Of a stretch of DNA of 64,000 bases, positions 1 through 64,000 are shown piece after piece. The position numbers and the translations under genes are program-made. The stretch is taken from positions 108,316 through 172,315 of IMG/VR virus record IMGVR_UViG_3300047462_000154. One strand, given 5' to 3'. Every line of letters begins with the position of its first letter. The first letter of the stretch is position 1. A model generated the notes under the pieces. The model did no database searches and was not told where the DNA came from. It saw nothing but the letters and a program-made list of their open reading frames with translations. The DNA is from a virus.

Positions 1-1693
1 ATAAATCATCGCGAATATCTTGACTTCGTTTTTCTAAATTTAACACTCTACGAAATGAATTTTTAATAATTTGTGTATAAAAAGCAAAAGGATTATCAGA
101 TTTTGATTCATCAAATTGTAAAGCAACTTGAGATAATTGTAATAAAGCATTTCCACGCATTTCATCGTTATACGTATTGAAAGTAAGGAATACTGTCCCA
201 TTTCTTCTTACCATTAAAGTGTTATTTTCTGTTTCTGGACACCAAACAATATCAGAATAATCAACCGTTGGTTCATTTGGATGATTATGCTTTCCGCGCC
301 CTTTTATTTTGCCATTATTTTTTCCACCATGAAAATCAATATTTTCAACACGTGAATGATTTGCACGTTTTGAAAAGAAATTAACATTGTAAATATGGCT
401 TTCTAATTTATTTGTTTCTGTAATAATATCTCTCTTTTTATAAGCAACACGATGACCACATAAAGTGCAAAGAAATACAAATGCATCAACATGTGCTTTG
501 TCTTTTTGACAATATCCAATATTTAAACCATTTCCAATTTTTGTTCTCCAACCATCACCATCAATCATGGCATTCATTAACAATTCTCTTTGTTCATTTG
601 TTAATGATAAAATAAAATCATATTTTAAAACTTTGTTTTTTTCTTTTGAGTTTTCAATTACTTCTAATAATTTATTTCTCATATTTTTTGAAAGTCTAAA
701 ACAAACATTTATATTTTTTCTATTTTTTCTATAACTTTCTGTAAATTTTTCATTTAAATTATTCAAACAATTTCTAATTCTATCTGCATATATTCCTTCA
801 TTTTGATAGAGTGATGTGGAAGGATTTTGTCTTGAATTATCAAAACAACCTTTAGTAACCATCCATCCCAATAATTCAACAAATGCATCATCATATGTTT
901 TTTCTTTTGGTCCATCAACCGCAGAACCCACCATAATAACTTTATCTGTTTCTAAAAGATAATCTACTTCTTTTGGTCCATCCTGAGTAATAAATCTATG
1001 ACCAGGAGTTACTAATGCATCCATACCACGAACAGTTAAGTGAAACATTTTTCCTTCATAATGGTTGCGATATATTGATTTTATTTTTGACCATTTTAGT
1101 TTTTTTGTTTCTAACTCATATGATAAAATAATATCATCAGTGGTTATCTCATCATATTTTAACCAACCACGTTGGGTCAATGCTTCAGAAAATTTGTCAA
1201 AGCAATAATTTCTCCAGTTACCACGTTTAGCATATCGTTCTACTAACAACATAATCATCAATGCTAATCTTTTAGAAATCATGCCTTGGTCACCACAAAA
1301 CTCACCATTAGAAATACTACCAATCCAATGTGAACGACCAACTTCTCGATATACACCATTTTCAAAAATATAATGTTGAAATGGTGGAAAAACTGTTCTT
1401 ATTGCATCAGTTGTTCCTAAACCACGTTTTCTTGTTTTCCCATCAGGGTCATTTGGAATATGCGAATCTGTCATTAAACGATATACCAAATCTTCTTTTT
1501 TTAATTTAACTTCAGCTTTAGCATTTATTTTTGTTAATACAGCATCTTTCATTTCTTCTGTTATATTTTTTAAATCTGTTACAATAATATGAAATTTACT
1601 ATATTCGTCTTTTTCAAAAAAACTATATGAAACTTTACTTTTGTGAATTTCAGATAATAATTCTTTGTTAGTTATATACTTAATTTTTTCCAA
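1..1693 (-). CDS. gp55: T4 gp55-like late-transcription sigma factor, intein-containing, 3'-partial (runs off window)
   Basis: Manual translation from TTG at 1693 (AAAGGA upstream): MEKIKYITNKELLSEIHKSK...RYAKRGNWRNY|intein|TYNDEMRGNALLQLSQVALQFDESKSDNPFAFYTQIIKNSFRRVLNLEKRSQDIRDDL. Matches the gp55 pattern Y(T/S)Y.DEM...FD..KS.NPFAY.TQI. Absent from the ORF track because the stop lies outside the window. Confidence 0.88.
   Translation of the reverse strand, partial: MEKIKYITNKELLSEIHKSKVSYSFFEKDEYSKFHIIVTDLKNITEEMKDAVLTKINAKAEVKLKKEDLVYRLMTDSHIPNDPDGKTRKRGLGTTDAIRTVFPPFQHYIFENGVYREVGRSHWIGSISNGEFCGDQGMISKRLALMIMLLVERYAKRGNWRNYCFDKFSEALTQRGWLKYDEITTDDIILSYELETKKLKWSKIKSIYRNHYEGKMFHLTVRGMDALVTPGHRFITQDGPKEVDYLLETDKVIMVGSAVDGPKEKTYDDAFVELLGWMVTKGCFDNSRQNPSTSLYQNEGIYADRIRNCLNNLNEKFTESYRKNRKNINVCFRLSKNMRNKLLEVIENSKEKNKVLKYDFILSLTNEQRELLMNAMIDGDGWRTKIGNGLNIGYCQKDKAHVDAFVFLCTLCGHRVAYKKRDIITETNKLESHIYNVNFFSKRANHSRVENIDFHGGKNNGKIKGRGKHNHPNEPTVDYSDIVWCPETENNTLMVRRNGTVFLTFNTYNDEMRGNALLQLSQVALQFDESKSDNPFAFYTQIIKNSFRRVLNLEKRSQDIRDDL
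176..1204 (-). mobile_element. Intein (343 aa) with LAGLIDADG endonuclease in gp55
   Basis: Starts CFDKFSEALTQRGW, block B VTPGHRF, LAGLIDADG-like blocks LLGWMVTKG and LMNAMIDGDGW, block F VWCPET, ends VFLTFN followed by +1 Thr; 1029 nt in frame. Confidence 0.9.
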
Positions 1694-1809
1694 ATTAATT
1701 CAATTCCTTTAATTTTGCATACACTATTTCGTTGCAATAACATTATAATTAAAACTATATTTAATTTGCAATATAAATATCATTATAATTCAAAGAGTTT
1801 TTAAATAAA

Positions 1810-2829
1810 ATGAGTATATTTGGACCAAGCACATTTCCTGTTACAATAAATGGTGTTACTGGAACTGGTGGTAATGTTAATGGAGCATTGGGTTTTGTTG
1901 GACCTAATGCAGAATATGAAGCATTACAAGCTGCTGGTAATGCACCAAATAGCAGTGGCGTTTCAACATCTTCAACAAATATTAATTCAACATTTCCTTC
2001 AGCACAAAATTTATTATCAAGTGTTAGTGGTGGTTCATTAATTGCGAGCACATCTAAAGCATCAAGAGATATGCGAGTTGTTATTGCTCCTGCTGGTGGT
2101 GCAACCGCTTCTGCAATATCTAATGCAGCAGCAGCAGCCGCAACACCAGCAAATACAAGCATTTTTTCAGCCTCGCAATTATCACAATATCAAGGCAATG
2201 CCACAGCAACTAACACATCATCTGCTTCAAATAATTCTGGTGTGCCAAGTGGTACTGGATATTATAGTGGAATATTAGCACCATTGATTGTTACGAATGG
2301 TGTATTGTTTCCATATTCACCAAATATTTCTTTTAGTCAGGATGTTGATTATAGTTTAGTTGGTGGTGGATTGGTTCATACAAACCAAGATTATAATGCA
2401 TATCAAAGAACACCGAGTGTTAAATTAACAATTGAAGGTAATTTTACAATCCAAAATCAATATGAAGGATTGTATATGTTAGCAGTCATACATTTTTTCA
2501 GAACAGTATCTAAAATGTATTTTGGACAAGCAGCCGCAAATTCAGGAACAGCAGGATTGCCGCCACCTATTTTAATTTTGAATGGATACGGAACATATAT
2601 GTTTAATAATCTGCCATGTATATTAACTGGTCATTCTTGGAATTATTCACCAGAAGTTGATACAATTGATATTGCTGATTCATCTGGTGGAATAACAAAA
2701 TTACCATCATTGTTGGATTTATCAATAAGTTTAACAGTGCAACAAACACCTTATAATATGTCAACTGCATTTGATTTAAATCAATTTAGAAGTGGCGCAT
2801 TAATGAAAACAGGAGGCGGTTGGATTTAA
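1810..2829 (+). CDS. Baseplate/tail-tube junction protein (gp48/gp54-like)
   Basis: GVLFPYSPNI, HFFRTVSKMYFG and GLPPPILILNGYG motifs typical of jumbo-phage baseplate proteins; first gene of the baseplate cluster, TAAATA upstream. Confidence 0.6.
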   Translation: MSIFGPSTFPVTINGVTGTGGNVNGALGFVGPNAEYEALQAAGNAPNSSGVSTSSTNINSTFPSAQNLLSSVSGGSLIASTSKASRDMRVVIAPAGGATASAISNAAAAAATPANTSIFSASQLSQYQGNATATNTSSASNNSGVPSGTGYYSGILAPLIVTNGVLFPYSPNISFSQDVDYSLVGGGLVHTNQDYNAYQRTPSVKLTIEGNFTIQNQYEGLYMLAVIHFFRTVSKMYFGQAAANSGTAGLPPPILILNGYGTYMFNNLPCILTGHSWNYSPEVDTIDIADSSGGITKLPSLLDLSISLTVQQTPYNMSTAFDLNQFRSGALMKTGGGWI

Positions 2830-3132
2830 ATGTCAAGAATTTCTTATCCTGCATCATCACCATATTCAAATACTTTACAGACAAGTTCGTATTTACAAAA
2901 TTGGGTTTACAAACCAATTCCACCAGATAGTGGTGATAGTTTTTATACTTTGTTACCAAGACATAATTATAGACCAGATACTTTGAGTTTTGATTTGTAT
3001 GGAACACCTGTTTATTATTGGATTTTTTGTATTCGTAATCCGTTTTTAAGAAAAGACCCTATTTGGAATTTCGTTACAGGTTTAACAATAATTGTGCCCT
3101 CGGCAAGTTATGTTAAAAGAGTGGTTGGATGA
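2830..3132 (+). CDS. Baseplate wedge subunit (gp53-like)
   Basis: YRPDTLSFDLYGTPVYYWIF motif. Confidence 0.75.
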   Translation: MSRISYPASSPYSNTLQTSSYLQNWVYKPIPPDSGDSFYTLLPRHNYRPDTLSFDLYGTPVYYWIFCIRNPFLRKDPIWNFVTGLTIIVPSASYVKRVVG

Positions 3133-6083
3133 GCACAGGTGTACCAAAAGGATATGTTGGAAAATTAGTTCCGAATGACAATACAAATAACGGCAATATA
3201 GTATCTACTGGTGGTTCGACTGGACAATCTCAACAACAAGCAGCAAATCAAGCTGTTCAAACAACATTAGCCAATGGCGGAACACAAACACAAGCAACCG
3301 CTGATGCAGTTTTAAATAATCCACCAAGTTCTGCTCCTGGTGGAACAACATCTCCATTACCATCACCAAATACAACGCCACCAGAAGCAGCTTCAAGCGA
3401 TTCTGGCGGGTCACCTACTGGTTCTAATGGTTCTTATCAATTTGTTTCACAAGCGGCTGCTACAGCCATTACAGAAGCTATTTTGAATGGTTCTGGAACA
3501 CCTAACATTTTAAATTTATATCAAAATGTTACTTATCATTTTCGATTTTTTACATTGAATGATATAAATTTATATGAAACTGTTAAAACACCACCAACAT
3601 CTGCTGAATTTTTTAATGCGATTATTCCAGACCCAAATCAACCAATTGGTGTTGCATCATCTAATAATGGAAAAATATCTACAGTTATTGTGGCTGAATC
3701 TGGTGCAACAATTTACAATATTAAAAATGTAGAATTTATATCAATGATTGGTCCAAATATTGATACCAGAAATGTCAACATTGGAACATTTACAATGACA
3801 ATCGTTGAACCATTAGGGGGTAGTTTTTTAACTGCATTGAAAGCTGCATCTGATGCTGTTGCGAATAGTAATTTTAAAAATTGTTTTTATTATCTTGAAT
3901 TGACATTTAAAGCCTATGATACATCTGGTAATCAAGTAACCAATATATTTCCATCATCATTTCCAAATTCAACAACAGCATTCCCTTTAACTTTACAACA
4001 AGGTGATAGATGGATTTGGGAAGTGCAAATTACTGATATTGATATTTCAATTGATGCTGGTGGTGGAACATATGTGTTAACGTTGATTTTGAGTGATAGT
4101 ATGGCATTGGATGATGAAATTCATGCTGTTCCAGAAACAATTAGTGCAACAGGAAATACGTTAGGAGAATATTTTACTTATCTTGGTGCGGCATTAACAG
4201 CCAGTTGGGCAACACGATATGGTAATCAAGATGTATCATATGGCGACACAAAAAATGATATTCCTGCATTTAAATTTTTTCCAATTCAATTAAATGGAAC
4301 ATCTTCATATGATAATATTGCAAATGGTGCAGACCCGGCAACATTTCAAATCATTGACCCAAGTTATCCAAATGTTCAACCACAACAAACAAAAGATACT
4401 GAATTAGAAAATGGTTATATTAGAGGATATATTCAGCCAGGAGTAACAATTGAAAAAATAATTGAATCTGCTATTGGTGCAACAAAACAAGGGCAAACTC
4501 TTGGTATTGGGGGCAAAAATCCATATACAGGAGAATCAAATTCTGGTTCTACACAACCATCAGAAAGTATCATATTTAGAACAATTCCTACCGTTATTAT
4601 TACAGGATATAATATAATCTCAGGTAGATATATTATTACTGTAACGTTTAATATTATTCCATATTATACACAATATCCAATATTGTCTCCTATACAAACC
4701 CAAAACCAAACGTCCCAACAAGCATTAACAAATTTAATCAAAAGAGGATTGTTACAGAAAAAATACGAATACATTTATACTGGATTAAATACTGAAATTT
4801 TGAATTTGAATATACAATTAAATGCTAAATGGAATGCTGTATTACCAACCAACTATGGTTTATTAAGCAACGCTGCTTCTGTTGCCCCTGGTAAAAGTAT
4901 TGGCGCAAATAGTCCAAAAAACGCAACAAATCAACAAACTGCTGCAACAGCAAAATTAAGCCAATCGGCTATTTTGTATTCACAAGCAACACAAATTCAA
5001 ACAGTTCTTTTACCACAATTAAATTCTTTAATGCAAGAAGCTACATCAGCTTTAGGACAAAATTCATTATCTAATTCAAGTGATGCAACTACTTCAAATA
5101 ATTCAAATAATGCTCAAACTGTTAATAATTTGTTACCACAAATAACAAATTATAATCAAACAGCGGCATCATATAATTTAAAAAATCCAACTAATCAAGT
5201 TCAACTTCTCGCTACACCAAAACTAAATTCTTCATTGGAAAGTGTATCCGCCAATATTAGTTCCGTAGCAAATTCTACAGGAAATGTTGGGGTAGCAACA
5301 ACAAATGCGTTTAATAAATCAAATAATACATCAATACCAGAAGTTTCAGTTCCAGCAAATTCGGTTTCATTTGCAGAAAATTTAGTAATATCACAAGGAG
5401 GAACATATGGCACATTCATGTTTCCAGTTACATTTAGCCAAAGTTATCGAGACGTAACCGAACAAACAGGAATAAATTTTGTAAATGATCTTGATAATGA
5501 TAGAACATTATTAGGCGCAGTATTAAATCAAATGTATGATTATTCAGCAAATCCTTTAATGTCAATAGATTTAACTATCAAATTGGACCCTTATTTTTTG
5601 GGCGAAACAAATTTATCCAAATGTGTTTATTTAAGGGGTAAAGGAACACCACCACCAGCAGAATCATATCAACCATCACAATTATTTGGAGAAATGAATT
5701 TTGTATTGGCATTCAATATTCCATATCAAGTATCATCAAATCAAAGCAATATATACCAACCACAATTAGAAAAAGATGAAGCATATACTGGTGTTTATAT
5801 TATTACTCAAATAAAAAATACATTTGAAGACGGACAAATGACCCAAACATTAACAGGTAAAAGACAACCATTAATCAGCCTATTAAACGCACAAGGATTA
5901 TCTACATCTTCAACTCTACCAGATGGTTCGCAAGGCGATACTGGTGCAAGTTCATCACCACAACAACAATCTACGCCATTACCACCACCAGAAGCGCCAC
6001 CACCACCACCAACAGTGGCACCACCAGTTGATAATACTTCTGCAACAATTAATCCAGATATTGGTGATGACCCTGCCGGATAA
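3129..6083 (+). CDS. Baseplate hub protein (gp27-like), low-complexity termini
   Basis: 984 aa directly upstream of gp5; DLTIKLDPYFL and YTGVYIITQIKNTFEDGQMTQTL C-terminal hub motifs. Confidence 0.55.
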   Translation: MSTGVPKGYVGKLVPNDNTNNGNIVSTGGSTGQSQQQAANQAVQTTLANGGTQTQATADAVLNNPPSSAPGGTTSPLPSPNTTPPEAASSDSGGSPTGSNGSYQFVSQAAATAITEAILNGSGTPNILNLYQNVTYHFRFFTLNDINLYETVKTPPTSAEFFNAIIPDPNQPIGVASSNNGKISTVIVAESGATIYNIKNVEFISMIGPNIDTRNVNIGTFTMTIVEPLGGSFLTALKAASDAVANSNFKNCFYYLELTFKAYDTSGNQVTNIFPSSFPNSTTAFPLTLQQGDRWIWEVQITDIDISIDAGGGTYVLTLILSDSMALDDEIHAVPETISATGNTLGEYFTYLGAALTASWATRYGNQDVSYGDTKNDIPAFKFFPIQLNGTSSYDNIANGADPATFQIIDPSYPNVQPQQTKDTELENGYIRGYIQPGVTIEKIIESAIGATKQGQTLGIGGKNPYTGESNSGSTQPSESIIFRTIPTVIITGYNIISGRYIITVTFNIIPYYTQYPILSPIQTQNQTSQQALTNLIKRGLLQKKYEYIYTGLNTEILNLNIQLNAKWNAVLPTNYGLLSNAASVAPGKSIGANSPKNATNQQTAATAKLSQSAILYSQATQIQTVLLPQLNSLMQEATSALGQNSLSNSSDATTSNNSNNAQTVNNLLPQITNYNQTAASYNLKNPTNQVQLLATPKLNSSLESVSANISSVANSTGNVGVATTNAFNKSNNTSIPEVSVPANSVSFAENLVISQGGTYGTFMFPVTFSQSYRDVTEQTGINFVNDLDNDRTLLGAVLNQMYDYSANPLMSIDLTIKLDPYFLGETNLSKCVYLRGKGTPPPAESYQPSQLFGEMNFVLAFNIPYQVSSNQSNIYQPQLEKDEAYTGVYIITQIKNTFEDGQMTQTLTGKRQPLISLLNAQGLSTSSTLPDGSQGDTGASSSPQQQSTPLPPPEAPPPPPTVAPPVDNTSATINPDIGDDPAG

Positions 6084-6146
6084 TATTTATATTGTGTTTT
6101 AATATAAATTTTTGATAAAATAATAAAAATAAAAAGATTAAAAATT

Positions 6147-7151
6147 ATGAAATTAAATAAGGAACGAGAAAAAAATATATCTTATGAAATTTTAATTACT
6201 TTTTTGGATTATAGTCCAGAAACGGGGGAGTTTGTTTGGAAAAAAAGATTACAAGATAAATCTGGTTTCAATAAAAAATATGCTGGAAAAAAAGCTGGTA
6301 GTATTTCAGATTATGGATATTTAACAATACGTTTATTTAAATCAACGTGGTTTGCTCATAGACTTGCTTGGGTTTTTGCGTATAAAAAATTTCCTGAAAA
6401 TACAATTGACCATATCAACAATATCAGATTGGACAATAGAATTTCTAATTTAAGAGATGTTTCAGTGTTAGAAAATAATAACAATGCAAAATTACCATCA
6501 TCTGGACACAAATGGATTTACGAAGATACATATGGTTATGAAATTAGATATAAAACAAAAAATGTTGGATGGTCTAAAACTTTAGAAGAAGCTAAAAATA
6601 TTCTTGAAAATTATTTAAAAAATATTCCAAAACAAGATATAGAAGAACTTGAAAAAGTTAGAAAAATAAAAAATGAAAAAAGACAAGAAAAAATCTCACG
6701 AGAAAATTTATTAGAAAGATATTTTTATGAAAAAGAAACGGGGAAATGGTATTTTAAAAAAAATGGCAAATTGCTCAAAGGCAACATAACAACTGCTGGT
6801 TATAATGTTATTCACATAGATGAAAAACCATATTTTTCTCACATTTTAGCTTGGTATTATATGACTGGAGAATGGTCAAATCCACCAGGATTTGTAATTG
6901 ACCATATAAATTGTAACAGAGCAGATAATAGATTTGAAAATTTAAGAAAAATTTCTCATTCTGAAAATTCTTTTAATACAAAATCTAAAAATGAATTTAC
7001 TGGAGTTTTCTATAAAAACAATAATTGGGCTTTTCAAATTAGTATAAACAAAAAAAGAATTAGAAAACAAGGTTTCAAAACAAAAGAAGAAGCAAGAGAT
7101 ACAAGAAATGCTTTAATTTTAGAAAATGGATGGATTAACAATGGTTGCTAA
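6147..7151 (+). CDS. Free-standing homing endonuclease with two HNH domains and AP2-like domains
   Basis: AHRLAW...IDHINNIRLDNRISNLR and SHILAW...IDHINCNRADNRFENLR; AP2-like C-terminus GFKTKEEA. Confidence 0.9.
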   Translation: MKLNKEREKNISYEILITFLDYSPETGEFVWKKRLQDKSGFNKKYAGKKAGSISDYGYLTIRLFKSTWFAHRLAWVFAYKKFPENTIDHINNIRLDNRISNLRDVSVLENNNNAKLPSSGHKWIYEDTYGYEIRYKTKNVGWSKTLEEAKNILENYLKNIPKQDIEELEKVRKIKNEKRQEKISRENLLERYFYEKETGKWYFKKNGKLLKGNITTAGYNVIHIDEKPYFSHILAWYYMTGEWSNPPGFVIDHINCNRADNRFENLRKISHSENSFNTKSKNEFTGVFYKNNNWAFQISINKKRIRKQGFKTKEEARDTRNALILENGWINNGC

Positions 7152-9276
7152 TAGTAGAGTGCCAAGAGGATATAATACCACTTCTGATTCAATGAAAATT
7201 AGAAATAATTCGATTTATTTGGGTTTCATTAAAGAAAATTCTGATGCACAACGCATGGGGCGCTTAAAAGTTTGGATTCCAGAATTAGGTTCTTCATCTG
7301 CTGATGACCCAAATGGGTGGATTATTGTTTCATATGCAAGCATGTTTGCTGGTGCAACAAATCCAGCAGATGTTAATGGTTCATCACAAACAATGTCTGG
7401 TTCACAACAATCTTATGGTTGGTGGGGAATTCCGCCAGATATTAATAACCAAGTATTGGTTTGTTTTGTTAATGGTGAAATATCAAGAGGATATTGGTTT
7501 GCATGTGTTTATCAACAAAACATGAACCATATGATTCCTGGAATTGCTTGTAATATTCCTACAACACAAACTGCTGGCAATACATATCTTCCACCTGTTG
7601 TTGAATATAATAAAATAAATCAAACAGACCCAGATAATCCGAGAAGACCGCCATTCACGCCATTGGCAAATGGACTGGTTACAGAGGGGCTACAGGCTGA
7701 CCCTGAACGCGGACCATCATCTACGTCAGCAAGAAGGGAAGCCCCTTCAGCGGTCTTTGGATACCTTACACCACGTGGCAATACAATTCATGTTGATGAT
7801 AATCCAGAAAATGAATTTATTAGATTAAGAACAAGAAGTGGGACACAAATTTTAATCGATGAAACCACTGGTATGGTTTATATAAATTCTAAATTAGGTA
7901 ATGCTTGGTTAGAAGTTTCTGATGCTGGTGTAGATGTATATTCAGCAAATTCTGTATCTATTCGTGCACAACAAGATTTTAATGTAAGAGCCGATAGAAA
8001 TATTATTTTTGATGCTGGTGGAAGTATTTTATTAAAAGCTGCACAAGATGTTAATATCCAATCAGCGAATGATATTGTTCTTGGTTCTGGAAATCAATTG
8101 GTATTATCATCTGTGAACAATACAAGTTTAACGGTTGGTTCTGATTTTAATTTAAGTGTAAGTGGGGATTTTGCAACACAAACAGGTGGTAATTTAACAG
8201 AAAGTGTTGGTGCTGATATTGTAAGAAATGCAATTAATATTTTAGATAATTCTGGTAATGCACCAAATGTAAATCCAAATGTTGCGGTTGTGCCTCAACC
8301 AAAGAATTTACCAGATATTCAATCAGGAGCATTATCAACTTTAGAAAGCATTGTTAGTAGAATGCCTACACACGAACCAGCGTCTTCAGTGCATCCAGCA
8401 TTTGGTGTGCCATTAACATCTGGTGAAGCAGATTTTCCACCAAATCAAGGACAAGGTTCGGCTGGTGGTGCAACAGGAACAGTAACTAAAACTGTTGCAA
8501 CCGGAACTGGCAATCAAAATATCAAAACAAATTTGGCAGCGGGATGCCAAAGCGGAGTATCAACTGTACCTGTTCCAACAGAATCTTGGAATGCTATTAA
8601 AGCAGGCAGTGCAGCATCGGGTGCAGATTTTGGAACCATGGCTGCTATTGCACAAGTAGAATCTGGTTTTCAACCTAATGCATATAATCCTTCAAGTGCC
8701 ACTGGAATGTTTCAATTTGAAGGAAGAACATGGACCGAAATGGTAACTAAGTATGGAAGTCAATATAATTTATCAGAAGGTAATATTACAGACCCAGTAG
8801 CAAACGCCACTGCTGGTGGTTTATATGCAAATCAAAATGCACAAACTTTGTCTAATAATGGTGTTGCAAATTCTTCATCTGCTGGGAATCTGTACCTTAG
8901 TCATTTACTCGGTCCTGGCGGCGCAACAACAGTTATTGATGCTGTTGCGACAAATCCAAATGCACCTATTTCAAGTTTACCATCTGGAACATACAATAAT
9001 ATTCAAAACAACCCGTCTTGGCTCAACGGTAACCAATCGGGAGTTAATTTAGGCAGTGACCCAACCGTTGGTGATTATTATAATAACTTAACAGGGCATA
9101 TGAATGCATTAGCATCTGCTTATGATTCCCAAGCTGGATTGCCAGCACCATGCGATAGACAAAACTCAACATCAACAAGTGGAACAACTGGCGCATCTAC
9201 AAATTCAACCACTTCTGCTACTGGTGCATCATCTACTGGTGCAGCAATTGGAGTTTTAGGAAGCGGAGACCAATGA
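7141..9276 (+). CDS. Baseplate central spike gp5-like protein with C-terminal lytic transglycosylase (SLT) domain
   Basis: OB-fold DAQRMGRLKVWIPEL, SYGWWGIPPDINNQVLVCF, beta-helix repeats, AIAQVESGFQPNA...ATGMFQF SLT motif; probable start ATG 7141 (track gives 7126). Confidence 0.85.
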   Translation: MVANSRVPRGYNTTSDSMKIRNNSIYLGFIKENSDAQRMGRLKVWIPELGSSSADDPNGWIIVSYASMFAGATNPADVNGSSQTMSGSQQSYGWWGIPPDINNQVLVCFVNGEISRGYWFACVYQQNMNHMIPGIACNIPTTQTAGNTYLPPVVEYNKINQTDPDNPRRPPFTPLANGLVTEGLQADPERGPSSTSARREAPSAVFGYLTPRGNTIHVDDNPENEFIRLRTRSGTQILIDETTGMVYINSKLGNAWLEVSDAGVDVYSANSVSIRAQQDFNVRADRNIIFDAGGSILLKAAQDVNIQSANDIVLGSGNQLVLSSVNNTSLTVGSDFNLSVSGDFATQTGGNLTESVGADIVRNAINILDNSGNAPNVNPNVAVVPQPKNLPDIQSGALSTLESIVSRMPTHEPASSVHPAFGVPLTSGEADFPPNQGQGSAGGATGTVTKTVATGTGNQNIKTNLAAGCQSGVSTVPVPTESWNAIKAGSAASGADFGTMAAIAQVESGFQPNAYNPSSATGMFQFEGRTWTEMVTKYGSQYNLSEGNITDPVANATAGGLYANQNAQTLSNNGVANSSSAGNLYLSHLLGPGGATTVIDAVATNPNAPISSLPSGTYNNIQNNPSWLNGNQSGVNLGSDPTVGDYYNNLTGHMNALASAYDSQAGLPAPCDRQNSTSTSGTTGASTNSTTSATGASSTGAAIGVLGSGDQ

Positions 9277-9287
9277 ATATGAATTTA

Positions 9288-10577
9288 TTAATCATCGCTT
9301 GACGCTAATTCTTCGGCTTTTGGAATTACGTTTTTGACCATATTTTGAATTTTTTTAGTATATTTATTTCCAGTAGAATCATATGCAACCAATGTTCTTG
9401 CTAACAATATTGGATTTAATTCATCACCATGTTTTCTCATATAATATCTTGCTTGTCTAAATTTTTTATAAGCAGGATTTGTATTTAAATTATGCATATA
9501 AGCTTGAACAGATTGATTTATATTTGCATAAGATGCAAAATCATTTGAATCTCTTGAAGCTTTTTGACCAAATAAAGAATGATTATTTACAGCAAATTTA
9601 GAACTGCCCCATCCGCTTTCTAATGCGGCTTGTGATAATGTTAAAACTGTTGGAATTACATCAACTCTTGATAATAATTCCTTGATATCATTTGACCCAT
9701 ATTTTTTGGATATTAATTGAAATTTTGCTGTTTGATGATTATCTAGATTTGACTTATTTTCAATATGGATAAGAAAATTTCTATCTGATAAAATACTATC
9801 ATTTTCTTTATCGATTAGGGGTTTTATTTTAAGAATGAATGCTTTTTTGATTTGTTCTGGAGTTTGTTGCACTGTATTCGATTGATTTGGTTTTTCGCTT
9901 TGCATCATGGTATCTAATGTATTGATTGATGGTGCATCGCCTTCATCGGAAGTATGGGCAACAGCGTGATGTAAAACTGGTGCTGGTGGATTGGCGAATT
10001 TGTATAATGAATTACCACCCATACCTAAACCTAATGCGAGTGCTGCTGAACCTAATGTTTTACCAAATGATGCTTCTTCCAAAGTTATTTGTAAATCATT
10101 ATAATTTTTCCATAATACTAAAACATCACCACCATTTGGATAATTTGTAAGCATACCATCAAAATTTAACACATGTTGAAAATATGTAGAAATTCTTGAA
10201 ATTAATTTTTTTCTATCTACATTAATAATTGAATAGCCATCTGTAGCCCACCATAAAAAATTATATTTTCCTTCAACGTTTGGAATCACAATTGAAGGAA
10301 ATATGGAAAATATATTTTTTAAATCTGTGTCATTTAATTTATAATTTTTTGGTGCTATTTTTAACCAATTTGGAATAACAACTTTATATAAATTTGGTCC
10401 ATATTTTTTTGCATATTCTTTATTTTTATAAAAATATATTCCTTTTCCTAATAGAGAAAATGAATCTTCATCAACGTTAAAATATTGAAATACAGCGTTG
10501 CTTCCATGATAAAATATTGAAGATTTTTTTATTTCTTCTAAAAATAATTCATCATCAAAAAACTCTTCAATTAACAT
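9288..10577 (-). CDS. ADP-ribosyltransferase-like N-domain fused through a hydrophobic helix to a Bax/FlgJ-type glucosaminidase
   Basis: YHGS...LGKGIYF...AKKYG (ART-like); QAALESGWGSSKFA..NHSLFG and YMHNLNTNPAY (GH73/Bax). Confidence 0.7.
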   Translation of the reverse strand: MLIEEFFDDELFLEEIKKSSIFYHGSNAVFQYFNVDEDSFSLLGKGIYFYKNKEYAKKYGPNLYKVVIPNWLKIAPKNYKLNDTDLKNIFSIFPSIVIPNVEGKYNFLWWATDGYSIINVDRKKLISRISTYFQHVLNFDGMLTNYPNGGDVLVLWKNYNDLQITLEEASFGKTLGSAALALGLGMGGNSLYKFANPPAPVLHHAVAHTSDEGDAPSINTLDTMMQSEKPNQSNTVQQTPEQIKKAFILKIKPLIDKENDSILSDRNFLIHIENKSNLDNHQTAKFQLISKKYGSNDIKELLSRVDVIPTVLTLSQAALESGWGSSKFAVNNHSLFGQKASRDSNDFASYANINQSVQAYMHNLNTNPAYKKFRQARYYMRKHGDELNPILLARTLVAYDSTGNKYTKKIQNMVKNVIPKAEELASSDD

Positions 10578-10599
10578 ATTAAACCCTTTATTTTATTTA

Positions 10600-11199
10600 T
10601 TAATAAAACGGGTCTGTGAAAACGTAAGTATTTCCGCGTTTCATTATATTTGATGGCGCTAGATCATCTTTCAAATCATTATTTATCATAAAAATTGCCA
10701 TTTTTTCTAACGTAGACGCCAAAGAATCAGGAACACGACTTTTATATTTTTCCAATTCTTGTAATAGAAGTTTCCTTCTATATTTTTCTGCTAAATGATT
10801 TTCTTCCATTGGTTCTAATTTATATTCTTCTATTGCAACCAAAATAGAAAATAAATTATTAATTATATAAACTTCGTCATCGTCATTTGTTATTTCTTCT
10901 AATTTTTCCATTCTTATAGCAAGAAAATCAGAATTTATTTTTACTATTTTTCCTTTGAATACTGGAAGATTTTCATTACCAGGATTTTGTTTACAAAAAT
11001 TTAAAAATTCTAAATACGCCGAGTCATTGATATTAAATAATTTTAAAACAAATTGGTCATTTGGTTTATGATAAACGATTGAATGTCCTTTTCCGCCTGC
11101 TTTTCCACCACCGATTCTTTGATAACCAGCGTTTGCTAATTTTTCATCAGCATCTTGAAAACTGATATCGCTTTCTGTAAGAATTTCAGAAAACCGCAT
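10600..11199 (-). CDS. Protein-kinase-like fold protein
   Basis: Gly-rich GGKGHSIVY, FVLK, DLAPSNIM, TDP motifs. Confidence 0.6.
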   Translation of the reverse strand: MRFSEILTESDISFQDADEKLANAGYQRIGGGKAGGKGHSIVYHKPNDQFVLKLFNINDSAYLEFLNFCKQNPGNENLPVFKGKIVKINSDFLAIRMEKLEEITNDDDEVYIINNLFSILVAIEEYKLEPMEENHLAEKYRRKLLLQELEKYKSRVPDSLASTLEKMAIFMINNDLKDDLAPSNIMKRGNTYVFTDPFY

Positions 11200-11412
11200 T
11201 TAGAATTTACCTTTTTCTTTACGACCCATAGAAATATTTTTTTGAAAACGTATATCTTTATTATTAAGGGTCCAGCATTCACCAGTTTCATTTAAAGCAA
11301 CAACAAATAGTAAATCGTATTCTATACCATAATCAATTAAAAAATGTGCATAACCATCTCCCATTTGAGTTGAAACAGGAATTGGAGGATTAAGTTGTAG
11401 ATGTGTTGTCAT
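11200..11412 (-). CDS. Conserved phage hypothetical protein
   Basis: LQLNPPIPV...IDYG.E.DL...ECW family-like ORF with RBS. Confidence 0.6.
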   Translation of the reverse strand: MTTHLQLNPPIPVSTQMGDGYAHFLIDYGIEYDLLFVVALNETGECWTLNNKDIRFQKNISMGRKEKGKF

Positions 11413-11461
11413 AAGGATATTTATTTCTCACATATTTATTTGGGAAATAAATAAATATAAG

Positions 11462-12034
11462 ATGAAATTAACAGATTTATTTGAATCAGATATTTGTGAA
11501 TCAGTTGTGAGAATTGACCACAACGATATTAATCGTTCACCTAGAGATTTTTCAAAATCTCTAAATGTATATCATCATAATAAAGATTGGACACATTCTG
11601 GCGCTATAGATAAAAAAATACCAAGTTTGTATAAAACAACTAAACTTACTAAGGGATTATTTGGTGGTAGTGCAAGAGACACAGCACCTTATGTAATTCC
11701 CAGACATATCACATGGATACAATATTTTGATTCAAATAAAAATAAATCGATCGTTGTAGTCAATAAAAAAGATGAAAACGAAATTAAGAATTCTAGACCA
11801 ATATTATCAACATGGGCAAAAAATAATAAATTTATTGATTTGCCTAGTGGAGAAAAACTTTCTTATGACCCTGGCAGACCAACATCAAGAAAAATAATAA
11901 AAAATCCATTAAAATATTTAAATGATAATGGACACGAAATTATTTTTACTGATAATCTAAAAAACTATATTAAAGATTTAAAAGCACAAGGAATCAATTT
12001 TAATATGGAAGGTGACCCTAAAGATTTTGAATAA
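11462..12034 (+). CDS. Hypothetical late protein, MKLTDLFE N-terminus
   Basis: 190-aa ORF after ATAAATA. Confidence 0.6.
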   Translation: MKLTDLFESDICESVVRIDHNDINRSPRDFSKSLNVYHHNKDWTHSGAIDKKIPSLYKTTKLTKGLFGGSARDTAPYVIPRHITWIQYFDSNKNKSIVVVNKKDENEIKNSRPILSTWAKNNKFIDLPSGEKLSYDPGRPTSRKIIKNPLKYLNDNGHEIIFTDNLKNYIKDLKAQGINFNMEGDPKDFE

Positions 12035-12097
12035 ATTATTATTTTGTATGGTTTTTATTCGATAAATAAATACAAATATAATAAAGGGTTTTATAAA

Positions 12098-12535
12098 TTG
12101 AGTGGCACTGGAATTAATAGTTATTTGAGTTTAAATAATTCATTACAAACCCAATTTGTTTTTGTTGGATTTGGTTCTGCCAATTATTATTCAACTGGCA
12201 CTTCTACATTGTATGATATTGATTTGATTAATCAGGATTTAACATATGCATTTGGGACTCGTGTTGGTGAACGAGTTATGAGACCAGATTTTGGCTGTAG
12301 AATTTGGGAATATTTTATGAATCCAATGGATGATTTTACAACTGGGCAGATTATTTCTGAAGCACAAAGAATTATTGCATTAGACACAAGGTTAGTTCAA
12401 CAAAGTATTGACATATACGAAATACAGAACGGGATTACTGTTCAATTAACGTTGTTATATCAACCATTTAACGTAATAGGCACGTTCCAAGCAACTTTCA
12501 ACGCGAACGAGAACGCATATTTTAATAGTAATTAA
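12098..12535 (+). CDS. Baseplate wedge subunit gp25-like
   Basis: TRVGERVMRPDFGCRIWEY motif; probable TTG start at 12098 after AAGGG. Confidence 0.88.
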   Translation: MSGTGINSYLSLNNSLQTQFVFVGFGSANYYSTGTSTLYDIDLINQDLTYAFGTRVGERVMRPDFGCRIWEYFMNPMDDFTTGQIISEAQRIIALDTRLVQQSIDIYEIQNGITVQLTLLYQPFNVIGTFQATFNANENAYFNSN

Positions 12536-12546
12536 GGAATAAAATT

Positions 12547-15500
12547 TTGAGTATATCGTCCCGCACGTCAGAATTATTTACTGGTGAAAATTGGCAAGTA
12601 ATATATCAAGCGTTTAGTCAAATAAATTTTAATGCATCTGATGCGCCAAGTATTAATCAAGCGTTGCAGAATTATATAATTACAAATTATCCTGAATCTT
12701 ATAATGATTTTATTGCTGATTCAGAATTTATTGCGATTATTGATTTACTTTCTTGGTTAGCTGGTAATTTAGCATTTAAAACTGATTTATCTGTTAGAGA
12801 GAATTTTTTAGAAGTTGCTCAAGCTAAAGAATCTGTATTACGTCTTGCGAGATTTTTATCTTATAATCCAAGTCGTAATATTCCATCACAAGGTGTTTTA
12901 AAACTTGTTGCTATATCAACTAATGATGATGTTTATGATAGTTCTGGTGTTGATTTAGCGAACACGACAATATTGTGGAATAATCCTGATGACAATAATT
13001 GGTATGAACGTTTTACTGCTATTTTGAATAATGCATTTGTTAATACTAATCCTTTTGGTATTCCCATTCAAAATGGTTCAATTGGTGGTATTACGACACA
13101 AACATATCGTTTTAATTCTATTGCTTCAAAAAACAATTATGGATTTTCTGCAAGTGTAAGTGGCACAAATATGAATTTTGAAATTTGTAATGGTGATTTT
13201 ACAAATGGTCAAACATTATTTGAAAGAACACCGAATCCTGCAAATGCGTTTCAGTTTTATTATTTAAATGATGGAAATGGAAATGGTTCGTCACAAACTG
13301 GATTTTTTGTTTTATTCAAACAAGGTTCTACAAATTCTACATTATTTAATATTACAAATCCTGTTCAAAACCAATTATTGAATGTTACGACTTCGAATAT
13401 TAATCAGAATGATGTTTGGGTTCAGACGGTTGATGATAGCAATAACGTTTTGATTACTTGGACGCCTGTTCCGATAATGTTGAATGAAAATATTACTTAT
13501 AATACTTTATCGACTGACCAAAGAAATATTTATTCTGTGATTACACAAGATAATGACCAAATTAATATTAGATTTTCTGATGGTAATTTTGGTAATGCTC
13601 CTGTTGGAAATTTATTGGTAACATATCGAGTAAGTAATGGGTTGGTATATACAATTAATCCCAATGATATAAGCAACATTAATTTAAATTTGACTTATAT
13701 TAATTCTGCTGGTTCTTCAAAAACATTAACTATGACATTCAGTTTGCAATCTTCTATTGCAAATTCAAGTGCTTCTGAATCTATTGCATCAATTCAACAA
13801 AATGCCCCATTGGTTTATGCAACACAGAACAGAATGGTTTCTGGTCAAGATTATAACACGTTTCCATTACAAACTAATTTGGCTGTTAAATTAAAATCAT
13901 TGAATAGAGTATATTCTGGACAATCTCGTTATATTGATTTGAATGACCCTACTGGGTTTTATCAAGATTTAAGTATTTTTGCTGATGATGGTATTATATT
14001 TTCACAAAATGCTAATGGTTATGCGGAAATACCATCATCGTTAAATTTATCTGTTACTAATTTGATTGATGATTATATTCAACCTTTGTTATCTTCACAA
14101 ACTACAATTAATGCAATTCAAAATTCTTTTATTGCAAATGTTTTGAATGGAAATATTGTTCCGCCTCCTGGAATGATTTGGAATCAATCAACGGCTTCTT
14201 TATATTCGACAACTGGATGGTTTAATTTAGCATCTTATTTGATTACTGTTGGTTCTATGATTAAATTTAGTTTTAATGGTGTAACAAAATGGGTTGGTGT
14301 TGTTTCTGTTCAAGGAGCGATTACAAATGTTCCTTTGGCTAATACTGCTGGTCCAGTTACGTTGACTACAAATGTTCCATCTACTGCTACAGTTCTTGCG
14401 ATTATGCCTGCTTATGTTTCAACCTTATCTGTTGCAAATATAACGGCTATTTCAAATAATATTTCAGCAAATATTTCATTTTCTTTGATATATGATTATA
14501 TTAATGGTTGGGTTGTTAGCACACCTATTCCAACAACATCTTTGACTGGTAATTTAATTTTAAATAATTCAAATCCAACATCACAATTATATGTCATGGA
14601 AGTAGATTATGCTTCTGTTCTTTGGAGAATCAATTCAATTGGTTTAAGTTACGTTTTTGAAAGTATAACAACAGTTGAATGGTTTAATGATGGTGTAAGT
14701 GCGATTGACCAAGCAACTGGTCAATCTGCTATTGATGATACGATTAGTATTTTAAGTATTAATCCTGATGTGAATAATACGATGGGATATGCTTTAAAAC
14801 AAGATTATATTTTTGATGTTGGTGATATTTGGACATATCAAACTGGATTACCAGAACCAAGAAGAACGTATATTAATTTGGCGGATACTACTGATTCTGG
14901 TTTTATTGATAATCCAGAATCTTACATTGATTTGATTTCAAATAATATAATCGATACATATTTGTTCTGGGAAACAAATTCACAAAATTTATTAGAACCA
15001 TCTTATTCTGTTTTGGTTTTCGAATATGGTTCTTTGTTAAGTTCTGCTGTGTCGTCAACAAATACAAATTATGCTCCTGCTGATGGCACTGAAGCTTTTG
15101 TTGTATATGGTGGCAGTCAATCAAATCCGATACCAACACAGAACAATACATTTTGGACATATTCTGCAAATACAAATGCTTGGAGTCAAGATTTTTCACA
15201 AACTTATGCTTATCAAATAGGACGTGGACCTAATATTGCTAGTTTATGGTTATATACCACAAATGATTTACCTTACATTAATAGTGGCAATGATTTTATG
15301 TCTGATGAACCACAAGGAAATCAGATTAAATTTCAATGGAAACATTATGCATCTTATGATGACAGGATTGACCCTGCAAGTCAGGCGATTGAGGATATGT
15401 TTGTTTTAACAACAGCATATGATAGCGCGATAAGATTATGGATATCAAATGGCGCAGACCCGACGAGCACTAAACCTGTGCCGCCTACTGAATTAGAATT

Positions 15501-15942
15501 AAGATTAGCATTTGCATCAATGGAAAATTATAAAATGTTTTCTGATGCTTTGGTATGGCATCCAGTATCTTATAAATTGTTATTTGGTAGTGCTGCTGAT
15601 TTAGATTTACAAATGCAATTTAAAGTAATTCCATCTCCTGGCACGACAATGAGCAATGGAGAAATTCAAAGTTCGGTAATCAACGCAATAAACACATATT
15701 TTTCAATTCAATATTGGGATTTTGGTGATACGTTTTATTGGTCTGAATTAAGTGCATATATTCATTTACAATTAGCTGGCGTAATTTCTAGTATTGTTGT
15801 TGTTCCATTATCCGCAAATAGCGCATTTGGTGATGGATTTGAAATTCCCTGTAATCCTAATGAGATTTTTATTAGCTGTGCCCAAGTTTCCAACGTTATT
15901 ATTATAGCATCAAATACTCCTACTGCACTTCGTATTAGATAA
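12547..15942 (+). CDS. Baseplate wedge subunit gp6-like
   Basis: ENFLEVAQAKESVLRLARFLSYNP, IRFSDGNFG, ESIASIQQNAP...QNRMVSGQDY. Confidence 0.85.
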   Translation: MSISSRTSELFTGENWQVIYQAFSQINFNASDAPSINQALQNYIITNYPESYNDFIADSEFIAIIDLLSWLAGNLAFKTDLSVRENFLEVAQAKESVLRLARFLSYNPSRNIPSQGVLKLVAISTNDDVYDSSGVDLANTTILWNNPDDNNWYERFTAILNNAFVNTNPFGIPIQNGSIGGITTQTYRFNSIASKNNYGFSASVSGTNMNFEICNGDFTNGQTLFERTPNPANAFQFYYLNDGNGNGSSQTGFFVLFKQGSTNSTLFNITNPVQNQLLNVTTSNINQNDVWVQTVDDSNNVLITWTPVPIMLNENITYNTLSTDQRNIYSVITQDNDQINIRFSDGNFGNAPVGNLLVTYRVSNGLVYTINPNDISNINLNLTYINSAGSSKTLTMTFSLQSSIANSSASESIASIQQNAPLVYATQNRMVSGQDYNTFPLQTNLAVKLKSLNRVYSGQSRYIDLNDPTGFYQDLSIFADDGIIFSQNANGYAEIPSSLNLSVTNLIDDYIQPLLSSQTTINAIQNSFIANVLNGNIVPPPGMIWNQSTASLYSTTGWFNLASYLITVGSMIKFSFNGVTKWVGVVSVQGAITNVPLANTAGPVTLTTNVPSTATVLAIMPAYVSTLSVANITAISNNISANISFSLIYDYINGWVVSTPIPTTSLTGNLILNNSNPTSQLYVMEVDYASVLWRINSIGLSYVFESITTVEWFNDGVSAIDQATGQSAIDDTISILSINPDVNNTMGYALKQDYIFDVGDIWTYQTGLPEPRRTYINLADTTDSGFIDNPESYIDLISNNIIDTYLFWETNSQNLLEPSYSVLVFEYGSLLSSAVSSTNTNYAPADGTEAFVVYGGSQSNPIPTQNNTFWTYSANTNAWSQDFSQTYAYQIGRGPNIASLWLYTTNDLPYINSGNDFMSDEPQGNQIKFQWKHYASYDDRIDPASQAIEDMFVLTTAYDSAIRLWISNGADPTSTKPVPPTELELRLAFASMENYKMFSDALVWHPVSYKLLFGSAADLDLQMQFKVIPSPGTTMSNGEIQSSVINAINTYFSIQYWDFGDTFYWSELSAYIHLQLAGVISSIVVVPLSANSAFGDGFEIPCNPNEIFISCAQVSNVIIIASNTPTALRIR

Positions 15943-15953
15943 AGAAAATTTAA

Positions 15954-18900
15954 ATGACAGATAAACGTAGACAAATACAACAACTTCCAGCAATCAATCA
16001 AACTCAGGCATTAAAAGATTTTTTTGGTGTAACTGTTGATGAAGTTTTTCAACCAGGAACACCTGTTGCAACAAATGGATATATTGGACAAATTCCTCCA
16101 TTATATGATAATCAATGGCAACCAAACACATATTATAATGTTAACGTTTATATTGTTTACAACAATATTCTTTATCAATGTGTAACTTCACATACCAGTG
16201 TTTCAACATTTAATCCTGTATTATGGGCAGCGGTTGATTTTTATATTCAGGAACAAAATTCTGAAAGACAAAATTATCAACTTGAGCCTGGAATGACGAG
16301 CACTAATTCTTCAAATGTAATTACAAATGCTTTGACATATCCAGATTTGGTTGATTATATAGAAAATAATAACGGTATTATAACAAATCAACAAAGATTA
16401 TTTGAAACAGATTATTATTCTTGGGCACCACCAATTGATATTGATAAATTTATCAATTTTCAACAATATTATTGGTTTGGTGATTTAAACGGAAGTAATG
16501 ATTTGCCTACTTTGGTTTTGTCTTCTCCTATTTTTTCTTATACTGGTGATGGCACAACAACATCATTTGCTTTACCTAATAGCATTTCTGGAATTTCTTC
16601 AAATCAAGAAACTCCTGCAATTTATGTCAATGGTGTTTCTGAACAATACACAATAAGTGGAAATAATATTATTTTAAGTGCTGCTCCTTCTGTTGGAGCT
16701 AAAATTATTACAACACGTTTCGATAATTTATATGATGCCATCAATAATCAAGAAACTTTTCCAATTTCTGAATTTATTAGTAACATAACTGCATATAATG
16801 CAGATGGCTTCACTACGTCATTTGCTGATGTATATTCTACATCTTCGAATGAAAATCAATTTTTGGTTTTTTATACACCAAATGGAAGTATAACATCTAC
16901 CTTATTAAATTCAAACAATTACAATTTAGAAAATGGTTTTGTTAATATTATTTCTTTACCAAATTCATTAACTGTTCCAAATTATGGTGATACAATATCG
17001 ATTGTTTTATTAAATGGTTTATTAAGTTTAACTGACATAAGTTCTATTCCTTCAGGTATATCTTATACTGATTTGCAATATCTTTCTTCTGGTATGCGAA
17101 TTCAATTACTAGATACGCAAACATATTTTTTAACTTGGGATGAATCTCCTTGGGATTCTGGTTTATGGGATGGTGGTCAACCATTATATTTTGTTGATGG
17201 TGTTGGTTCTTCAATACGTTTAACTTCTAGTAATTCTTTAATTACTGGTTTAAATGCACAATATGTTACAATTGACCGTTCATCGTTAGATAATAATCCG
17301 TGGTCATTAAGAAATTCTTGGGTTCATGTTGATACTTTTGCTTGGTCTGGTTTAAATTTTTCATCAAGACAAGCATCGCGCCAAATCATAGAATTTGTGA
17401 AAGATATTGTATTATATAATTATGGATATCAAAGAATTTTACCTATATCAGCAACATTGACAAACAATGCTATGGTAAATGGTGTTGCTATAACATATTC
17501 CCAAATTGCTTTTGAAACGATTGGTTCTGTTTATGTTGATAATAATGTTTTATTAACCAATGGAATGAGATTACTTGTTTTGGGAACAACACAAACATTA
17601 TTTGAAGTTTCTGAACAAGACAATTTATATTTACTTACTCCTATTTCTGTTACTGTTGGTGATATTGCAAAAATTGGAACAAGTACATCTGAATATTGGT
17701 ATAATGGCACAGTTTGGAATTTGGCTCAAATTTGGAGTGAAAGCGCAAATCCTAGATTTGTTCTTTATGATATAGAAACAACACCAACTGCATTTGATGA
17801 TAGCACAGTATATCCTAATAGTAATTTTGGTGCATCTAATGGTAATGAAATTTTTAGTTATCAAGTTGGCACAACATATGATTCAATTTTAGCAAAATAT
17901 ATTAATTATGATTCCAATGGTTATATTATTTTTGAAAACGATACAGTTATTAATATATATACTTATCTATTAAATGGGGTTGTAACTGATATAACCAGTC
18001 TTGCTTGTTATGGGGTTTCTACAAATTATTCAATAACTAATTCATTATCTACACAAGCATTGTGGTATAAATCTACAAATCCTTCAACTACACAACAAAC
18101 AACAAATTCTAATGGATTTTATAATATACCTTTGAATTTAGAAGCAAATCCTTTATGGAATGATGTGACTACACTTTCAAAAAGTGAATATTTTTCTCAT
18201 TTTACTTCAATAATTTCAAATCAAATTGGTATTGAAGGTGCCCCATATTATAACAATAATTGGAGAGACACTACCAAAAATTTAGGTTCTGGAACAGAAA
18301 TATTACAACATCAAGCGCCATTATTGAAAGCGATGTTATTTGCTTCAGATAATAGGTTTGATATACCAACAGCGATAAAATATGCGGACCAAGAATACAC
18401 AAGGTTCAAGAACAAATTTGCAAAAAAATTAAATGATTTATTAATTAAAGGTGTATTATCTGAAGATACTTCTCCACAAACTTGTGTTACAACTGCTTTA
18501 AATTCATTAAAAATTGACAAGAATAATACATTTCCGTTTTGGTTAAGCCAAATGGCTGGAGATTTTTATTTTATACCACCAACACCAGCCTATTTGGGTA
18601 TTTTGACGCCAACATTACCATCAACTTCATTGGTTATGGATTATACTTTTGGTGAACCGATTGAAATGATACAAGGTCATGATGGTTCGTTATCTCCTGC
18701 TTTTCAGGATTGGAGAGATAATGTTTTTATTGCTTTAGAAACACAAATTTATAATAGCATTCCAGAACAATTTATTACTCAATTGAGACCAATTTTTGAT
18801 ATAGAAAATTATATATCAAATAGATTTTATTCAGCAAATAATGGATATAATTTAGGAGAATTAAATTCAATTTTAGCACCTATTTTTGAAAGATGGGCAC

Positions 18901-21900
18901 AAATTGGAAAATTTGATTTTAGAACTAACGGAACATATGACCCAACAAATCCATTTAGTTGGAATTATCGCGGATGTGTAGATAGATATGGTAATTTAAT
19001 GCCTGGGTCTTGGCGAGCAATTTATAATTTTTATTTTGATACAGATAAACCAGATACATGTCCTTGGGAAATGCTTGGTTTCACTTCAATGCCTTCTTGG
19101 TGGATTGCTAATTATGGAACAAATTATAGCCGTGGCAATACAGCCCTTTGGAGCGATTTAGAGACGGGTACAATACGTTCTGGTGTTCGTGCAGGGGTTG
19201 ATGCAAGATATGCCCGTCCAGGGCTTTCTAACGTCATTCCTGTTGATGCTTCTGGTAATTTGCTAGACCCGATATCAGCAAGAATTATTTTACAAGGTCC
19301 AGATTCGATAACTGCTGCCAGAAATTGGTTGTTTGGTGATGAAGGACCAGTTGAGCATTTATGGAAAACGAGTAGTTCATATAGATTTGCTTTATCACAA
19401 GCGGCATTTTTGATGAAGCCTGCTAGATTTTCAGAAATATTTTGGGACACCATAAATTTTCAATTTGTTAATGACCAATGGGTTGATGATCGTACAAGAC
19501 AGCGCCCAATCATTACTTCTGATACTTTAATTCATGGTGAATTAAAAAATGATGAAACAACTTACGAAATTGTTTTTGGTATTCAGCAATGGTTGGTTGA
19601 TAATCTTGTGTTTACTGGTCAAAAGGCGTCTGTTTTAGGTGATACAATACGTGGAATTGATGTAAATTTAATTTATAGAGTTGGTGGTTTTGTTTCATCT
19701 AATGGAATTACTGCACAAACGGATAATTTTGGAATAATTCCAAGCGAAAATGTTTCTGTAACATTATATCAAGCGCCTGCTTATATTATTCAAACCTATA
19801 GCGGTGTAATTGTTGAATGGACTGGTGCTGGATATAGAATCATTGGGTATGATGCAAAAAATCCATTTTTTACTATTGTACCACCAGACAAAAATAATGT
19901 GAGCGGGTCAATTTCTTTATCAACAACTCCACAAGTTACAATTTATACTTGGGCACCTGGAACATATTATCGTTTAAATGTTTATGTAAATTATAAAAAT
20001 TCGGTTTATCAATGTATAACCGCACATACAAGTGGTTCAACATTTAATGAAAGTTATTGGAATCCTACTCCTGGTGTTACGAATACTATTGCTCCTTCAA
20101 TAACAACATATACAAATGGATTAAATTATACCGTAAATATTTCTTATGGAACAGTATTAAGCACTATACAAGATGTTGGTGATTTTTTACTTTCTTATGA
20201 AAGATATTTGGTAAATCAAGGATGGGTGTTTGACCAACTAGATTCTTCCACAGCAACAACATTTAATTTTTCACATGCAGCAAAAGATTTTTTAACTTGG
20301 TCTCAAATTACATGGCAACCAGGAAATTTTATTGCTTTGTCGCCTGGAGCAACTGGATTAAAATTTGTAACTACAGAAGGCACTATTTTAAATGTAGAAG
20401 ATTCTGTAACTGGATTTTATGGTTTATTAGATAGAGGCGGTTCGCCAATTGATAGTAGAACGGTTGTTGCAAATCGTTTGGAAGGTGAAATATTATTAAG
20501 TTCTAACACATCTGATATTTTTGCATGTACAATTGAAGTTGCCAATATAGAACATGTTATTGTGTTTTCAAATACAACAATTTTCAATGATATAATTTAT
20601 TTGCCTTTATATAATCAAAGACAATCAAGAATATTATTGACTGGTTTTAAATCAAGTGATTGGGCTGGAAGATTAGATGCTCCTGGATATATGGTTTTGA
20701 ATAATCAAATGTTTTCAAATTTTGAAAAAACACCAGAAGATATTCGATTGATGTTTGATATTGAAGAAATTTCAAGACCAGATTTAAAAAAATATGCGCA
20801 ATCTAATATTGCTTATCAAGTAAGAACATATTTAGAAGATTTGTTGATTAATTCAACAGAACAATTTGAATTTTATCAAGGAATGATTGCACAAAAAGGT
20901 GCACCAGGAGTTTTTGAAAAACTTTTAAGAAGTCAAAGAGTTACTTCAAATTCAGATATTGTTTTTCTTGAAGAATGGGCAATTAGATATCCAACAACAT
21001 TTGGTTCTCCAGTAAATCCCTTGGCATCATTTCAATTATCACAATCGTCTTTACATAGAGACCCGCAATTTATTAGTTTTTATATTCCTAATATTAATTC
21101 TCCTGATTGGATTAATTTAATTGGTCCAACAGAAAAAGTTTTTACTTGGAAAGAAAACACACAATATTATACAGGAGTTTATGTTTATTATCAAAACAAT
21201 GTTTATGTTTGTGTTACCAAACATTTAAGTACAAATGTATTTCAGACAATTTATTGGAATGAATTAAACAATTGGATAGATGAGCCAAATAATAATTTCT
21301 TTCCAAATGCAGTAAATCCTGTTTCAAAAGTTTCAACTGCTGGATTTGTTAGATTATCAGAAGTTCAATATACTTCAGTAGGTCTTTCAAATATTTCTTC
21401 ATATTATATTTCTCAAAATCAAAATGGCATTACTTCATTTAATACTGGAGAAAGAGTTTGGGTTTATACCAATGCACAAAATACTTGGGATGTTTTGCGT
21501 GTTTTTGATGTAGGTTTAACTCCCTGCACAATCAATAATATTACTACACCAATACAAGATTCAACGGTATCAACATCAAGATTATATATTACTGGAACAT
21601 TGAATTTGACCCAAGCTGATATTGGGGCAATGATTTTAATTCAAGGACCAACTTACAGCACGCCAGATTTGAATGGTGTTAATTACATCAAATCATTTTC
21701 TATAGAAAATGGAACAATTGATTTAAATACTGTTGTTACTACTGGTTTTAATTTTACAACAAACTCTACAATACAGCCAGCAATAAAAATATTCCGTTCT
21801 GTTCGTTTTCAAACAGATGCAATTTTAAATTCTTCAACAAATGTATGGTCTAATACTGATTTGGTTTGGGTTGATAATTATCAATCAACTGGCGAACCTG

Positions 21901-22913
21901 TTGTTTTAAATTATGTAAATAATGTTTGGAATATTATCAGAAATAAACCAACAAAAATTGACCCAACTTCAATTAAAACATCTTCGATTTACAATAATGC
22001 AACAAGCATTTCAACAAATCAACAATTGTTGGTTACAACTCCATTGGTTGATGATTTAACGATAATAGACCCGTTAGCTGGATTTTTTCCAGGTGCGGCA
22101 ACAAAAGAAATAAATTATATAACTGATTTTGACCCTGCAATTTATTCATACAATAATGGTTGGAATAATATTCAAGTTGGACAAGTTTGGTGGAACACAT
22201 CAACTGTTAAATATCTTGACCCCTATACTGATGCTCTTGGTATCACAGATGAAAGAGATTTTCAAGAATTACAATATAGAATTTCAAATTGGGCAACAAT
22301 AGCCCCAAACACTTCTGTTGATGTTTATGAATGGACACAAAGCACTTTATCACCAACAGCTTATGTTGCAGCGGCAACAAATGATACAACTGGTACATAT
22401 GGAACTATATATAATTCATTATTATATACTACTAACCAATTATATGATTCATCATTAGAAACAATGGTTACTTATTATTATTATTGGGTAAAAAATTTAA
22501 CCGTTGTTCCAAGTTTGCCATTTAGAAAAACAAGTGTTTCTGATGTAGCTTCTTTGTTAACAACACCAGTAAATCAAGATTTACAATGGATGGCAGCAAT
22601 TTCAGAAAATTCAATTTTAGTAAGTGGAATAAACACGTATTTAAATAATACGTCAAGTGTTTTGAAAATAGAATTAGATACTGCATCAAAAGATAAAGTT
22701 CATTCACAATGGACATTATTGCGTCCAAACGACCAACAATCTTTACCACCAGAATGGTTATGGAGAAAAATTAGAGATAGTTTGGCTGGTTTTGATGATA
22801 ATGGAAATACTGTTCCAAATATAAATAATTCATCAACATCACAAAACAATTCAATTGAGTATTTTACTGTTGGTATTTCGACAGTTGGAAGTCCATTACA
22901 GCAAAAAATATAA
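15954..22913 (+). CDS. Very large baseplate wedge/structural protein with three CBM5/12-like repeats
   Basis: 2319 aa; PPIDIDKFINFQQYYW motif; three W.P.TYY...YV.Y....Y.C.T.H.S modules. Confidence 0.7.
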   Translation: MTDKRRQIQQLPAINQTQALKDFFGVTVDEVFQPGTPVATNGYIGQIPPLYDNQWQPNTYYNVNVYIVYNNILYQCVTSHTSVSTFNPVLWAAVDFYIQEQNSERQNYQLEPGMTSTNSSNVITNALTYPDLVDYIENNNGIITNQQRLFETDYYSWAPPIDIDKFINFQQYYWFGDLNGSNDLPTLVLSSPIFSYTGDGTTTSFALPNSISGISSNQETPAIYVNGVSEQYTISGNNIILSAAPSVGAKIITTRFDNLYDAINNQETFPISEFISNITAYNADGFTTSFADVYSTSSNENQFLVFYTPNGSITSTLLNSNNYNLENGFVNIISLPNSLTVPNYGDTISIVLLNGLLSLTDISSIPSGISYTDLQYLSSGMRIQLLDTQTYFLTWDESPWDSGLWDGGQPLYFVDGVGSSIRLTSSNSLITGLNAQYVTIDRSSLDNNPWSLRNSWVHVDTFAWSGLNFSSRQASRQIIEFVKDIVLYNYGYQRILPISATLTNNAMVNGVAITYSQIAFETIGSVYVDNNVLLTNGMRLLVLGTTQTLFEVSEQDNLYLLTPISVTVGDIAKIGTSTSEYWYNGTVWNLAQIWSESANPRFVLYDIETTPTAFDDSTVYPNSNFGASNGNEIFSYQVGTTYDSILAKYINYDSNGYIIFENDTVINIYTYLLNGVVTDITSLACYGVSTNYSITNSLSTQALWYKSTNPSTTQQTTNSNGFYNIPLNLEANPLWNDVTTLSKSEYFSHFTSIISNQIGIEGAPYYNNNWRDTTKNLGSGTEILQHQAPLLKAMLFASDNRFDIPTAIKYADQEYTRFKNKFAKKLNDLLIKGVLSEDTSPQTCVTTALNSLKIDKNNTFPFWLSQMAGDFYFIPPTPAYLGILTPTLPSTSLVMDYTFGEPIEMIQGHDGSLSPAFQDWRDNVFIALETQIYNSIPEQFITQLRPIFDIENYISNRFYSANNGYNLGELNSILAPIFERWAQIGKFDFRTNGTYDPTNPFSWNYRGCVDRYGNLMPGSWRAIYNFYFDTDKPDTCPWEMLGFTSMPSWWIANYGTNYSRGNTALWSDLETGTIRSGVRAGVDARYARPGLSNVIPVDASGNLLDPISARIILQGPDSITAARNWLFGDEGPVEHLWKTSSSYRFALSQAAFLMKPARFSEIFWDTINFQFVNDQWVDDRTRQRPIITSDTLIHGELKNDETTYEIVFGIQQWLVDNLVFTGQKASVLGDTIRGIDVNLIYRVGGFVSSNGITAQTDNFGIIPSENVSVTLYQAPAYIIQTYSGVIVEWTGAGYRIIGYDAKNPFFTIVPPDKNNVSGSISLSTTPQVTIYTWAPGTYYRLNVYVNYKNSVYQCITAHTSGSTFNESYWNPTPGVTNTIAPSITTYTNGLNYTVNISYGTVLSTIQDVGDFLLSYERYLVNQGWVFDQLDSSTATTFNFSHAAKDFLTWSQITWQPGNFIALSPGATGLKFVTTEGTILNVEDSVTGFYGLLDRGGSPIDSRTVVANRLEGEILLSSNTSDIFACTIEVANIEHVIVFSNTTIFNDIIYLPLYNQRQSRILLTGFKSSDWAGRLDAPGYMVLNNQMFSNFEKTPEDIRLMFDIEEISRPDLKKYAQSNIAYQVRTYLEDLLINSTEQFEFYQGMIAQKGAPGVFEKLLRSQRVTSNSDIVFLEEWAIRYPTTFGSPVNPLASFQLSQSSLHRDPQFISFYIPNINSPDWINLIGPTEKVFTWKENTQYYTGVYVYYQNNVYVCVTKHLSTNVFQTIYWNELNNWIDEPNNNFFPNAVNPVSKVSTAGFVRLSEVQYTSVGLSNISSYYISQNQNGITSFNTGERVWVYTNAQNTWDVLRVFDVGLTPCTINNITTPIQDSTVSTSRLYITGTLNLTQADIGAMILIQGPTYSTPDLNGVNYIKSFSIENGTIDLNTVVTTGFNFTTNSTIQPAIKIFRSVRFQTDAILNSSTNVWSNTDLVWVDNYQSTGEPVVLNYVNNVWNIIRNKPTKIDPTSIKTSSIYNNATSISTNQQLLVTTPLVDDLTIIDPLAGFFPGAATKEINYITDFDPAIYSYNNGWNNIQVGQVWWNTSTVKYLDPYTDALGITDERDFQELQYRISNWATIAPNTSVDVYEWTQSTLSPTAYVAAATNDTTGTYGTIYNSLLYTTNQLYDSSLETMVTYYYYWVKNLTVVPSLPFRKTSVSDVASLLTTPVNQDLQWMAAISENSILVSGINTYLNNTSSVLKIELDTASKDKVHSQWTLLRPNDQQSLPPEWLWRKIRDSLAGFDDNGNTVPNINNSSTSQNNSIEYFTVGISTVGSPLQQKI

Positions 22914-22935
22914 ATATTTAAAAAGAGACATTTAA

Positions 22936-23985
22936 ATGAAAAGAATTACTGGAACATATGCTGTTGTAACCGAACCATCAGATTCAAATACTGGCACAAC
23001 TGGTTTTTTTACTGATTCAACAGGAAATCCAAATACTTCAACTGTGGTGACTGCTGCTTGGTGTAATGACGTTCAAGAAGAAATTGTTTCTGTTGCAACT
23101 GCGCTTGGTACAACATTAAATGGTAGTTCTAACAATCAAATGCTTACTGCAATTAATGGATTAATTACAACAGCAATTAATTCTTTAGAAGCATCATTAA
23201 ATAATAACATTTCTGCATTGAATAATGGAACAGACAGTAACACATTTTTTGCAAATTTAAATTCAAATACAACAGAAACACAAATTGGTGCTAATTTTTC
23301 TGGAGTAGACCCTGCATATTTGTTCAACAATTCAAATGCTTGGGGTTTAAAATCAAATACTGGTGGAATAATTTTAGAATATATTCGTTCTACTTCACAA
23401 ATTACAATAAACGGAACTGTAAATATTTCTGCTGGAACATATGCAACAAATGCTGTTGCATATTCTCAATTAACTGGAGAAACAATTCGCGCTACCGCTG
23501 CTGAAAGTCTATTAACAACTAATTTGGCAGCAGAAACAACAGCGAGACAAAATGCAGATTCAACATTACAAACAAATATCACATCAGAAATAAATCGCGC
23601 AACTGCTGCTGAAAACACGCTTACTCAAAATCTTTCTACAGAAACAACTAATAGAACAAATGCAATATCTGGAATAACAAATAGTTTTGGTAATTTATTA
23701 ACAACCAATGGATATCAAAAAATTATTGGAGGATTAATAATTCAATGGGGGAAAACAGCAAACTATACAAACGAAAGTTCTCAAACAATAACTTTTCCTA
23801 TTGCCTTTCCAACAGCATGTTTAAACGCTCAAGCAACTTTAATTATTCCAAACAATTCTACTGCACAAGACCAATTTGCTCAAATTGTTGGTGTACCAAC
23901 ATTAACATCTGTTTCTCTTTATTGTCAGCAAGTTTCTAATAATACATATCCCGTTTCTATATATTGGATGGCTATTGGATATTAA
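22936..23985 (+). CDS. Tail fibre protein
   Basis: VTAAWCNDVQEEI N-terminus, E..RATAAE coiled repeats, NGYQK..GGLIIQWG...TFPIAFPTAC C-terminal domain. Confidence 0.8.
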   Translation: MKRITGTYAVVTEPSDSNTGTTGFFTDSTGNPNTSTVVTAAWCNDVQEEIVSVATALGTTLNGSSNNQMLTAINGLITTAINSLEASLNNNISALNNGTDSNTFFANLNSNTTETQIGANFSGVDPAYLFNNSNAWGLKSNTGGIILEYIRSTSQITINGTVNISAGTYATNAVAYSQLTGETIRATAAESLLTTNLAAETTARQNADSTLQTNITSEINRATAAENTLTQNLSTETTNRTNAISGITNSFGNLLTTNGYQKIIGGLIIQWGKTANYTNESSQTITFPIAFPTACLNAQATLIIPNNSTAQDQFAQIVGVPTLTSVSLYCQQVSNNTYPVSIYWMAIGY

Positions 23986-24018
23986 TAATCTAATAAAATA
24001 TTTCATTTGAAAGCATAA

Positions 24019-24028
24019 ATATAAATAA
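24019..24028 (+). promoter_or_regulatory. T4-type late promoter (T)ATAAATA (example of a family)
   Basis: (A)TAAATA precedes structural and late genes at about 1802, 11451, 12062, 22910, 49442, 59521 (+) and 26372, 32698, 33514, 38097, 43129, 49409, 52538, 62039 (-). Confidence 0.7.
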
Positions 24029-24046
24029 ACAAAAAGGTTTAAATAA

Positions 24047-24811
24047 ATGCATCCAGTTAATAACAAATTTTTTGGCACAGATGGCGTAGCTGTCAAGTTT
24101 TATAATGGAACAACAACTAAAACAGGCTATATTATCAAACAGCTTGGAACAGATAGATTTGTTGTTACCGATGGCACAACAACATCTGGTGTTTTAAACA
24201 CATATACCGCTTACTTAGTAAATACTTACGCACAAGCAACAAGTTTAGCTCGTAGCACAATTACTGCGCCGCCCGATGGCAATTCTGTCACAGGACCAGC
24301 ATACCAAATGACAATTCCTGTTCCATTTACTACAGGTTCTCTTGGTTATGTAACTCACATTTATTCTACCCAAGTTGATGTTATTAGTAGCGCAAGTGTC
24401 TTGTCTCGTGTTAATTGGTCATTAGGAACCGCTGTAGATGGCTCTACAGCCCTTGAATCATTTGCAACCGCATATGATGCCACAAATACACCAACCTACG
24501 CTGCTGGCACGTTTGGTGGACCAACAACATTGGCTTTCGTTGCTGCTCCCCCAACTGGCGTTACTCATGGTGCAACAACCTATACGGTTACCGTTTCAAC
24601 AACACCTAATACAGAAGCAAGCAATGTTGGAAATCTTTTTGTTTCAACAAGTGCTACAGTATTACCAACAACTGGTGGTGTTGAAAATTCAAGTTATCTT
24701 GATGGTGTTCTTGGTTTCACAATGTCGTATCCATCAGCAGGCACATATTTTGTTTGGGTAACTTTGGCGGATACTTCGTATCTTATTTCTACAGCCCGCG
24801 TCATCGCTTAA
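24047..24811 (+). CDS. Virion structural protein
   Basis: GYIIKQLGTDRFVV motif, Thr/Ala-rich, TATAAATA upstream, terminator downstream. Confidence 0.6.
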   Translation: MHPVNNKFFGTDGVAVKFYNGTTTKTGYIIKQLGTDRFVVTDGTTTSGVLNTYTAYLVNTYAQATSLARSTITAPPDGNSVTGPAYQMTIPVPFTTGSLGYVTHIYSTQVDVISSASVLSRVNWSLGTAVDGSTALESFATAYDATNTPTYAAGTFGGPTTLAFVAAPPTGVTHGATTYTVTVSTTPNTEASNVGNLFVSTSATVLPTTGGVENSSYLDGVLGFTMSYPSAGTYFVWVTLADTSYLISTARVIA

Positions 24812-24831
24812 ATATTCCAAAACATTCTATT

Positions 24832-24859
24832 AAAAGAGGCACATTGTGCCTCTTTTTTT
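24832..24859 (+). terminator. Rho-independent terminator
   Basis: AAAAGAGGCACA-T-TGTGCCTCTTTTTTT. Confidence 0.85.
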
Positions 24860-24910
24860 ATGTTTGCTTTCTTATGAATAAAATGATAATCTGATTAAAT
24901 GGAGAGCAAA

Positions 24911-25233
24911 ATGTCATTACCTGTTGATGTATTTAATTGCCCTTAGATACAAATACAAATCTACTTTTACATTCAAATTTTTTAAAATAAAAATATCATT
25001 TTATACTCATTCCATTAATATGCCATCTGTTTATATAAACGGCAAAACACTAAATGAACGTTGAAGACCGATTTGTTTATAATGAAAAAGAACATATTCT
25101 TTATGAAAATGGAATTCCTGTTGCAAAATCATATGACAAATATGTGATTATTGTTGATAAAAATGGTTTATTGGTAAAACAAGGATTTGTTGAAAAAACT
25201 AAATTCTTTTTGTTATTTTTAATGGTTTTTTGA
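24911..25233 (+). pseudogene. Frameshifted hypothetical gene
   Basis: GGAG RBS + ATG, then coding-like pieces in different frames (RYKYKSTFTFKFF...; NVEDRFVYNEKEHILYENG...). Confidence 0.4.
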
Positions 25234-25241
25234 AATCATAA

Positions 25242-25285
25242 ATGATAATGGCTATCTTTATGATAATGGCTATCTTTATGATAAT
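25242..25285. repeat. 18-bp tandem duplication (2.4 copies)
   Basis: ATGATAATGGCTATCTTT x2 + ATGATAAT. Confidence 0.9.
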
Positions 25286-25301
25286 ATACGCGACAATAAA
25301 T

Positions 25302-26345
25302 TTATTTATTATCAGAAATCAATTTATTCCAAATTACGCGACTATTTTCAGAAAATATTTTTAAACCGTCCACATTGAAAATTCTTATTTCATCATGTTT
25401 CAAAACTCTTTCTATTGCAGATACAATGCTATCTGAATCATTTGGGTCCGCATAAGAAAGATAATTAATCCATTTAATATCTGGACTTGTTACAACAGCA
25501 ACATCGTTTACAACAGCATCCGCCGTAACAATATTAAAAGTTTCTGTATAAGATACTTGTAAAGACACATTCATATCTCTTAATAAATTTAAAAAGTCAG
25601 CATGTGGTAACCAATTATGCTCAACTAATTCATGTTTAGGAAGCAATTTAAACATTTTTTGTAAATTATGAACAATCGGTTCTCCCTTCATTTCAATTCT
25701 TGTACCATTAACATGAAAACGTAATTTCAAATTATATTTTTCAGCATATTTTATTGCAGCAATGGCTTGTATCAGATGATTTTTTAAAGGTCTCATTGCA
25801 CCAAAACAACCAATATCAATCGTATCTGTAATTACTGGTTTAATTCTCGGTGTAAAATTATATGGATAAAAATTTGGCAAATATGAAGTGTTTAATTTAT
25901 TTCCAGATGATTTAATAACAGCAGTGATTTCTTCATGTGCTCTTATATCATTGCTGCAAAGAAAAACATTTGGATAATTAGAATATCGAATTGACCAATC
26001 CATTGCTATTCCTTCATTAGCAACAAAAGGAATTGCGGAATGATTTCTGATTATCCATTTTATTTTTGGATGTAATTTATAAAGAATTTCAAATTTTTCT
26101 GGAACCACCCAATATGCTTCGATGACGCATATATCTGGTTTAAACTGAGTTACCAATCTATCAATAAAATTATTGTCTATTGCATGAACAATTGATGTTT
26201 CGTATCCTTCTGAATTTAGCATTCTTTCAACAAATTGTGCTGAATTAAATAATCCAGAACTTAATATTTTTTTTTCCTCGATTCCAGTTTCTTCATTCAA
26301 ATATTTGTTTTCTCTTGCTTTTAAAATAAATTGAATTCGAGTCAT
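25302..26345 (-). CDS. Glycosyltransferase (GT-B, family 4-like)
   Basis: IGCFGAMRPLKNHLIQAIAA; QVSYTETFNIVTADAV. Confidence 0.8.
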   Translation of the reverse strand: MTRIQFILKARENKYLNEETGIEEKKILSSGLFNSAQFVERMLNSEGYETSIVHAIDNNFIDRLVTQFKPDICVIEAYWVVPEKFEILYKLHPKIKWIIRNHSAIPFVANEGIAMDWSIRYSNYPNVFLCSNDIRAHEEITAVIKSSGNKLNTSYLPNFYPYNFTPRIKPVITDTIDIGCFGAMRPLKNHLIQAIAAIKYAEKYNLKLRFHVNGTRIEMKGEPIVHNLQKMFKLLPKHELVEHNWLPHADFLNLLRDMNVSLQVSYTETFNIVTADAVVNDVAVVTSPDIKWINYLSYADPNDSDSIVSAIERVLKHDEIRIFNVDGLKIFSENSRVIWNKLISDNK

Positions 26346-26474
26346 AAGAACATCCTTTTAATATTCTTATTTATACAGAACCACTTACCAAATTATTCAA
26401 ATAATTGTTAAACTTTTAAGTAAGTTGCAAATTATATTTAATTATGTATAATAGAGAAGAGAAAGGACAAAATT

Positions 26475-26903
26475 ATGACTTTACATGAACAAATCAGGGC
26501 TGACTGGATTAATGCCAGGAAACAACGGAATGAAGTACATGCTAATGTGCTTGGTCTTTTGATTGGTACAATTCAAACAAAAGAAAAGAATTTTTCATCA
26601 GAACGTTCTTTAACCGATGGTGAAATTGTGCAGGAAGTTAAAAAACTTCTTGATGGTGTAATCGAAAGCAAAAAGCTTTTGAAAGAAGGTTCTAATTTGG
26701 ATAAGTTGTCTCAAGAAGAAACTATTTTGTCTTCTTATATGCCTACCCAAATGTCTGAATCTGAATTGGCTACATTCATCAAAGCCAAAGCAGATGAAGG
26801 AAATGATTTTAAAAACATTATGTCTGCTTTACGTGCAGAACATTTAGGTAAATACGATGGGAAAACTGCTTCTGAATTGGTCAAAAAAGCTTTAGCAAAA
26901 TAA
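26475..26903 (+). CDS. GatB/YqeY domain protein
   Basis: L...I..D...ARK; E..ILSSYMPTQMSESEL; GKYDGKTASELVK. Confidence 0.85.
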   Translation: MTLHEQIRADWINARKQRNEVHANVLGLLIGTIQTKEKNFSSERSLTDGEIVQEVKKLLDGVIESKKLLKEGSNLDKLSQEETILSSYMPTQMSESELATFIKAKADEGNDFKNIMSALRAEHLGKYDGKTASELVKKALAK

Positions 26904-26935
26904 AAAAAGGGGGCTTTAAAGCCCCCTTAATTTTT
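26902..26935. terminator. Bidirectional terminator between convergent genes
   Basis: AAAAAAAGGGGGC-TTTAAA-GCCCCCTT. Confidence 0.8.
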
Positions 26936-27434
26936 AAGCAGCAATCGCCGCTTTTCGGTCTGTTTGGGTTTTCTTGACATTGGTTTTCACCACACGATTC
27001 ATAAGCGATTCAACACCAGGAAAATAGTTTTTGTTGATTGCAAGACGAAGAGCCTTGACGCTTCTTCCACATTTCCTGGAAACCATTTGTAGTTTTTTCA
27101 CAGTAATGGGAGTGTTGTTTTCCATTAAAAAATCTTTAATGGTTTCGCGTTCTTCATCAGTATATGAACGCCCGCCGTTTTTGTATCGATTAATTTTTGC
27201 TCGTTCCGCCGGAGCATTCCGCGCTTTTGCTCTGGCACGTTGTTCTGCCTTGGCTATCGCTTCTTTGGACCTTGGTTTCTTTGTCTCTTTGGCGGCTGAC
27301 AAAACAACTTTTTCACTGCCTTTGTTGATGAAATTCATCCACATTTGTACAGTTGGCAAAACAGTCGAAATATCTTCTGCTTTCTTCAACGCTTCCGTAA
27401 GAAGCGCCATACGCATTTGTTTTTCACTATCCAA
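26934..27434 (-). CDS. Basic hypothetical protein, possibly nucleic-acid binding
   Basis: AAGGAG RBS, TTG start, upstream TTGACA promoter, Lys/Arg rich. Confidence 0.65.
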   Translation of the reverse strand: MDSEKQMRMALLTEALKKAEDISTVLPTVQMWMNFINKGSEKVVLSAAKETKKPRSKEAIAKAEQRARAKARNAPAERAKINRYKNGGRSYTDEERETIKDFLMENNTPITVKKLQMVSRKCGRSVKALRLAINKNYFPGVESLMNRVVKTNVKKTQTDRKAAIAA

Positions 27435-27565
27435 AATAATCTCCTTTTAAACAAAATTGCGATATCAAAATACCGCTATTTCAAGGTATTACAGTATAAT
27501 TTATTAGTTGTCAAGTAAATTTTTATGAGTATGGTTGAATTTATTTATTGAATTAAAGGAAAAAT

Positions 27566-28102
27566 ATGATAGTGGATATGGGAACAGAAAATGATTTATA
27601 TGAGTTTGCTTTAAAAAAATGTTTGGAAAATTCTAATTATGTTGTCGCAATCATTCCTGAATCATTTATTACAACAGACAAATTTAAGAGCAGATTAGAT
27701 TGCGTTATTTCATTAGCCTATGATGATATGTTTTCTGATACAGACCATCCAGTTTGTCTTGCATTGTTTTGGGATACAGCACAAATGCGTAATTATGGAA
27801 TGTCTCCAAAAAATTATTTAAGAAATAAATTTCCTAATCTTGTAATTGGGTCACCAGAAGAAGTTGTTGAAATATTTTGGAACTTAAAAGAAATCCTAAA
27901 TATGTTCACAAAAACGCAATTACTCCAAGACAATTATCAAAAACAGCAATTGTTAAAAAAGAACAAAAAATAATTACCGAAATGCTAAAAAATGGTTATG
28001 ATTGGGATGAAATTTATTGAAACTGTTAGAAAAAAACACAAAACAGATTTCAAAGTAATGACATTCAAAAATACCTATAAGAAAATTCAAAATCAAATCT
28101 GA
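27566..28102 (+). pseudogene. Chimeric remnant: internal fragment of a probable DNA methyltransferase-like gene fused to a frameshifted gene
   Basis: DLYEFALKKCLENSNYVVAIIPESFI...MFSDTDHPVCLALF looks like an internal piece; downstream coding-like text continues in shifted frames to 28102. Confidence 0.45.
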
Positions 28103-28109
28103 AAATAAA

Positions 28110-28137
28110 AATACCCCACTTAAAAAAGTGGGGTATT
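28110..28137 (-). terminator. Rho-independent terminator of the fibre operon
   Basis: AATACCCCACTT-AAAA-AAGTGGGGTATT. Confidence 0.8.
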
Positions 28138-28140
28138 ATC

Positions 28141-29484
28141 TCATGTATAGGTTACATTTATTGTGGCAATTCCTTGGGTTGCTGTTCCAGATAATTGTGC
28201 CAAAACTGCTGTATATGCTGAAGTTGATAAAACGACATTAGACCTTGTTGAATATGTTCCTAATTTAGTTAAATCAATTAAAGATGCATCCATTATGGCA
28301 TTTGCTGTTGTATTCGTTCCAATATTTAAAGTAACCCCAGAATTAAATACTTGGGTCACTGTCACAGATGTTATGGTAACGCATTTATTTGCGCTTATTT
28401 CACCAAGAACAACTAATGAGTTTGTGTTATTTACAACACCTTGAAGAGTTTCCGCATCAACGATAGAAGCTGCTTGGTCAATTATTGTGGACCATGTTGA
28501 ACCAGTATATATTTTTTGTGCCCATTCACTTCCAGTATCAGCAGAAATTACATATGCTTGGTCTCCTGGTTCTGGTGTTAATGCAGTTAAACTTGTATTA
28601 TTTGCAACAACATTTGATTGATTTACATATCCTTTTGTTCCTGAAACATCAATACCAGTTTGTAATAACAAACCATTATTACTACCTAAATTTATATAAA
28701 CAGGACGCGCCCAAATACTTGGCGCAACATTCGTAAATCCGCTGCTTGATAAATAAATTAAATCACCTGGATTTCCAGGCAACGTTGGTGAAATATTTTT
28801 TATAATTTTGCCAATTGGTCTATAGGTAAAATATCCAGGACCAGGAACATTAATATCAGAAACAATTCCAACAATATTTTTCACAGTTGAAGAATTTGAT
28901 GGCACTATTGAATATGTTCCAGATGATTGTAAATAAATTGGTTGTCCAACACTAAATGAATTTCCTGATTGATAAACACTATAATGTGCTGACAACATAT
29001 TTCTATATCTAAAACGACTTACTTGGTCTAATTGCCATGCCAAATTTGCATTTAATGAAGTTGCTAATGTGCTCATTGGTGTTAATACAGGTAAAGCATC
29101 ATCGCCCAATTGAAAAATATATCCAGAACCAGTGCTTCCAATACCCAAACCTTGACCAGTTGGGTCAGTAAAAGTATTGTATCTTTCTACATCTTGAACA
29201 ACTAACGTAGCAGCATTTGCGGTTTGAGATGTTATAGAAATAACTTGAACAGATTTCCCACTTGCTAAATCAGAATACCAATCCCCAACAGAAATATTTA
29301 AACCATTATAATAATAAGGAGTTTGAGATAATGGATAAGAATGTTCTTGTGGTGTAACGGAAACAACTATAGTCCATTCATAAGGATAATTAACCCATGG
29401 GTCATTTGCATCATTCGTTGTCCATAAAGCATAATTTGATATAGAAGTTACGTTTATTGGTAATAATCTTGGTGGTATAATCAC
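28141..29484 (-). CDS. Virion structural protein (fibre-associated)
   Basis: 447 aa, beta-rich, co-transcribed with the fibre gene. Confidence 0.55.
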   Translation of the reverse strand: MIIPPRLLPINVTSISNYALWTTNDANDPWVNYPYEWTIVVSVTPQEHSYPLSQTPYYYNGLNISVGDWYSDLASGKSVQVISITSQTANAATLVVQDVERYNTFTDPTGQGLGIGSTGSGYIFQLGDDALPVLTPMSTLATSLNANLAWQLDQVSRFRYRNMLSAHYSVYQSGNSFSVGQPIYLQSSGTYSIVPSNSSTVKNIVGIVSDINVPGPGYFTYRPIGKIIKNISPTLPGNPGDLIYLSSSGFTNVAPSIWARPVYINLGSNNGLLLQTGIDVSGTKGYVNQSNVVANNTSLTALTPEPGDQAYVISADTGSEWAQKIYTGSTWSTIIDQAASIVDAETLQGVVNNTNSLVVLGEISANKCVTITSVTVTQVFNSGVTLNIGTNTTANAIMDASLIDLTKLGTYSTRSNVVLSTSAYTAVLAQLSGTATQGIATINVTYT

Positions 29485-29496
29485 TTTTTATATTCC

Positions 29497-32400
29497 TTAA
29501 ATCAAAACTTGTACTAACATAAAACTCGATACTGCTGCATTAACAGCAGTAGAATTTACACCATACAAAGTAAATGTGTTAGGCACATCATTACTTGAAG
29601 TAATTCCAACAGAAAATTGACCAGTTGGGTTTCCATTTGGAGTTTTCATTGTAAATACACCATTATTATTTCCAAAACATACAATCGATTGAGGGAATAA
29701 ACCTAAATTATGAGTGATGGTTATTTGATTTGAATTTACAATAGATGCCGTCCATCCTGTTGGTAATGACGCAACCGATGAAACATTTCCATTACTATCA
29801 AAATTTACTTGAAAACTAAAACTATTTTGTAAAGTCCCAGTTCCATTAGAAGATGCAGAACCAGAAATAACTCTACCTTTTGCATCAACAACAACAGAAG
29901 AATATGTTCCAGGAGTTACGCCAGTAGTTGCCAATGTTAATGGAATTGATGTAGTGCCTGTTCCAGAAGCATCACCAGACAACGTAATACTTTGATTATT
30001 TGTTAAATAATTTTGTTGTTTCACAAAATAAGTTGTAGCAACACTTGTTGAACTATCAGATAATAAAGGCGTTGGAGCAGTTGGTGTTCCAGTAAATGCA
30101 GGAGATGCTAACGGAGCAGCACCAGAAACATCAGAAATTGTTAAAATAACCGCACCAGTTCTGCCAGCAACAGAAACTACTTCAGAAGCTAATCCATCAA
30201 CTTTATCCCAAACTGCACCATCAAATATTGCAGTATCACCAACATTCCATTGAAATAACCCATCCAAGTTTGTTGAACCAGCAACAGATACTTTATAATA
30301 ATATCCTTTAATACCCGTTGAACTTGTCAATGTTGGTGTATTTGTCGCCGCATTCCATGTTCCTTGATAAACCAATGCACCAAGCAATGAAGATGGCACT
30401 TGTGAATTCGTTAATCTACCATTTGAATCTAATGTTGCTAAACCATTTGCTACACCTTCATTTGCAGCAGATAATGGTGTATATCCAAGTGCAGAAATAA
30501 TTGATGCAGAATTTATTTGACTTGCTGATACAACTAAACCTTTTGTATTAACAGTAACGGATGTATATGTGCCAGCAGAAACACCAGTAGCAGCCAAGGT
30601 GGTCGCTACACTGCCTACGCCTGTCCCTGTCACGTCTCCAGTTAAAGTAACGTCAGTAGTGCTCGTAACATTAGATGCGCTCTGTATGCGCCCCTTAGCG
30701 TCTACAACAACCGCATTATACGTTCCTGGGGTAACACCAGTCGAAGTCAAAGTTAAATTAATTGTTCCATTACCAGAACCAGTCACATCACCCGTAATTG
30801 TTGTTATTTGTTGTTTAACAAAAGAAGTAGTGGCAATTAAAGAAGACGAATCAGTTAAAGTCGGGGTAGGTGCAGTAGGTGAACCAGTAAACGCTGGTGA
30901 TGCTAATGGAGCACCGCCAGATATATCATTTACTGATAAAGTTATCACACCAGTTCTACCAGCAACAGAAATTACTTCTAATGACAATCCGTCAATTTTG
31001 TCCCATGTTGTTCCATCAAATATTGCAGTATCACCAACATTCCATTGCGAAATAGTATCCAATGTCGTTGAACCAGCAACAGATACTTTATAATAATATC
31101 CTTTTGTTCCTGTGCTACTTGTTAATATTGGTGTATTTGTGGATGCATTCCAAGTGCCTTGATAAACAACAGCACCAACAATAGATGCTGGTAGTTGAGT
31201 TAATGTCAATTTCCCAGTAACATCTAAAGTAGCAATTCCGTTTGTTGCACCTAGCAAAGAATTCGATACTGGCGTAAACCCAAGAGCATTTGTAATGCTA
31301 GAACTTGATAATGAACCACCAGATGTAACTAATCCTTTTGTGTTAACAACAACTGATTGATATGTGCCAGGAGTAACCCCAGAAGCAGCCAATGTTGTTG
31401 TAATTGTTCCTGTTCCAGAACCATTTACATCGCCTGTTAAAGTTGCGGCATTTTGAGTTGAATTTGTTCCACCAGTTACACGTCCAGTTGCATCAACAAC
31501 CACATTATTATATGTGCCTGAACTAACTCCATTTGCAGAAAGAAACGTAGTAATCGTAATACTTGACGCACCATTAAAAGATGTTGCCCCAACAATATCA
31601 CCTGTTAAATTAATGTTTACTGAATTTTGTAAAGAAGACGCAGTTGATGCATTTCCAATTAAATTTCCAATAAATGAAGCTGCTGTAGCATTACCATTTG
31701 TATCTCTTAAAATTAAAGTATTTGGTGTTGATGAAATTGCAGCCGTTGCATTTAATGGACTATATCCCAAAGCATTTATAATATCAGATGATGAAATTGT
31801 TCTTGCTGAAGTTATTAATCCATTATTATTAATTACAATATTTGTGTATGTGCCAGCAGTAACACCAGAAGCATTTAATGAAAATAAAATTGTGCTATTA
31901 TCTGATGATAATATGGTTGATATTGGAGATAAACCAGCAACAGAAACAAAACTTGCAATTTGAGTGGCAATGCCTGCAAAAACTGGTATAGATGAATAAG
32001 TGCTTGTTAAAGTATGAATGCCATTTAAAGGTGCTTCTAATTCCGATTGAATATTTGTTATTCTACCATATTGGTCAATAGTGACAGTTGGTGCAAAATA
32101 TGTTCCAGGCATTGCACCAGACAAATTTAAACCAATTGTTACAACACCTGTTGTTGTAACTGGCGAACCAAAAACAGTAACACCATTTTGACCAACGATT
32201 GTTATTTCTTGAACTGTTCCAGAACCAGATAATGCCCAAACAATATTTGTGCCATTCCATTGCAATGAAGTATTTGCTGTTGTTGGTGCAGAAATAAATT
32301 CTAAATTTCCAGAATTACCATAAAGCAAACCATCTTGAATAATTGTATTTGGAACATCAGTTAAATTAGTAAATGATGGATAAGGAGAAGAAACAGTTAT

Positions 32401-32664
32401 CGTATCATTATCAGAAGAAAGTAAAATATTATTGCCTTCAACCAATGATTTAAAAAATAAAGTAATATTTTGATTGCCCGCATAAGATGAATAAACACCC
32501 GTACCAACACCAGCATTGGCACCAATAACACCAAGCAAATAATTTGGGGTTAATGTTGAAGAACTTTGTGATGCAGGAACATTAGAAGAAGTAGGCACAT
32601 TTGTAGCACCATAGGTGATTTGACCAGTTCCAGGAGTGATTATTCCAGAATCAACAGTGGGCAT
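29497..32664 (-). CDS. Long tail/head fibre protein with internal repeats
   Basis: Multiple GVT.GTY..V.VD..GR repeats, LASPAFTG.PTAPT, duplicated VYQGTWNA.TNTP module. Confidence 0.8.
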   Translation of the reverse strand: MPTVDSGIITPGTGQITYGATNVPTSSNVPASQSSSTLTPNYLLGVIGANAGVGTGVYSSYAGNQNITLFFKSLVEGNNILLSSDNDTITVSSPYPSFTNLTDVPNTIIQDGLLYGNSGNLEFISAPTTANTSLQWNGTNIVWALSGSGTVQEITIVGQNGVTVFGSPVTTTGVVTIGLNLSGAMPGTYFAPTVTIDQYGRITNIQSELEAPLNGIHTLTSTYSSIPVFAGIATQIASFVSVAGLSPISTILSSDNSTILFSLNASGVTAGTYTNIVINNNGLITSARTISSSDIINALGYSPLNATAAISSTPNTLILRDTNGNATAASFIGNLIGNASTASSLQNSVNINLTGDIVGATSFNGASSITITTFLSANGVSSGTYNNVVVDATGRVTGGTNSTQNAATLTGDVNGSGTGTITTTLAASGVTPGTYQSVVVNTKGLVTSGGSLSSSSITNALGFTPVSNSLLGATNGIATLDVTGKLTLTQLPASIVGAVVYQGTWNASTNTPILTSSTGTKGYYYKVSVAGSTTLDTISQWNVGDTAIFDGTTWDKIDGLSLEVISVAGRTGVITLSVNDISGGAPLASPAFTGSPTAPTPTLTDSSSLIATTSFVKQQITTITGDVTGSGNGTINLTLTSTGVTPGTYNAVVVDAKGRIQSASNVTSTTDVTLTGDVTGTGVGSVATTLAATGVSAGTYTSVTVNTKGLVVSASQINSASIISALGYTPLSAANEGVANGLATLDSNGRLTNSQVPSSLLGALVYQGTWNAATNTPTLTSSTGIKGYYYKVSVAGSTNLDGLFQWNVGDTAIFDGAVWDKVDGLASEVVSVAGRTGAVILTISDVSGAAPLASPAFTGTPTAPTPLLSDSSTSVATTYFVKQQNYLTNNQSITLSGDASGTGTTSIPLTLATTGVTPGTYSSVVVDAKGRVISGSASSNGTGTLQNSFSFQVNFDSNGNVSSVASLPTGWTASIVNSNQITITHNLGLFPQSIVCFGNNNGVFTMKTPNGNPTGQFSVGITSSNDVPNTFTLYGVNSTAVNAAVSSFMLVQVLI
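30061..31290 (-). repeat. Internal ~265-codon duplication in the fibre gene
   Basis: GTTGAACCAGCAACAGATACTTTATAATAATATCCTTT at 30272 and 31067 (offset 795 nt). Confidence 0.85.
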
Positions 32665-32807
32665 ATTAAATGTAATCCTTGCTTTATTAGTTATTTATTC
32701 TGGATTGCATCTCTGAAACAATTATGTTATTTATTGCGCTGCACCTAATACAAAGGAGTTTCCATGGGTATTTATAAACACCATAAATGGTGGAGCAAAA
32801 AAGACAG

Positions 32808-33056
32808 ATGACCGAAGAAGAAATGTTTGAAAAAAGTTTTGAAAGACCAAAAAATTATTTTCATCTGACTTCACAACATCAATGGGAAATAGATTCACGC
32901 CTTGGTATTCTTGATTGGGAAGGTAAAAATCTCACAGAAGAACAAAAGAAACGTTTTAAAAAGGAAAGTGCCTGGGTTGGCTACCTAATAGCATTGCTAA
33001 TGCTTGGTGACGTGAAAACGTTAATGGTTCGATGCCCCGATTTAAAAACTCAATAA
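32808..33056 (+). CDS. Hypothetical protein whose 3' end runs into a tRNA remnant
   Basis: MTEEEMFEKSFERPKNYF...LGILDWEG; composition changes after KKRFKK. Confidence 0.5.
   Translation: MTEEEMFEKSFERPKNYFHLTSQHQWEIDSRLGILDWEGKNLTEEQKKRFKKESAWVGYLIALLMLGDVKTLMVRCPDLKTQ
32963..33043 (+). pseudogene. Truncated/degenerate tRNA-Ser(GCU)
   Basis: GGAAAG 5' end, anticodon arm AGCA-TTGCTAA-TGCT, long variable arm TGACGT-GAAA-ACGTTA, T-loop GGTTCGATGCC; no 3' acceptor strand or CCA. Confidence 0.7.
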
Positions 33057-33503
33057 AATAGAATCAATAATACCAAATGGTTCTATTTGAACGGGAGTTA
33101 AATATGCTGGTAAAAAATTAGACCTTTGAATTCTTGCGCGCATCCACAAACAATTCAAATAAAAATTAAATCCAAGTGTAGATGATTCACCATTTACACC
33201 AACTTTTGAATACCAATCAGTAGATAATCCATAAGTTTGAGATTGTTGTCCAGGTAATATATTTCTCGGATATTGAATACAATCTTTTCCTTCAATTAAT
33301 TGAATCGGAAACCAATCAGTTGATTGTGGAACAGCAACATTTGAACCTTCAATATATAAACTGCCTTGAAAATTAAGTGTCTGAATTTGAATGGTATTAA
33401 AGCCAATCGTAGGACCATAATAACCAGCAGCCTTAACTATAGGTGCAATATAATCGATTTCTGGAGGCATGAAAGTAAGGAGTTGTATGGGTTTTCTGGA
33501 CAT
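33042..33503 (-). CDS. Conserved late structural/hypothetical protein
   Basis: KAAGYYG...F.G.LYIEGS...P..TDWF...WMRARI; TATAAATA just upstream of ATG 33503. Confidence 0.6.
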   Translation of the reverse strand: MSRKPIQLLTFMPPEIDYIAPIVKAAGYYGPTIGFNTIQIQTLNFQGSLYIEGSNVAVPQSTDWFPIQLIEGKDCIQYPRNILPGQQSQTYGLSTDWYSKVGVNGESSTLGFNFYLNCLWMRARIQRSNFLPAYLTPVQIEPFGIIDSILLSF

Positions 33504-33523
33504 ACATCTATTTATAATCAGGA

Positions 33524-33552
33524 TTGACAAATATTTTTTTATGAGATAGCGT
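33524..33552 (+). promoter_or_regulatory. Early-type promoter TTGACAAAT (example of a family)
   Basis: TTGACAA(A/T) -35 boxes also at 34778, 43184, 46599 (+) and 27514, 53518, 57981, 59282 (-), each before accessory genes. Confidence 0.7.
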
Positions 33553-33583
33553 ATCTATCTATCAATCAGAGGATTTATGACCA

Positions 33584-34375
33584 ATGGGCACCAAAGTTGT
33601 TAAACAAACTGTTTTTGATAAGCCATTTTTGGCTTGGCATTTTACATCAAGCGAAAGCCCATTGCTTTTAAAACCAAATAAAAAATTGGTTCATACTGAT
33701 GAATTGGAAGTATGTAAATCTGGTTTACACGCTTCTTATTCTCTTAAAGATGCTGCTGAAAACAATGGTTATGTTTATAAAAACATTGATTTATTGTGCA
33801 GAGTTAAATGTGAAGGCGAATATCAATTAAAAGATAAATCTTGTTCAATAGAAAAAAACACAAAATTTGTATGTCGTGAAAGAACAATTTTATGGCAAAT
33901 TACTAAAAAAGATTTAGAAAAAATAATTGATGATATTCGAATTGATTTGCAAAAATATCTTCGTTGGACTGATTGTTCAGAAATCGTAAAAGATTACATA
34001 AAAAACGGCGATGATGTTATTTTAAAATACGCATACAATGCAAATGAAGAAAATACAAAATCTAATCGACATAATCATCGATTTAGTGGTTTTCATGAAT
34101 TTGCTTTTGGTTTTCATCAACAAAAAACCAATAAGTATATTGAAAAATTGGTCAATAAATCAAACGATTTAATTGATTCGTTTTTTGGATTTTATGGAAC
34201 ACATAGTGGTTTTACTAAAGAAGTATCCATAAATTCGATTATATGTAATATAATGGATATTTGGGCAAAAATTATGGAATTTGAAAATTTATTAAACGAT
34301 GAAGAATATCAAAAAGAAGATTTCAAAACAGCAAAAAAATTAGAAGATTTGCTTATCAAACAATTTTCTGTTTAA
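33584..34375 (+). CDS. Hypothetical early protein (C.SGLHAS family)
   Basis: AWHFT...LEVCKSGLHAS...KFVCRERTILW; TTGACA promoter and GAGG RBS. Confidence 0.65.
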   Translation: MGTKVVKQTVFDKPFLAWHFTSSESPLLLKPNKKLVHTDELEVCKSGLHASYSLKDAAENNGYVYKNIDLLCRVKCEGEYQLKDKSCSIEKNTKFVCRERTILWQITKKDLEKIIDDIRIDLQKYLRWTDCSEIVKDYIKNGDDVILKYAYNANEENTKSNRHNHRFSGFHEFAFGFHQQKTNKYIEKLVNKSNDLIDSFFGFYGTHSGFTKEVSINSIICNIMDIWAKIMEFENLLNDEEYQKEDFKTAKKLEDLLIKQFSV

Positions 34376-34401
34376 TAAATCAAATTCTGAAATGCAAAAA
34401 A

Positions 34402-34773
34402 ATGTCACGTTTAATTTGGAATGAAACGACTACGCCTCCACAAAGTTTTGAATCTAATATGTTCATGCTCAATCTTGGGCGCGGACCAAATAAAACAGTT
34501 CCTCTACGGATAGAAACAGGAGGAACAAAAACGCTAATTGGTAAAAGTGGCGATTTTTTAGTTTGTAAAATTTTTATAGAATATACAAAAGACGGAAAAG
34601 TTAATTGGATGGAATTAAGTATTAGTAACAAATTATTCAGAGGCAAAAAAACACAAATCCGAGATTTAAAGGATGAAAACGTAGAGATTTCAAAGCTTAA
34701 AAAAGACGCACAGAAAAAATGGGATAAATGGTTGATAACTGCACAATTAAAAAATAAAAATTCTTTGCTCTGA
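34402..34773 (+). CDS. Hypothetical protein
   Basis: 123-aa ORF in operon orientation. Confidence 0.55.
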   Translation: MSRLIWNETTTPPQSFESNMFMLNLGRGPNKTVPLRIETGGTKTLIGKSGDFLVCKIFIEYTKDGKVNWMELSISNKLFRGKKTQIRDLKDENVEISKLKKDAQKKWDKWLITAQLKNKNSLL

Positions 34774-34810
34774 TATCTTGACAAATAATTTTTATATGAT
34801 ATAAGTATAT

Positions 34811-34961
34811 TATTAAGAATTCTATATAACACTGGTTATAATAGAAACTTATAAGACTATAAAAGAGCCGCCTATAAATTATACAATTATAGGGATTATC
34901 GAGGTTTTTATAGCAACATCTTCTAACTTTTGTTGCCGTAAACCCGAAAGGAATCCCTATG
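34811..34961 (+). promoter_or_regulatory. Structured 5' leader with mutually exclusive pairings over RBS/start (putative translational switch)
   Basis: ATAGGGATT (34889-97) is the exact complement of AATCCCTAT (34952-60, includes AT of ATG) but overlaps the CCTATAA/TTATAGG and CTATAAAA/TTTTATAG stems. Confidence 0.65.
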
Positions 34962-35579
34962 TCCAGAACGATTCGAAAACTTCCTATCACTCGTTGGAAA
35001 AACTATGGCAAATGGTATGCATCTTGTTTGCCTTATACAAAACCAGATTATTCAAATATTAGAATTTTTCATTATCATCCTAACCAGCGTTGGGAGGGAG
35101 ACAGTATTCTTCAAATTATTTTCAAAAACAATATTGATGAAACTTTTTATGAAATTATTGAACATGAAAATGGCTATCGTCAAGTTATTATTAAAAAACA
35201 TTTTTCAATAAAAGATACTTATGAAGATGAAGATAAAATTTTTGAAGAAAGAATTATGGATTATGCACGTAAAAACGGCACTTGTAAAAGACAGCGCAAA
35301 AATGGAGTGCGTCTAACGAAAAAACTTGACCGCCGCCAGCGTAGAGCACAAGCGAAAATGGATTTGATAAAAGAATTTAATACTATTGAACAAGATGAAC
35401 CAGATGAGGCTCAAAGACTATTATTGTCAGAAAAACGCGAAAGAAAATCTCTTTTGCGTTCAAGACGATATAATGCAAGAAAAAATTATGAAAAATCGCT
35501 TAAAGAAAGCACTGCACTTGGATTTGATGAATTATATGGTGAAAAATATTATGAAAATCATCCTTGGTATTTTTATTGA
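34959..35579 (+). CDS. Basic hypothetical protein (MSRTIRK...DRRQRRAQAK)
   Basis: AAAGGA RBS, 206 aa, Arg/Lys-rich helices. Confidence 0.7.
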   Translation: MSRTIRKLPITRWKNYGKWYASCLPYTKPDYSNIRIFHYHPNQRWEGDSILQIIFKNNIDETFYEIIEHENGYRQVIIKKHFSIKDTYEDEDKIFEERIMDYARKNGTCKRQRKNGVRLTKKLDRRQRRAQAKMDLIKEFNTIEQDEPDEAQRLLLSEKRERKSLLRSRRYNARKNYEKSLKESTALGFDELYGEKYYENHPWYFY

Positions 35580-35594
35580 ATCTAATTCAATAAT

Positions 35595-35903
35595 TTATAC
35601 AAAGAAAAATTTCCCATATCTTTTTCTTGGATTTTTATCACTAGAAAGAAATACATATTGATTCCATATATTTTCATATTGCAATTCTAAATCCATAACA
35701 TAAAAGAAACCAACGTTTTTCCAAAGATATTCTATTTCTTTTACTATCTCCGAAATATCTTCTTTAATCGAAATATTCATATCAGATTCATATTTCAAAC
35801 GTATTGTCAAAATTTTATTGAAACTGTCATCCAATACAAGTTCAACATTTTTATACAATGTATAAAGTAAAAGATGGTTCAATTTATACTTCCAAGTGTT
35901 CAC
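35595..35903 (-). CDS. Hypothetical protein
   Basis: 102-aa ORF filling the gap. Confidence 0.45.
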   Translation of the reverse strand: MNTWKYKLNHLLLYTLYKNVELVLDDSFNKILTIRLKYESDMNISIKEDISEIVKEIEYLWKNVGFFYVMDLELQYENIWNQYVFLSSDKNPRKRYGKFFFV

Positions 35904-36014
35904 TATAATATTTAGTTCTAATTTTTAAGTATTCGCAAATAAAAAACATGTTTACAACCAAATTGATTTCTGTTTATGTTTTGCCAACATCAATATGAAT
36001 TGGACAAATCAAAC

Positions 36015-37226
36015 ATGCGTTTTCTTGTAAGCGAAACATCCTATTTCCCAACAAGCGATTTTTCTCATAAAATTTCAGAAATTTTACCTCCAAACAATTT
36101 TGTAATCAAAGTTGATAGAGAAAGAGGCATGTTTTTTGAAATGATTGATTCATTTAAATTTGATGGAAAAATCTACGGCAATCCAATAAATCGTGCCAAA
36201 AAGATTTTAAACACATATGAAAAACGCAGTAATAGCACAGGCGTTTTATTGTCTGGTAGAAAAGGTAGTGGTAAAACACTTCTTGCCAAAATGCTTTCTA
36301 CTCTTGGTGCAGAAATCGGATATCCAACTATTGTGATAAATGCTGCATATTATGGCGATGCATTTAATATGCTAATTCAATCAATCACACAACCATGTAT
36401 AATTCTATTTGATGAATTTGAAAAAGTTTATAATTCAGATGTACAACAAGCTATTCTTACATTGCTCGATGGCGTGTTCCCAACCAAAAAACTTTTCATT
36501 TTTACGTGTAATGATTACACCAGAATTGACCAACATCTTCAAAATCGTCCTGGTAGGATTTTCTACACAATTCAATATAAAGGATTAGAAGCCGCATTTG
36601 TTAAAGAATATTGCGAAGATAATCTAAAAAACAAAAAACATATAAAAGAAGTTATCAAATTATTTCACCTTTTTGATGATTTTAATTTCGATATCCTTAA
36701 AGCACTTGTAGAAGAAATGAACCGTTATGACGAAACAGTTCAAGAAGCAATGATTATGCTTAATGCAAAAACATATTCTTTAGATTATTCACAGTATACT
36801 ATCGAAGTATATGATGGGGAAACAAAACTCCATGCAAATTCTTATTCTCCAAATAGAACCGATAAAAATCCAACAATGTATGAAAATCTTTCTATTGTGA
36901 TAAACAATCCAAAATCTACAAATCCAAATACAAATCCAAAATCGACTCATGTGCAAAATCTGCCAATATCACATGATATTAATGATAGTGTTAGTGCTAC
37001 AGCAACAGATATGGTGAATACTCTGAGAGAAATGCTTGCTGGCGATTCAGATGAATCTGAATCAAAATCCAAGAAAAAAATCAGACCAATTACTTTGAGT
37101 ATTTCTCAAACAACTAAACGGTCTATCGAAGTAGATGGAACAATTGTTTACAAAATAAACAGATATATTATCAAATGTGTAAAAGTGCAATACCAAAGAG
37201 ACTATACCGCTTATATGGATGATTAA
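36015..37226 (+). CDS. AAA+ ATPase
   Basis: Walker A GRKGSGKT, Walker B ILFDEFEK, NRPGR arginine finger; probable start 36015. Confidence 0.9.
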   Translation: MRFLVSETSYFPTSDFSHKISEILPPNNFVIKVDRERGMFFEMIDSFKFDGKIYGNPINRAKKILNTYEKRSNSTGVLLSGRKGSGKTLLAKMLSTLGAEIGYPTIVINAAYYGDAFNMLIQSITQPCIILFDEFEKVYNSDVQQAILTLLDGVFPTKKLFIFTCNDYTRIDQHLQNRPGRIFYTIQYKGLEAAFVKEYCEDNLKNKKHIKEVIKLFHLFDDFNFDILKALVEEMNRYDETVQEAMIMLNAKTYSLDYSQYTIEVYDGETKLHANSYSPNRTDKNPTMYENLSIVINNPKSTNPNTNPKSTHVQNLPISHDINDSVSATATDMVNTLREMLAGDSDESESKSKKKIRPITLSISQTTKRSIEVDGTIVYKINRYIIKCVKVQYQRDYTAYMDD

Positions 37227-37555
37227 TGCCCTGGATATTGTTTCTTGATGATGTAAGAATGCCAAATCTAACGTATCCTAATCAAGATACGTTAGATTGG
37301 ATTATCTGTAGAAGTTTTGCAGATGCAGTATCAAAAACAAAATCTCTCGGTTGTCCAAACAAAATTCTTTTTGACCATGATTTAGGTGAAAATGAAACAG
37401 GGTTCGATTTTGCCAAATGGTTGATAAATGAAATTTTAAATGGTATGCAAATACCAAATGATTTTTCATTCGAAATCCATTCAATGAACCCAATAGGTTC
37501 TGAAAATATTAAACAATTAATGAATGGTTTTCTTCAACATATCAAGGAAATGTAA
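37226..37555 (+). CDS. Cyclic-phosphate-processing receiver-like domain protein
   Basis: LFLDDVRMP, FDHDLG, TGFDFAKWL, HSMNPIG motifs. Confidence 0.8.
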   Translation: MPWILFLDDVRMPNLTYPNQDTLDWIICRSFADAVSKTKSLGCPNKILFDHDLGENETGFDFAKWLINEILNGMQIPNDFSFEIHSMNPIGSENIKQLMNGFLQHIKEM

Positions 37556-37854
37556 TGTCTTCTATTACACCGTCAATAAATGATAAATTTTGCTCAGATT
37601 GTTTATTTTATTTTGAAAATCCAAAAAATTCAGAATTTTCAAAATGTAAACATTCAGCAAAAATAGAATATCTTATAGATAAAAAAACTTCACAAACTAA
37701 CGAAAATAATTTTTATTATTGTACAACAGAAAGAAATTATGGAAATTGTGGTCCATTGGGGAAAAATTTCCAATGGAAAACATTAACAATAGAACATGAT
37801 GATAATAAACCAAATATATTCTTTAAATTGAAAACACTTTTATTAAAAGGGTGA
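37555..37854 (+). CDS. Cys-rich hypothetical protein
   Basis: FCSDCLFY...KC...YCTTER...CGPLGK. Confidence 0.6.
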   Translation: MSSITPSINDKFCSDCLFYFENPKNSEFSKCKHSAKIEYLIDKKTSQTNENNFYYCTTERNYGNCGPLGKNFQWKTLTIEHDDNKPNIFFKLKTLLLKG

Positions 37855-38085
37855 ACCACCACCGCCAGATTCTTCTTTAGGTAAGCCATACATTATTTTC
37901 AATAAATCTTGTCTTTTTAAATTTTCAAGTTTTTGCACAGCACGCATTTTTTTCAAGCGATTTAAGTGTTTGAGAGTAAGTAAAGGTTTTCTCGTATCCG
38001 TAGGTAAACGAATATTAACCTTATCTTCAGTAGGGTCATAATATCCAGTCTCAAAATCTTGTTGGTCTAATTCAAATAATTTCAT
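37843..38085 (-). CDS. Conserved small late protein downstream of portal
   Basis: DTRKPLLTLKHLNRLKKMR...IMYG motif; start MKLFEL at 38085. Confidence 0.7.
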   Translation of the reverse strand: MKLFELDQQDFETGYYDPTEDKVNIRLPTDTRKPLLTLKHLNRLKKMRAVQKLENLKRQDLLKIMYGLPKEESGGGGSPF

Positions 38086-38096
38086 ATTTTTATTTA

Positions 38097-38570
38097 TCAA
38101 TTCTTAGTCAACAAATATAATGCTCTATCAACATCATTAGAAAAATAAATCCATCCTGGCTTTATATACCAACAGCCTTTGCAATTTTTCTTACACCATT
38201 TATTCAAATCATAAATGTAATCAAAATTAATCCGTAAACCAGTAATTTCACCCTTCTTATGCTTAACACTAAAACTCCATAAAGTTTCTTCATTCACATA
38301 AGGAATATGCCCTACAAATATACCTTCTCTTGGTATAGCAACCCGCAATATCTTATGACGCATACTGGAATGTGAATTAAACGCTTGTAGAAAATCCTTA
38401 ACACATCTATCTGCACAAAATGATATATCCTCTGGAAATAATTTTGTTTCATTAGTATCATTAAATTCATATTCATAACTATAACGCATAGCAATGGATT
38501 TAAAAATCGTTCTATTCTTCACCATAAATGATACATCAATAACAGCAGTATTGGGCGGTATTAAACTCAT
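38097..38570 (-). CDS. Hypothetical protein
   Basis: 157 aa; C-terminal WC...C.G.W...IYF...D..LYLL. Confidence 0.6.
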   Translation of the reverse strand: MSLIPPNTAVIDVSFMVKNRTIFKSIAMRYSYEYEFNDTNETKLFPEDISFCADRCVKDFLQAFNSHSSMRHKILRVAIPREGIFVGHIPYVNEETLWSFSVKHKKGEITGLRINFDYIYDLNKWCKKNCKGCWYIKPGWIYFSNDVDRALYLLTKN

Positions 38571-38590
38571 TCTTCAAATATACCCTGGAA

Positions 38591-41500
38591 TTATGTTCCA
38601 GGCGTGCCAGGAGCGGGTGGTGGTGGAGCCTCAGTAGATGACGTGCTTCCACCAGGACCAGCTTCAGGAGGCTGTTCACCGCCTACAACATTACCATCAG
38701 TATTATCTTCAGGTTCATTACCTAAAGCGTCTAATCCAAAATCATTCGATGTGCCTCTAACGCCAACATCTGATAAATCTTGATTCGTATTGGAATCAGC
38801 AGGATTTTCACCTGTTGAATTTTCTACCAATTCTGGATTTTCTTCTTGCCATAATGTTTCATTTTCAATCAATTCATTTTCTGATAAATTCAAGAAACGT
38901 TTTAATTTAAATCTTTCAGATAAACGCTTATTGTCTTGAACCTGAGTATATACTTGCATTTGTTGGGTATCGATTTCAATTTGTCTATACTTCGTAAAAT
39001 TCTGTGGAGGATTAAAACGAAGTTCAAAAATACTTGAATCAATCTCAATACCATTTTTTTCCAAATAGTATTTAAATTCTTTATCAAATACTGGAGATAA
39101 TAAATTCTGCAATCTCATGCAATATTTGTTGAAACGAAATTCTTGAATTAATGCAGCACCTAATTTACCATCATTAAAAGAAATAGCACCAGCAGCATCA
39201 TCTCCAATAGACAAATATGATGGTGGAATACGCAAACCACGTGCAAGCTTCTTACTAAACCAAGATAAATCTGTTATTTCCCCAGTGGAATTATAAGTAA
39301 ATACACCAGCACATAATGCAAAAGTATGAAAATCATGAAAAATTTCTAAACCATCAATAGTTATAGTTCCAGTATCTATTCTTTCATCAAGATATTCAAT
39401 TGAAACAACTTGGTGATTAAAGTTACTGGAATTTTTCTTAAAATGTTTCCAATTTGTAAAACCATATTCATTTATAATTGTAATAATTTGATTAGAATGA
39501 ATTTTATCATTGTTTGTCAAATGATGTGTTTTTGGATTTTCCTTCTTTAATAAATCAATAAATTCTTTATTTTTATTTAAAGAAGAAATCATGGAATTCA
39601 TTGTATTTGCGCCATTTTTTAATTCTTTAATTAAAATTCTCATCATATCAATATTAAAATTGAAAGTTTTTGAATTTTGTAAATCTTTGTAACGAACTTC
39701 ACCCCAAGACAAATTTCGTTCTTCTAACATTTGACGAAAATGTCTTTGATATAAAACAAAATTATTAATATCTAAATTTTTGGCAGTAGTATTTTTATTT
39801 TGTTCAATAATTAAATCCATTATTTCTTTATTTTTGTTTGCTTTTTCAATCAATTGTTCCATTGTTAAAGTTTTTTTATCACACAACGAAATAATTTTTG
39901 TGAAAATTTCATCATCAAACATAAGTTTTTGATTTTTTGCTTGGTTAACAAAAGCTTCAGTTTTTATTCTTTCCTTAAATAAATCAGAATAACGTTCTCT
40001 ACGCTCTGGTGTATACGATTTTTTAACACCTTCTGTTCTACGCGCAACTAACTCATCATGATATTCTTTATCAGACATAAAACGTTCAATATGTTTATCA
40101 ATTCTACCATTTAAGAAACTTTCGCGGCGAGATTCCCAAAACTCTAATTTTTCTTGTTCCGATTTTTTATTCCAAGCCTCTTTGCTTCTTAAACTTGTTT
40201 TTTCTGCAATATCAATTCTTTCTTCATCTGATAAATTTTTCCAATAATTCATCACCCCTTCTCTGATATTATCTTTAAAATTTTCATTAATGGTTTTAGA
40301 ATGATATTCATAATGGTCTTTATAATTCATCCAATACAAATTAGATGGATTGTTATCAAAACGATTAAAGTTTTTATGATGAACACATGTTCTTGGTTCA
40401 TCTCTATACTTTTCATCGTTTATCATAATATTTTCCATATCACTATTTTTAAAATATTTTGCAACTAAACGATGAACATATAACCATTTTTTTGATTGGT
40501 TATCAAAAACCATCATATAATCTTTTGTTCTTCCTTTTTTTATTTCTTGTTTTTTTGTTTCAAAAGGAAATAAAGAATCGCCAATTTGAATATTTCTTGC
40601 TTCTGTTTTGCCTTTTCCTTGAACTGGAAAATTATGGTCAGGTGTCACTGTGATAGTTTCACCATTATCCAAAGTAATTTTCAAAACTTCTGCATTTTTT
40701 CTTGTTATGCCAGCCCAATTAATCATACCAGGAACTATTTTTCCAGTAATTGGGTCACATGAATACGCCCATAATTGTTTACCGTTTTCATGTTCTTTAA
40801 TAATTTCAGAAAGTGATAAATTTCTTCCATCTAATAATGGTATCATTGTATCTAAAGATAAACACTCTCCACCAGGAAGAACGTCAACTTTTGAACCTCT
40901 TCCCTCATTACCGCAATTATGAACATATACACCACTTGATAATGCAAAAACGTGGCTATTTGATTCACTTTCAATTGTTAAATCACCAGTGTCTTCAATG
41001 TATGGAAGTAATTCTACAGAAACCACTTTATGATTTTTCTTATAAGATTTTTTAAACTCATCCCAAGAATTATAACCAGCAATTTCAACAGTTTTATTTA
41101 AAGTTTTGTCTCCAATATATGAACCTATTTTTGTATTATGTTTATATGTTTTTGTATTTTCATTGGCTTTTTTAAATTCAAATTGAAAAATTTCATCATT
41201 TTTTAAAACGGGAATTAATTTAGAAATACTATCATAACCATTATCATATAATTCAACCAAGCGTTTGAACATATTTTCTGAATATTGTAATGTTCTTTCT
41301 TTATTTGACTGTTCTCTAATTTTATTAATGTGATTTACAGATTTTTTTCTTTTTTCATCATCAAAATTTTGCCATGCTCTTATATTACTTTGTCTGTTTC
41401 TTTCTGCTAATTTTACTTTATCTTCATCAGACATATTATCGTATAAATTTCTCATTCCGTTAAGAAGATTTTGTCTTTTAACAGGGTCTTTCCAACTCAC

Positions 41501-43093
41501 ACCCAAAGAATAACTTCCGAGTTTTTTATGCAATTCAATATGTTCTTGTGCATCCATAATTTCTAAATTAGATGGTGTATTATCCATAGAATTTAAATTC
41601 TTATGATGACATACAATATTTTTATCAATTGGTTTTTTTGATATTTCATGAACAAATTTTTTCTTATTTGTTTTATTGCATAAATATCTTACATATTGTT
41701 TCTTTTTTTGATTTTTTCCAGAATTAAATTGAAACAAATATAAAGGCATTAATGATTGCCCAGTAACCAATTTTTCTGCTTCTAATTCAGAACCATCTCT
41801 CAATATAAATTTATGGTCTGGAGTGCAATCAATATATTCACCATTATCTAATGTAACTCTTAAAATTTCTGCATTTTTTCTTGTAATTCCAGCCCAAGAA
41901 ATTTTTCCTGGTTCCATTTCATGAGTTTTTGTGTTTAAAGAATATATCCAATTTTCTTTGCCATTTTTATATTCCTCAATTAAATCATTTAAAGATAATT
42001 TTCTACCATCTAATAAATCAATTTTGGTATTTAGAGAAAGACAAGCGAAAAAATAATCCTCCACCATACTCATTGCGTTGTAACTGGCATCAAGGCGTGA
42101 ATTTCCACCACCCGACCTATTTGGTATGTACCTGGAATGAATTTCATTTTTTACAGTTTCTAAATGTGCTTTAGCTTTTACGGGTGGCATTGCTCCAACG
42201 TCAATATAAAAAACTCTTCTTTCTGGCGCACGTTGCACGCGATAAATTAAAATAGCATCTTCCAATAATTCTTTTTGTTTAAATGTTTTGAATATTGGTT
42301 CTAATACGCTTTGACCAAACGGAAAATTAATGTCCATACCAACGGACAAAGATAAATGCACCATATGTTTTGCATCAACAACAAACATTTGGTTTTGCAT
42401 TGTTTGTGCTGCTTGTCTTCCTCTTGGGTCTGCATTGGAACCAGCCAATGAAAATGCAACTGGACCGCTTGAAGCAGGAACAACGGCAGGGCGTCCACCA
42501 TAAGCGTTTGCTGCACCAAATGGTGTACGATATTGTTGAGGGTCAGCAGTGATTGTTGCGAATTTTGCTTGTCGATTTAAATCTAATCCTCTGATGACAT
42601 ATTCTTCTGGTTTTTTACTACCAGAATCATCAACTTTTACCATTTCCACCATGAATGAATCGACCCATAACCATTCTAATGTTTCTGGGTCTCTTAGGAA
42701 TAATTGGTCACCATTTTTGATGGTATTTCTGAACATTTGCCATAATTTTTGGCGAAAGGTATTTAATTTAATCCATTTTTCAATATATTCATTGATAAGT
42801 TTTACTTCGGTTTCTGTTACTTTACCATTATATTTTATTTCAAATGGTTGGTCAGATTGTTCTTCTGATTGCGTGCAAAAATCAGCAATAGTATCCAAAG
42901 CAGCATTAATATCAGAATCTCTATCCATATCGTCATATTGATAATATCTTTGAATTCTATTTGGATGCCCTGCATATACTTCTGGTAAATAACTTGAATA
43001 TTTTGCAGATGTTCCCGCCATACCACCTTGAGACACAGGATTTGTTGTAGATGTGGGCAAATTGGCACTTCTAAAAAATTTTTTCCAACTCAT
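38591..43093 (-). CDS. gp20: Portal vertex protein (gp20-like) with two inteins; spliced product 599 aa
   Basis: MDRDSDINAALDTIADFCTQ, LLEDAILIYRVQRAPERRVFYIDVG, EDYFF..EGRGSKVDVLPGG, LARGLRIPPSYL. Confidence 0.95.
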   Translation of the reverse strand: MSWKKFFRSANLPTSTTNPVSQGGMAGTSAKYSSYLPEVYAGHPNRIQRYYQYDDMDRDSDINAALDTIADFCTQSEEQSDQPFEIKYNGKVTETEVKLINEYIEKWIKLNTFRQKLWQMFRNTIKNGDQLFLRDPETLEWLWVDSFMVEMVKVDDSGSKKPEEYVIRGLDLNRQAKFATITADPQQYRTPFGAANAYGGRPAVVPASSGPVAFSLAGSNADPRGRQAAQTMQNQMFVVDAKHMVHLSLSVGMDINFPFGQSVLEPIFKTFKQKELLEDAILIYRVQRAPERRVFYIDVGAMPPVKAKAHLETVKNEIHSRYIPNRSGGGNSRLDASYNAMSMVEDYFFACLSLNTKIDLLDGRKLSLNDLIEEYKNGKENWIYSLNTKTHEMEPGKISWAGITRKNAEILRVTLDNGEYIDCTPDHKFILRDGSELEAEKLVTGQSLMPLYLFQFNSGKNQKKKQYVRYLCNKTNKKKFVHEISKKPIDKNIVCHHKNLNSMDNTPSNLEIMDAQEHIELHKKLGSYSLGVSWKDPVKRQNLLNGMRNLYDNMSDEDKVKLAERNRQSNIRAWQNFDDEKRKKSVNHINKIREQSNKERTLQYSENMFKRLVELYDNGYDSISKLIPVLKNDEIFQFEFKKANENTKTYKHNTKIGSYIGDKTLNKTVEIAGYNSWDEFKKSYKKNHKVVSVELLPYIEDTGDLTIESESNSHVFALSSGVYVHNCGNEGRGSKVDVLPGGECLSLDTMIPLLDGRNLSLSEIIKEHENGKQLWAYSCDPITGKIVPGMINWAGITRKNAEVLKITLDNGETITVTPDHNFPVQGKGKTEARNIQIGDSLFPFETKKQEIKKGRTKDYMMVFDNQSKKWLYVHRLVAKYFKNSDMENIMINDEKYRDEPRTCVHHKNFNRFDNNPSNLYWMNYKDHYEYHSKTINENFKDNIREGVMNYWKNLSDEERIDIAEKTSLRSKEAWNKKSEQEKLEFWESRRESFLNGRIDKHIERFMSDKEYHDELVARRTEGVKKSYTPERRERYSDLFKERIKTEAFVNQAKNQKLMFDDEIFTKIISLCDKKTLTMEQLIEKANKNKEIMDLIIEQNKNTTAKNLDINNFVLYQRHFRQMLEERNLSWGEVRYKDLQNSKTFNFNIDMMRILIKELKNGANTMNSMISSLNKNKEFIDLLKKENPKTHHLTNNDKIHSNQIITIINEYGFTNWKHFKKNSSNFNHQVVSIEYLDERIDTGTITIDGLEIFHDFHTFALCAGVFTYNSTGEITDLSWFSKKLARGLRIPPSYLSIGDDAAGAISFNDGKLGAALIQEFRFNKYCMRLQNLLSPVFDKEFKYYLEKNGIEIDSSIFELRFNPPQNFTKYRQIEIDTQQMQVYTQVQDNKRLSERFKLKRFLNLSENELIENETLWQEENPELVENSTGENPADSNTNQDLSDVGVRGTSNDFGLDALGNEPEDNTDGNVVGGEQPPEAGPGGSTSSTEAPPPPAPGTPGT
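39290..40864 (-). mobile_element. Portal intein 2 (525 aa) with HNH endonuclease
   Basis: CLSLDTM...VTPDHNF...VHHKNFNRFDNNPSNL...GVFTYN followed by +1 Ser. Confidence 0.93.
40916..42043 (-). mobile_element. Portal intein 1 (376 aa) with HNH endonuclease
   Basis: CLSLNTK...CTPDHKF...CHHKNLNSMDNTPSNL...GVYVHN followed by +1 Cys. Confidence 0.93.
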
Positions 43094-43241
43094 TTATATA
43101 AAACCTTTGTTTATTCTTATTTTTATTTATTAATAATAAACTAATTTAATTATTATTGCATTATTTATTTACATAAATTTTGGTTGACAAAATAAAAAAC
43201 TATGTTATTTTGAATATGACACACATACATGGAATATTATT

Positions 43242-43534
43242 ATGAGGACAATTTTTGAAACTAAACAGGGCGATACAAATTGTGTCTATACTTTGGTGGA
43301 TTTGGAATCTTTGGTTGCAAAAATCAAAGCGGAGGTTCCTGCTGAAAAATTGTCTTCTGTTGAAGTTGTTTTGGATTGTGAAGAAGAAACATTTGATTTG
43401 ATTTGCAATTTGTTACTGTTGTTGAATATCAAGCCTCATTTATTGAATCTGTGGTTTTGAAGATTGATGATTCTAATTCCAAAAGAATTAAGAATAACGT
43501 TGAACATTATTTGCCAGAAAATATGAAGGTTTAA
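43242..43534 (+). pseudogene. Hypothetical gene frameshifted by a 5-nt tandem repeat
   Basis: ATTTG x3 at 43391-43405; removing one unit gives a continuous ORF ...TFDLQFVTVVEYQASFIESVVLKIDD...ENMKV*. Confidence 0.6.
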
Positions 43535-43536
43535 AA

Positions 43537-43701
43537 TGATGACTTTATCAGATAAAATCAAACAAAAGCGAATCAAAAAAGCACAAATCAAAATTGAGCA
43601 ATGTGTTAAACGTGTTATCATGGCAAAAGAAGCATTCGATAGGGCACAAAATGCTTTGATGATTGCAGAAGATGATTTGAAAATTGCGCGGTATAATTTA
43701 A
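43537..43701 (+). CDS. Small coiled-coil hypothetical protein
   Basis: MMTLSDKIKQKRIKKAQIKIEQCVKRVIMAKEAF..., below the track size cutoff; end coordinate approximate. Confidence 0.5.
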
Positions 43702-43716
43702 CTTTGGAATGGTAAA

Positions 43717-43995
43717 ATGTCAGTTCGTGGAAAATCGAAAGAAGTTACGTGCAAATGCTGTGGCACACCATTTCGTGCTCGGATTGCTGATATCAAGCGT
43801 GGTTGGGGCAAGTATTGTTCGAAATCATGCAAGGCAATCAAGCAAACGCAACGGACTGGTTATTATGGTCCAAATCGTGATGAAAATCGCGGTATGAATA
43901 AAGATGGGTCATTTCAAATGTCGCAAGCTGATTTGGCGGCGGGCGGTTATGGTGATGCGGATTGGAACACTTCTTTTGGTGATGGGAAAATGTGA
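43717..43995 (+). CDS. Small zinc-finger protein
   Basis: CKCCG.PF.AR.AD.KRGWGKYCSKSC. Confidence 0.7.
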   Translation: MSVRGKSKEVTCKCCGTPFRARIADIKRGWGKYCSKSCKAIKQTQRTGYYGPNRDENRGMNKDGSFQMSQADLAAGGYGDADWNTSFGDGKM

Positions 43996-44273
43996 TGTTT
44001 TATCTTGAATTTGAAAATTATATAAATGGTAGCGAGATTGATTTGAGTCTTGAACCAATTCTTTACAAAAATCGAGAAATGGCGAGTAAAATGGCGTCTT
44101 GCATGGAATATGAAGAAGGTATTATATGTAATGTGAAACCATTATTTGTTCCGTTTGAAAAAATTTCATTAAATGAAAAAGATATGGAAAGCAGTGTGAA
44201 AATTAATGATTTGCATATTCTTGCAAGAGACATTTATGAACGCGCATTGTTCATGCCAATTTTGTTGGGTGAA

Positions 44274-45530
44274 CTACCCACGCCCTAAAGAGGCGTGGGC
44301 TTCCAAATCATTGACTTGGATTTTTTCACGATTCATCGACTCGTAACTACAATCAGACATGCCCAACTGCCCATTAGAGGAATCTCCCCGTGCGTATATT
44401 CGGACGGTTCCCGCCCTATTGATCTCATTCACTGCCCATTTTTTCAAGTTCATGGCTGCATTTGCATCCCTGTCCATAACCATTCCACACGATCCACATT
44501 CATACACCCGCTTATCCAACGGCATATCTTGTTTGTGTCCACAGTTTGAACACGTCTTTGAACTCGGATAGAACCGATCAACCAACAACAACTTGCCGCC
44601 CTTCGATGCAAGTTTGTATTCAATCATCGAACGGAACTGGCTCCATCCTTGCTTTGCAATCGCATCCGCAAGACAATGGTTTTTCATCATTCCTTTGATG
44701 TTCAAATCTTCCATTCCAACAAACGAATAAGCATTGGCTATCTGCCGACTCGTTTTGTGATGGAAGTCATATCGTTGATTTTTTACATGAGCATGTAATT
44801 TTCTTAGTTTTTGTTTTTGCTTCTTCCTTCTATTCGACTTCTTAATCTGATTTTTCTTGTTCAACAGATCAATTCGAGACAATTTACGCTGTGCTGATTT
44901 CAATCGCTTCAATGATAACTTAAACGCATCAAACATTTCACCATCACTGGTTACAGCAAAAGTCTTTAATCCTACATCAATACCGCATATGTCTTCCTCG
45001 GTGGTGTCGGTGATGGGTTCAATATCAGGTAATTCACACAGACATACTACATACCAGTGAACGCCCTCTTGTTTGACGGTAATGGACATCAATCTACCTT
45101 CTGTTGGGCGATGTTGTTTCCATTTAATCCAGCCGAGTTTTGGAAGTTTGATGGCGTTTTTGCTTAGCTGAATGTGTCCGTTGGTTTGAGGGATGCGGAA
45201 GGTGTCGTTTTCGTCTTCCTTTCTTTTGAAACGAGGAAATCCAAAACCAGATTTGAAACATCTTTTCATTGCTGTATCCAAATCCCAACATCTTTGTTGT
45301 AGGGATTGGCTTGGTAGATCAGCAAGCCATGGATGATCTTTCTTCAATTGTGGAAGTGAAACAATCATCTCATGTTTAAATATGAACTTTTTTTCGTCGG
45401 CATATTTTGCTTGATTTGCAGCAAGCATTGTATTCCACAACCAGCGACAACCACCACCGATCTGTTTAAGATCGGCAACTTGTTTTTCAGTTGGTTTGAG
45501 ACGATATTTGAATGCCTTGTGCATATTCAT
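44274..45530 (-). CDS. tnpB: RNA-guided endonuclease TnpB
   Basis: KAFKYRLKPT HTH, RuvC GIDVG / MEDL / DRDANAA intact, CSNC...CGSC zinc ribbon; probable start 45530. Confidence 0.95.
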   Translation of the reverse strand: MNMHKAFKYRLKPTEKQVADLKQIGGGCRWLWNTMLAANQAKYADEKKFIFKHEMIVSLPQLKKDHPWLADLPSQSLQQRCWDLDTAMKRCFKSGFGFPRFKRKEDENDTFRIPQTNGHIQLSKNAIKLPKLGWIKWKQHRPTEGRLMSITVKQEGVHWYVVCLCELPDIEPITDTTEEDICGIDVGLKTFAVTSDGEMFDAFKLSLKRLKSAQRKLSRIDLLNKKNQIKKSNRRKKQKQKLRKLHAHVKNQRYDFHHKTSRQIANAYSFVGMEDLNIKGMMKNHCLADAIAKQGWSQFRSMIEYKLASKGGKLLLVDRFYPSSKTCSNCGHKQDMPLDKRVYECGSCGMVMDRDANAAMNLKKWAVNEINRAGTVRIYARGDSSNGQLGMSDCSYESMNREKIQVNDLEAHASLGRG

Positions 45531-45566
45531 ATTTATGCAACATGTCGATACGGAGTGTAAATAACT

Positions 45567-45968
45567 ATGCGTGAATATATGTCGAATGGGCGAGCAAAAT
45601 ATTTGCTTATGGCTCATTTCATTTTTGTGGTGAAATACAGAAAGCCTTTGCTTGTTAGATATGGAAACGAAGTGAAGCAGAAAATGATGGATATCGCCTC
45701 AGTGAGTGATTTTGATATAGATACCATAGAGGTTGACAAGGATCACATTCATCTGTTGATTTCGTATGCGCCTCATATATCTATCAGTTCTATAGTTGCT
45801 CGTTTGAAGGGACAGACAACGCACGACTTATGGAAAAACCATCCAGCTTTGTTGAAAAAGCAATTTTGGAAAGAGCATATATTTTGGTCGCCAAGTTATT
45901 TTGCTTGTTCAGTAGTCGGAAATGCGAGCCAAGATATAATTCGCCATTACATAGAAAATCAGGGCTGA
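45567..45968 (+). CDS. tnpA: IS200-type Y1 transposase TnpA
   Basis: HFIFVVKYRK, DHIHLL (HUH), FWSPSYF, YIENQ. Confidence 0.95.
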   Translation: MREYMSNGRAKYLLMAHFIFVVKYRKPLLVRYGNEVKQKMMDIASVSDFDIDTIEVDKDHIHLLISYAPHISISSIVARLKGQTTHDLWKNHPALLKKQFWKEHIFWSPSYFACSVVGNASQDIIRHYIENQG

Positions 45969-46134
45969 TGGGCGGCTTTCATCCCACACGCCCTAAAGAG
46001 GCGTGGGATTTCCCGCCGCACAGATAAAAACCATGATGTTCCGCTTGGATTTGTTCCTTGTTATGGAACTCATTCTGAACCAGATGAATGTTATCAAGGT
46101 CCAACTAAATTTCCAAAAAATTATGGAGTTAATC

Positions 46135-46602
46135 ATGTCTGAAGAAAATTTTGTTGCAAAAGATTTTGTTTATGGTGGTTTACGTGTTTCCAACAAGGAA
46201 CGTTTTGTTGCCATTATTCAAATAAAAGAAGATGGCACGATTTCAACCAATGAACAGCTTTATCCATATAAACGTAATCGCGACCGCGTGGTTGGTGGTG
46301 TTTATCGTGGGGCAACATTTTCTGATAGCAAGGTTCGAGGATTAGACGATGTGAGTTTTGTTTCTGTTTGGAAAAACGGTGAAGATAAAATGCGTCTTGA
46401 AGCTTTGGATTATGAAGCAAATCATATTTACAAGCGTTTATCTCTTGAAAAAAATGCTGATAAAATGACTGAAATTGAAAAAATCATGTTGCCAATTCGT
46501 CAGCAATATACAGCAATGATTAAACGCGGAGATTTTCATGGCGCATCAGCATTTAAATTTGCTGTAACGGAAGCTATCACCAAACCTGTAAAAACATCTT
46601 GA
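46135..46602 (+). CDS. Hypothetical protein
   Basis: GGAG RBS before MSEENFVAKDF; the track start at 46003 lies inside the IS. Confidence 0.65.
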   Translation: MSEENFVAKDFVYGGLRVSNKERFVAIIQIKEDGTISTNEQLYPYKRNRDRVVGGVYRGATFSDSKVRGLDDVSFVSVWKNGEDKMRLEALDYEANHIYKRLSLEKNADKMTEIEKIMLPIRQQYTAMIKRGDFHGASAFKFAVTEAITKPVKTS

Positions 46603-46632
46603 CAAATAGAGGAATTATGTTAATATAATTTT

Positions 46633-47109
46633 ATGGAAACTCGAACCAAAAATTTCTTGATATTTTGTGCACCGATTGCAGTTGTAATGGCGGTTATGTT
46701 TTTGCCATTACTTTTGCTATTGATTTTTGCACAAGTAATTTATGAAATATCTTTGGTTGTTTTGAATGCGATATTACCTTCAACGTTGAACACCATTGCG
46801 TTTGGTTATGGTGCTGGAATGTTGAAGAGTGGTATTGGTTTGACATTCACCTGGATATTCATTCTTGCAAGACACATTGTTGATTTGATTTTGCGTTTCA
46901 AAATCTTTTTCAATGTTGTTATGCTTGGGTTGGTATCTTGTTATTATTATGTTGATGGTTTTGTTTTTAGCAATCCATTTCATACTCTTGTAGCATTTTA
47001 TGACTGGTTTGATTTTGGCACTGGTAATGGTAATTTGACATTTCTCCAATATATTGGCGTTGTTATAATTTGTACAATTATTGTCAAAATTTTTGGAGCT
47101 ATTTTTTAA
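46633..47109 (+). CDS. Membrane protein
   Basis: Several hydrophobic segments; TTGACA promoter upstream. Confidence 0.65.
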   Translation: METRTKNFLIFCAPIAVVMAVMFLPLLLLLIFAQVIYEISLVVLNAILPSTLNTIAFGYGAGMLKSGIGLTFTWIFILARHIVDLILRFKIFFNVVMLGLVSCYYYVDGFVFSNPFHTLVAFYDWFDFGTGNGNLTFLQYIGVVIICTIIVKIFGAIF

Positions 47110-49382
47110 GTCCCAGCACGAACAACAGCTTTTTGCACTTGTTGTGTTGATTTAGTAGTTTTTTGTTGTTGGGTAATTGTTTGAATACCAAGGGCTTTTT
47201 GTAATTTCAACTGTTCTTCAGTCAACATCGCAATTTGTTTCAACAATTCAAGATGTTTTTGACCTGTGGCGGTTTTATCTTCCTGTTTATCTTTTGATAT
47301 TTCAGTAATTGTATCATTATACATTTTTTGATAATAATTCATATCAGGATTAACGCCACGTCCTTGGGTAAATCTAGAACCAGTATTTCCCAAATCTTTA
47401 ACTGATGGCGCGGCGCTGATTAAACCAGCTAATCCTAAGCCAGCAGCAGCCACCAAACCGCCTCCTAGCGGGTCTATTAATTCTCCTGCACCAAATGCTT
47501 CACCTTCTGGTCCTAACTCTGGAGCAAGCCTTCCAAGGGCTTTTGCGCCTGCTTTCGTGCCGTTCCAGATACCACTTGCGCCTTTTTCAATACCAGTTTT
47601 TGTGCCGCTCCATAATTTGGATGGAATATTTTTAATTGTTTCTTTGGCTATTGTTAAACCACTTGTTACGGCATTTTTCATAGAAGATGGAATTAATTTA
47701 CCAAGCAATCCAACTAATCCTGCAATTCCTTTACCACCAATATTCACAACGCCTGCAAACACATTCATTAATGCTACGGCTCCAAGTTTAGCTAATAGTG
47801 CCGTTCCAACACCAACTGCAATAGATTCTTTTGGATGGTTTAATACCCATCCTACCAATTTTAATACTTCTGCAAACAAATATTGGAATCCATCTGAGAA
47901 TTTCTTAATATTATCTTGAGTAAAAGTATTTTTAATTAATGTTCCCATACCTTTAAAAAAATCAGAATATATTTTAATTGATTCAGGACTTAATAATGTT
48001 GTGATAATATTTCCTGCCAAATCACCAAGAGATTGGAATGCAGGCGCTAATGTATTTGTAATTGTATCACCAGCATTTCCAAATGCTGAATTTATTTTTG
48101 TAAGAGTTCCAAAAAACCCTTTGTCAAATGCTGTTGTTAATGAATTAATTGTATTTTCAAGAGTATTAAAGAATTTAGTTAGATTATCTTCATTGACATT
48201 ATCTTGTGAAAATTTATCTGGATTAATTCCTCGTAAATTAAATAACAATGTTCCTAATTGTGCAACATCAGCATTACCAGCTTTTGCTTGAAGATTGATA
48301 AAATCTTCTTTTGAAATACCTTCATCTTGAAGTGTTTTTACAAGAGTTGCTAAATCATTTTTAGTTGCTGTTCCAGATTGCACTTTATCTGCATAATTTT
48401 GCAAAATTCCCGCAACATCTCCCATACCACCACTATATAATTCTTTACCCAAATCAGAAAATTGAACACCACCATAACCAATTGTTTGAACCAAAGCTTT
48501 ACTTAATTGTGTGCCAGTATCTCCAGGCAATGATGCTAACCCAGCAGTTGCTTGAGTGATTTGTTGCATTTGCTGTGGTGATAGATTTAAAGATTGAATG
48601 GAAACATCACCAAGTGCACCATTTGTAGCACTTTGAATTTCTTCTTTCGATTTACCAGTTACAGCAGAAAAATCAGCCAAATCTTTTGCAAATTGAACAA
48701 TAGATTGTTGATTAACTTTTGTATTTGCTGTAGTTAATAAATTTTGTTTTCTTAATGTTTCTGCATAATCTGCTGTTAAATCATTTAATTGTTCTATGTT
48801 CATACCATAGAACCCAAATTGTTTTAGATTATCTCTAATACCTTTTGCAAATATTCCAATATTATCAGCACCATCTTGGCTATTTGCAGACATAACTGCT
48901 GATACTGTTGCTTGTCTTTGTAATAACTCAGAAAACATCTGTAATGGCACACCAGCTTGTGCTGCTTGCAATGCCATATTAATCATTGAACCACCAAAAG
49001 TTTGTCCAATGCTTGATAATTTATTATAAGTTTTTCCTAAATTAATACCACCATCAATTAACGTAGTAAATGTTTTACCCAATACTGCAAATTCAGCAAT
49101 GTGTTTAAACGTTTCATATAATCTATCACTACCACTACCTAATTTTGTGAAATGGTCAGTAAGAACATCTGTGGTGCGTTTTAATTTATCATGTGAACCA
49201 GATAATTTATTTCTTTTATCGTTTTCTAAAGATGAATTATCTTTTCCAGAATAAACATTTCCCTTACGTATTTGGGCTGTTCTGTTTTTATAACTTGTTG
49301 GGTCTGTATTTTTTACATAGGTGGTCAATAACTTTAATAAGTCATCAAATTTCTGTTCAAATTGTGCATCATCAATAGCCAT
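47106..49382 (-). CDS. Tape-measure-like protein
   Basis: 758 aa helical, Ala/Gly-rich with hydrophobic segments, divergent from gp26/gp51. Confidence 0.6.
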   Translation of the reverse strand: MAIDDAQFEQKFDDLLKLLTTYVKNTDPTSYKNRTAQIRKGNVYSGKDNSSLENDKRNKLSGSHDKLKRTTDVLTDHFTKLGSGSDRLYETFKHIAEFAVLGKTFTTLIDGGINLGKTYNKLSSIGQTFGGSMINMALQAAQAGVPLQMFSELLQRQATVSAVMSANSQDGADNIGIFAKGIRDNLKQFGFYGMNIEQLNDLTADYAETLRKQNLLTTANTKVNQQSIVQFAKDLADFSAVTGKSKEEIQSATNGALGDVSIQSLNLSPQQMQQITQATAGLASLPGDTGTQLSKALVQTIGYGGVQFSDLGKELYSGGMGDVAGILQNYADKVQSGTATKNDLATLVKTLQDEGISKEDFINLQAKAGNADVAQLGTLLFNLRGINPDKFSQDNVNEDNLTKFFNTLENTINSLTTAFDKGFFGTLTKINSAFGNAGDTITNTLAPAFQSLGDLAGNIITTLLSPESIKIYSDFFKGMGTLIKNTFTQDNIKKFSDGFQYLFAEVLKLVGWVLNHPKESIAVGVGTALLAKLGAVALMNVFAGVVNIGGKGIAGLVGLLGKLIPSSMKNAVTSGLTIAKETIKNIPSKLWSGTKTGIEKGASGIWNGTKAGAKALGRLAPELGPEGEAFGAGELIDPLGGGLVAAAGLGLAGLISAAPSVKDLGNTGSRFTQGRGVNPDMNYYQKMYNDTITEISKDKQEDKTATGQKHLELLKQIAMLTEEQLKLQKALGIQTITQQQKTTKSTQQVQKAVVRAGT

Positions 49383-49471
49383 AGATATTCCTTTATATCA
49401 AATATTTATATGATTAATAATAAATGGTTTTAATTGGATAAATAAATACAATTATATAGGGATATTATTAC

Positions 49472-50359
49472 ATGAATGATTTTGATGAATCTGAATTTTT
49501 TTCGGCAAGTGCAATAGGAAAATCCAAATTAAGTGGATATTATCGTATTCCTGGTTTGCATGTTATTGTTCCGACTAAGGGTAAATTTCTAACTGATTTT
49601 AAACCAACTATGAACAATGAGATTCCGATATATCCAATGAAAGCATCTGATGAGATGTTATTGAAAAACCCAGATGCATTGATGAGTGGATTGGCGTTGG
49701 AAAAATTATTTGAATCTTGTATTCCTTGTATTGGGAATCCTAGAGAAATTAGTATGCCTGATGTTGATACTTTATTGATTGGTATTCGTGCTGCTACATA
49801 TGGTGAAAAAATGCCATTGGATGTTGAATGTCCTTCTTGTAAATCTCAATATGATTATATTTGTGATTTGCCAAGTATTTTGGGAACGATGACATATGTT
49901 AATGAAGACAATTGTGTTAAATTATCGGAACAAATTTTAGTTTATGTAAAACCTTATACTTTAAAAGATGCTTCTGAAATTGCATTTTTATCATTTGACG
50001 AAATGAGAGAATTACAAAATATGCAAGCAAGTATTGCGGATGATGAAGAAGGTAGAAAAATAAAAACTGAAAAAATGAATGATACAATGAAGAAAATATC
50101 AGATTTGACTTTGGATATTTTAGTCAATTGTATTTTACATATTGTTGTTCCAGAAGGTGTTGTATCTGATAAAAAAGAAATCAAAGATTTTTTAAAGAAC
50201 ATATCAAAAGCTTGGTATGAGATGATTGATAATCGTGTTAAAGATATGAACAATCATGGCATTGATAAAAAATTACATATTGTTTGTGATAATTGCAAAC
50301 ATGAATGGGATAGCAACATGGAGATTGACCCCACAAGTTTTTTCGACGCAGGCTCTTGA
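49472..50359 (+). CDS. Baseplate hub assembly protein gp26-like
   Basis: PMKASDEMLLKNPDAL, IRAATYG, CPSC and CDNC. Confidence 0.85.
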   Translation: MNDFDESEFFSASAIGKSKLSGYYRIPGLHVIVPTKGKFLTDFKPTMNNEIPIYPMKASDEMLLKNPDALMSGLALEKLFESCIPCIGNPREISMPDVDTLLIGIRAATYGEKMPLDVECPSCKSQYDYICDLPSILGTMTYVNEDNCVKLSEQILVYVKPYTLKDASEIAFLSFDEMRELQNMQASIADDEEGRKIKTEKMNDTMKKISDLTLDILVNCILHIVVPEGVVSDKKEIKDFLKNISKAWYEMIDNRVKDMNNHGIDKKLHIVCDNCKHEWDSNMEIDPTSFFDAGS

Positions 50360-50577
50360 AAATAACCTCTCGTCAAGAGCTAACTGAATTTTTGAGGGAA
50401 TTTAAAGAGGAACAAACTGAATTAAGGAAGCAGATTCTTAACATCTGCTGGCACCTTCGCGGGGGTATATCTAGGGAAGAAGCATGGACTTTATCTGTTT
50501 TAGAACGAAATGACATTATGAAATTTATCAATGAAAGAATTAAAATTGTTCAGGAAACTAAATTACCATTGTTATAA
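50356..50577 (+). CDS. Baseplate hub assembly chaperone gp51-like
   Basis: ICWHLRGGISREEAWTLS..ER, follows gp26. Confidence 0.7.
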   Translation: MKITSRQELTEFLREFKEEQTELRKQILNICWHLRGGISREEAWTLSVLERNDIMKFINERIKIVQETKLPLL

Positions 50578-50589
50578 AATTCTTAAATA

Positions 50590-50877
50590 TCATTTAATTC
50601 TAGGGGTTTTTACACCTGTCAAAGCGGTGTAAATACTTACAGCGATAAACTCTATTTCACTTCGCATTTCAATAGCTTCACTATATTCTTCATCTGATGA
50701 TTGTATTCCCATAGTCCCATCAATACCATACCCCTGTTGTAAAGCACTTAATTTGGAAAAAGCTTCGTCTAATCTTTGATGCAATTCATAGCATTGAGCC
50801 ATACTTTGAATACCTAGTCCCATATGCAACGGTTCACCGTTTCTAGGAAAGTAAGGATTAAAACTTTCTACCTTCAT
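50590..50877 (-). CDS. Hypothetical protein
   Basis: AAGGGA RBS before MKVESF. Confidence 0.5.
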   Translation of the reverse strand: MKVESFNPYFPRNGEPLHMGLGIQSMAQCYELHQRLDEAFSKLSALQQGYGIDGTMGIQSSDEEYSEAIEMRSEIEFIAVSIYTALTGVKTPRIK

Positions 50878-50946
50878 TTTAAAGTTCCCTTTATCCAACG
50901 TTTTTCATCTTTCAAAAGCGTTTTCACTTGAATAATTTCATCTTTT

Positions 50947-51588
50947 ATGGTCATAATGAATATTATGACGCCAAAAAATAATAGTCAATATTTCATTGAT
51001 ATTCCAAAACACATATTGGAATTGGAACGTGCTGGATTTACACACGAATATCTTGACGCTTATTTAAAACAATTCTTTTCTGATAATGAATTAGTTTATT
51101 GTATTGAAAAAGAAAAAATATATTTTAAAAATAAAACTGATATGGTTTTATTTAAATTATTACATTTTTTAGATTTGAAAAATACAAAAAGCAAAATCAT
51201 AATGATAACTGAATATTTTATTGAAGTTGTTCCAAATTTTAATAATGTATTTCTTCACAATTATCAAAATGATGAAATTTATCAAAATTATTATTTAATA
51301 CATTTTTTAAAAGATAATGAATTGATTAAATCTATTACAGATATGAAAATATATTTTGAAAAAAAAGAAGATTTGGTTTTGTTTAAATTAATATATTTTT
51401 CAGATATACAAAATTTAGATTTTAACTATCATGGATTACAGAATCAAAATCCAACAGAAGAACTAAAACGTCAAGCGCTTAATGCAATCGAAAGATCAAT
51501 AAAAAACATTATTAAGTTTTATGCACCACATAATCTTGAACTTCGCCGCCTTCTGCATTACCACCATGAAGTTTATAATGCCATGTGA
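50947..51588 (+). CDS. Hypothetical protein with duplicated IYF...D..LFKL domain
   Basis: DNEL...KIYFKNKTDMVLFKL and DNEL...KIYFEKKEDLVLFKL. Confidence 0.55.
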   Translation: MVIMNIMTPKNNSQYFIDIPKHILELERAGFTHEYLDAYLKQFFSDNELVYCIEKEKIYFKNKTDMVLFKLLHFLDLKNTKSKIIMITEYFIEVVPNFNNVFLHNYQNDEIYQNYYLIHFLKDNELIKSITDMKIYFEKKEDLVLFKLIYFSDIQNLDFNYHGLQNQNPTEELKRQALNAIERSIKNIIKFYAPHNLELRRLLHYHHEVYNAM

Positions 51589-52330
51589 AATAAGGCTCAC
51601 CTTCTGTTGATACGACAGACCATGGATAATGATTTGCAATCCACTCATCAGCTAATTGTTTTTCTTCTTCATCTAAACCAGAAGCATCACCATTAACCAA
51701 ATAAGATGCCCATACTGATGGTGCGGTGATGGTATCTACTTCAATATGTTTTGAAGCTTCATTAAGATGTGCAATCAATTCGCGCATTGTAGGATAATCA
51801 GACATTTTATTCTCACATTCTAAAACATTATTTATATTTTTTATAAAATCGTAAAAATCTTCTGTATCTGTTGTTGGGTCAGTACCTTGTTCAACTGCCC
51901 ATATTGCTTCACCACTACTTATATTTCCAAACGCATTAACAATTTTTGCTCTACCTGGACCCCAATCAAAACCACATTCTTTATACCATTTTAAAGTATC
52001 TTTATACCAATATTTTAATTCCGGTTTTGAAACTTCACCTGAACCATCAAAAAGTATATATTTTCCTGCAATATCTGCAACAGAAAACACATGATTAAAC
52101 TCAACAAAATTATCAGATAAATTAACTTCATCACCATTCTTTAAATCATTATCAAAAACAACAATAGGTGCCATTAATCCAAAATTCCCTTCAAATGTTT
52201 CTGATAACCATTTTGAAAGAGCAATAGCAAAAGTGCCACAATTACCATAAAATAAACGTCCTTCATTAAAATGTTTTTGACATTTGGTGATAACATCAAT
52301 TACTTTTTGTTTATCAAATGGTTGTTTCAT
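51512..52330 (-). CDS. Two-domain protein; N-domain with Cys-His-Asp-like motif
   Basis: GNCGTFAIAL...NHVF...FDGSG; second domain APSVWASYLVNGDASGL. Confidence 0.55.
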   Translation of the reverse strand: MKQPFDKQKVIDVITKCQKHFNEGRLFYGNCGTFAIALSKWLSETFEGNFGLMAPIVVFDNDLKNGDEVNLSDNFVEFNHVFSVADIAGKYILFDGSGEVSKPELKYWYKDTLKWYKECGFDWGPGRAKIVNAFGNISSGEAIWAVEQGTDPTTDTEDFYDFIKNINNVLECENKMSDYPTMRELIAHLNEASKHIEVDTITAPSVWASYLVNGDASGLDEEEKQLADEWIANHYPWSVVSTEGEPYFTWHYKLHGGNAEGGEVQDYVVHKT

Positions 52331-52527
52331 TTTTTCATAACAGCCATATTATCCACCAGATTTGGATATGGTCTGCCAGCTTTTTTAGCACGCGCTTTAG
52401 CTTGTGATTTTTGTTGTGGTGTTAAATGAGAATGTTTCTTTTTAGGATTTGGAGATTCCCATGGAGCATGTGATTTCTCAATAAGATGCTCCAAATCACT
52501 GGTGAGTTTATCAAAATATTTTTGCAT
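52327..52527 (-). CDS. Small basic conserved protein
   Basis: LTPQQKSQAKARAKKAGRPYPNLVDNM. Confidence 0.7.
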   Translation of the reverse strand: MQKYFDKLTSDLEHLIEKSHAPWESPNPKKKHSHLTPQQKSQAKARAKKAGRPYPNLVDNMAVMKK

Positions 52528-52535
52528 AAAGTTAT

Positions 52536-53038
52536 TTATGCAGTGAATTTTCTCTGCAATTCCAAATATTTTTGATATTCAGGGTCTTCTTTTTTCTTTT
52601 CCAACGCAGCTTGTTTTTGGACGTGAACATCCAAGATGTTTTTTTTCATTTTATCGCAAATTTCACAATAAACCTCTTTAAATTTACGAAACAATATATG
52701 TTCGTAAACTTCGGAATAATTATCTACATTATGGTTTTCGTGATATTCCATAATTGGTGTGATGAATTTAAAAATTTCTCTTTCAAATTCATCACTTTTC
52801 ATTATTTTTTCAAGGTCTTTTAATCCACGAGTTCCAAGATAACGTTCATTATCTTTGGTGTTTGCAGTTATATATGCAAATTCCGAAGTGAACTTATCCA
52901 TTTCTTTTTTTAATTCTGCAATTGTTTCTGCTTCGAGAAAATGAATTTCCGCATCATTAAAAAATGAACACATGTATCTTGAATCATTGCCATGAGGATA
53001 ACCATATCTACCAATTTGGTAATATATACGATATAACA
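52536..53038 (-). CDS. Hypothetical protein
   Basis: GGAG RBS before MLYRIYY; start coordinate approximate. Confidence 0.55.
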
Positions 53039-53040
53039 TT

Positions 53041-53472
53041 TTATCTCTCCATCGCAAAAGCAGCAGCAAAACGTTGACGAATCAAATCATCAATTTTCAC
53101 AGATAATCCATCAAGAAATTGTTTTTCTTGCGCTGCAAACATCTGAGTCAACATGGCACTCATTTCTTTATATTGAACACTATCAACGGTCATATTGATT
53201 TTGGATGCAACTTTTTCTTGAACTGCTTTATCCAACAATTTGTGAGTTTGTTCACTCAATCTTGGATTAAAATAATTGGAGCCGTCAGTAGCCAATGAGT
53301 TCATCATGGTACTGATTTTGGCTTCAATTTTTTCTTTGGTTATTTTATTCGCCAATTCATGTGCAACTTGTGAAGCAGCATATTGCGCCAATTCAACAGT
53401 ACCTTCTGGGTCATGTTGAAACAATGCTTTCACACCATCAGAATTAATGACAATTTTGGTTTGGTTTCTCAT
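53041..53472 (-). CDS. Hypothetical helical protein
   Basis: AGGAG RBS before MRNQTK, TTGACA upstream. Confidence 0.6.
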   Translation of the reverse strand: MRNQTKIVINSDGVKALFQHDPEGTVELAQYAASQVAHELANKITKEKIEAKISTMMNSLATDGSNYFNPRLSEQTHKLLDKAVQEKVASKINMTVDSVQYKEMSAMLTQMFAAQEKQFLDGLSVKIDDLIRQRFAAAFAMER

Positions 53473-53558
53473 TTTATAATCTCCTGTTTCATAAAACATT
53501 TCAAAAATTATTTGTCAAGAGGAATTTTTTAATTATTTCCTCTTGAACAAACATTATT

Positions 53559-54161
53559 TTAGGCAGCGTTATCCAATTCCTGTTTTTCTTCGGGAATTGG
53601 TAAAGTTTCTGGTTTTTCTTTTTGTGCTGTTCCGACAGAAGCATTACCGTCTTTATCGATATAAAGAGCGCAATTCTTGAATCGCAACATACCTTTTGTT
53701 TTTCCATCGGGTAATTCGCGAGTTGACCATGAAACACCATCGGCTTCGAAATGATTGATATAATACATTTGACCAGCCGTTTTGAGAATCCACATAGGCA
53801 ATTGCGAAAATTCAAGATGCCCTTTGTTGAAATGGAAATCAATTATTTTGCAATGAGCAATGGATAAAGGGAATTTATCCATTTGTTCTTTCAATTGTTT
53901 TTCCATTGCATATAATCTTTTCATACGAAGTTTTGCTTCGGTAAGCAAAGACATTGCTTTAAATGCAATCGCACGAGAATAAGTGAGATTTGATTGCATA
54001 GAAGACGCATTATCCAATCCTGCTTTTTGGGCATTTTTGGTATCAAGTTTTTCTTTACGGATATTTTTGGAAATTTCTTTGTAGAGAATTTTCCATTCTG
54101 CGCGCCAAGCATTATAGCCTTTGCGGTCAGTGAATTTTGGTTCGAGTGCTAATACGGTCAT
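53559..54161 (-). CDS. Hypothetical protein
   Basis: AAAGGA RBS before MTVLALEPKF; FHFNK...PMWILK...TKG.LRFK. Confidence 0.65.
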   Translation of the reverse strand: MTVLALEPKFTDRKGYNAWRAEWKILYKEISKNIRKEKLDTKNAQKAGLDNASSMQSNLTYSRAIAFKAMSLLTEAKLRMKRLYAMEKQLKEQMDKFPLSIAHCKIIDFHFNKGHLEFSQLPMWILKTAGQMYYINHFEADGVSWSTRELPDGKTKGMLRFKNCALYIDKDGNASVGTAQKEKPETLPIPEEKQELDNAA

Positions 54162-54174
54162 TTGTGTGTTTCCT

Positions 54175-54379
54175 TTAAGAGTGAATAAGTTTGAAGAGTG
54201 AGGCGTCAGTTGAGTCACGAAAATAATAAACTTCATGACCAAGGCTGTATATCAAAAATATCTACTTTATTACAATAAATATTTTCTTTTCCTGATTTTA
54301 CAGAAAGAACTGGTTTGGTGGTTTTGTTTTTTCTATTTGAATCAATCAATCCGCGATTGACATGAATTATTGTTTTCAT
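54175..54379 (-). pseudogene. Deletion junction: truncated KTIIHVN-family gene fused out of frame to the tail of another gene
   Basis: MKTIIHVNRGLIDSNRKN...IYCNKVDIFD stops early at 54233; another frame reads GHEVYYFRDSTDASLFKLIHS*. Confidence 0.55.
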
Positions 54380-54822
54380 AAACCGTTTCCATAGGCAAAA
54401 ACCATTTTCTTTTTCTTTTCTGGCGGTGGTGGTGCATCACAGCTACCAAAAAACATAGCGCACATTTGAAAGAAATTTGGAAAAAATGCAGAATTAAAAT
54501 GTGAAGAGATTAATAAAAAAATAACCAAAACTAACATAAAAACTCTTGAAAATATAGCCATTGGAAAAACTTTCATACCATTCAATCCGTTTTTCCCAAT
54601 ACCAGTCGGTTTATTATTATAACTAAAAAATACCCACATTAATACCAAAGGAAGATAATTCAACCATTCTTTTTGATGTATTACAACATTTGCCATGGAA
54701 GCAATAATAGCAAATTTATAAGCCCATTTACATAAATCATATGGATGCATATGAGACACATTAACTATTCTTTGGAATATTTGTTCCAAAATCATATAAT
54801 CTATGAATTTTATAGGATTCAT
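54376..54822 (-). CDS. Membrane protein
   Basis: Hydrophobic segments; C-terminal CDAPPPP. Confidence 0.6.
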   Translation of the reverse strand: MNPIKFIDYMILEQIFQRIVNVSHMHPYDLCKWAYKFAIIASMANVVIHQKEWLNYLPLVLMWVFFSYNNKPTGIGKNGLNGMKVFPMAIFSRVFMLVLVIFLLISSHFNSAFFPNFFQMCAMFFGSCDAPPPPEKKKKMVFAYGNGL

Positions 54823-55068
54823 TTATTTTCCAAACAACAAAGATTTATAGCCATCATACAACCTTTTAACAAAAAAACCAATTTGATATAAAGCAAATAA
54901 TATAAAAAAAATAGAACTAAAAATGACAACGGTTGTTTTTACCGCAAGTTTTTCATTTGATGTAAGTCGATCTACGTTCATCCAGTCCAAACCAAAACTA
55001 AAATTCACATAAACCAACGAGATGAAAAAAGCACAAACCAAATAATAAACCAAAAACGCATGCAACAT
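54823..55068 (-). CDS. Small membrane protein
   Basis: Two hydrophobic segments. Confidence 0.55.
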   Translation of the reverse strand: MLHAFLVYYLVCAFFISLVYVNFSFGLDWMNVDRLTSNEKLAVKTTVVIFSSIFFILFALYQIGFFVKRLYDGYKSLLFGK

Positions 55069-55069
55069 T

Positions 55070-57946
55070 TTAACTTTCCTCTACATAAGTTTTACATCTA
55101 TCGCATAATTTTTTTGATGTATCATCATGCGATAAAGTTCCAAACACATTATGTTTCCAACATCTTTCGCATTTTTGTTGAAAATGGTTTACAAGTTTAA
55201 AAGTTTGTCCAGGTTTTTGGCGTATCGTAGCACCAGCAACACCAAATAAATTTTCCCAATCTTTAAAAACCCAACGATTAAAACCAAGGAAATAATACTC
55301 AGATGGTACAATTACATGTCTTTCTAAAGCAGAATTTATCTGTTTTTTAGAACGCAAATCTTCCAATTGTTTCATAACTTCTACTCTGATAGATTTAATA
55401 TTTTGCAAAAATTCAGGAAATTCAAAATATTTTTCAACATCCGTCAAACCAAAATCAAACTCCACTATATCAAATGTTTGACAATGAACAGATGTTTCTT
55501 TTCCAAAAGCAGATTGCCATGCTTCTTCTGTTGCAAATGGTATCACTGGTGCTAACCAACGAACCAAATGATGAAAAATTAAAACATAAGTATCTAAAGC
55601 AAATACTCTATTTGGTGTATTTGTAAAACCACCACAATAAAGAACATCTTTTCTCGCATCAAAATACATTGATAAATCATTCAAACAAAAATTGTATATT
55701 TCTAATACAACTTTTTTCCAATCATGATTTTCAACAGCAGCCAAAACCATTTTATTAATGGCATCCATACGCAATAAAATATAATGTTCCAACCAAACTT
55801 TATTACCAATTTTGAAATCATATCGTTTTTTGATTTCATCAAAAGTTTCAATCGGATTTTCACATAATGACCCAAGCAAATACCGCAATGTGTTTCTAAA
55901 TTTTTTATACATCTCCGCTTGCTGTTTCATTACGTCATCACCAATTTTCACATCTTCAGTCGCATCACATGTCGCAACCCAAAGACGCAAAACATCAGCA
56001 CCAAATTCACTGATTATTTTTTCAGGAGGAATTACATTACCATCCGATTTAGACATTTTCTTACCATGTTTGTCCAAAACAAAACCATCAGTAATCAATG
56101 TTTTAAATGGCGCAGAACCACGCTTATGATAATCTGATTTTGAATATCCACATGACTCAATCAAAGACGCCTGGAACCAACCACGATGTTGGTCCGAACC
56201 TTCAAGATAAACATCAGCTTTTGGCAATCCACGAGATTCTAAAACATATGCAAAAGAACATCCCGATTCAAACCAAACATCTACAATATCCATAATCATT
56301 TCATAATCATCAGGATTATATTCAGATACACCATAAGCATTTAAAAAATAATCTGCATTTTCCTTAAACCAAATATCAGCACCAAATTTTTGAATATAAT
56401 CGTCAATTGCGCCATCAACATCACAATCACGCAATATTTCACCAGTTTGCTTATGAACAAACAAAGTAATCGGAACACCCCAAGTGCGTTGTCTTGAAAT
56501 ACACCAATCAGGTCTTGATTGAACCATTGCTGTTAAACGATTTCTTGAAATATCTGGGATGAATTTAACATCATCCAAAGATTTCAAACTACGTTCACGA
56601 ATGGTCATACCATCATTATCTGTGGCTGACATATTAATAAACCATTGCGGTGTAGCAAGATAGATTAATGGGGCTTTAGAACGCCATGAGACAGCCGTAG
56701 AATGGGTCATATCTTTGGTGCATACCAAAATCTCATTATCTCCCAAAGCCTTTAAAACCGCTTGTAGAGCCTTATAAATATGCATACCACCGAACACTGG
56801 TAAATCAGATTTATATGTTCCATCTTTTAAAACATAATCTGTTAATGAAATCTTATTTTTCTTACATAGATAGAAATCATCTAAACCATGTGATGGTGCA
56901 ATGTGAACAATACCTGTGCCTGTTTCAGCAGTAACAAAATCACCATGTAAAACAGGAATTTCATCACTAAATATATTTTTACAAACTATTTTTTTCATAT
57001 AATCAGATTGAATGATATAAAGTATTGATGCTTTTATTTCAGCATTTTTACAAAAATCATCTAAAAGATTAGATGCTATAATAAAACGTTCGCCTTTTTT
57101 CATACCACCAAGAGTGGCACTAAACCCTGATGTTTCTGTTACAGAAAATAAAGCATATTCAATATTTTCATTGATAGCCAATGCTTTATTTGTAGGTAAA
57201 GTCCAAGGTGTAGTGGTCCATGCGATTAATGATGTATTTGGTGGTAATTGAAAATGTGGTTCAAATTCTTCTTGTCTTTCAAAACCACAAGAAAATACTG
57301 GAAATTTCACATAAATTGATGTGATTTTTTTTATCAACATATTCAACTTCCGCTTCTGCCAAAGAAGTTTGTTCAACAGGACTCCAGAAAACAGGACGAA
57401 AATCTCTATATAAATTCTTATGTGAAAAACTTCTGATTTCAGAAGCAATTTTTGCTTCTGTTTCATAATCCATAGAGTCAAATATGGTTGTTTCCAATCA
57501 GCAAAAATTCCAAGTCTTTGAAATTCTTGTGATTGAATATTTACCCAATGTTGAGCATATTCACGACATTCTTTTCTAAATTCTTCAACTGAAATATCAT
57601 TTTTATTTCTACCAGATTTTCTAAAATTTTCTTCAACCGCCCATTCAATCGGCAAGCCATGACAATCCCAGCCAGGAATAAAACTAACTTTTTTTCCTGC
57701 CATTGATTGTGTATTTGTTATTATTGATTTTCGACAAACATTGAAACTATGTCCAATGTGCGTGGAAAAATTGGCGTAAGGCGGTCCACTATGAAGAACA
57801 AACATTTTTGTTTTTCCTTCATTTCTTAAATTGTAAATGTCTTTTTTATTCCATTCAGAAATTATTTCTGGCTCTGATTTGAGAAAATCAGGACGCAATT
57901 TATAATCCGTTTTGGGTAGAAAAATGGTATCTTTAATGTCTTTCAT
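55070..57946 (-). CDS. ileS: Isoleucyl-tRNA synthetase (type 1) with a ~50-codon out-of-frame segment
   Basis: GPPYAN..HIGH, PGWDCHGLPIE, WTTTPWT, DWCISRQRTWG, EGSDQHRGWF, KMSKS, C-terminal CERC..CDRC. Confidence 0.93.
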   Translation of the reverse strand: MKDIKDTIFLPKTDYKLRPDFLKSEPEIISEWNKKDIYNLRNEGKTKMFVLHSGPPYANFSTHIGHSFNVCRKSIITNTQSMAGKKVSFIPGWDCHGLPIEWAVEENFRKSGRNKNDISVEEFRKECREYAQHWVNIQSQEFQRLGIFADWKQPYLTLWIMKQKQKLLLKSEVFHIRIYIEIFVLFSGVLLNKLLWQKRKLNMLIKKITSIYVKFPVFSCGFERQEEFEPHFQLPPNTSLIAWTTTPWTLPTNKALAINENIEYALFSVTETSGFSATLGGMKKGERFIIASNLLDDFCKNAEIKASILYIIQSDYMKKIVCKNIFSDEIPVLHGDFVTAETGTGIVHIAPSHGLDDFYLCKKNKISLTDYVLKDGTYKSDLPVFGGMHIYKALQAVLKALGDNEILVCTKDMTHSTAVSWRSKAPLIYLATPQWFINMSATDNDGMTIRERSLKSLDDVKFIPDISRNRLTAMVQSRPDWCISRQRTWGVPITLFVHKQTGEILRDCDVDGAIDDYIQKFGADIWFKENADYFLNAYGVSEYNPDDYEMIMDIVDVWFESGCSFAYVLESRGLPKADVYLEGSDQHRGWFQASLIESCGYSKSDYHKRGSAPFKTLITDGFVLDKHGKKMSKSDGNVIPPEKIISEFGADVLRLWVATCDATEDVKIGDDVMKQQAEMYKKFRNTLRYLLGSLCENPIETFDEIKKRYDFKIGNKVWLEHYILLRMDAINKMVLAAVENHDWKKVVLEIYNFCLNDLSMYFDARKDVLYCGGFTNTPNRVFALDTYVLIFHHLVRWLAPVIPFATEEAWQSAFGKETSVHCQTFDIVEFDFGLTDVEKYFEFPEFLQNIKSIRVEVMKQLEDLRSKKQINSALERHVIVPSEYYFLGFNRWVFKDWENLFGVAGATIRQKPGQTFKLVNHFQQKCERCWKHNVFGTLSHDDTSKKLCDRCKTYVEES

Positions 57947-57985
57947 ACCATAACATAGTATCTTTTGATATAATTTGTCAAATCT

Positions 57986-58165
57986 TTATTTTGTTTCAAT
58001 AAAACCATTTTCTATTAATATTGATTTTACACGAGAAACTGCATATGAAATACTTTCTCCAGATTTACAATAAAATTCATGGAATTGTGCAGAACAATTC
58101 CATTCAGCAGTGGCATTCGGAAATATACTTTTAAAAAAGATTCTGGTATGTTTGCGAGTTCGTAA
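57986..58165 (-). pseudogene. Gene remnant lacking an intact start
   Basis: Open frame FKSIFPNATAEWNCSAQFHEFYCKSG...GFIETK* right after tRNA-Arg. Confidence 0.4.
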
Positions 58166-58179
58166 ATTTCTCCGTTAAA

Positions 58180-58258
58180 TGGTGTCCCTGGTAGGACTCG
58201 AACCTACGACCGACGGATTAGAAATCCGTAACTCTAATTCCTACTGAGCTACAGGGAC
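58180..58258 (-). tRNA. tRNA-Arg(UCU)
   Basis: GTCCCTG acceptor, ACGGA-TTTCTAA-TCCGT anticodon arm, GTAGG-TTCGAGT-CCTAC T arm, encoded CCA. Confidence 0.95.
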
Positions 58259-58283
58259 AACAATTTTTAATTAGCATATCAGA

Positions 58284-58616
58284 TTATTTTTGTCCACTTC
58301 TAATCAAATAATATTCCATAGCATCCGCTTCAGTGCATTTAGCACGCATATCAGAAGAAGTCACGTGGCGAGTATGACTTGGATACTTCACTTCATCATG
58401 TGTCCATTCTTGTATTTTATAAAGATTAGCAGAATGCCCAATAATAGTTCCATATGAACTTTCACCCATACCTTCATAAAAAGCAACAAAATCGCCTTTT
58501 TTATATTTTGATTTTGTTTTTGAAAAACTTTTTATTACTTTATTTGATACACTATCAACTAACTCATCGGTAATATCTCGAACAAATATTTCTGCACGTT
58601 GTTTTAAATCATTCAT
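58284..58616 (-). CDS. Hypothetical protein
   Basis: 110-aa ORF in early operon. Confidence 0.6.
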   Translation of the reverse strand: MNDLKQRAEIFVRDITDELVDSVSNKVIKSFSKTKSKYKKGDFVAFYEGMGESSYGTIIGHSANLYKIQEWTHDEVKYPSHTRHVTSSDMRAKCTEADAMEYYLIRSGQK

Positions 58617-58885
58617 TATTCTGGCTCCTTGACAATTATAGGAACGATTTCAAAATATTCTTCTCTATCCAAAAATATACCTAAAGTTCTTGAATTTTTC
58701 ATATATTGTTTTGCTTTACCTTCTGTTGAAAAAATCTTTACATTTTTAAATGGCTTTACAAATTCACGAGATGCATACCATCCTTTTGCAAATTCATAAA
58801 CATCTTCATGTGAATATTTCTGTCCTCTATATTGTGGTGAATTTTTTTTGGCTCTAATTACATAGAACGTAAGTGTTTCTGGCAT
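58616..58885 (-). CDS. Hypothetical protein
   Basis: 89 aa, AAGGA RBS. Confidence 0.6.
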   Translation of the reverse strand: MPETLTFYVIRAKKNSPQYRGQKYSHEDVYEFAKGWYASREFVKPFKNVKIFSTEGKAKQYMKNSRTLGIFLDREEYFEIVPIIVKEPE

Positions 58886-58897
58886 TCTTATAATCCT

Positions 58898-59227
58898 TCA
58901 ACATAACCATGAAAATGTGAATGTAGCTTCAACAATAAATGAATGCCGTTCTTCTTCTGGTAAAACGTCAAAAAGAAATCCAGCATTGGCTAATTCTTTA
59001 GCACGTTCCAAAACATCTTCCATAGATGCTTCTGATAATAAATTTGTTTTTTGTTTTGGTTTTTTGCCACAAACTGCTTGAATGCGTAATTTGAATTGTT
59101 CTTGATAAGTCAATTCATCCCATTTGAAACCAGTTCCATAAACAAATGTTTTGGCAACATTTGAAATATGGTTTTCATATTCTTGAGCCAAAGTATCATT
59201 TTCAAATACAGTCAATGAATGACGCAT
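58898..59227 (-). CDS. Hypothetical protein
   Basis: 109 aa, AAAGGA RBS, TTGACA upstream. Confidence 0.6.
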   Translation of the reverse strand: MRHSLTVFENDTLAQEYENHISNVAKTFVYGTGFKWDELTYQEQFKLRIQAVCGKKPKQKTNLLSEASMEDVLERAKELANAGFLFDVLPEEERHSFIVEATFTFSWLC

Positions 59228-59278
59228 TGTAGTTTCCTTTCACTAAAAACCCAAGGTAAACCCAAAATTAAGAATTTG

Positions 59279-59484
59279 TCAAGGAGATTTCAAATGTGGA
59301 TTTTCTTCCAACCACATTTTGTCATTTTTCTTGATTTCTTTTTTTGAAAGTACAGGCTTTCTGGATATCAAACGTGTTTTTCAATTTCTTTAACAAAATT
59401 ATGATATCCCTGCCGTAATACTGGCGGATAAACAAATCTATAAGGATATTTCAATTTTGGTTTATGTTCATATACATATTTCAT
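59279..59484 (-). pseudogene. Frameshifted hypothetical gene
   Basis: MKYVYEHKPKLKYPYRFVYPP...EIEKHV* continues in another frame KKEIKKNDKMWLEENPHLKSP*. Confidence 0.4.
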
Positions 59485-59532
59485 AAAATCTATTTTAACC
59501 AAAACTTTTTTAAAATCAAGATAAATACTTAT

Positions 59533-60201
59533 ATGAAACTTAAAGAAATATCACCATATTTTTTGGAACAAATCGACTATCGCCAAGCTTTTAATGAATC
59601 TTGGCTTTTTGAAATGCCAAAACGTCTTAATCAATCAGACGATTCTTTTTATGGGTTTTTATTAAATTTAAAACAATATTGTAAAGAAAATCCAAAAAAC
59701 GTTTATGATTTAGGAAATGGTTGGTTTAAATATCAAGGAATTTCTATTGTTTTTTATTGGTATAAAAAAGATGACGACATAATTGTTGGTGGAGAATTTG
59801 ATATAAAACCACAATCAACTATTGTTATTTATTCTGGAAAAAATCCAAATTACAAAAATCAAATACCATATGCATCAGATTTATATGAACTTGTTTTAAA
59901 AGACCAAAATAAACCAATAGGTTTAGAAAGTGATAAATTTTTAAGTGATTCCGCATTCAAAATATGGAGTAAATTACTTTCACTTTGTCATAAAATAAAA
60001 GTTTATGATATACGTTCACCAGGAAGTTCTTTTAAAGAAATCAAAAACATTGATGATTTAAAATCATATTTTTCTGAAGATGAAAATCATAAAAATTTTA
60101 GATATATTTTAGCTGAAAATAATGAATTATATTTAGAATTGAAAATATCAAAATTTGGTAGAAGAAAATACCAAAAAGAAAATAATTTACCAATACAATG
60201 A
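59533..60201 (+). CDS. Hypothetical late protein, MKLKEI N-terminus
   Basis: ATAAATA then ATG 59533; LFEMP, SDKFLSDSAFKIW motifs. Confidence 0.65.
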   Translation: MKLKEISPYFLEQIDYRQAFNESWLFEMPKRLNQSDDSFYGFLLNLKQYCKENPKNVYDLGNGWFKYQGISIVFYWYKKDDDIIVGGEFDIKPQSTIVIYSGKNPNYKNQIPYASDLYELVLKDQNKPIGLESDKFLSDSAFKIWSKLLSLCHKIKVYDIRSPGSSFKEIKNIDDLKSYFSEDENHKNFRYILAENNELYLELKISKFGRRKYQKENNLPIQ

Positions 60202-61391
60202 AATATTCAGAAATTATATTTGAAGAAGTATTCGGCAATCTTGCTATTGGTTATCATAGAACTAATTCTTTAGATAATATCAACGAAATTGTAGTATCTG
60301 GATTTATTGCTGGCAAAGGCGATACATATGGTCCTGGTGTTTATATGACTTATGATTTACAATCACAATTAAATTCTTACATGATTTCCAATTATGGTGA
60401 ATATATTATTAAAAATAAAGTGAATTTGAATAATTATCTTATATTCGATGAAAATGTTGCAAGAACAGTTTATGGCAAAGATTGGCAAATAGAAAAACAA
60501 TTGAATAAATTTGGTTTTAAACCAGAACAAATAAAAGCCATAACCTATGACAAAATCACAAATACGTCTGGAACCGAAATTGAAAATGCTCCAACTTCAC
60601 TTTATGCACATCGAGTTTATCAATTCAAAAATAAAAATATAAACGGTTTAATTTTCACTGGTAGAGCAGATGGAAAAGTTATTGTAAGTTATAATATTTC
60701 TTCAATTAAACCATATCAATATGCAAAAGTTGATTATTCGTTAATTACAAGCAAAAAAGAAATAGAATGGCATAAAATTGAAAATTCATTTGTTCCAAAA
60801 GAAAAGAAAAATATTGATTATCAAAAACTTGCTAAAAAATATCCAAAAGAAAAATTAAAAAAATTAGCACAAGAACAATTTGATTTAAAAATGGTAAAAA
60901 ATGATTATCGAGATTTAAAATATGTTAAGTCTGTAACTGAAGAAATCTTACTTGTTGTAATTAAAGAACAACCTATGGAATTAATTAATGTTTTTGGACA
61001 TAATTATGTTGATGATTTGAGCGATGAATTTAAAATTAAAGCAGTTAATTTAAATCCAAATTCATTTTGGATATTCAAACATCCATCAGAAGACGTTGAA
61101 TTAGCAGCCGTACAAAAAGATGGAAGATTAATTAGAAATATAAATTTCCCAAGCACAAAAATACAAATTGCAGCATTAAATCAAAATTCACATGCCCTTA
61201 GTGAAATTGACCATGTATCAGATGAAGCATATGAATTTTTAATTAGAAAAGAATTAAAAGCGAATAATTGTGAATTAAAACATGAAAACCATCAATGGAT
61301 TGTAATGTTTCAAAATACAGAATTATTCAAATCAGATGATTTATCTGAATTAGAAACGTTTATAGAAGATAATTTTTATAATAAGTATTGA
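60198..61391 (+). CDS. ADP-ribosyltransferase-like protein with C-terminal helical repeats
   Basis: GYHRT...GF..G.GDTYGPGVYMT...YG; repeats PSEDVELAAV / PSTKIQIAAL. Confidence 0.6.
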   Translation: MKYSEIIFEEVFGNLAIGYHRTNSLDNINEIVVSGFIAGKGDTYGPGVYMTYDLQSQLNSYMISNYGEYIIKNKVNLNNYLIFDENVARTVYGKDWQIEKQLNKFGFKPEQIKAITYDKITNTSGTEIENAPTSLYAHRVYQFKNKNINGLIFTGRADGKVIVSYNISSIKPYQYAKVDYSLITSKKEIEWHKIENSFVPKEKKNIDYQKLAKKYPKEKLKKLAQEQFDLKMVKNDYRDLKYVKSVTEEILLVVIKEQPMELINVFGHNYVDDLSDEFKIKAVNLNPNSFWIFKHPSEDVELAAVQKDGRLIRNINFPSTKIQIAALNQNSHALSEIDHVSDEAYEFLIRKELKANNCELKHENHQWIVMFQNTELFKSDDLSELETFIEDNFYNKY

Positions 61392-61402
61392 AGATAAAAT
61401 AT

Positions 61403-61489
61403 TGGAGGGCTTAGTTGGATTCGAACCAACGCGGGATTACTCCGTGGGTTTAAAAGACCCTGCCAATCGACCACTCTGACCATAAGCCC
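61403..61489 (-). tRNA. Atypical tRNA-Lys(UUU) with long variable arm
   Basis: GGGCTTA/TAAGCCC acceptor, GGGT-CTTTTAA-ACCC anticodon arm, GGA-GTAA-TCC variable arm, GTTGG-TTCGAAT-CCAAC T arm, U73, CCA; 87 nt. Confidence 0.85.
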
Positions 61490-61503
61490 ATAATTTAGAC
61501 AAT

Positions 61504-61526
61504 AAAAAACCCCATTTCAGGGGTTT
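61504..61526 (-). terminator. Intrinsic terminator between leader and tRNA-Lys
   Basis: AAACCCC-TGAAAT-GGGGTTT-TTT on the minus strand, ending 14 nt before the tRNA 5' end. Confidence 0.8.
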
Positions 61527-61561
61527 ATGGCGCACAACATCTTAATGAGATTGAAAAGGTA

Positions 61562-61615
61562 TTATCCCTCAAATCCCTCGGATGTAGTGCGCAAAAATTT
61601 TCGTTTAGTGTTCAT
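61562..61615 (-). CDS. Putative leader peptide MNTKRKFLRTTSEGFEG
   Basis: 17-codon ORF whose ATG is 7 nt after the -10 box; AAA codons at positions 4 and 6. Confidence 0.55.
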   Translation of the reverse strand: MNTKRKFLRTTSEGFEG

Positions 61616-61622
61616 GATTCTA

Positions 61623-61651
61623 TTTATATATTATTTCAAAAGTTAAGTCAA
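61623..61651 (-). promoter_or_regulatory. Sigma70-type promoter overlapping a T4-type late box
   Basis: TTGACT-17 nt-TATAAA, with TATAAATA embedded. Confidence 0.7.
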
Positions 61652-61655
61652 TAGT

Positions 61656-62027
61656 TTATTTCATCAATTTTTTTACAAGATTTTTTGCTGAATTCAAATC
61701 TTTTTTATTAAAAAAACCACATTTATAATCACCAGTGTTAATTTCATCAATCAATTCTTGACGAGATATCGTAATAAAATTTTCAGAAATAATTCCATTA
61801 GAAACTTGTTTTTCTGTCATTATTCCACGAATATCTATATATTTTTTATCATGAACATTTAAAAAATGATTTGGTGTAGAAAAAAAAATACTATAACCAA
61901 AAACATCATGAACCGCTAATGCAAAATAAGGACACCAACCTTTCATATATTTTATTGTTTGTTCTCTTGTAGGTGCAAAATTAAATCCACCAAAATAAAA
62001 AACCAAACTAATTTCAAGAAGTCTCAT
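61656..62027 (-). CDS. Hypothetical protein with Cys-His-Asp-like motif
   Basis: GWCPYFALAVH...NHFL...YIDIRG; MRLLEI N-terminus after TATAAATA. Confidence 0.6.
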   Translation of the reverse strand: MRLLEISLVFYFGGFNFAPTREQTIKYMKGWCPYFALAVHDVFGYSIFFSTPNHFLNVHDKKYIDIRGIMTEKQVSNGIISENFITISRQELIDEINTGDYKCGFFNKKDLNSAKNLVKKLMK

Positions 62028-62618
62028 TCATTTATTTATATTCAATGTATTAAACATACTTAAAAACATTTCTTTTGCGACTTTTGGACTAACAGGATAA
62101 ATCCTAAAATCATATGGTTTTGCATAATGTGGTAATTTCCACCATTCATCTTTTTTATTATTCAATAATTGTGATGCTTCTGTTGTTAAAATACGATTGT
62201 CGATTTCTTTAACAATTGGAGACATATCAATTGGAATATTAAATTTTTCAGAAATTGATTTATATATTTGATTTTCAATTTCCATATAATCTTTCAACAT
62301 TCTCTTAATAGGTCTTGGAACATCAACAAGATATGCTTCAGTAGAATCATGCAATAACGCTTCTAATTTATATTCATCAGGTGCTTGTTCAGCACATAAT
62401 ACAGAATGTTGTGCAACAGAATAAAACTCAACTGTATGACCACCAAATCTGCATAAATGTGATAAAGCATGAGCAATCGTTTCAATATCAATATCTTCTA
62501 AACGAGGGTCTAACGGATAAAATCTTCCATTATATGTTCCAATATAATCACCTTGACGTTCGTTATAATCTTTCATTTCAATATTCGTCTTCATGTTCTT
62601 CCTGTATTTCATCTTCAC
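62028..62618 (-). CDS. HD-domain 5'-deoxynucleotidase-like phosphohydrolase
   Basis: IAHALSHLCRFGGH...YSVAQHS...ALLHDSTEAY..D.PRPIK. Confidence 0.88.
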   Translation of the reverse strand: MKMKYRKNMKTNIEMKDYNERQGDYIGTYNGRFYPLDPRLEDIDIETIAHALSHLCRFGGHTVEFYSVAQHSVLCAEQAPDEYKLEALLHDSTEAYLVDVPRPIKRMLKDYMEIENQIYKSISEKFNIPIDMSPIVKEIDNRILTTEASQLLNNKKDEWWKLPHYAKPYDFRIYPVSPKVAKEMFLSMFNTLNINK

Positions 62619-62805
62619 ATAATGATTTTAAAATATCACCTAAAAATTGTTCATCATCTTCAATATTTGCAATATCTGCATATTCGATTCCATAATTTAA
62701 AACGGCTTGTAAAATACCAGTTGCAACTTCTTCTCGACTTGAATGTTTAACATGGTCTCTAACCGACTCCCAAAGTTCAATAACAAATTCTGCTTCACTA
62801 CTCAT
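62578..62805 (-). CDS. Small acidic conserved protein
   Basis: MSSEAEFVIELWESVRDHV, AAGGA RBS. Confidence 0.6.
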   Translation of the reverse strand: MSSEAEFVIELWESVRDHVKHSSREEVATGILQAVLNYGIEYADIANIEDDEQFLGDILKSLCEDEIQEEHEDEY

Positions 62806-62818
62806 TAATTTTTCCTTT

Positions 62819-63289
62819 TTAAATTGTTGCGTCTTCAATACCGTGTTTTCTTAAATCAGTAATATGACCTAATTGAAAATGTAAATTTTCAACACCTTTA
62901 GATAAACCTTTCCATTTACTTGAAATCATTTTCATTCGAATAACCAATTCACAATAATCAACAACTTCTGGTTCATTAACTATATATTTTTCAACAGTGT
63001 TTGCTTGTAAATCGCGATTGTAATTTTCAGTATAATGTTTTCGCCATTTTTGAATTATTTGTCCTTCAATTTTTTCCATATATGCAATAATAGCTTCGGC
63101 TTCAGAATATCTTGCCCACACTGCTTCTGCTAATTGTGGAATTCTTGAAGATGCTGCAATAATTTTTTGACCACGAACATCTAATTCTTTTTTATATAAT
63201 TCATATTCAGAATCATAATAATCATATGCATCAAGAACATATTGATAATTTGTTGGGTCAGCAGTTATTTTATTTAAATGTTTGCTCAT
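62819..63289 (-). CDS. uvsY: Recombination mediator UvsY-like
   Basis: HYTENYNRDL...EKYI...KWKGLSKG...FQLGHITDLRKHGIED; adjacent to uvsX. Confidence 0.75.
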   Translation of the reverse strand: MSKHLNKITADPTNYQYVLDAYDYYDSEYELYKKELDVRGQKIIAASSRIPQLAEAVWARYSEAEAIIAYMEKIEGQIIQKWRKHYTENYNRDLQANTVEKYIVNEPEVVDYCELVIRMKMISSKWKGLSKGVENLHFQLGHITDLRKHGIEDATI

Positions 63290-63301
63290 ATTACTCGTTT
63301 T

Positions 63302-63332
63302 AAAAAAGCTGGTAATAAAATACCAGCTTTTT
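63302..63332 (-). terminator. Terminator after uvsX
   Basis: AAAAAGCTGGTA-ATAAAA-TACCAGCTTTTT. Confidence 0.8.
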
Positions 63333-63368
63333 GCTTATCAAAAAAATTATTTATAATCAATATTTTAA

Positions 63369-63908
63369 TTAAATAATTTCGCCAGTTTCAGGGTCATAAT
63401 CCAATTCTTTATCAGAGAAATCAATACCCAAGGGTACAGTTTTATCTTCAGTCCATTCATCAATCAACATTTCATAAAACTCTGGTTTGAAATTTTTCTT
63501 ATATTCAACATGTTCTTTTCCAGATTTATCAGTATAAGACCAACGATTTCCTGATTTTTTCAAAACACCTTTATTTACCATAAACTCATGTAAACCACTG
63601 TATTTGGAAAGCCCTTGTTCAAAAGGAATCGATACTTTAATTTCTTCAAATGGTTTTGAAAACCTTGATTTAACACATTTAATTTTTGCAATAATACCAG
63701 CAACTTCTTTGGTTTTATTACCTTCCTCATCTTCTTTAAGTTTTAATTTATTCATATTTACAATGATTGATGCGGCAAAAATAAAGCCAGAATTATGGCT
63801 TATTACTCCATTTTCTAAAACATAATGATGTGAATTTTCGACTTCAATGTCATATACATCTTTATTTTCATTTTTGATTATTTTTTTAATTATTTTATTT
63901 TTTTTCAT
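63369..63908 (-). CDS. uvsX: C-terminal half of UvsX/RecA fused to a split-intein C-fragment
   Basis: 39-aa IntC MKKNKII...VYDIEVENSHHYVLENGVISHN, then SGFIFAASIIVNMNKLKLKED...CVKSRFSKPFE...GLSKYSGL; own GAGGA RBS and in-frame TAA two codons upstream. Confidence 0.88.
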   Translation of the reverse strand: MKKNKIIKKIIKNENKDVYDIEVENSHHYVLENGVISHNSGFIFAASIIVNMNKLKLKEDEEGNKTKEVAGIIAKIKCVKSRFSKPFEEIKVSIPFEQGLSKYSGLHEFMVNKGVLKKSGNRWSYTDKSGKEHVEYKKNFKPEFYEMLIDEWTEDKTVPLGIDFSDKELDYDPETGEII

Positions 63909-64000
63909 TTTTTATATTCCTCATATTTTAATTTTATTTCTTCTACTAATTCATCAATTTGTAATTTGATCCAATATCGGTCTCTTGTTTTTTTATCATT
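63905..64000 (-). CDS. 3' end of upstream ORF (possibly an endonuclease), 5'-partial
   Basis: ...NDKKTRDRYWIKLQIDELVEEIKLKYEEYKK*; TGA overlaps the ATG of the IntC ORF. Confidence 0.55.
   Translation of the reverse strand, partial: NDKKTRDRYWIKLQIDELVEEIKLKYEEYKK

Follow-up and report, generated by a model that had tools for sequence, protein, structure and literature searches.

What a long, structured, untranslated leader does in front of the gene for a basic phage protein is the question raised by this locus. The DNA analyzed here, a stretch of 64,000 nt that we refer to as the window, makes up the final 64 kb of an IMG/VR virus record of 172 kb, the completeness of which is estimated at 39%. 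The window is ≈30% G+C (28–30%), is found in moss metagenomes, and codes for a T4-type portal with inteins, tail-fibre proteins, and two tRNAs; judged by the T4-like portal gene, its source appears to be an uncultivated T4-like phage. None of the cultured phages is close, the sole similarity being ≈67% over 250 nt in the neighboring ATPase gene.

Layout of the leader and its two folds

A TTGACA promoter followed by a long untranslated leader had been described in an earlier note on this DNA, and both are borne out: the promoter lies at 34778–34805, and with a predicted 5′ end at ≈34812 and the gene starting at 34959, the leader is ≈147 nt long. The leader sequence contains no ATG between 34812 and 34959, as the same note had reported. 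The elements that we distinguish are as follows.

34778–34805, +: sigma-70-type promoter, from sequence; TTGACA at 34778–34783, a 16-nt spacer ending in TGA (extended −10), and TATAAG at 34800–34805
34814–34851, +: P0, 5′-terminal hairpin, from folding; core 34820–34830 with 34835–34846, one bulged A
34857–34869, +: R1, 5′ strand of P1; CUAUAAAAG plus CC at 34868–34869
34871–34893, +: P2 hairpin; 34871–34877 with 34887–34893, the 3′ strand being reused in the closing stem
34888–34897, +: 5′ strand of the closing stem; P2 3′ strand plus the junction after P2, pairs with 34952–34961 in the MFE structure
34899–34913, +: X, the common switch strand; pairs upstream (P1, enclosing P2) or downstream (Pa, enclosing P3)
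34913–34936, +: P3 hairpin; 34913–34918 with 34931–34936, 12-nt loop, in both folds
34938–34947, +: R3, 3′ strand of Pa, from duplex tests; ends directly before the SD
34948–34961, +: SD (AAGGA, 34948–34952) and 3′ strand of the closing stem (34952–34961), including the AUG at 34959–34961
34959–35579, +: gene for the 206-residue basic protein, an ORF that begins MSRTIRK; central motif RKNGTCKRQRKNGVR

P0 begins 2 nt from the predicted 5′ end and has a folding energy of −8.2 kcal/mol (z = −2.9). The remainder of the leader can adopt two folds, and the 5′ hairpin as well as every ON and OFF helix proposed in the earlier note are present and correctly placed. The ON fold (fold A) comprises 34857–34865/34905–34913 and 34871–34877/34887–34893, with R1 finding a further partner in GG at 34903–34904. 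The OFF fold (fold B) comprises 34888–34897/34952–34961, which covers the AUG, 34899–34907/34940–34947, and 34913–34918/34931–34936. Since 34887–34897 and 34905–34907 are common to both, the ON and OFF folds are mutually exclusive.

The RNAfold MFE structure of 34811–34975 consists of the OFF hairpin and the 5′ hairpin, at −33.2 kcal/mol (z = −2.70; 1 of 200 shuffled sequences scores as well). The long stem of the window (34888–34961) contains ≈28 pairs and is interrupted by bulges and loops. The OFF fold had been said to enclose the ribosome-binding site and to pair the start codon; the AUG is indeed paired, but the SD core GG (34950–34951) is itself unpaired, being located in the 4-nt internal loop that separates two helices.

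No RNA run is listed as containing this stretch, and the contigs assembled from DNA of related moss samples contribute one loop variant only: position 34925 reads G rather than A (A34925G) in a contig of a related moss-metagenome run, and as this position sits in the P3 loop, no helix is touched. A separate observation concerns the motif TATAAATT at 34873–34880, within the 5′ strand of P2, which is one base off the T4-type late promoter TATAAATA. A transcript begun at this motif would be without R1 and could thus form the closed fold only; the motif is not conserved in the related leaders L002 or L024.

Conservation and covariation among related leaders

We examined the DNA of 13 further members of the basic-protein family and compared 12 leaders, i.e., that of the window and those of 11 relatives, whose proteins are ≈30–50% identical in amino acid sequence and which range from AT-rich to GC-rich. 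The 12 leaders have a common order of elements: promoter, 5′ hairpin, R1, P2, junction, X, P3, R3, a purine-rich SD, and the start codon. Two family loci, L025 and L029, are without a clear scheme. A promoter of the form TTGAC[AG]-N13-TGN-TAnnnn is found 153–211 nt upstream of the start in seven family loci including the window; six of these have the same 16-nt spacer, and L033 has a weaker −35 hexamer. The 5′ hairpin is found in seven members besides the window, built from unrelated sequences and placed 0–3 nt from the predicted 5′ end, with z scores of −2.4 to −5.1 in all seven leaders that have a predicted promoter and room for such a hairpin.

The P2 position is occupied in every relative by a 6- to 10-bp hairpin of unrelated sequence, and in P2 of L024, U-A is replaced by C-G. 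The P3 stem and the junction that precedes it are kept in sequence in eight leaders, and P3 is swapped for other hairpins in L026, L003, L032, and L037; the GC-rich L003 and L037 keep the scheme with other sequences. L037, examined after the scheme had been drawn, exhibits the same hand-over between folds in stepwise folding (see below), plus a stem that pairs GGAG and the spacer. The closest relative is L002, with a protein identity of 45% and a leader core that is ≈85–90% identical over ≈100 nt; the leader is far better conserved than the gene. A 5-nt indel between the window and L002 falls within this conserved core and thus rules out a coding reason for its conservation. We also considered an upstream leader peptide, a 24-codon ORF in L002, and rejected it: the window is without a start there, and its reading frame is interrupted by the 5-nt indel.

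Some leaders (L030, L033, and L002) have three copies of the palindrome UCUAGA, in R1, in X, and in codons 2 and 3 (Ser-Arg) of MSR. With one copy in R1 and another in these codons, R1, once freed, is able to pair with the first part of the coding region; in three members, it can thus take up the AUG and codons 2 and 3 as an alternative to the closing stem. As a general feature, pairing of R1 with the first codons was discarded; it is strong in L030, L033, and L003 only, and not in the window.

MAFFT alone misaligns P2, P3, and Pa between subgroups, and we therefore used an alignment-free test and a model-guided alignment; RNAalifold on the plain MAFFT alignment nonetheless recovers P1, with compensatory changes in five of eight pairs. 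In the alignment-free test, the duplex energy of each strand with its own partner was compared with that obtained with partners from other leaders, over all 12 leaders. For R1–X, own partners give −10.2 versus −6.5 kcal/mol for swapped ones, and for X–R3, −9.9 versus −6.0 kcal/mol, with 0 of 20,000 permutations as good in either case, whereas the control R1–R3 reveals no difference (own −4.87 versus swapped −5.44 kcal/mol, p = 0.84). This outcome stands with three close relatives reduced to one and with the seven divergent leaders only. The closing stem likewise prefers its own start region (−9.1 versus −6.45 kcal/mol, p = 2e-4); it is strong in 7 of the 12 leaders and weak in the other 5.

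A covariance model made from six other leaders, with the window left out and P1 and P3 annotated, matches the window at 34855–34961 with 31.2 bits (E ≈ 3e-4), the next matches being L002 and L024. The rest of the 172-kb record has no other match to this model; the element is single-copy there. In the model-guided alignment, fold A has 95.6% standard pairs and five pairs with compensatory changes; none of 500 shuffles does as well, slid controls reach 33–43%, and 95.7% of P3 cells are paired. Fold B (Pa and P3), to which this alignment was not fitted, has 81.5% standard pairs and five pairs with compensatory changes, with slid controls at 34–51%. The excess of G-U over A-C pairs (21 versus 5) assigns the structure to the RNA of the + strand. 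The covariation that the earlier note had proposed to look for in homologous leaders is thus found for both folds, and its central claim, two incompatible folds that use a common strand, one hiding and one freeing the start region, is upheld; both folds exist, are conserved, and co-vary.

Between four and nine nucleotides of X are used by both P1 and Pa in all 12 leaders (five in the window), so that the full helices cannot coexist. This rules out a pseudoknot in which P1 and Pa are both complete; a partial pseudoknot is possible as an intermediate.

Energetics and a candidate one-way gate on translation

The energies and barriers given here come from nearest-neighbor models, and the findpath barriers are rough upper bounds calculated without pseudoknotted intermediates. 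The OFF fold of the window is favored over the ON fold by ≈9–11 kcal/mol. Fold B is the MFE structure in 11 of the 12 leaders, by 3.6–12.3 kcal/mol; L027 is the exception, with fold A favored at equilibrium. In stepwise folding of 11 of the 12, the MFE structure changes from A to B as the transcript end arrives at −10 to −18 relative to the AUG, R3 then being complete. Path estimates put the barrier from A to B at 6.4–11.7 kcal/mol in 10 of the 12 and that from B to A at 11–30 kcal/mol. With the usual prefactors, these rough model numbers would put closure in the range from milliseconds to tens of seconds, with reopening slow relative to the lifetime of the mRNA. The leader had been called bistable, a term that these models do not bear out, since one fold dominates thermodynamically; as modeled, the leader is not bistable at equilibrium. 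Dominance of one fold is among the outcomes that the earlier note had named as speaking against its reading; conservation and covariation, the absence of which it had named as well, are present in the homologues. Taken together, the greater stability of fold B, the low estimated barrier to closing, and the high one to reopening point to a one-way device that is open when nascent and later shut.

On balance, we favor the view that the leader of this early phage mRNA acts in cis as a conserved RNA switch, namely as a one-way gate on translation, and we infer that this gate acts on translation initiation and does so kinetically. Host RNA polymerase would begin at the strong sigma-70-type promoter, and the first 40 nt would form the terminal hairpin P0, which probably protects the 5′ end. 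X would then pair with the upstream R1 to give P1, which encloses P2, and P3 would form next; this nascent structure, fold A, would leave the A-rich stretch as well as the SD and AUG single-stranded. Once made, R3 would displace R1 from X through branch migration that begins at the unpaired junction 3′ of P2, and the fold B hairpin (Pa atop P3) would zip down until its base, which the 3′ strand of P2 supplies, becomes paired with the start region (34888–34897/34952–34961 in the window). Fold B would thereby place a long helix against the SD, with the start codon region also paired in most members, and, much more stable than fold A, would reopen slowly on the mRNA time scale. A transcript would thus be translated only briefly, unless a factor holds fold A or speeds closure.

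P1 is specific to the ON fold, which must be of importance, given that P1 co-varies; the simplest view is that the ON fold is a co-transcriptional intermediate. Covariation in both folds is what a delayed-folding mechanism predicts and a plain inhibitory hairpin does not. Such a mechanism has a stable final fold over the start region, and here the long hairpin is the MFE structure in 11 of 12 leaders and the AUG of the window is paired. It also has an earlier, exclusive, metastable fold that is conserved, and P1 and P2 co-vary and make up the MFE structure until R3 is transcribed. The modeled barriers suggest that translation would be from nascent, nonequilibrated RNA only. The extent to which fold B blocks the ribosome is uncertain, because the SD lies in an internal loop or beside the hairpin in the window and several relatives, and because 5 of 12 leaders have a weak closing stem. 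As to what triggers the hand-over, a purely kinetic process of delayed folding is a reasonable, if tentative, candidate, and modulation by a protein, most plausibly the basic product itself, might be involved; an RNase III or other processing step seems improbable, and a small ligand equally so. The sequence of the P3 stem and junction, kept in eight leaders, is not required by a purely kinetic device and hints at a binding partner.

An autoregulatory operator would supply such a partner: the Arg/Lys-rich product would bind its own leader, either at the P3 stem and junction or at the long hairpin, and favor the closed fold in a negative feedback. We regard this as possible but doubtful. The element accompanies one and the same protein family over widely differing base compositions and occurs once in the genome, the protein combines an invariant, predicted-disordered N-terminus with a conserved basic helix, and it is P3 and the preceding junction, not P2, that are conserved in sequence. 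However, Pfam, PHROG, PDB, and fold searches assign the product to none of the known RNA-binding folds or families, distant members have unrelated hairpins in the place of P3, and a simple operator leaves the covariation of P1 unexplained. That covariation is equally unexplained if the long imperfect hairpin (34888–34961) is a processing site, i.e., a substrate that RNase III or a phage nuclease would cut so as to free the start region of its inhibitory strand and switch translation on. In favor of this reading, a stem that is long and double-stranded, though interrupted, is conserved beside the start of an early gene; against it, the helix is broken by bulges every 3–10 bp, and we consider processing an improbable explanation.

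Still less probable is a small-molecule riboswitch, with fold A (P1, the internal loop, and P2) as the aptamer and a ligand that, bound co-transcriptionally, keeps P1 closed and the ribosome site open. The competition of P1 with the expression-platform helix and the short co-transcriptional decision window do resemble kinetically driven riboswitches. Yet neither the junctions nor the P2 loop have a constant length or sequence, the exception being a loose UAUC-like stretch that also serves in fold B, the sequence of P2 is not conserved, the gene is not a metabolic one, and no riboswitch in Rfam matches, even at E up to 10. By inspection, the 12 leaders, few as they are, have no conserved unpaired nucleotides of the kind that would form a ligand pocket. 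The riboswitch-like character proposed in the earlier note looks unlikely in the small-molecule sense, given the lack of conservation in the ON-fold loops and the restriction of the element to one gene, of a single protein family. Finally, the complementarity might have no function in RNA and be incidental to AT-richness or to an element that acts at the level of DNA, e.g., an operator or recombination site. Short A/U helices arise easily at 28–30% G+C, and the z score of the window alone is modest (−2.7); against this stand the GC-rich L003 and L037, which preserve the scheme with other sequences, the own-versus-swapped tests, compensatory changes, and slid controls, all of which favor structure, and the predominance of G-U over A-C pairs. 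We give this last explanation very little credence.

Relation to known systems and the encoded protein family

The switching principle is known, and this particular RNA matches no family in Rfam 15. At the gathering threshold, only the two tRNAs pass in the whole window; 34760–35000 gives two chance-level matches only at E up to 10, and the leaders of 13 related loci give none. Exact 16-mer scans of IMG/VR with two conserved leader stretches return chance matches in coding DNA only. A gapped X–P3 pattern finds 20 loci in IMG/VR and GTDB genomes, none of which convincingly passes the covariance model and none of which has the protein. A search for related loci yields none in IMG/VR and two in JGI metagenomes, one of them with its N-terminus cut.

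The closest parallel in principle is the MS2 maturation-gene type, in which a metastable hairpin delays the inhibitory fold so that only nascent RNA is translated; well-supported mRNAs in which both exclusive folds are conserved are few, with four families compiled (PMC4615214). As in that type, the stable final fold of the phage leader hides the ribosome site through an upstream complementary strand, both folds are conserved and mutually exclusive, and an earlier metastable hairpin would, according to the folding models, briefly hold the inhibitory strand so that only nascent RNA is translated. The two are without sequence or structural homology. Unlike the replicating RNA genome of the MS2 type, the phage leader is part of a DNA-phage transcript made by host RNA polymerase; it is predicted to end as one long hairpin via a strand hand-over and not as a cloverleaf with a long-distance interaction.

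Other leaders are similar in part. The T4 gene 32, gene 43, regA, and ribosomal-protein leaders mediate negative feedback by their own products, and the 5′ pseudoknot of T4 gene 32 and the S15/rpsO pseudoknot are examples of such autoregulated mRNA leaders. Like the gene 32 and rpsO leaders, the one described here is a structured leader beside the SD of one gene, has P1 and Pa interleaved as in an H-type pseudoknot, and precedes a basic product that might bind nucleic acid. In contrast to those leaders, product binding is only a candidate role here, and the two helices share 4–9 nt and compete rather than coexist fully. With kinetically controlled translational riboswitches, the leader has in common a P1 that competes with a downstream helix for a common strand, a decision made during transcription, and a default closed state; it differs from them in having no conserved ligand pocket, a single non-metabolic gene, and no Rfam match. 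In the lambda N leader and T7 early mRNAs, RNase III cleavage is reported to remove an inhibitory strand and to turn translation on. The lambda N leader with its RNase III site resembles the present one in its early promoter, long structured leader, small arginine-rich early protein, and long hairpin that affects the start site. However, the phage here is of T4 type, no nut-like boxA or boxB is recognized in the leader, and nothing in the data speaks for antitermination.

The leader would add a double-stranded DNA phage example with 12 members, from AT-rich to GC-rich, and with a simple, readable hand-over. The defined element of ≈105 nt (plus the 5′ hairpin) is suited to reporter testing, could offer a compact one-way timer for synthetic biology, and could account for the way in which some giant phages restrict or time the production of an early protein in cis. 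We can conceive, speculatively, of a new class of self-timing leaders in giant phages, in which the hand-over shuts each early transcript within ≈1 s of its synthesis, so that translation of a host-takeover protein ends with early transcription without a trans-acting repressor or nuclease, and in which the arginine-rich protein may tune the rate of closing.

The leader could also draw attention to an uncharacterized, strongly conserved basic protein family, the tight control of which points to a dosage-sensitive function in early infection. Thirty-one representatives of this family at 50% identity emerge from word-based and exhaustive profile searches, with an invariant N-terminus (MSRT.R..P) and a conserved basic motif ([WY]C[RK]KN.TC[RK]RQRKNAVR). 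Contigs that bear the family reach 228–293 kb, and the family is one of large uncultivated phages. The AlphaFold model of the 206-residue protein (mean pLDDT 79.6) consists of a disordered N-terminus (pLDDT ≈41), a small α/β unit, and long basic helices. We found no confident Pfam or PHROG family for this protein, no sequence relatives in the PDB, and no Foldseek match to its model at E ≤ 0.001; VIA-align returns generic coiled-coil matches only (Z ≈ 5), and an ESM Atlas search returns only unnamed viral clusters. DUF7295 of Pfam matches 4 of 20 family members weakly (best E = 7e-5) and does not match the protein of the window. Cultured phages contain no homologue of the window's protein and none of P0016, and for P0011 only a weak partial match, in an Erwinia jumbo phage. 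In L030, the family gene and its leader lie between tRNA genes (126–199, 2223–2310, and 2363–2442), two of which begin 10–150 nt past the stop of the family gene.

Several other features of the window were noted. Downstream of the basic-protein gene, 35976–37555 (+) encodes an AAA ATPase (PHROG 2376, E = 5e-87) and then a 109-residue cREC_REC receiver-like protein (PF20274, E = 1e-18), the stop of the former gene overlapping the start of the latter. In a 1500-residue ORF at 38591–43093 (−), Portal_T4 (E = 2e-83) is accompanied by intein splicing domains as well as an HNH endonuclease; the portal gene is split by at least one intein. The region at 15954–22913 (+) is one 2319-residue ORF, preceded by an ORF of 1131 residues. 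The two tRNAs, both on the − strand, are tRNA-Arg(UCU) at 58180–58258 and tRNA-Lys(UUU) at 61403–61489, the latter with a low tRNA score of 38.9 bits.

Follow-up and report, generated by a model that had tools for sequence, protein, structure and literature searches.

The role and the expression of phage tRNA genes have been debated for decades; the main proposals are that such tRNAs compensate for codon usage, stand in for host tRNAs that have been degraded or allow escape from anticodon nucleases (PMC10264068). A putative tRNA-Lys gene in a virus record of IMG/VR (IMGVR_UViG_3300047462_000154) raises a question of its own: is the leader ahead of this gene, which holds a short open reading frame (ORF) with two AAA codons and an intrinsic terminator, an attenuator by which the phage senses how well Lys codons are being read and makes the tRNA on demand? 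The earlier note, made from the sequence alone, had proposed just this and had regarded the leader as a candidate for inducible counter-defence.

Anatomy of the Lys locus

The record has a total of 172,315 bp with 31% G+C, and the window, that is, the whole stretch of DNA analyzed here, is its final 64 kb. UvsX-like, UvsY-like and dNMP-phosphatase-like genes are found in the record together with a gene for isoleucyl-tRNA synthetase, and from the UvsX/UvsY-like and companion genes the virus is a T4-like phage. Seven tRNA genes are scattered over the whole genome (ARAGORN). AAA makes up 6.3% of the phage codons, being second in usage and ten times as frequent as AAG, and AGA is the chief Arg codon; therefore, the two tRNAs in the window, with the anticodons UUU and UCU, are compatible with plain codon compensation. 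Around the tRNA(UUU) gene, direct reading of the minus strand located every sequence feature that had been listed in the earlier note, each in its place (window coordinates):

61651-61646, minus strand: −35 hexamer TTGACT, by direct reading; TTGACTT with its 17-nt spacer recurs elsewhere
61628-61623, minus strand: −10 hexamer TATAAA, by direct reading, overlapped by the T4-late-type sequence TATAAATA at 61628-61621
61615-61562, minus strand: mini-ORF MNTKRKFLRTTSEGFEG, 17 codons and stop, with ATG at 61615 and stop codon at 61564-61562
61606-61598, minus strand: AAA-CGA-AAA, codons 4-6, the proposed sensor codons, by direct reading
61592-61581, minus strand: 5′ strand of the clamp helix, 12 nt, ORF codons 8-12, pairing at 11/12 positions in the minimum-energy fold
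61541-61530, minus strand: 3′ strand of the clamp helix, the partner of 61592-61581 in the minimum-energy fold
61579-61544, minus strand: hairpin P2, which holds the stop codon in its loop and the 20-nt box (61579-61560) as its 5′ arm
61526-61501, minus strand: intrinsic terminator with stem-loop 61526-61507, from a terminator scan
61489-61403, minus strand: tRNA, 87 nt, anticodon UUU, from ARAGORN and Rfam

The larger structures survived calculation as well. The pairing of a strand in the ORF with a downstream strand, proposed at 11 of 12 positions, is the clamp of the minimum-energy fold; the GC hairpin with a U-run ahead of the tRNA was found independently by the terminator scan; and the tRNA, confirmed by both programs, starts 14 nt past the U6 run of the terminator.

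The tRNA itself is of an unusual build. It scores 38.9 bits against a cut-off of 29 with the Rfam tRNA model (RF00005) and folds as a cloverleaf, and its 7-nt loop CUUUUAA, with U33 and a purine at position 37, fixes the anticodon as UUU. Its long variable arm (a 3-bp stem with a GUAA loop) makes it class-II-shaped; the gene encodes the CCA end, the discriminator is U73, and A27 is mismatched with A43. In the phage database, a class II tRNA-Tyr of Agrobacterium phage Atu_ph07, a jumbo phage, comes closest to it. A second long tRNA(UUU), of 83 nt and likewise with U73 and a long variable region, is encoded in another phage contig, and this type of tRNA therefore recurs. The identity elements for LysRS are the anticodon UUU and A73. 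Of these the tRNA has UUU, its discriminator base being U73 and its body resembling class II tRNA-Tyr, and Lys is its putative amino acid.

In the putative promoter, TTGACT and TATAAA are separated by a 17-nt spacer, and the ATG follows 7 nt on. The region contains no excess of promoter-like hexamers (33 found versus 42 expected) and, because of this, agreement with the consensus alone is insufficient; the Lys promoter is credible only through recurrence of the same module elsewhere. TTGACTT with the 17-nt spacer is indeed seen again, at a second tRNA locus of the genome (the Trp/Phe leader, below) and in two other contigs (L021 and L018). The promoter scan of the region omits the Lys −10 hexamer, its rule demanding T as the last −10 base. 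The sequence TATAAATA, which we take to be the late-promoter box of T4, is present in 28 copies in the genome. Intergenic DNA, which makes up 9.7% of the genome, holds 16 of them, and the usual position of the copies is 19-34 nt or exactly 5 nt ahead of a start codon. Such intergenic enrichment at recurring distances from start codons is the behavior of a T4-type late promoter, and TATAAATA would be served by a phage late sigma factor. The ATG of the Lys ORF is located 5 nt past TATAAATA. This exact arrangement, TATAAATA-N5-ATG, occurs five times in the genome (p = 8e-6); four cases are protein genes, including the adjacent upstream gene of 123 aa, and the fifth is the Lys mini-ORF. The recurrence points to leaderless transcripts and lends weight to the suggestion of the earlier note that the mini-ORF is probably leaderless. 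Translation of the ORF is predicted from sequence; both its start and its end are conserved, in frame, in a paralogue.

Folding of the Lys leader and of its Trp/Phe paralogue

The Lys leader is strongly structured: its fold has −36.1 kcal/mol (z = −4.1), and none of 200 shuffles folded as well. Four intrinsic terminators were found in 6 kb versus 1.8 in shuffles, and one of them lies between the mini-ORF and the tRNA. It consists of a 7-bp stem with four G-C pairs, a 6-nt loop and a U6-A-UU tail, and its hairpin alone has −10.1 kcal/mol compared with −17.7 kcal/mol for the terminator of the Trp/Phe leader. Since the Lys terminator is weak by both measures, the four G-C pairs and the −10.1 kcal/mol, considerable read-through into the Lys tRNA would be plausible without any switch.

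A ribosome stalled at the AAA codons had been proposed to free the antiterminator AGGGAUUU, a segment of the leader with a 7/8 match to the 5′ arm of the terminator, as is found in 2-3% of shuffles. In our calculations the ribosome was represented by a footprint, the bases from −15 to +14 nt relative to the A-site codon being kept unpaired, which is a crude model, and folding was treated at equilibrium only, so that kinetic or protein-assisted switches escape it. Folding the leader with and without this footprint, the check suggested in the earlier note, left the terminator all but unchanged: its pairing probability is 0.984 in the free leader versus 0.973 in the stalled one, and stays at 0.97-0.99 at all ribosome positions. 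Folds forced to contain the antiterminator have −15.2 or −14.4 kcal/mol compared with −21.9 or −20.1 kcal/mol for those with the terminator. Under a stalled ribosome the antiterminator is 5.5-6.7 kcal/mol worse, and folds in which the C-run of the terminator pairs elsewhere, without the terminator, cost 5.5-9.9 kcal/mol. The proposed switch is thus not borne out for the Lys leader, because the 5′ arm of P2, the segment needed for invasion of the terminator, stays locked in P2. The 5′ strand of the clamp begins 6-14 nt past the AAA codons, and a stall at codon 6 opens the first 6-7 pairs of the helix; with the ribosome at codons 4-6, just the lower half of the clamp is opened and P2 stays intact. 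The 3′ strand of the clamp is only 3 nt from the terminator and therefore cannot pair with it.

Other pairings were tried as candidates for a switch and rejected. In the ensemble calculations, neither the 3′ strand of the clamp with the 3′ arm of P2 or with the loop and 3′ arm of the terminator, nor the stretch just ahead of the terminator with the 5′ end of the tRNA, nor the A-rich Lys codons with the U-tract was competitive. Long-range pairing between leader and tRNA turns up in some constrained folds; as a mechanism it was discarded, since it arises past the termination decision and needs an energy model that underrates the cloverleaf.

A competitive antiterminator is predicted for a paralogous leader of this genome. 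Listing the flanks of all tRNA genes brought this sister to light 160 kb off, ahead of tRNA-Trp(CCA) and tRNA-Phe(GAA):

9206-9378 of the genome, minus strand, outside the window: Trp/Phe paralogue locus
9379-9574 of the genome: stretch taken as the Trp/Phe leader

The two leaders share TTGACTT and the 17-nt spacer, with 7 nt (Lys) versus 6 nt (Trp/Phe) from the −10 hexamer to the ATG. Their ORFs have the first nine bases, or three codons, in common (ATGAACACT), and both end, in frame, in the 20-nt box (18/20 identical), which encodes EGF(E/G)G and the stop codon; in both, the box is followed by a terminator and then by the tRNA. Neither ATGAACACT nor the 20-nt box is found anywhere in the 172 kb except at the Lys and Trp/Phe loci, once at each. 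Both copies retain hairpin P2, in which position 6 of the box shows a compensatory change from A-U to U-A, and the 3′ arm of P2 has diverged between them.

The Trp/Phe ORF has 32 codons, with F8-W9-R10-F11 in the first pairing segment and W24 and F30 later. By the same footprint model, the probability of its terminator is 0.93 in the free leader, 0.07-0.43 with the ribosome at codons 2-8, 0.00-0.01 at W9/R10/F11/T12, and 0.97 from codon 15 to the stop codon. In the stalled fold, a 26-nt segment of the ORF forms a helix with both arms of the terminator and encloses P2; with a stalled ribosome this fold is favored over that with the terminator by 3.5 kcal/mol, and without a ribosome it is disfavored by 1.6 kcal/mol. 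Switching of this kind was seen in just 3 of 300 dinucleotide shuffles. In silico, therefore, the Trp/Phe leader behaves as a textbook attenuator with alternative 1:2, 2:3 and 3:4 pairings. Aligned with it, the Lys leader is without about 45 nt, which are the antiterminator strand, and its codon homologous to W9 is UUG.

Rfam finds no significant family in either leader and nothing at all on the Lys leader. The Trp/Phe leader gave subthreshold scores with Trp_leader (RF00513; 16.8 bits versus a cut-off of 41) and His_leader (RF00514; 18.2 bits versus 49), both with E above 1. A likeness to the trpL and pheM peptides of E. coli is taken as one of function and not as homology, since blastn of the Trp/Phe leader gave no match in E. 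coli genomes.

Sister leaders and the codons they carry

Two further leaders were found outside this genome. First, the module TTGACA-17-TATAAATA-N5-ATG precedes tRNA-Glu(UUC) and tRNA-Asp(GUC) in a related IMG/VR contig (L004/L006) with a 64%-identical neighbor gene. Its ORF is MSTIHTQPERDTEERFFLR, and the probability of the second hairpin is 0.92-0.94 with the ribosome at codons 2-5, falls to 0.00 over codons 8-14 (E9, D11, E13 and E14 among them) and returns to 0.86-0.99 after codon 14; this switchable hairpin has no U-tract. Second, a pattern derived from the three promoters and ORF starts picked out a fourth leader, in a phage contig with several shared proteins (59% amino acid identity over 404 aa). 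Its ORF, MNTQARNRLRQSRR, has three AGA codons and one AGG among its 13 codons; a terminator-like hairpin is formed by its last codons, and an odd tRNA-like gene (UCU) and tRNA-Arg(CCU) follow.

The same pattern also matches a nine-codon ORF, MNTKRRFAG (L018), which lies ahead of a tail-fiber-like gene with no tRNA nearby and shares the start MNTKR, including K4, with the Lys leader. In bacterial genomes the pattern gave 41 matches, none of them near a tRNA. Relaxed promoter-plus-ATG patterns (120 and 16 matches) brought no further convincing member of the family. A mini-ORF ahead of tRNA-Thr/Ala (L139) was set aside for codons that do not match, and an ORF with a terminator ahead of a 23-tRNA array (L092) has no predicted switch; the 20-nt box gave two chance matches in IMG/VR, both inside coding sequence. 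No relatives spanning the Lys locus were found by blastn and tblastn of the phage collection, which returned unrelated tRNA-Tyr and weak protein matches, and pattern and protein scans of IMG/VR for them yielded nothing useful. Homologues of the flanking genes lie on short contigs that end ahead of the tRNA or have another neighbor, and the best relatives (64% and 76% amino acid identity) stop inside the flanking gene. The tRNA-linked family counts four members, found partly by a pattern of our own making.

The numbers of codons cognate to the downstream tRNAs, tested against the codon usage of each source, are as follows:

Lys leader: 2/16 cognate codons, p = 0.29
Trp/Phe leader: 5/31 cognate codons, p = 0.038
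Glu/Asp leader: 4/18 cognate codons, p = 0.18
Arg leader: 4/13 cognate codons, p = 2e-5

For the four leaders combined, Fisher's p is 3.6e-5, and when ORFs are set against tRNA sets in a 4 x 4 table, the actual assignment comes out on top of all 24 permutations with a score of 15 (the runner-up scores 11), although these are post hoc tests on a small sample of four leaders. The match between codons and tRNAs is real at the level of the family and is carried by members other than Lys. The AAA codons to which the earlier note had drawn attention are there at positions 4 and 6, but they are not enriched over codon usage.

What the Lys leader may do

As an idea about this family, control of phage tRNA genes by leader peptides has good support in silico, and so the design that the earlier note had read from the Lys leader, a leader ORF with a sensing role, gains by the Trp/Phe paralogue and the related phages; the Lys switch and the Lys codon signal are not supported. 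By the models used here, the Lys leader is the weakest member of the family, with no predicted switch of its own.

The reading that survives best, and to which we give about an even chance, is that the locus is one transcription unit whose leader belongs to a family of ribosome-read leaders and whose Lys copy has become a mostly constitutive throttle that leaks. The unit would be driven by a sigma70-type promoter, with the late-type TATAAATA box overlapping it, and the 17-codon ORF would begin at or next to the first base of the transcript. P2, with the stop codon in its loop, would be clamped by the 12-bp helix whose 5′ strand lies in the ORF, and the weak intrinsic terminator would then precede the class-II-shaped tRNA(UUU), 14 nt past the U6 run. 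The leader would belong to a lineage-specific family standing ahead of phage tRNA genes, the Lys copy being a shortened derivative without the antiterminator strand of about 45 nt that the Trp/Phe leader has. It would most likely throttle tRNA-Lys output from early and late promoters in a leaky and largely constitutive manner, and Lys-codon sensing would be either lost or working in ways that equilibrium folding cannot show. The near-perfect 12-bp clamp, together with the strong structure (z = −4.1), argues against simple decay, and since the clamp is near-perfect and P2 is maintained, the Lys leader is probably still functional, for example in processing, stability, pausing or a kinetic switch. 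The placement of the AAA codons just 5′ of the clamp counts against a constitutive throttle, as this geometry fits a sensor.

That geometry is among the points in favor of a working Lys attenuator, which we regard as possible but doubtful. Here a stall at AAA4/AAA6 would open the clamp and let the antiterminator form, and tRNA(UUU) would be made on demand, possibly against anticodon nucleases. Sensing of cognate codons is backed by the three sister leaders; the start and end of the ORF are conserved with the stop codon inside the conserved hairpin; the AAA codons lie close enough to the clamp for a codon-6 stall to open 6-7 of its pairs; and complementarity as good as the 7/8 match to the terminator arm is uncommon in shuffles. 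A selective setting is also on record: host tRNA-Lys is cut by PARIS, and a tRNA-Lys variant of its own lets phage T5 escape (PMC11464382). What weighs more heavily on the other side is that the terminator stays at 0.97-0.99 at all ribosome positions, with the antiterminator 5.5-6.7 kcal/mol worse and its segment locked in P2. Moreover, the AAA count of 2/16 is at chance level (p = 0.29), the codon homologous to W9 is UUG, and the start MNTKR, which brings in the first of the Lys codons, also opens the nine-codon ORF ahead of the tail-fiber-like gene, where there is no tRNA. No defense or counter-defense gene context was found at the Lys locus and nothing ties it to PrrC or PARIS, and the family serves many tRNA species.

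The last point bears equally on the idea of an on-demand switch built on a programmable scaffold (common start, stop-in-loop hairpin and exchangeable codons), which would serve inducible counter-defense at Lys beside sister switches for Trp/Phe and others. Stalls at AAA4/AAA6, caused for instance by cleavage of host tRNA-Lys(UUU) by PrrC- or AriB-type nucleases, would raise read-through and yield an oddly built, possibly nuclease-proof tRNA(UUU). We consider this unlikely: because the tRNAs behind the sister leaders are those for Trp, Phe, Glu, Asp and Arg, any sensing would concern general tRNA supply and not Lys-specific counter-defense.

It is improbable, in our estimate, that the leader is a gene in its own right, encoding a structured small RNA of about 110 nt, a 17-aa peptide acting in trans or both, with the tRNA made by read-through. 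A promoter, a strongly folded RNA and an intrinsic terminator do make up a complete small-RNA gene, and the 5′ arm of P2 with the peptide end EGF(E/G)G is kept more strictly than pairing alone demands. The arrangement also resembles the attenuator RNAs and leader peptides with trans functions that are documented in Sinorhizobium (PMC6614838, PMC7298713). A free-standing small RNA leaves unexplained, however, why all four tRNA-linked members abut tRNA genes and why their codons track these tRNAs, and the 14 nt between terminator and tRNA hold no separate promoter. A chance arrangement of promoter-like site, short ORF and hairpins in an AT-rich intergenic spacer is disfavored and highly improbable: promoter-like sites are no commoner than in shuffles, and a G+C content of 31% makes short ORFs and AAA codons frequent, but the fold is far stronger than that of shuffles (z = −4.1), the promoter, ORF start and ORF end recur together at just one further place in the genome, again a tRNA locus, and related modules stand ahead of tRNAs in related phages.

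Among known systems, the transcription attenuators of amino-acid operons (trpL, hisL, pheL, leuL and thrL) are controlled by leader peptides; in them, as in the phage leaders, an intrinsic terminator lies behind a short ORF that is close to the promoter and contains the regulatory codons (PMC1183508). Like theirs, the 1:2, 2:3 and 3:4 pairings of the Trp/Phe paralogue are predicted to be mutually exclusive and dependent on ribosome position. In contrast to these attenuators, the phage leaders would control tRNAs and not biosynthetic enzymes, and what they report would therefore be the supply of tRNA and not that of amino acids. The phage ORF further differs in being probably leaderless, without a Shine-Dalgarno sequence, in having no sequence homology detectable by Rfam or by blastn against E. 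coli and, for the Lys copy, in having no competitive antiterminator.

The pheST operon of E. coli, which encodes Phe-tRNA synthetase, is attenuated through the pheM leader, and T-box riboswitches control synthetase genes. To our knowledge, these are the known cases in which genes of the decoding apparatus are controlled by codon or tRNA service. The phage leaders would resemble them in placing a gene of this apparatus under such control, whereas pheST/pheM and the T-boxes control synthetases and not tRNA genes, and T-boxes, unlike ribosome-read leaders, bind uncharged tRNA directly without a ribosome. Rfam gave no T-box match at the Lys leader. The tRNA cluster of T4 is co-transcribed with the stable RNAs C and D, and the late promoters of T4 have TATAAATA. 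As in T4, tRNAs and an additional structured RNA would be transcribed from phage promoters here, and the late motif is enriched between genes; unlike in T4, the late box at the Lys leader is so placed that transcription would start at the ATG. We know of no translation of the T4 stable RNAs and of no gating of tRNAs by them.

The PARIS system, which cleaves host tRNA-Lys, is neutralized by the tRNA-Lys variant of phage T5 (PMC11464382), and phage tRNAs with changes in the anticodon loop evade host nucleases (PMC10264068). The tRNA at the Lys locus is like these in being a phage tRNA that reads AAA and has a body unlike the host type, but the T5-type and nuclease-evading tRNAs are not known to follow a sensing leader. 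In the literature searched, no published description of attenuators ahead of tRNA genes was found.

If the mini-ORFs are written in the codons of the tRNAs downstream, the phage would measure the speed of decoding and make tRNAs to match, and codon-matched leaders would make the debate on phage tRNA genes directly testable by experiment. The Lys leader, whose codon content alone is at chance level, also counsels caution against taking every short ORF ahead of a tRNA for a sensor. Most of the interest lies in the natural pair of leaders on one scaffold, the complete predicted switch of Trp/Phe and the Lys leader without the antiterminator strand, which could reveal which parts of the switch are needed.

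Leaders before other phage tRNAs

The Lys leader, the promoter, 17-codon mini-ORF and terminator preceding tRNA-Lys(UUU), has a paralogue in the same T4-like genome (G000) and a counterpart in a related contig.

G000 9379-9574, minus strand: paralogous leader before tRNA-Trp/tRNA-Phe (loci L013 and L016; not in the window)
G000 about 9113-9201 (L013:14-102), minus strand: tRNA-like gene of 85-90 nt, immediately 3′ of tRNA-Phe
L006:1318-1650 (IMGVR_UViG_3300047462_000407): leader ORF before tRNA-Glu/tRNA-Asp

The Trp/Phe leader, predicted from its modelled folding to be a textbook attenuator switch, carries a probably leaderless ORF of 32 codons with F8-W9-R10-F11, and its strong terminator adjoins tRNA-Trp. 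The tRNA-like gene after tRNA-Phe, which is detected neither by ARAGORN nor by Rfam, has the anticodon loop CUGUAAA (Tyr), a T-loop of 8 nt and the 3′ end ACCA. With this gene the operon order would be Trp-Phe-Tyr, and the leader ORF contains Y16. The Glu/Asp leader ORF has three GAA codons and one GAT codon, and its switchable second hairpin lacks a U-tract. In the predicted fold of the ribosome-stalled state the C-containing, G-poor spacer downstream turns paired, a hint that the output may be of a Rho or processing type.

Unusual tRNAs in other phage contigs

L021:10436-10521 (IMGVR_UViG_3300047174_000129): odd tRNA-like gene, anticodon UCU
L092:7967-8049: long tRNA(UUU), 83 nt, with U73
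L010:1501-1584: long tRNA-Gly(UCC), 84 nt

The UCU gene, whose D-arm is stunted and whose variable region is long, scores only 25 bits, from the tRNA-Sec model; on one side it has the Arg-rich leader, on the other an ordinary tRNA-Arg(CCU). The long tRNA(UUU) and tRNA-Gly(UCC) have nearly the same T-arm and unpaired variable region, as though one 3′ half had served for tRNAs differing in specificity.

Surroundings of the Lys leader and probable leaderless transcripts

Window 55070-57946 (-): phage-encoded isoleucyl-tRNA synthetase, 958 aa (TIGR00392)
L001:2590-2660, other contig: homologue, with neighbours, of the gene (123 aa) upstream of the Lys leader

The synthetase gene, 3.5 kb from the tRNA-Lys locus, exceeds the model cut-off with 660 bits. 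The homologue in L001 has a photolyase gene before it and an antisense tRNA-like sequence after it; the neighbourhood of the 123-aa gene is not conserved.

One chance pattern match (L157:1084-1500, bacterial MAG contig JALSQH010000012.1) falls at the start of an array of a roughly 30-nt repeat with at least five occurrences, which looks like a CRISPR array.

The late-promoter motif TATAAATA, followed by exactly 5 nt and ATG, occurs at five sites (window 62033, 33509 and 61621; genome 31372 and 43434), four of which have ordinary genes of 124-428 aa. Late transcripts of the tRNA-Lys phage seem in many cases to be leaderless.
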